Source: Acidobacteriota bacterium (lineage in GTDB: Bacteria > Acidobacteriota > UBA6911 > JACQSX01). Taken from it: a DNA stretch of 11,831 nt. The DNA lies in NCBI GenBank assembly GCA_036507075.1, contig DASXQR010000096.1, positions 1 to 11,831 of the forward strand, read 5' to 3'. Under the pieces are notes generated by a model. That model was not told the DNA's origin and did not search any database. It was given only the letters and a program-made list of their open reading frames with translations. A program made the translations under genes and the position numbers. This document shows positions 1-11,831 of this stretch, in pieces (the first letter of the stretch is position 1; each line of letters opens with the position of its first letter).

Positions 1-909
1 TTGCGGCTGAAGTCCGTCTTGCCGTATTTGAAAAAGCATATTCCTGGACAGCCGAATATTGTGCCGGAATATATGCCCGGTGGCGGAGGCCGAAAGGCCG
101 CGAACTACATCTATCGAACCGCTCGCCCCGACGGCTTGACAATCGGATTTCCACCGGGCGGCTTCATCCGGGCAGCAGTCCTCAATGAACCGGGGGCGGA
201 TTACGAACTAGACAAATTTAGTTTCTTGGGAACTGCCGAATCCGAGGACCATTATGTGTTTCTCACCAGACGAGATTCCAATATGGGCACATTGGATCGT
301 CTCCGCGCCAGCTCCGGAATACGAATTGGTGCGCAATCGGTGGGCCATGTGATCCATACTCTGGCCCGAATGTTCGCGTATATTCTGCGCCTGAAGGAGC
401 CTAAATTCATCACCGGATACTCGGGACCGGAGATGGATCAAGCACTCTTGCGCGGGGAACTCGACGCCAGAGTGAACGTCGTCCCTTCGTTGCTAAGGCG
501 CAATCCCGAATGGATCGAAAAGAAACTCGTTGACGTTCACGTCATCTTGCAGATCCCCAAAGGCAGTACGCATCCGCGCTTCGCTCATCTGCCCGAACTC
601 GAAACGTTTGCCAAGACGGATAAGGAGCGGCGGCTGCTGGAGATCTACCGCTCCTTCAGTATCGCCGGCGCTACCTTTATCATTCCGCCGCGCACACCCC
701 CGGAACGGATTCGGACGCTGCGCGATGCAATCACCGCAGCCTATAAGGACCCTGACTTTTTCAAAGATTATGAGAAGATCACGGGGGAAACGCCTTCCCC
801 GCTCACGCCGGATGAATTCGACGAAATCATAAAGAAGCTTCCTCGGGATCCACAAGATGTGGATCTTTTTAAAAAAGTCGCCGGCACGGGCCCGCTGCCC
901 GGCCATTAG
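1..909 (+). CDS. Tripartite tricarboxylate transporter substrate-binding protein (Bug/TctC family), 5' partial
   Basis: Motifs 'HIPGQPNIVPEYMPGGGGRKAANYIY..ARPDGLTIG', 'GYSGPEMDQALLRGELD' and 'PPRTPPERIRTLRDA..AAYKDPDF' are typical of Bug/TctC proteins. The signal peptide and N-terminus are missing, so the TTG at position 1 is probably internal. Confidence 0.88.
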   Translation: MRLKSVLPYLKKHIPGQPNIVPEYMPGGGGRKAANYIYRTARPDGLTIGFPPGGFIRAAVLNEPGADYELDKFSFLGTAESEDHYVFLTRRDSNMGTLDRLRASSGIRIGAQSVGHVIHTLARMFAYILRLKEPKFITGYSGPEMDQALLRGELDARVNVVPSLLRRNPEWIEKKLVDVHVILQIPKGSTHPRFAHLPELETFAKTDKERRLLEIYRSFSIAGATFIIPPRTPPERIRTLRDAITAAYKDPDFFKDYEKITGETPSPLTPDEFDEIIKKLPRDPQDVDLFKKVAGTGPLPGH

Positions 910-1072
910 ATAAGATCAAAAGAAGAATGGTCGCGGCGGTCAGGTCTTGAATCTTGATGTTCGTCTATTCCGGGATTTTTTTCGGTCGATCGCGCAACGC
1001 AAAAGCACTGAGCCTGGTCTCAAGACCTCAAGAAGCCCTCTGCGGGCTAACCTTCCAATCGTAGTTCATTGG

Positions 1073-1307
1073 CGAAGCCGGCGAAAATCTTGACGTCCTC
1101 CCGTCATCCAATCTATGAGTACTTGAGTACCGCAGAGTCGGTTCGATTGAAACTCGCAGATGGAGGTGACCGGGTATGGCCTTGGTACGGTGCGTTACGG
1201 AAATGGGTATGGGAGTGGACGTTCACGGACTGGATTACACCAGTGCCGCCAAACGGGCGGTGTTCGATGCGATTCATCACAGCAGCTTGGGATTTCCGCG
1301 GCTGGTG
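1073..1307 (+). repeat. Direct duplicate of 4811-5044 (upstream region plus first 44 codons of the Lin0512-family gene)
   Basis: Manual alignment gives 235 vs 234 bp with about 4 substitutions and 1 indel. Confidence 0.95.
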
Positions 1308-1433
1308 AGAGTCAAGGGTCAGGCATGCATATTGACTATTCTTCCCGCCGATTCGATTGCACTTGCAACCGCGGTCCAAAGCCGACTGCTAACCGATCGA
1401 ACAGTGCAAGCCGGTCTGCCTACCGGTGTCTGA
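1176..1433 (+). pseudogene. Truncated Lin0512-family gene copy (44 native codons, then 41 unrelated codons)
   Basis: The protein is identical to 4913-5257 up to GFPRLV (ends at 1307) and then diverges. The GGAGGTG RBS is retained. Confidence 0.85.
1331..1411 (+). repeat. Dispersed repeat family R2, copy 1
   Basis: ATTGACTATTCTTCCCGCCGATTCGATTGCACTTGCAACCGCGGTCCAAAGCCGA... matches 2864-2945, and its 31-bp core matches 7617-7647. Confidence 0.85.
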
Positions 1434-1450
1434 GTTGCCTAATTTCCCTC

Positions 1451-1498
1451 ATCCGGAAAATTGAGTTACGCAAAATCAGGAAAATTGAGATACGGAAC
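1451..1498 (+). repeat. Tandem 24-bp duplication
   Basis: ATCCGGAAAATTGAGTTACGCAAA followed by ATCAGGAAAATTGAGATACGGAAC, 20/24 identical. Confidence 0.75.
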
Positions 1499-1763
1499 CA
1501 CTGGTCTTTCTTTTCCTTGACTCCTATCTTCCGTTTGTCCTATTTTACCCCTAGCCAAATTCTGCTGAGTCCTCAGACGCGCTCACATCTTTGACCCCAC
1601 AGGATCGCCGGGACGGGGTCTCTGCAGCCGGGCTTTTTTTGGCTGAGAAGAACCTCAAGTTTTGAAAAGATGATTGCAGGGTGCTCGGATTCACGTATTC
1701 AAGCCTGACCACATTCCTCACTAAGCTGGAGAACCCGAGACTTTAAACGTAACGGAGGAGACT

Positions 1764-2825
1764 ATGACATCATCGCGCGCCCTGGCGGGGCTTGCGCTCA
1801 CGCTCGCCTTCGCCGTCCCGGCGGCCACACAGCAGGCGAAGATCGTCAAGCAGGACTATCACATAGACGGCGTCGATCCGGGGGTGCGCCTCTTCGTGCG
1901 TCAGAAGATGGACGCGGGCAACACGCGCTTCACCGACGACAACATCGTGCTGTTCATCCACGGCGCGACCGCACCCTCGACCTGCGATTTCGACCTCGGC
2001 TTCAAGGACTACTCGTGGGCCGACTGGATGGTGGACAAGGGCTATGTGGTGTACATGTTCGACAAGCGCAACTACGGCTACTCGAGCCGCGAGAAGGCGA
2101 TGGACGAGCCGGCGGCGAACAACAAGCCGGTGTCGCGCTCCTATCTTGTTATCCGCGACCTCGGGGCGGTGGTGGACCATATCCGCACGAAGCACAAGGT
2201 CAACAAAGTGACGCTGATCGGCTGGTCCTGGGGCGCGATGACTGGGGGCTACTACAGTTCTCTCTCTAGCGAAAAGGTGAGAAAGCTCGTGATGTACGCA
2301 CCGGCCTATTCATTCCCGCTCCACACCAACCTTGGGCCCGGCTCGGGCCTGCAGAACAAGAGGAAACCTTACGAGTTCAATTACGCCCTGGGCGCCTATC
2401 GCACCGCGAGCACCGCGCAAAATACCGCGCGCTGGGACGGCGAGATCCCGGTGCAGGACAAATCGCAGTACCGCGACCCAGAAGTGCCCACCGCGTTCTG
2501 GGACGCGTGCATGGCGACCGACCCGACCAGCCAATCGCGCAATCCGCCCGCGCTGCGCGCGCCGAACGGCGTGCTCGAGGACACCTTCATGCAGGAAACC
2601 GGGCGACGCATCTGGAACGCCTCTTCGATCTACGTGCCGGTGCTCGTGATTGCGGGCGAGTACGACACCTGGTCCTATCCCGAGGACCGCGAAGGATTGA
2701 TGCGCGATCTCACGAACGCGCTGGCGAAGAGAAGCGTGCTAATCAAGGACGCAACCCACTTCGTGCTGTTTGAGAAGCCGCGCTTCGAGTTCTTCAACGA
2801 AATTCTGAAATTCCTGAAAGAATAG
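1764..2825 (+). CDS. Secreted/periplasmic alpha/beta-fold hydrolase
   Basis: GGAGGAG RBS, N-terminal signal peptide, 'VLFIHG' oxyanion motif, G-W-S-W-G nucleophile elbow, and candidate catalytic Asp (GEYD) and His (ATHF). Confidence 0.92.
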   Translation: MTSSRALAGLALTLAFAVPAATQQAKIVKQDYHIDGVDPGVRLFVRQKMDAGNTRFTDDNIVLFIHGATAPSTCDFDLGFKDYSWADWMVDKGYVVYMFDKRNYGYSSREKAMDEPAANNKPVSRSYLVIRDLGAVVDHIRTKHKVNKVTLIGWSWGAMTGGYYSSLSSEKVRKLVMYAPAYSFPLHTNLGPGSGLQNKRKPYEFNYALGAYRTASTAQNTARWDGEIPVQDKSQYRDPEVPTAFWDACMATDPTSQSRNPPALRAPNGVLEDTFMQETGRRIWNASSIYVPVLVIAGEYDTWSYPEDREGLMRDLTNALAKRSVLIKDATHFVLFEKPRFEFFNEILKFLKE

Positions 2826-2863
2826 CCATGAGCTGTGGGAAGATTTGGGGTCTGGCCGGAGTA

Positions 2864-2945
2864 ATTGACTTATTCTTCTTGCCGATTCGATTGCGCTTGC
2901 CACCGCGGTTCAAAGCCGATTGTAACCAATTCGGATAGTTCAAGC
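2864..2945 (+). repeat. Dispersed repeat family R2, copy 2
   Basis: Aligns with 1331-1411 over about 80 bp; the core is 28/31 identical. Confidence 0.85.
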
Positions 2946-2988
2946 TGTTCAAATCTTGAACCGTTTGAACGTATTGAACGACTTGAAA
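2938..2988. repeat. 9-bp-period repeat tract with strand switch (GTTCAA x2, then TTGAAC/TTGAAA x4)
   Basis: Hexamers start at 2938, 2947, 2956, 2965, 2974 and 2983. The two halves are reverse complements of each other. Confidence 0.75.
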
Positions 2989-3064
2989 CGGCAGCTTGAT
3001 GTTCGATCCCAGCGCGCTTTGAAATCTCATTGCCCGCGATTAGATCCTGAATTACTACGCCTGG

Positions 3065-4069
3065 CTACGCCAGCTTTCGAGCAATCATGAGACCATGTTC
3101 ATCAGCGAGTACGAAGTTCGCACGCTCAATGTCCACAAATCCTGCGTCACTGAGCCAATCTCTGTGTTCTTGCTCCGTGTAGGACCCGCCATTATCAAAG
3201 CGATTTATGAAAACCAGATTGAATCCCACTGCCTCCAGAGGGGCGGTACGGGAGTTATCGAGAATCTGCGCGACGATGTATATCGTCCCACCTGGATTTA
3301 TTGCAGCACCTATGTTCTTTACCGCCAGGCGCGCATGTTCTGGGGACAGAACCTGGAGCAGAGCCCTCAATACCACGGCGTCATATGAACCTGATAAAGG
3401 ACCTCTCGCCACATCCGCCGCCATGACTTTGACACGGTCCGTCGCTCCTTCCTCTTCCACGATCCTTTGAGCAATCGGAGTAACCAGAGGAAGGTCAATC
3501 GCAGTCGCCTGCATGTGGGGGCAGGCCTTCGCCATTGTTAACGCAAGCCCCGCACCTCCACAACCAACATCCGCCAGGGTCTTAGTCGTTGAGAAGTCAT
3601 ACCTCTCTAACAGGGCATGCGCAGCTGCGACTGTGAGGACGTTGATTCGACGAAGGAATGCCTCTAATTCCGCTTGTGGAGAATTGGAGAAGTCGAGTTG
3701 AGCCTGTGGCACCCCAGTGCGAATGGATTCGGCAGTTTTGAGGTTGATCATCCACCGGTTGTACAAGAGTGTGTGCTTGTTGCCCATGTATGAGGAAGCC
3801 CCCTTCACCAGGAACCGATTGGCTTCGGGGGTGTTTGAGAAACGTCCGTCCTTCTCGGTCAACAGCCCTGCGGCAACTAAGCCATATAGAAGAAGTCGCA
3901 ATCGTGCAGGGCCTACATCAATCGCATGGGCAATCTCATCGGCGGTCATGGAACCGCCCTGCAACGGTGTGAATACGTCAAGCTGCACGCCCGCCAGCAT
4001 GGCAAAAGCTGCGTCGGTTCCAAATATGAGATTGTTCACGAGATCAGGTCGAGGAACTGGGCCTTCCAT
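3065..4069 (-). CDS. SAM-dependent O-methyltransferase (dimerisation domain plus Methyltransf_2 type)
   Basis: GGAGG RBS, N-terminal winged dimerisation domain (LDVFTPL..TADEIA), SAM motif 'LADVGCGGAG', then 'IDLP' and 'GSYDAVVL'. Confidence 0.92.
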   Translation of the reverse strand: MEGPVPRPDLVNNLIFGTDAAFAMLAGVQLDVFTPLQGGSMTADEIAHAIDVGPARLRLLLYGLVAAGLLTEKDGRFSNTPEANRFLVKGASSYMGNKHTLLYNRWMINLKTAESIRTGVPQAQLDFSNSPQAELEAFLRRINVLTVAAAHALLERYDFSTTKTLADVGCGGAGLALTMAKACPHMQATAIDLPLVTPIAQRIVEEEGATDRVKVMAADVARGPLSGSYDAVVLRALLQVLSPEHARLAVKNIGAAINPGGTIYIVAQILDNSRTAPLEAVGFNLVFINRFDNGGSYTEQEHRDWLSDAGFVDIERANFVLADEHGLMIARKLA

Positions 4070-4129
4070 AGCGGCGCCTCCTGGAATTGTCTAATTCGCG
4101 GCTCAGGTAAAGTTGATCCTTTTGGGCAG

Positions 4130-4159
4130 AGAGTATTTGATAATTGGCTGTTATTGCAA
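4130..4159 (-). promoter_or_regulatory. Candidate sigma70 promoter of the methyltransferase
   Basis: TTGCAA-N18-TACTCT on the minus strand, about 60 bp upstream of the ATG. Confidence 0.35.
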
Positions 4160-4170
4160 CTTGAGGCGGA

Positions 4171-4243
4171 CTTCCACGTTTCCGGAATTCCGGAAACGTG
4201 AGTAATGTCACGTTTGCTCAATTGCGCAAATCCGCAAATGAAG
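4171..4243. repeat. Palindromic element R1, copy A
   Basis: Perfect 26-bp palindrome at 4175-4200, and a second site CACGTTTGCTCAATTGCGCAAATCCG at 4209-4234. Confidence 0.97.
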
Positions 4244-4320
4244 GGGATTTGTGGCCGGGCTTTCTGACAGCTGACTGGCGCTTGACAGCTTCTATGTGGT
4301 AGTCGCTTTGCCCACCTGCC

Positions 4321-4686
4321 TTACTCTTCCACCTGTGTGGTCGTGCTCCCTTTTGCTGTTAAAGCAATGTGGGAGAATGAGGAATCAGGCGTGGCCCCAT
4401 GCCAATGTTTCTCTTCCGCCTGAATGTGCACGACATCCCCCACGCTGATGACTTCCCGGTGCGTTTCCGTGGCGATGATACCCTTCCCGGCAGTGACAAA
4501 CAGCACCTGATCGCTGCTATGGGTGTGCATTTTGTTCCGGGCGCCGGCGCTGAAGTTGACGACGCCCAGATTAAAGTAGTTGCTTGTCTCAGGCGTTAGC
4601 AGCGGCTGCCGCGTCACGGGACCGCCGGTAAACAAGGGACTATTCGCGGATTCTGCGGGAATCCGGTCGGGCTTGAGCACCTTCAT
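4321..4686 (-). CDS. Small cupin-domain protein (cupin_2 type)
   Basis: AGGAGG RBS; cupin motifs 'MHTHSSDQVLFVTAGKG' and 'GDVVHI...EKHWHGA'. Confidence 0.92.
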   Translation of the reverse strand: MKVLKPDRIPAESANSPLFTGGPVTRQPLLTPETSNYFNLGVVNFSAGARNKMHTHSSDQVLFVTAGKGIIATETHREVISVGDVVHIQAEEKHWHGATPDSSFSHIALTAKGSTTTQVEE

Positions 4687-4810
4687 TAGAGCATCCTCCT
4701 TTCAGTCTCTAGTTCTTCTCCTGTATGGTAGATTCCATCATCCTTACTTGGATATGAATGGCCGGGGTCAGACCCTACAATCTTAACCTGCGAATGGGAG
4801 GATTTCTCGC

Positions 4811-5044
4811 CGAAGCCGGCAAAAATCTTGACGTCCTCCCGTCATCCAATCTATGAGTATTTAGTACCGCAGAATCGGTTCGATTGAAACTCGCAGATGG
4901 AGGTGACCGGGTATGGCCTTGGTACGGTGCGTTACGGAAATGGGTATGGGAGTGGATGTTCACGGACTGGATTACACCAGTGCCGCCAAACGGGCGGTGT
5001 TCGATGCGATTCATCACAGCAGCTTGGGATTTCCGCGGCTGGTG
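4811..5044 (+). repeat. Source copy of the duplication at 1073-1307
   Basis: Near-identical direct repeat. It includes a TTGACG box (4828-4833), the RBS and the first 44 codons. Confidence 0.95.
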
Positions 5045-5257
5045 GGCAAGACCGCCGACGATATGCGGGTGGATGTGACCATTGGCGTGCCCAAGCCCGA
5101 AGCGGTGGATCGCCAGGCCGTGCTGGAAACGTTGCCGCACGGCGGAGGGCACATCAACGTGGTCCACGGCGGATTGCAGGTGCTCAATGAAAAGGGCGAC
5201 GATGGTTGGCTGATTGCTAACGCCATCATCGTCGTCAGCATGGACGACGGCAAATAG
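4913..5257 (+). CDS. Lin0512-family protein (function unknown)
   Basis: Signature 'EMGMGVDVHGLDYTSAAKRAVFDAIHHSSL' and 'VDVTIGVPKPEAVD..AVLETLPHG...VVHGGL'; GGAGGTG RBS. Confidence 0.9.
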   Translation: MALVRCVTEMGMGVDVHGLDYTSAAKRAVFDAIHHSSLGFPRLVGKTADDMRVDVTIGVPKPEAVDRQAVLETLPHGGGHINVVHGGLQVLNEKGDDGWLIANAIIVVSMDDGK

Positions 5258-5266
5258 ACGAAGCCA

Positions 5267-5295
5267 GTTCCAGACGTTTCAGACGTTCCAATCGT
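5267..5295 (+). repeat. Three 9-bp tandem units
   Basis: GTTCCAGAC GTTTCAGAC GTTCCAATC directly after the Lin0512 stop codon. Confidence 0.65.
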
Positions 5296-5472
5296 GATGG
5301 CCGGGTCAGACCACAATCGTAACACTCTTGCTATTTTTACCGAACCCGTTTCGTCTGGAATTGCGCAGCCACGAGACGGGACGCACAACTACTCCGTTCT
5401 TTCCGGGAACAACCCCGGCATCCAGCGAGACGCGAGTGCGGCTGGGAATGCAAGGCGCAGCGGCGCGCCGTA

Positions 5473-5551
5473 GAACACTTCCCACGTTTCCGGAATTCCG
5501 GAAACGTGAGATATGCCACGTTTGCTCAATTGTGCAAATCCGCAAATGAAG
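5473..5551. repeat. Palindromic element R1, copy B
   Basis: Perfect 26-bp palindrome at 5483-5508 and second site from 5517. It ends 7 bp from the bicupin stop codon. Confidence 0.97.
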
Positions 5552-5558
5552 AAAAAAT

Positions 5559-6797
5559 CTAAACCCCTCCCGGTTCCGATTCGCCTTCGGGCGGAATCCG
5601 CTGGGAGTAGACCCAAACCGGCATACGACTGGTCATCCCTTCAGCAGACACCGCAGCTTCATACGCGTGTCGAACGTGCGGATCTTCGTCGACGTAGGAG
5701 ATCGCTCTGCCGCCATCCCGCGTGTCTATGGCACCCCCGTCCGTCGCCGCGTCACCGGGTGATCCGCCGTAGCGAAAGCCCGGTCCGTAGGGTCCGTCGA
5801 AGACGAGCAACCGAAGTCCGTCAGGATGCGTGCCGAAGTGCTGGTGGAACCAGTCGCCTCTCATCGGCGCCGCGCTGATCATGCCTACCGGCTCGTAGGT
5901 TTGTTTTTTCACTTGATCGCCGGCTCCCGCGCTCCACGGTTGCATGCCGAGTCGATCGGGCCAGGTGTAGCTGTAGCCCTTACCCTTGATGCAGACGAGG
6001 ATGGCGCCGGAAGAATGTTTGTGCGCCTTGGAGTACTGGCCGGTCTTGTACTGGGCGATCTTCATGTAGAAGTTCGCGCCCGCCATGTGCGGCTCGATAC
6101 GTCTATAGTCGAACGCGCGACGGTTGTCCGGCGGCAACTCACAAGTGAGAATGTCGGGGATAATGTTCGTGCGGCGCATGGCGAGGCCGCGCACCGGATC
6201 GGCGTAAATATCCTCCACCGGCTTGAAATAATCATCCGAGGCATCGAAGCGGTTGAGGAAATTGTAAGGACAGTTCATGACGAACTCGGCGTCGCGAATC
6301 AGATTGACGATGTTGGGCGCCGTGGTTGCCGCGAGCAAGAGCGCCGGAGAAGAGGTGGCGTTGACAACTTGGTGCCACGCGTTGAGCGGAATCGCGAAGA
6401 GCGATCCACGACTCCATTCGAATGTCAGCTTTTTGCCGTTGCCTTCCTGCCAGACTTCAGTGGTGCCGCGACCTTCAACGACGTAGTAAACCTCCTCGTA
6501 GAGATGCCGCTCGGGGTTCAGCGCTCCCGCCCCGGGCACTTCGACGACATACATTCCCCACAGGCTTTCCGTCCCCAACAGTTGAATGGCGACGCCGCGT
6601 CCCCCCAGTCGCTTCCACGGCGACAGCGCCAGATCCTGCACCTTATGCACGCCGATGTCCCGGTGTATCGGAATACCCTGCGCCTCCATGAATAAATCGT
6701 AGGGCGACTTTGGATTTTTCCACTTACCGAAACCCGCCTTTTGACCCGCCTTTGGCTCGCGCCAATCGAATAACTGCGCGCCTGATTCAACACCCAT
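5559..6797 (-). CDS. Bicupin protein (two cupin domains; gentisate 1,2-dioxygenase-like fold, substrate unknown)
   Basis: GAGGAGG RBS. Domain 1 has 'ERHLYEEVYYVVEGRG...AIPLNAWHQ' and domain 2 has 'KAHKHSSGAILVCIKGKG...WFHQHF'. Confidence 0.88.
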   Translation of the reverse strand: MGVESGAQLFDWREPKAGQKAGFGKWKNPKSPYDLFMEAQGIPIHRDIGVHKVQDLALSPWKRLGGRGVAIQLLGTESLWGMYVVEVPGAGALNPERHLYEEVYYVVEGRGTTEVWQEGNGKKLTFEWSRGSLFAIPLNAWHQVVNATSSPALLLAATTAPNIVNLIRDAEFVMNCPYNFLNRFDASDDYFKPVEDIYADPVRGLAMRRTNIIPDILTCELPPDNRRAFDYRRIEPHMAGANFYMKIAQYKTGQYSKAHKHSSGAILVCIKGKGYSYTWPDRLGMQPWSAGAGDQVKKQTYEPVGMISAAPMRGDWFHQHFGTHPDGLRLLVFDGPYGPGFRYGGSPGDAATDGGAIDTRDGGRAISYVDEDPHVRHAYEAAVSAEGMTSRMPVWVYSQRIPPEGESEPGGV

Positions 6798-6892
6798 GGT
6801 ATTTACCCTCCTCGAAGAGCCGTCTTTCCCTAAAAAGGCGATCGACTTAGAGTTGAACTACTTGATTTCCTCTCCCGGCGTCAAGTAACTAA

Positions 6893-6927
6893 TAGGCATT
6901 AGGCATGAGGCATCAGGCAAGAGTCAA
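6893..6927 (+). repeat. 7-bp tandem repeat tract
   Basis: TAGGCAT TAGGCAT GAGGCAT CAGGCAA GAGTCAA. Confidence 0.75.
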
Positions 6928-7009
6928 CGGTCAGAACCCGCCGGTCGTGTGAACCGCTCAAAACGACAAGCTAGCAGCGCTGCTTCTTGCCGCTTATTTT
7001 CCTCTCCCG

Positions 7010-7089
7010 GAACACTTCCCACGTTTCCGGAATTCCAGAAACGTGAGATATGTCACGTTTGCTCAATTGCGCAAATCCGCAAACGAAGG
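7010..7089. repeat. Palindromic element R1, copy C (left flank 6921-7009 also homologous to the flank of copy D)
   Basis: Palindrome at 7020-7045 with one mismatch (7037), and second site from 7054. Confidence 0.96.
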
Positions 7090-7217
7090 AGATCTTAGCG
7101 TGACGATGCTCGCCTTTGCGATTCCCTCGAGATCGTTCTTTGAGACGAAAGGGTCCGCGAACTCCATACCCGCAGTGACACTGCGTCTTTGATTTCCGCT
7201 GATCCCCGACAAGGACT

Positions 7218-7481
7218 CTATCGTTGTTTATCGACCGCTTTCCAGAAATCGCCGTGTTTGATGCCGCGTCCCTTCTTGATGCGCCGTTCGGCGGCCTTCA
7301 GCAAGGCCATAAATCGCGGCGTGTGGGCAAGAATTAACCGTTCAAGCTCTTCTTCGCTCCCCACAGCTACCAGCACCGCTTTCGCCCGGCCGTTCTTTGT
7401 CACCACAACGGGGCTTTCCTTACACTCTTCGACATAACTGCTAAAGCGCGCCTTAACCTCCGCAAGAGGGGCAATCTTCAT
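7218..7481 (-). CDS. Type II toxin-antitoxin antitoxin, Phd/YefM family
   Basis: N-terminal 'MKIAPLAEVKARFSSYV...PVVVTKNGRAKAVLV' is the Phd/YefM DNA-binding signature; 87 aa. Confidence 0.92.
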   Translation of the reverse strand: MKIAPLAEVKARFSSYVEECKESPVVVTKNGRAKAVLVAVGSEEELERLILAHTPRFMALLKAAERRIKKGRGIKHGDFWKAVDKQR

Positions 7482-7576
7482 AATTCGAACTCCTTTCCGC
7501 CGATATACAATCGCTCTTTGATTTTGACGCCAATTGCGAGAAGATTAACCGTCCAAAGCTCGCGATCCACTTTGTA
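7478..7576 (-). pseudogene. C-terminal remnant of a RelE/ParE-type toxin
   Basis: 'YKVDRELWTVNLLAIGVKIKERLYIGGKEFEL*' resembles RelE/ParE C-termini, and its stop overlaps the antitoxin start (ATGA). The upstream sequence is unrelated repeat DNA. Confidence 0.75.
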
Positions 7577-7607
7577 GGGGAGTCCTAAGGGGATCGCATC
7601 TTTACTT

Positions 7608-7647
7608 TTGACATTCGCCGATTCGATAGCACTTGCAACTGCGATCC
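7608..7647 (+). repeat. Dispersed repeat family R2, copy 3 (short)
   Basis: GCCGATTCGATAGCACTTGCAACTGCGATCC (7617-7647) is 28/31 identical to 1347-1377. Confidence 0.75.
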
Positions 7648-7667
7648 GCTCGGAAGAGATTAGCCGC

Positions 7668-7819
7668 GAGGCAACAGTCAAAACCCGCCGGTTGTGTCAA
7701 TCGTTGAAAACGGTTTTAAACAGTTCTAGCCGCTCGAGCTGGCAGCGCTGCTTCTTCCCGTCTATTTTCCTCTCGTGGAACGCTTCTCACGTTTCCGGAA
7801 TTCCGGAAACATGAGATAT
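7668..7819. repeat. Palindromic element R1, copy D (lacks the second site) with extended left flank shared with copy C
   Basis: Palindrome at 7788-7813 with one mismatch (7811). 7668-7787 aligns with 6921-7019, with an internal indel. Confidence 0.93.
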
Positions 7820-7836
7820 ATCGCCATTACTAATCT

Positions 7837-8139
7837 CTAGCGCCGCACGGCGGAAGCGGCCTTCACAAAGCGGGAAAGCGCGCTGAGAACGCCTCTGACC
7901 TCGCCCGGATGTTTGAGCCGGTACCGATTCCGCCTGCCGTCCTGCTGGTAGCGCACCACCTCGGCCACTCGCAGCACGCCGAGCACGGTGCTCACCCGCT
8001 GCACGCTCCGGTGAACCGCGCGGGCGATTTCGCCGACGCTGAGCTCTCGGTTTTCCGCGAGCAGTTGAACAACTGAAAAGGCCAGCGGATTCCCGAGCAG
8101 CCGGCAGAGACGCGATTGCCTATAGCTGCCTTCTTCCAC
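7837..8139 (-). CDS. ArsR/SmtB-family winged helix-turn-helix transcriptional regulator
   Basis: 'CRLLGNPL...VVQLLAENRELSVGEIARAVHRSVQRVSTVLGVLRVAEVVRYQQDGRRNRYRL' follows the ArsR HTH-wing pattern; 100 aa, GTG start, weak RBS. Confidence 0.88.
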   Translation of the reverse strand: MEEGSYRQSRLCRLLGNPLAFSVVQLLAENRELSVGEIARAVHRSVQRVSTVLGVLRVAEVVRYQQDGRRNRYRLKHPGEVRGVLSALSRFVKAASAVRR

Positions 8140-8152
8140 GCCGGCTTACTTA

Positions 8153-8218
8153 TCACGTTTCCGGAATTCCGGAAACGTGAGATATGTCACGTTTGCTCAA
8201 TTGCGCAAATCCGCAAAT
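8153..8218. repeat. Palindromic element R1, copy E; candidate operator of the ArsR-like gene
   Basis: Perfect 28-bp palindrome at 8153-8180. Its 26-bp core begins 14 bp upstream of the GTG start, and the second site starts at 8188. Confidence 0.97.
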
Positions 8219-8259
8219 ATCAACGTGAACCGGCAAAAGTAGAATTGGGGGATGTGAGG

Positions 8260-8288
8260 TTGACAGTAAGCGCGTCATCGAATACGTT
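8260..8288 (+). promoter_or_regulatory. Candidate sigma70 promoter of the D-aminoacylase-like gene
   Basis: TTGACA-N17-TACGTT, 120 bp upstream of ATG 8409. Confidence 0.55.
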
Positions 8289-8408
8289 CCACGCAGAATA
8301 GGAATCCAAGTTCTTGGAGTCATGGGCAACAAATAATTTGTCGGGAAGCGCACGGCGGCAGTTCGGCCACGGAGCCGCAATGTGTGGCTCGGCCGCAGAG
8401 GAGGAGCA

Positions 8409-10112
8409 ATGTCATACGACCTGATCATCAAAAACGGAAAAATTATTGACGGTTCCGGGATACCGGGCTTCCACGCAGACGTCGCCGTCAGCGGCGAGCG
8501 TATCGTCGAGATCGGACAGGTGAGTGGGGATGCGCGACGAGTCCTGGATGCAGATGGCTTGGTGGTCTCTCCCGGAATCATCGATAACCACACGCATTAC
8601 GATGCCCAGGTCACCTGGGATCCCCTTTGCACTTTTTCTTGCTATCACGGCGTCACCACTGTCGTCATGGGCAACTGTTCTCTAGCCCTGGCTCCGGCCC
8701 ATGAGGAAGACCGGGAGATGCTGGCGAGTGTCCTGTCCCACGTGGAGGCGATTCCTCTGGAAGCCATTCGGGCCGGCGTCACATGGTCGTGGGAAACGAT
8801 CCCGCAGTATCTTGACACGCTGGACCAGCGGCTGGGAATCAACGTCGCCTCTCTCATCGGCCATTCCGCCGTGCGGCGCTACGTGATGGGTGAGGCTTCC
8901 CAAGAGCGGCACGCGACAGACGCCGAGGTTGCGGCCATGAAAGCGATCGTCCGGGAGGGGATCGAGGCCGGAGCTGTGGGCGTCTCCTTCGAGCGCAATC
9001 TCCGCCATTTCGACTGGAATGGCCGGCTTGCCCCTACCAATGTCGCCTCCGACGCTGAGATCTTCGCAGTGGCAGGCGTGGTGGACGAGGTGGGGCGCGG
9101 CGTCATCCAGTTTGGCGGAGACCGGAAGCTCGGGGCACAGGTAGCCAAGACGAGCCGGTGCCCGGTCTTCTACGGCAACATCACCCAGCAGGCGGTCGCT
9201 CCCAATCGGTGGCGGGACCAACTGACGGAAGCCGAGAACATGATGCGCCAGGGGCATCGCGCCTATCAGTTCGTGATGCCGCGGCCCGGAGACTTGCGCT
9301 ACACGCTGAAGACCGCCCAACACTTCGACGCCATGCCTAGCTGGAAACCGGTGATGCTGCTCCCGTTGGATAAGCGCAAACAAGCGTTCCGCGACGCCGA
9401 GGTCCGCGCCAAACTCCATCTGGAAGCGGTCGAGACGCCCCATTCCGGTCGGGCTGGAGACTTCACGCGCCGCTGGGATTTGCAGTTCGTGTTCCAGCCC
9501 GCATTGCCGAAGAATCAGCACCTCAAGGGTAAGAGCGTGGCCGAGATCGCCCGTGACCAGGGCAAGGATGTGCTGGACGTGTTCCTCGACTTGGCCCTGG
9601 AAGAGGAGCTGGAGACGGAGTTCGAACGACGTGAAGTAAACAGCGACGAAGCCGCTATGACTGCGCTCCTCACCAGCCCTTACACCATCATCGGGCAGTC
9701 GGACGGTGGCGCCCACGTCGTCTTTCGGACCGACTACAGCTACTCTACCTACCTCCTATCTCACTGGGTCCGGGAGAAGGGGATCATGTCGCTCGAGGAA
9801 GCGATCCGAAAGCTCACTTTCGTTCCCGCCTCGCTCTTCGGACTATTCGACCGGGGGCTGGTGCGCCCAGGCATGGCCGCAGACCTGATGGTGTTCGACC
9901 CTGAGACCATCGCCCCGCTAGAGCCGGGGGAAGCGCAGGATTTGCCGGGCGGAGCTAAGCGCCGCAAGCAGCTCGCCGAAGGGATCGAGTGGACCGTGGT
10001 GAACGGGCAAGTCCTCTTGGAGAAGGGCAAGCACACCGGCGTTTATCCCGGCAAAGTGGCGCGCAATCTGCGCCCTGCCGAGACAATTGCTGCTGGTCGA
10101 AGGACAGCGTAA
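8409..10112 (+). CDS. Amidohydrolase, N-acyl-D-amino-acid deacylase (D-aminoacylase)-like
   Basis: GAGGAG RBS before ATG 8409. Motifs 'DLIIKNGKIIDGSG', 'PGIIDNHTHYD', 'GVTTVVMGNC', 'SDGGAH' and 'DRGLVRPGMAADLMVFDP'. Confidence 0.93.
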   Translation: MSYDLIIKNGKIIDGSGIPGFHADVAVSGERIVEIGQVSGDARRVLDADGLVVSPGIIDNHTHYDAQVTWDPLCTFSCYHGVTTVVMGNCSLALAPAHEEDREMLASVLSHVEAIPLEAIRAGVTWSWETIPQYLDTLDQRLGINVASLIGHSAVRRYVMGEASQERHATDAEVAAMKAIVREGIEAGAVGVSFERNLRHFDWNGRLAPTNVASDAEIFAVAGVVDEVGRGVIQFGGDRKLGAQVAKTSRCPVFYGNITQQAVAPNRWRDQLTEAENMMRQGHRAYQFVMPRPGDLRYTLKTAQHFDAMPSWKPVMLLPLDKRKQAFRDAEVRAKLHLEAVETPHSGRAGDFTRRWDLQFVFQPALPKNQHLKGKSVAEIARDQGKDVLDVFLDLALEEELETEFERREVNSDEAAMTALLTSPYTIIGQSDGGAHVVFRTDYSYSTYLLSHWVREKGIMSLEEAIRKLTFVPASLFGLFDRGLVRPGMAADLMVFDPETIAPLEPGEAQDLPGGAKRRKQLAEGIEWTVVNGQVLLEKGKHTGVYPGKVARNLRPAETIAAGRRTA

Positions 10113-10161
10113 CTAACTCAAGAAGCGACGGCCAACTCCGTAGGTTGACACGCTAGCGAAG

Positions 10162-10306
10162 CAAATCCGAAATCCGAATATCGAAATCCGAAACAAACTT
10201 AAAACCGTAAAACCGAAATTCAAAATCCGAAACGGGCCGTTTAGAGGTTTCTGCTTTTTGACCATTTGAATTTGTTTCGCGTTTCGGATTTCGAGTTTCG
10301 AATTTG
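10162..10306. repeat. Long imperfect inverted repeat built of (AAATCCG)-like heptamers
   Basis: Arms 10162-10197 and 10271-10306 are 28/36 reverse-complementary. It lies between convergent genes. Confidence 0.85.
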
Positions 10307-10407
10307 TTTCTATTTTGCGTCTCGGGTTACGTTCGACTCCGCTCAGCGCGAGATACAATCCTTCTCTTCTCGTCGTCGGAAAAATTCAAATAGGTCGGTT
10401 TAGCTAG

Positions 10408-10563
10408 CAGGGCTACTGAGAAATCCCTCGGAGTCCTTCGACACGCTCAGAGCCCGTCCTGAGCTTGACGAAGGAACGAACGGAATGTGAGTATTGAAAT
10501 GATTGAACAAAATCCGTTCACGCTGAGGTTCTCGAAGCGTGAGTGCCATTTTTCAGCAGCCTG
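10408..10563. mobile_element. MITE-like non-autonomous element with internal REP-like hairpins
   Basis: Imperfect terminal inverted repeats CAGGGCTACTGAGAAAT / ATTTTTCAGCAGCCTG, flanked by CTAG and TTAG. Internal hairpin at 10434-10475 has 15/17 paired. Confidence 0.6.
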
Positions 10564-11831
10564 TTAGGCTTTCTTCAGTCCAAGCTCATTAGCCACCGCT
10601 TGCTCGATGACGGTGCCCTTGAAGAAGCCTGGGTTGTTGCGCGTGTGCAGACGCGCGGCGTTGGTGAACGTGAACTCCCGGAAATCCTGCTCCGTCACGA
10701 AGCCCTTCTCCACCATCTCAAACGCTTCAGGAATCACCTCTCTGAAATCGGGCACGTCGAAATGCGTGAAGTCGGAGCTGAAGACCGGCCGAAGCCGGAC
10801 GCCCATACGGGGATCGAAAGCCCACATCGTCGCCCGGTCGTCCGCCTCGCAGCCAAAGTAGAAGTTGCCGGAGAAGACTGCCCGGACGTCCTCTTTTGAG
10901 TTAATTCCTGCTGCCTCAAAATCGTCCGAGATATGATCGGGCCGCCCGAGTTCTTCAAGACCGCACTCCGGGCGGAATGCGTCCAAGTTGTTCATGATCG
11001 CGTCGGCGTTGGCTTTCAGTCTTTGATCGCCATACCGGTCGATAAGCTGATGCAACTCGGCAACCTTGGTTGCGCTCGGATACTGCAGCCCGGCGCGGCG
11101 GCGCTTCTCCCAGTGTTCGACCAAGTCGGCGCACATCTGACAGGCCCAACTCACTCCGCCTTCCATGAACCCAAAATTGAGGCTTGGGTAGCGCCGCACG
11201 ACACCCAGGAAAACGCCCCGCGCGAAGGCGTGGTTCGCTTCGGCGAAGTGACCGACGTGGTTGTAGGTGAAGTTGCTGATGGAGGCGCGATCCGACCAGC
11301 GGACGCTGCCTGAGTGTTGGGTCACGGCCACGCCGAGGTCGACGCACCGCTGCCAGAACGGGTCGTAGTCATAGGGGCTGTCGAGGGCGATGGTATCGCA
11401 GTACCAGGCGGCCTTCTGCGGATCGATTCCCTCCGCCGCGCTTGGGATCGGTCGCTCCTGGTTTCCCCGCACCATGATCGCTTTGAAACCCAGCTGCCTG
11501 ACCGCGTATTCCAGCTCCTCAAGGGCTTCCTCCGGCGTCTGGGTGGGCACGATGGCTACCGGCGTAAACCTTGCGGCAAACGGCGCGAACATGTCAGCCG
11601 TCATCATGTTGTAGGCACGGGTTGCGGCCCGGTGCAGGTCATCCTGGGCTATGCCGGTGATGGTGAGCCCGAAGCTCGGATAGATCAGCGCGAAGTCGAT
11701 GCCCAATTCGGGCAGGCGCTCGTTCAGCAAGGCCGGCAGCAGCGCCGTTGCCTTGTCGAGCGTATTGCTGGTGACACCCCACCAGATCGTGCGCCGCAGG
11801 CGATTGTGCTGGCGCTCCGGCCAGCTGGCCC
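10564..11831 (-). CDS. Amidohydrolase family protein (amidohydro_2 type), 5' partial
   Basis: The frame stays open to the window edge (…WWGVTSNTLDKATALLPALLNERL). Motifs 'GIDFALIYPS', 'YDPFWQRCVDLGV', 'FMEGGVSW' and 'FSSDFTHFD'. Confidence 0.9.
   Translation of the reverse strand, partial: ASWPERQHNRLRRTIWWGVTSNTLDKATALLPALLNERLPELGIDFALIYPSFGLTITGIAQDDLHRAATRAYNMMTADMFAPFAARFTPVAIVPTQTPEEALEELEYAVRQLGFKAIMVRGNQERPIPSAAEGIDPQKAAWYCDTIALDSPYDYDPFWQRCVDLGVAVTQHSGSVRWSDRASISNFTYNHVGHFAEANHAFARGVFLGVVRRYPSLNFGFMEGGVSWACQMCADLVEHWEKRRRAGLQYPSATKVAELHQLIDRYGDQRLKANADAIMNNLDAFRPECGLEELGRPDHISDDFEAAGINSKEDVRAVFSGNFYFGCEADDRATMWAFDPRMGVRLRPVFSSDFTHFDVPDFREVIPEAFEMVEKGFVTEQDFREFTFTNAARLHTRNNPGFFKGTVIEQAVANELGLKKA

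Follow-up and report, generated by a model that had tools for sequence, protein, structure and literature searches.

The described systems closest to the locus considered here are the ArsR/SmtB autorepressors with 12-2-12 operators (SmtB, CzrA, NolR, and SqrR), the integron arrays built on IntI and attC, the REPtrons and SRM-ssnA-SRM elements, and the pdif/dif modules of XerC/XerD. In one report, a histidine of SmtB is assigned to the i+5 specificity position (10.64898/2026.05.15.721447). A CALIN is defined as an attC cluster without a nearby integrase (PMC4889954). In REPtrons (REP-tnpA_REP-REP) and SRM-ssnA-SRM elements, a small gene is bracketed by its own palindromic repeat, with subclass-specific repeat types and further copies across the genome (PMC6006769; PMC11893778). 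In pdif/dif modules, inverted-repeat sites of ~28 bp bound the modules and the enzyme is encoded elsewhere (PMC12907356).

The locus lies in a window of 11,831 nucleotides, the whole stretch of DNA that was analyzed. With the ArsR/SmtB autorepressors it shares the fold, a palindromic site by the start of the gene, and putative specificity at i+5 of the helix, and a homodimer like theirs is predicted. Unlike those systems, it displays a second site after the stop, tens more per genome at the 3' ends of genes, several specificity types among the paralogs of one genome, and units that are gained or lost at the site. Co-oriented gene-plus-site units, a site close after the stop, and toxin-antitoxin cargo are shared with integron arrays, as is, with CALINs, the lack of a nearby integrase. 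Unlike integrons, however, the sites contain no R-box pair, are far shorter than attC, and show no hairpin-type covariation; the integrase seems dispensable (not found in 14 of 31 site-rich genomes), and the putative reader is a repressor-type protein. The subclass-specific repeat types and dispersed copies recall REPtrons and SRM-ssnA-SRM. Whereas the genes of those elements encode single-strand nucleases acting on hairpins, the bracketed gene here has no catalytic domain, no nuclease domain or fusion was found in it, and its site behaves as a double-strand operator. Short inverted-repeat sites also bound pdif/dif modules; unlike dif, the present site has a self-complementary center and a variable core matched to a winged-helix protein.

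The repeat occurs in five copies, A to E, beginning at positions 4175, 5483, 7020, 7788, and 8154 with spacings of 1308, 1537, 768, and 366 bp, precisely as reported in a first-pass annotation of this DNA. Each copy contains a 26-bp palindrome of 12-2-12 form, which is perfect in A, B, and E and carries a single mismatch in C and D. In A, B, C, and E a second family member with a GCTC/GCGC core (a variant in B) is positioned 34 bp downstream, such that the palindromic sites total nine. That two specificity types are stacked in the repeat escaped the first-pass annotation. Copy D is short because the second site is absent from it, and the shared polarity of the copies arises from the second site at 34 bp together with the outer arms. 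Listed below are the features of the region.

3065..4069, minus strand: O-methyltransferase, left neighbor, whose start lies 105 nt from site A
4175..4200: site A, CCGG type, perfect 12-2-12 palindrome
4209..4234: site A', stacked 34 bp downstream of A, GCTC/GCGC type
4321..4686, minus strand: small cupin (Cupin_2)
4913..5257, plus strand: Lin0512-family gene
5483..5508: site B, CCGG type
5517..5542: site B', GCTC/GCAC variant, stacked
5559..6797, minus strand: bicupin, whose family is expanded in genomes of the Binatia type
6912..7018: partial copy of the non-coding flank common to C and D
7020..7045: site C, CCGG type, one mismatch
7054..7079: site C', GCTC/GCGC type, stacked
7218..7481, minus strand: Phd/YefM antitoxin
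7478..7600, minus strand: 3' remnant of a toxin gene of ParE/RelE type, with non-coding flank in place of the 5' part
7616..7786: non-coding mosaic flank, ~170 nt
7788..7813: site D, CCGG type, one mismatch, 23 nt past the repressor stop
7837..8139, minus strand: ArsR/SmtB-fold winged-helix protein, 100 aa, helix SVQRVSTVL, putative reader of the CCGG type
8154..8179: site E, CCGG type, 14 nt ahead of the repressor start
8188..8213: site E', GCTC/GCGC type, stacked
8409..10112, plus strand: amidohydrolase, right neighbor, also in the empty locus L086

The gaps of 77, 7, 128, and 17 nt between element and stop codon given earlier for A to D were counted from the end of a longer element, and agree with the 86, 16, and 138 nt counted here from where the stacked site ends, and with the 23 nt for D. 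Note that a plus-strand gene also lies inside unit A-B, and that E sits upstream of a start rather than 3' of a stop; both points correct the earlier description. The cargo assignments (Cupin_2, Lin0512, bicupin, Phd antitoxin, and an ArsR-like HTH protein) held, and the toxin remnant, which has no Pfam match, was recognized by its last 24 residues, 13 of which are identical to a ParE-family toxin C-terminus (E 9e-7). As was claimed at the outset, the sites are not attC, for the RYYYAAC/GTTRRRY pair spans none of the five on either strand. A search of Rfam gave no matches, and a promoter or terminator reading was set aside, the scan being at chance level. No family site occurs elsewhere in the 6.1-Mb assembly, which holds only eight other perfect 26-bp palindromes of any sequence, single and on eight other contigs; the repeats are therefore not due to chance. 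The contig is foreign to its assembly, and thus the restriction of the sites to it says nothing about their dispersal. The finding flags a contig assigned to the wrong assembly bin.

On the basis of sequence, the repeats most likely serve as binding sites for the small repressor encoded between two of them, and the likely reader is the ArsR-fold gene of the D-E interval. The gene had been annotated as array cargo; it is probably the site reader rather than ordinary cargo. The predicted structure (pLDDT of 91.7) displays the ArsR/SmtB fold, with SmtB, Rv0081, CzrA, and HlyU as the top Foldseek matches. Profile matches were to SmtB, NolR, and CadC, and the score of 49.8 bits falls below the 55-bit NCBIfam cut-off for metalloregulators. 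A site lies on both sides of the gene in 47 of 64 homologues, and the two are of matching type in 45 of these 47, as compared with a mean of 8.2 and a maximum of 19 in 2000 shuffles. An upstream 12-2-12 site by the start of the gene, the predicted operator, is present in 55 of the 64. When four copies were supplied, unlike in the calibration, the dimer prediction scored 0.77 versus 0.00 for the best of three controls; of the calibration set, 20 of 30 solved pairs and one of 23 single chains attain the mark used. The runs agreed in at least 86% of contacts with pLDDT values of at least 82, although passing may reflect likeness to solved ArsR dimers. The predicted contacts involve the first and last helices. 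An invariant cysteine, Cys 12, is placed by the model at the dimer axis and is the one feature that might bear on inducer-controlled release from DNA. A catalytic role for the invariant Tyr 6, Arg 7, Ser 9, and Arg 10 near the N-terminus was rejected, given their location in the predicted interface. No confident second (tetramer) interface was listed in the prediction, which does not argue against looping.

The site core varies with the residues of the recognition helix. The strongest dependence is on residue 51, a position known to set specificity in ArsR proteins, which aligns with the SmtB histidine. Asparagine or isoleucine at this position is accompanied by T in 74 of 74 half-sites, threonine, alanine, glycine, serine, or glutamate by C in 91 of 92, and histidine by G in 43 of 48. 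Likewise, Arg 48 is accompanied by C (125 of 126) and Gln 47 by G (87 of 88). These half-site counts are not independent of each other; phylogenetically independent pairs number three, two, four, and one, none opposite and none significant. This covariation shows that protein and site have diversified jointly, with at least eight specificity types as the outcome. Symmetry exceeds expectation only at positions 3-6 from the center, with none at 10-22, which indicates double-strand readout rather than a hairpin. Cruciform cleavage and attC-like hairpin models were rejected in view of the same profile. The profile also speaks against identity with REP or SRM, and the absence of the site from the Y1 loci described below against REP.

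The family, defined as CACGTTT-NNNN-AATT-NNNN-AAACGTG, occurs in a Binatia-type order, in 65 of the 121 genomes analyzed; the counts omit twenty genome loci without outer arms, treated as chance. Narrow patterns were found in two of 401 genomes of a phylum sample and six of 151 of a class sample. Sites are present in 40 of the 42 genomes with the repressor gene and in 25 of the 79 without it. Host genomes carry from one to 39 copies, clustered, and the solo sites common elsewhere in them indicate that the family is not one single local array. Relatives of the window's own assembly yielded two weak DNA matches in 60, and the protein in none of 20. In viruses and plasmids, neither the CCGG-like pattern nor relatives of the repressor protein were found; nine viral matches to the broad pattern represent one look-alike palindrome in related temperate phages and were taken as chance. 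Nothing relevant on such a system appeared in the openly accessible literature that was searched.

The co-oriented array noted in the window has larger counterparts, for on long contigs relatives bear polar, toxin-antitoxin-rich arrays of nine to 19 co-oriented sites, with 25 of 30, 17 of 20, and 13 of 17 array genes on one strand. A scatter in random orientation or a fixed gene order in relatives, either of which the first-pass annotation held to count against gene capture, was not observed: the sites are clustered, 75 of 82 polar neighboring sites are co-oriented, and gene order varies. Median distances from site to cargo are 108 nt to the 3' end (n = 200) and 234 nt to the 5' end (n = 256). 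The arrays also contain other repeat families and IS elements.

Gain and loss of units at the repeat, as proposed earlier, is borne out by exact gene-plus-one-site presence or absence between relatives. The repressor gene with one site (366 bp, D-E) is present in the window and absent from L086, a second exact indel of this form distinguishes L088 from the window at site A, and where L109 has two genes between CCGG sites, a unit of 1364 bp, L056 has a single site. Homology between genomes stops at the site. D-E is the proven unit of the window, whereas A-B, B-C, and C-D are intervals between sites and at most candidate units. Two further comparisons, L139 with L110 and L013 with L056, were discarded as cargo indels for weak flanks or for not being site-bounded. 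All empty alleles found retain one site, with no site-free one among 323 junctions of a site-centered sample. Near arrays, only 20 of 72 duplication ends fall 40 nt or less from a site (13 of them do so in both copies) versus 12% of intergenic positions; most lie away from sites, often in other repeats. The same flank adjoins different site types, and thus exchange is not strictly type-specific. Portability is not supported for the metabolic genes of the window: none of 30 bicupin or methyltransferase homologue loci has a site within about 1.5 kb, and bicupin homologues elsewhere are not site-bounded.

We favor, with modest confidence, the exchange of operator-bounded units at the sites by general host recombination. 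Each repeat is strongly indicated, from covariation and gene context, to be the operator of a small ArsR-type protein, predicted to be a homodimer, and consists of a 26-bp palindrome within a polar site of about 38 bp, and the repressor gene between two copies of its own site would be autoregulated. The sites would serve as exchange points, such that a stretch between two of them leaves or enters as one or more genes plus one site, for which the three exact cases above provide the basis. Repeated gain at existing sites would yield the stacks of unlike sites and the polar, toxin-antitoxin-rich arrays. Since no catalyst is encoded in the unit, the strands are most likely exchanged by general host recombination acting on the 30-65 bp that are shared, with incoming DNA as the feed, and toxin-antitoxin cargo probably slows loss. 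ComEC is encoded in four of five site-rich genomes, the other giving no match. A length of 30-40 bp is marginal for RecA. Against the favored explanation, deletion between direct repeats could account for every empty allele, and the first arrival of a site at a new place is left unexplained by it. It is possible, though doubtful, that the arrays represent integrase-free, integron-like exchange in which tiny repressor-type proteins mark or pair cognate sites for a host enzyme, providing one genome with several parallel channels for the capture and shuffling of toxin-antitoxin and metabolic genes, in which the address, held in three or four residues, would be reprogrammable.

A true site-specific cassette system, in which the winged-helix protein targets or pairs sites, an enzyme encoded elsewhere cuts, and each type forms its own channel, appears unlikely. 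It would account for polar, co-oriented arrays with cargo stops adjoining the site, for exact units between relatives, and for a 99% duplicate of a repressor unit that ends 19-20 nt from both site centers. Stacked distinct pairs 28-110 bp apart never share a type (0/33) whereas pairs 420-5000 bp apart often do (40/86), yet slippage between close identical repeats likewise removes same-type stacks. The site scaffold is 93% identical versus 79% for cargo flanks (32 pairs), a difference inflated by the way the sites were found. Hybrid sites with two or more differences are few (9/322), and 12 longer homologue matches include no catalytic fusion. The dedicated recombinase implied by the gene-capture reading was not found linked to sites: none of 30 tyrosine-recombinase loci, 20 HUH Y1_Tnp loci (of 34 matches in five genomes), or two serine-recombinase loci bears the site. 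A PF00239 serine recombinase was not found in four of five site-rich genomes, and the two of G621 lie about 5 kb beyond the array. IntI occurs in 38 of 121 genomes and is weakly associated with sites (28/38 vs 37/83), but it was not found in 14 of 31 site-rich genomes nor beside arrays. The dif-type sites of G622 and G624 bear no likeness to the site, and a 12-2-12 serine resolvase or invertase site was rejected in the absence of a linked serine recombinase. ComEC is encoded in four of five site-rich genomes, the other giving no match.

It is improbable that only the repressor module is mobile, inserting and then decaying or looping out to leave solo sites, with the arrays as litter in permissive toxin-antitoxin islands whose cargo is not moved by the sites. 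The repressor 5' flank is indeed joined to many partner flanks (35 sites, mostly with a unique partner), truncated repressor starts adjoin some solo sites, and the position of most duplication ends away from sites and the other repeat families and IS elements of the arrays would fit. At least 162 of 356 sites, however, most array sites included, lack a repressor remnant (≤150 nt), with 74 "short remnant" assignments left out as contaminated by stacked-site matches; the 25-31 nt matches at A, B, and C coincide with the stacked site. Moreover, two sites enclose a unit of cargo alone at a place where a relative has a single site, and litter would not yield one polarity matching the cargo strand. 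An ordinary regulon, with sites as operators of neighboring genes and no role in mobility, is very improbable. The protein family and 12-2-12 form suit ArsR operators, and in 15 of 29 long-gap cases of one clade a TTGAC -35 box follows the upstream site, but there is no -35 enrichment beside sites facing cargo starts (14/256 vs 24 further out), sites lie nearer cargo stops than starts, neighbors differ in every genome, and exact indels end at sites.

In this abundant lineage of uncultured soil bacteria, cassette-like arrays would be built on a repressor operator, and not on attC, dif, or REP, and as such would be invisible to integron tools. The module may represent a third kind of element in which a gene is bracketed by its own repeat, here a non-catalytic gene, and offers a way to test if a repeat can be spread by DNA binding alone. 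The eight or more natural protein-site pairs, with single-residue differences, suggest a recognition code for the ArsR family and possible orthogonal repressors.

Some minor observations concern the flanks. None of the sequencing runs listed for the locus was of RNA. Among contigs from 4 of 24 runs, run X2 showed no cover at 3556-3950 and 7111-7505, with a flanking depth of 20-37; as no contig clearly joins across, the gaps were given no weight. The shared non-coding flank, considered as an RNA, is a patchy mosaic present in four of 121 genomes. Its ~170-nt form also adjoins CCGG sites in L086, L088, and L089, and pieces of it lie at 1331-1411 and 2864-2945 of the window. In L088 a Cupin_2 copy (94%) is found in a different arrangement between CCGG sites, and the A'-type site is doubled, flanking a second ArsR-type gene.

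The five repeat copies placed in this region by the first-pass annotation, with CCGG sites at 4175 (A), 5483 (B), 7020 (C), 7788 (D) and 8154 (E), were confirmed in the window. The centre of every copy is a 26-bp palindrome, CACGTTTCCGGA-AT-TCCGGAAACGTG. The element had been described as 65 bp in length; its tail is in fact a second member of the palindrome family, which differs in its core and lies 34 bp further on. Because A, B, C and E each carry this second palindrome (D is without one), the window contains nine sites.

The window covers contig C96 from end to end. The family site was absent from the other 232 contigs of the assembly, and only two of seven contig proteins of at least 120 residues were matched elsewhere in it, at 27-30% identity. 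For the bicupin, three genomes of a Binatia-type order yield 27-42 matches each, and two relatives from the assembly's own family yield none. The DNA itself matches 116 of 123 genomes of that order with identities of up to 93%. Judged by its sequence, the contig is foreign to the assembly, with mis-binning probably the simplest reading, and the test for dispersal was therefore moved to the Binatia-type order. The relative G001 has a short contig with a GCTC-type site (locus L002), which may reflect a similar mis-binning.

A 20-base core was found in 74 stretches of species genomes, most of which bear the names Binatia or Deltaproteobacteria; the 20 stretches that lack the outer arms were excluded. 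Broader searches yielded the family form CACGTTT-NNNN-AATT-NNNN-AAACGTG, the variable bases of which define the site types CCGG, TCGG, TCGC, GCGC/GCTC, CGAG, CGGG, TGAG, CGAC and GCAC. Within the order, an exact degenerate pattern occurs in 65 of 121 genomes, with 1-30 matches each (reversed control, 0), and only one of 322 sites lies within a long gene. Across 355 sites, half-sites agree beyond expectation at positions 3-6 from the centre alone; there is no such excess at positions 10-22, and agreement falls below expectation at position 17. Symmetry so confined fits a dimer on double-stranded DNA in a polar site rather than a hairpin. One site (L042, 3199-3232) has an 8-bp duplication at its centre, and the palindrome has an internal 8-bp period. 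A long palindrome conserved between the cro-region and replication genes of related temperate phages (L256-L264) was rejected as a chance look-alike.

The gene between D and E (7837-8139, minus strand) encodes a 100-residue member of the ArsR family with 555 homologues and a fold like those of SmtB, CzrA and NolR. It is present in 42 of the 121 genomes. Sites occur in 40 of these 42 versus 25 of the 79 without the gene, although kin among them are not independent. In an unbiased best-palindrome search, palindromes with at least 10 of 13 positions paired were located upstream of 55 and downstream of 54 of 64 such reader genes, as compared to 25 of 291 other genes of the same site-rich loci. Of the reader genes with a family site on either side, 45 of 47 display the same core on both sides (shuffles: mean 8.2, maximum 19). 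The core covaries with the recognition helix, such that the outer core base follows residue 51, the next base residue 48 and the innermost residue 47. In alignment, residue 51 falls on the histidine of SmtB that a 2026 preprint (10.64898/2026.05.15.721447) assigns to the i+5 specificity position, which contacts bases in the SqrR-DNA structure. A tree that leaves out the recognition helix shows 13 changes of the core. Independent pairs for the helix-core code number only 3, 2, 4 and 1; these run in the predicted direction or show no difference, and none is significant. The site is very probably the operator of this protein.

The predicted homodimer scored 0.77 versus 0.00 for the best control, possibly owing to its likeness to solved ArsR dimers, with contact agreement of at least 86% and pLDDT of at least 82; among solved pairs, 20 of 30 attain the mark, as does 1 of 23 single chains. 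An invariant cysteine, residue 12, touches its counterpart in the other subunit at the predicted axis of the dimer and could possibly serve as a redox or metal switch. A CCGG site also lies closely upstream of an RF-1-domain (arfB-like) gene in L044, L045, L050, L083 and L126, and its other flank differs among these loci.

Homology between genomes repeatedly extends to the palindrome's far edge, where it ends, and many different partners are paired with one flank across the sites. The proposal that repeat-bounded units are precisely gained or lost was supported by three comparisons of loci. Locus L086 consists of the left flank of D, one CCGG site, a stacked site and the right flank of E to the amidohydrolase, which is exactly one gene and one site fewer than in the window. 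In L088, a second-type repressor gene lies between two GCTC sites, at a position occupied in window copy A by a single GCTC site. A cargo-only unit of 1364 bp is positioned between two CCGG sites in L109, and the corresponding place in L056 has a single site. Several observations count against a neat exchange scheme: the 72 duplication ends in the vicinity of arrays include only 20 within 40 nt of a site (12% expected), the same flank is found beside different core types, homologous bicupin/methyltransferase loci (75-83% identical) have a site in 0 of 30 cases, and no allele wholly without a site was seen among the loci compared.

The cargo annotated for the window intervals holds. In long contigs, the sites form clusters of 19 in 24 kb (G621), 10 in 11 kb (G668) and 9 in 10 kb (G687), and solo sites occur outside the clusters. 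Polar neighbours no more than 4 kb apart are co-oriented in 75 of 82 cases, and most genes within each of these three arrays share one strand, which is also the case in the window. Toxin-antitoxin genes and other small genes make up most of the array cargo. Stacked sites, 28-110 bp apart, were of the same type in none of 33 distinct spacers, and no anchor gene common to the array ends was found.

Four readings of the site family, its bracketed gene, the covariation, the exact units and the polar arrays were weighed, all of which have the operator in common. We lean towards host recombination at repressor-bound sites. The small repressor would bind each site and autoregulate its own gene, and exchange would rely on recombination inside the 30-65 bp that the sites have in common, with site symmetry regained afterwards through selection or strand switching. 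Toxin-antitoxin cargo would stabilise the units. Exchange by a site-specific enzyme licensed by the reader protein is rather unlikely. The tyrosine or serine recombinase or HUH transposase that had been suggested as a partner was not found linked to the sites. When 93, 106 and 50 site-neighbourhood proteins, selected from 1030 called, were scanned with Pfam or NCBIfam, only scattered IS1595, IS4, IS630, IS110, Mutator and Y1 genes appeared, and no sites occurred at 30 tyrosine, 20 Y1 and 2 serine recombinase loci. IntI shows a mild overall association with sites and is absent from 14 of 31 site-rich genomes; serine recombinases were not found in four of five. The dif-type sites of the host genomes are unrelated to the family site. 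Twelve longer homologues, considered as catalytic fusions, look like mis-called starts or read-through, and none of the best 150 cluster representatives listed by a profile search was a protein of more than 200 residues. Two large serine recombinase genes (L197, 2459-6247) lie ~5 kb past the G621 array, perhaps at the edge of an island.

That a mobile module leaves the sites behind as litter is improbable. This reading is limited by at least 162 of 356 sites having no repressor remnant alongside. Least probable is a plain regulon: cargo promoters are not adjoined by sites, and site-to-cargo distances are shorter at stops than at starts.

The array layout resembles that of CALIN (PMC4889954), and the construction resembles those of the REPtron (PMC6006769) and the SRM-ssnA-SRM element (PMC11893778), but the family fails a defining test of each of these and of pdif modules (PMC12907356). 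No description of such a system was found in the literature searched, supplements excluded. The site system is real and, as far as searched, previously undescribed. It varies two themes, namely a gene bracketed by its own repeat and a cassette array, and would be categorically new if the repressor turns out to direct exchange.

The arrays also hold other repeat families and IS elements. Further repeats in the window are as follows.

1048-1307 and 4784-5044: 260-bp duplicate (94%) of the Lin0512 promoter and 5' half
1331-1411, 2864-2945, 6912-7018 and 7616-7786: non-coding mosaic pieces
10158-10310: 46-bp inverted repeats of GAAATCC-like units

The copy at 1048-1307 breaks off beside a piece of the flank repeat. 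The same non-coding mosaic precedes CCGG sites in L086, L088 and L089 and marks other junctions too. In L089, an IS110-family transposase gene (7305-8324) lies within a different repeat near a stacked site. The G621 array contains a non-coding repeat of 270-370 bp (L198, 15980-16340, and four further copies) that encloses a damaged hybrid site with one CGAG-like half, one TGAG-like half and a deleted centre. A REP-like intergenic repeat at 10431-10540 presumably resembles CGTC/SRM-type elements. In soil runs, the repeat at 10158-10310 reaches a summed depth of up to about 800 with many loose ends, which points to another dispersed repeat family.
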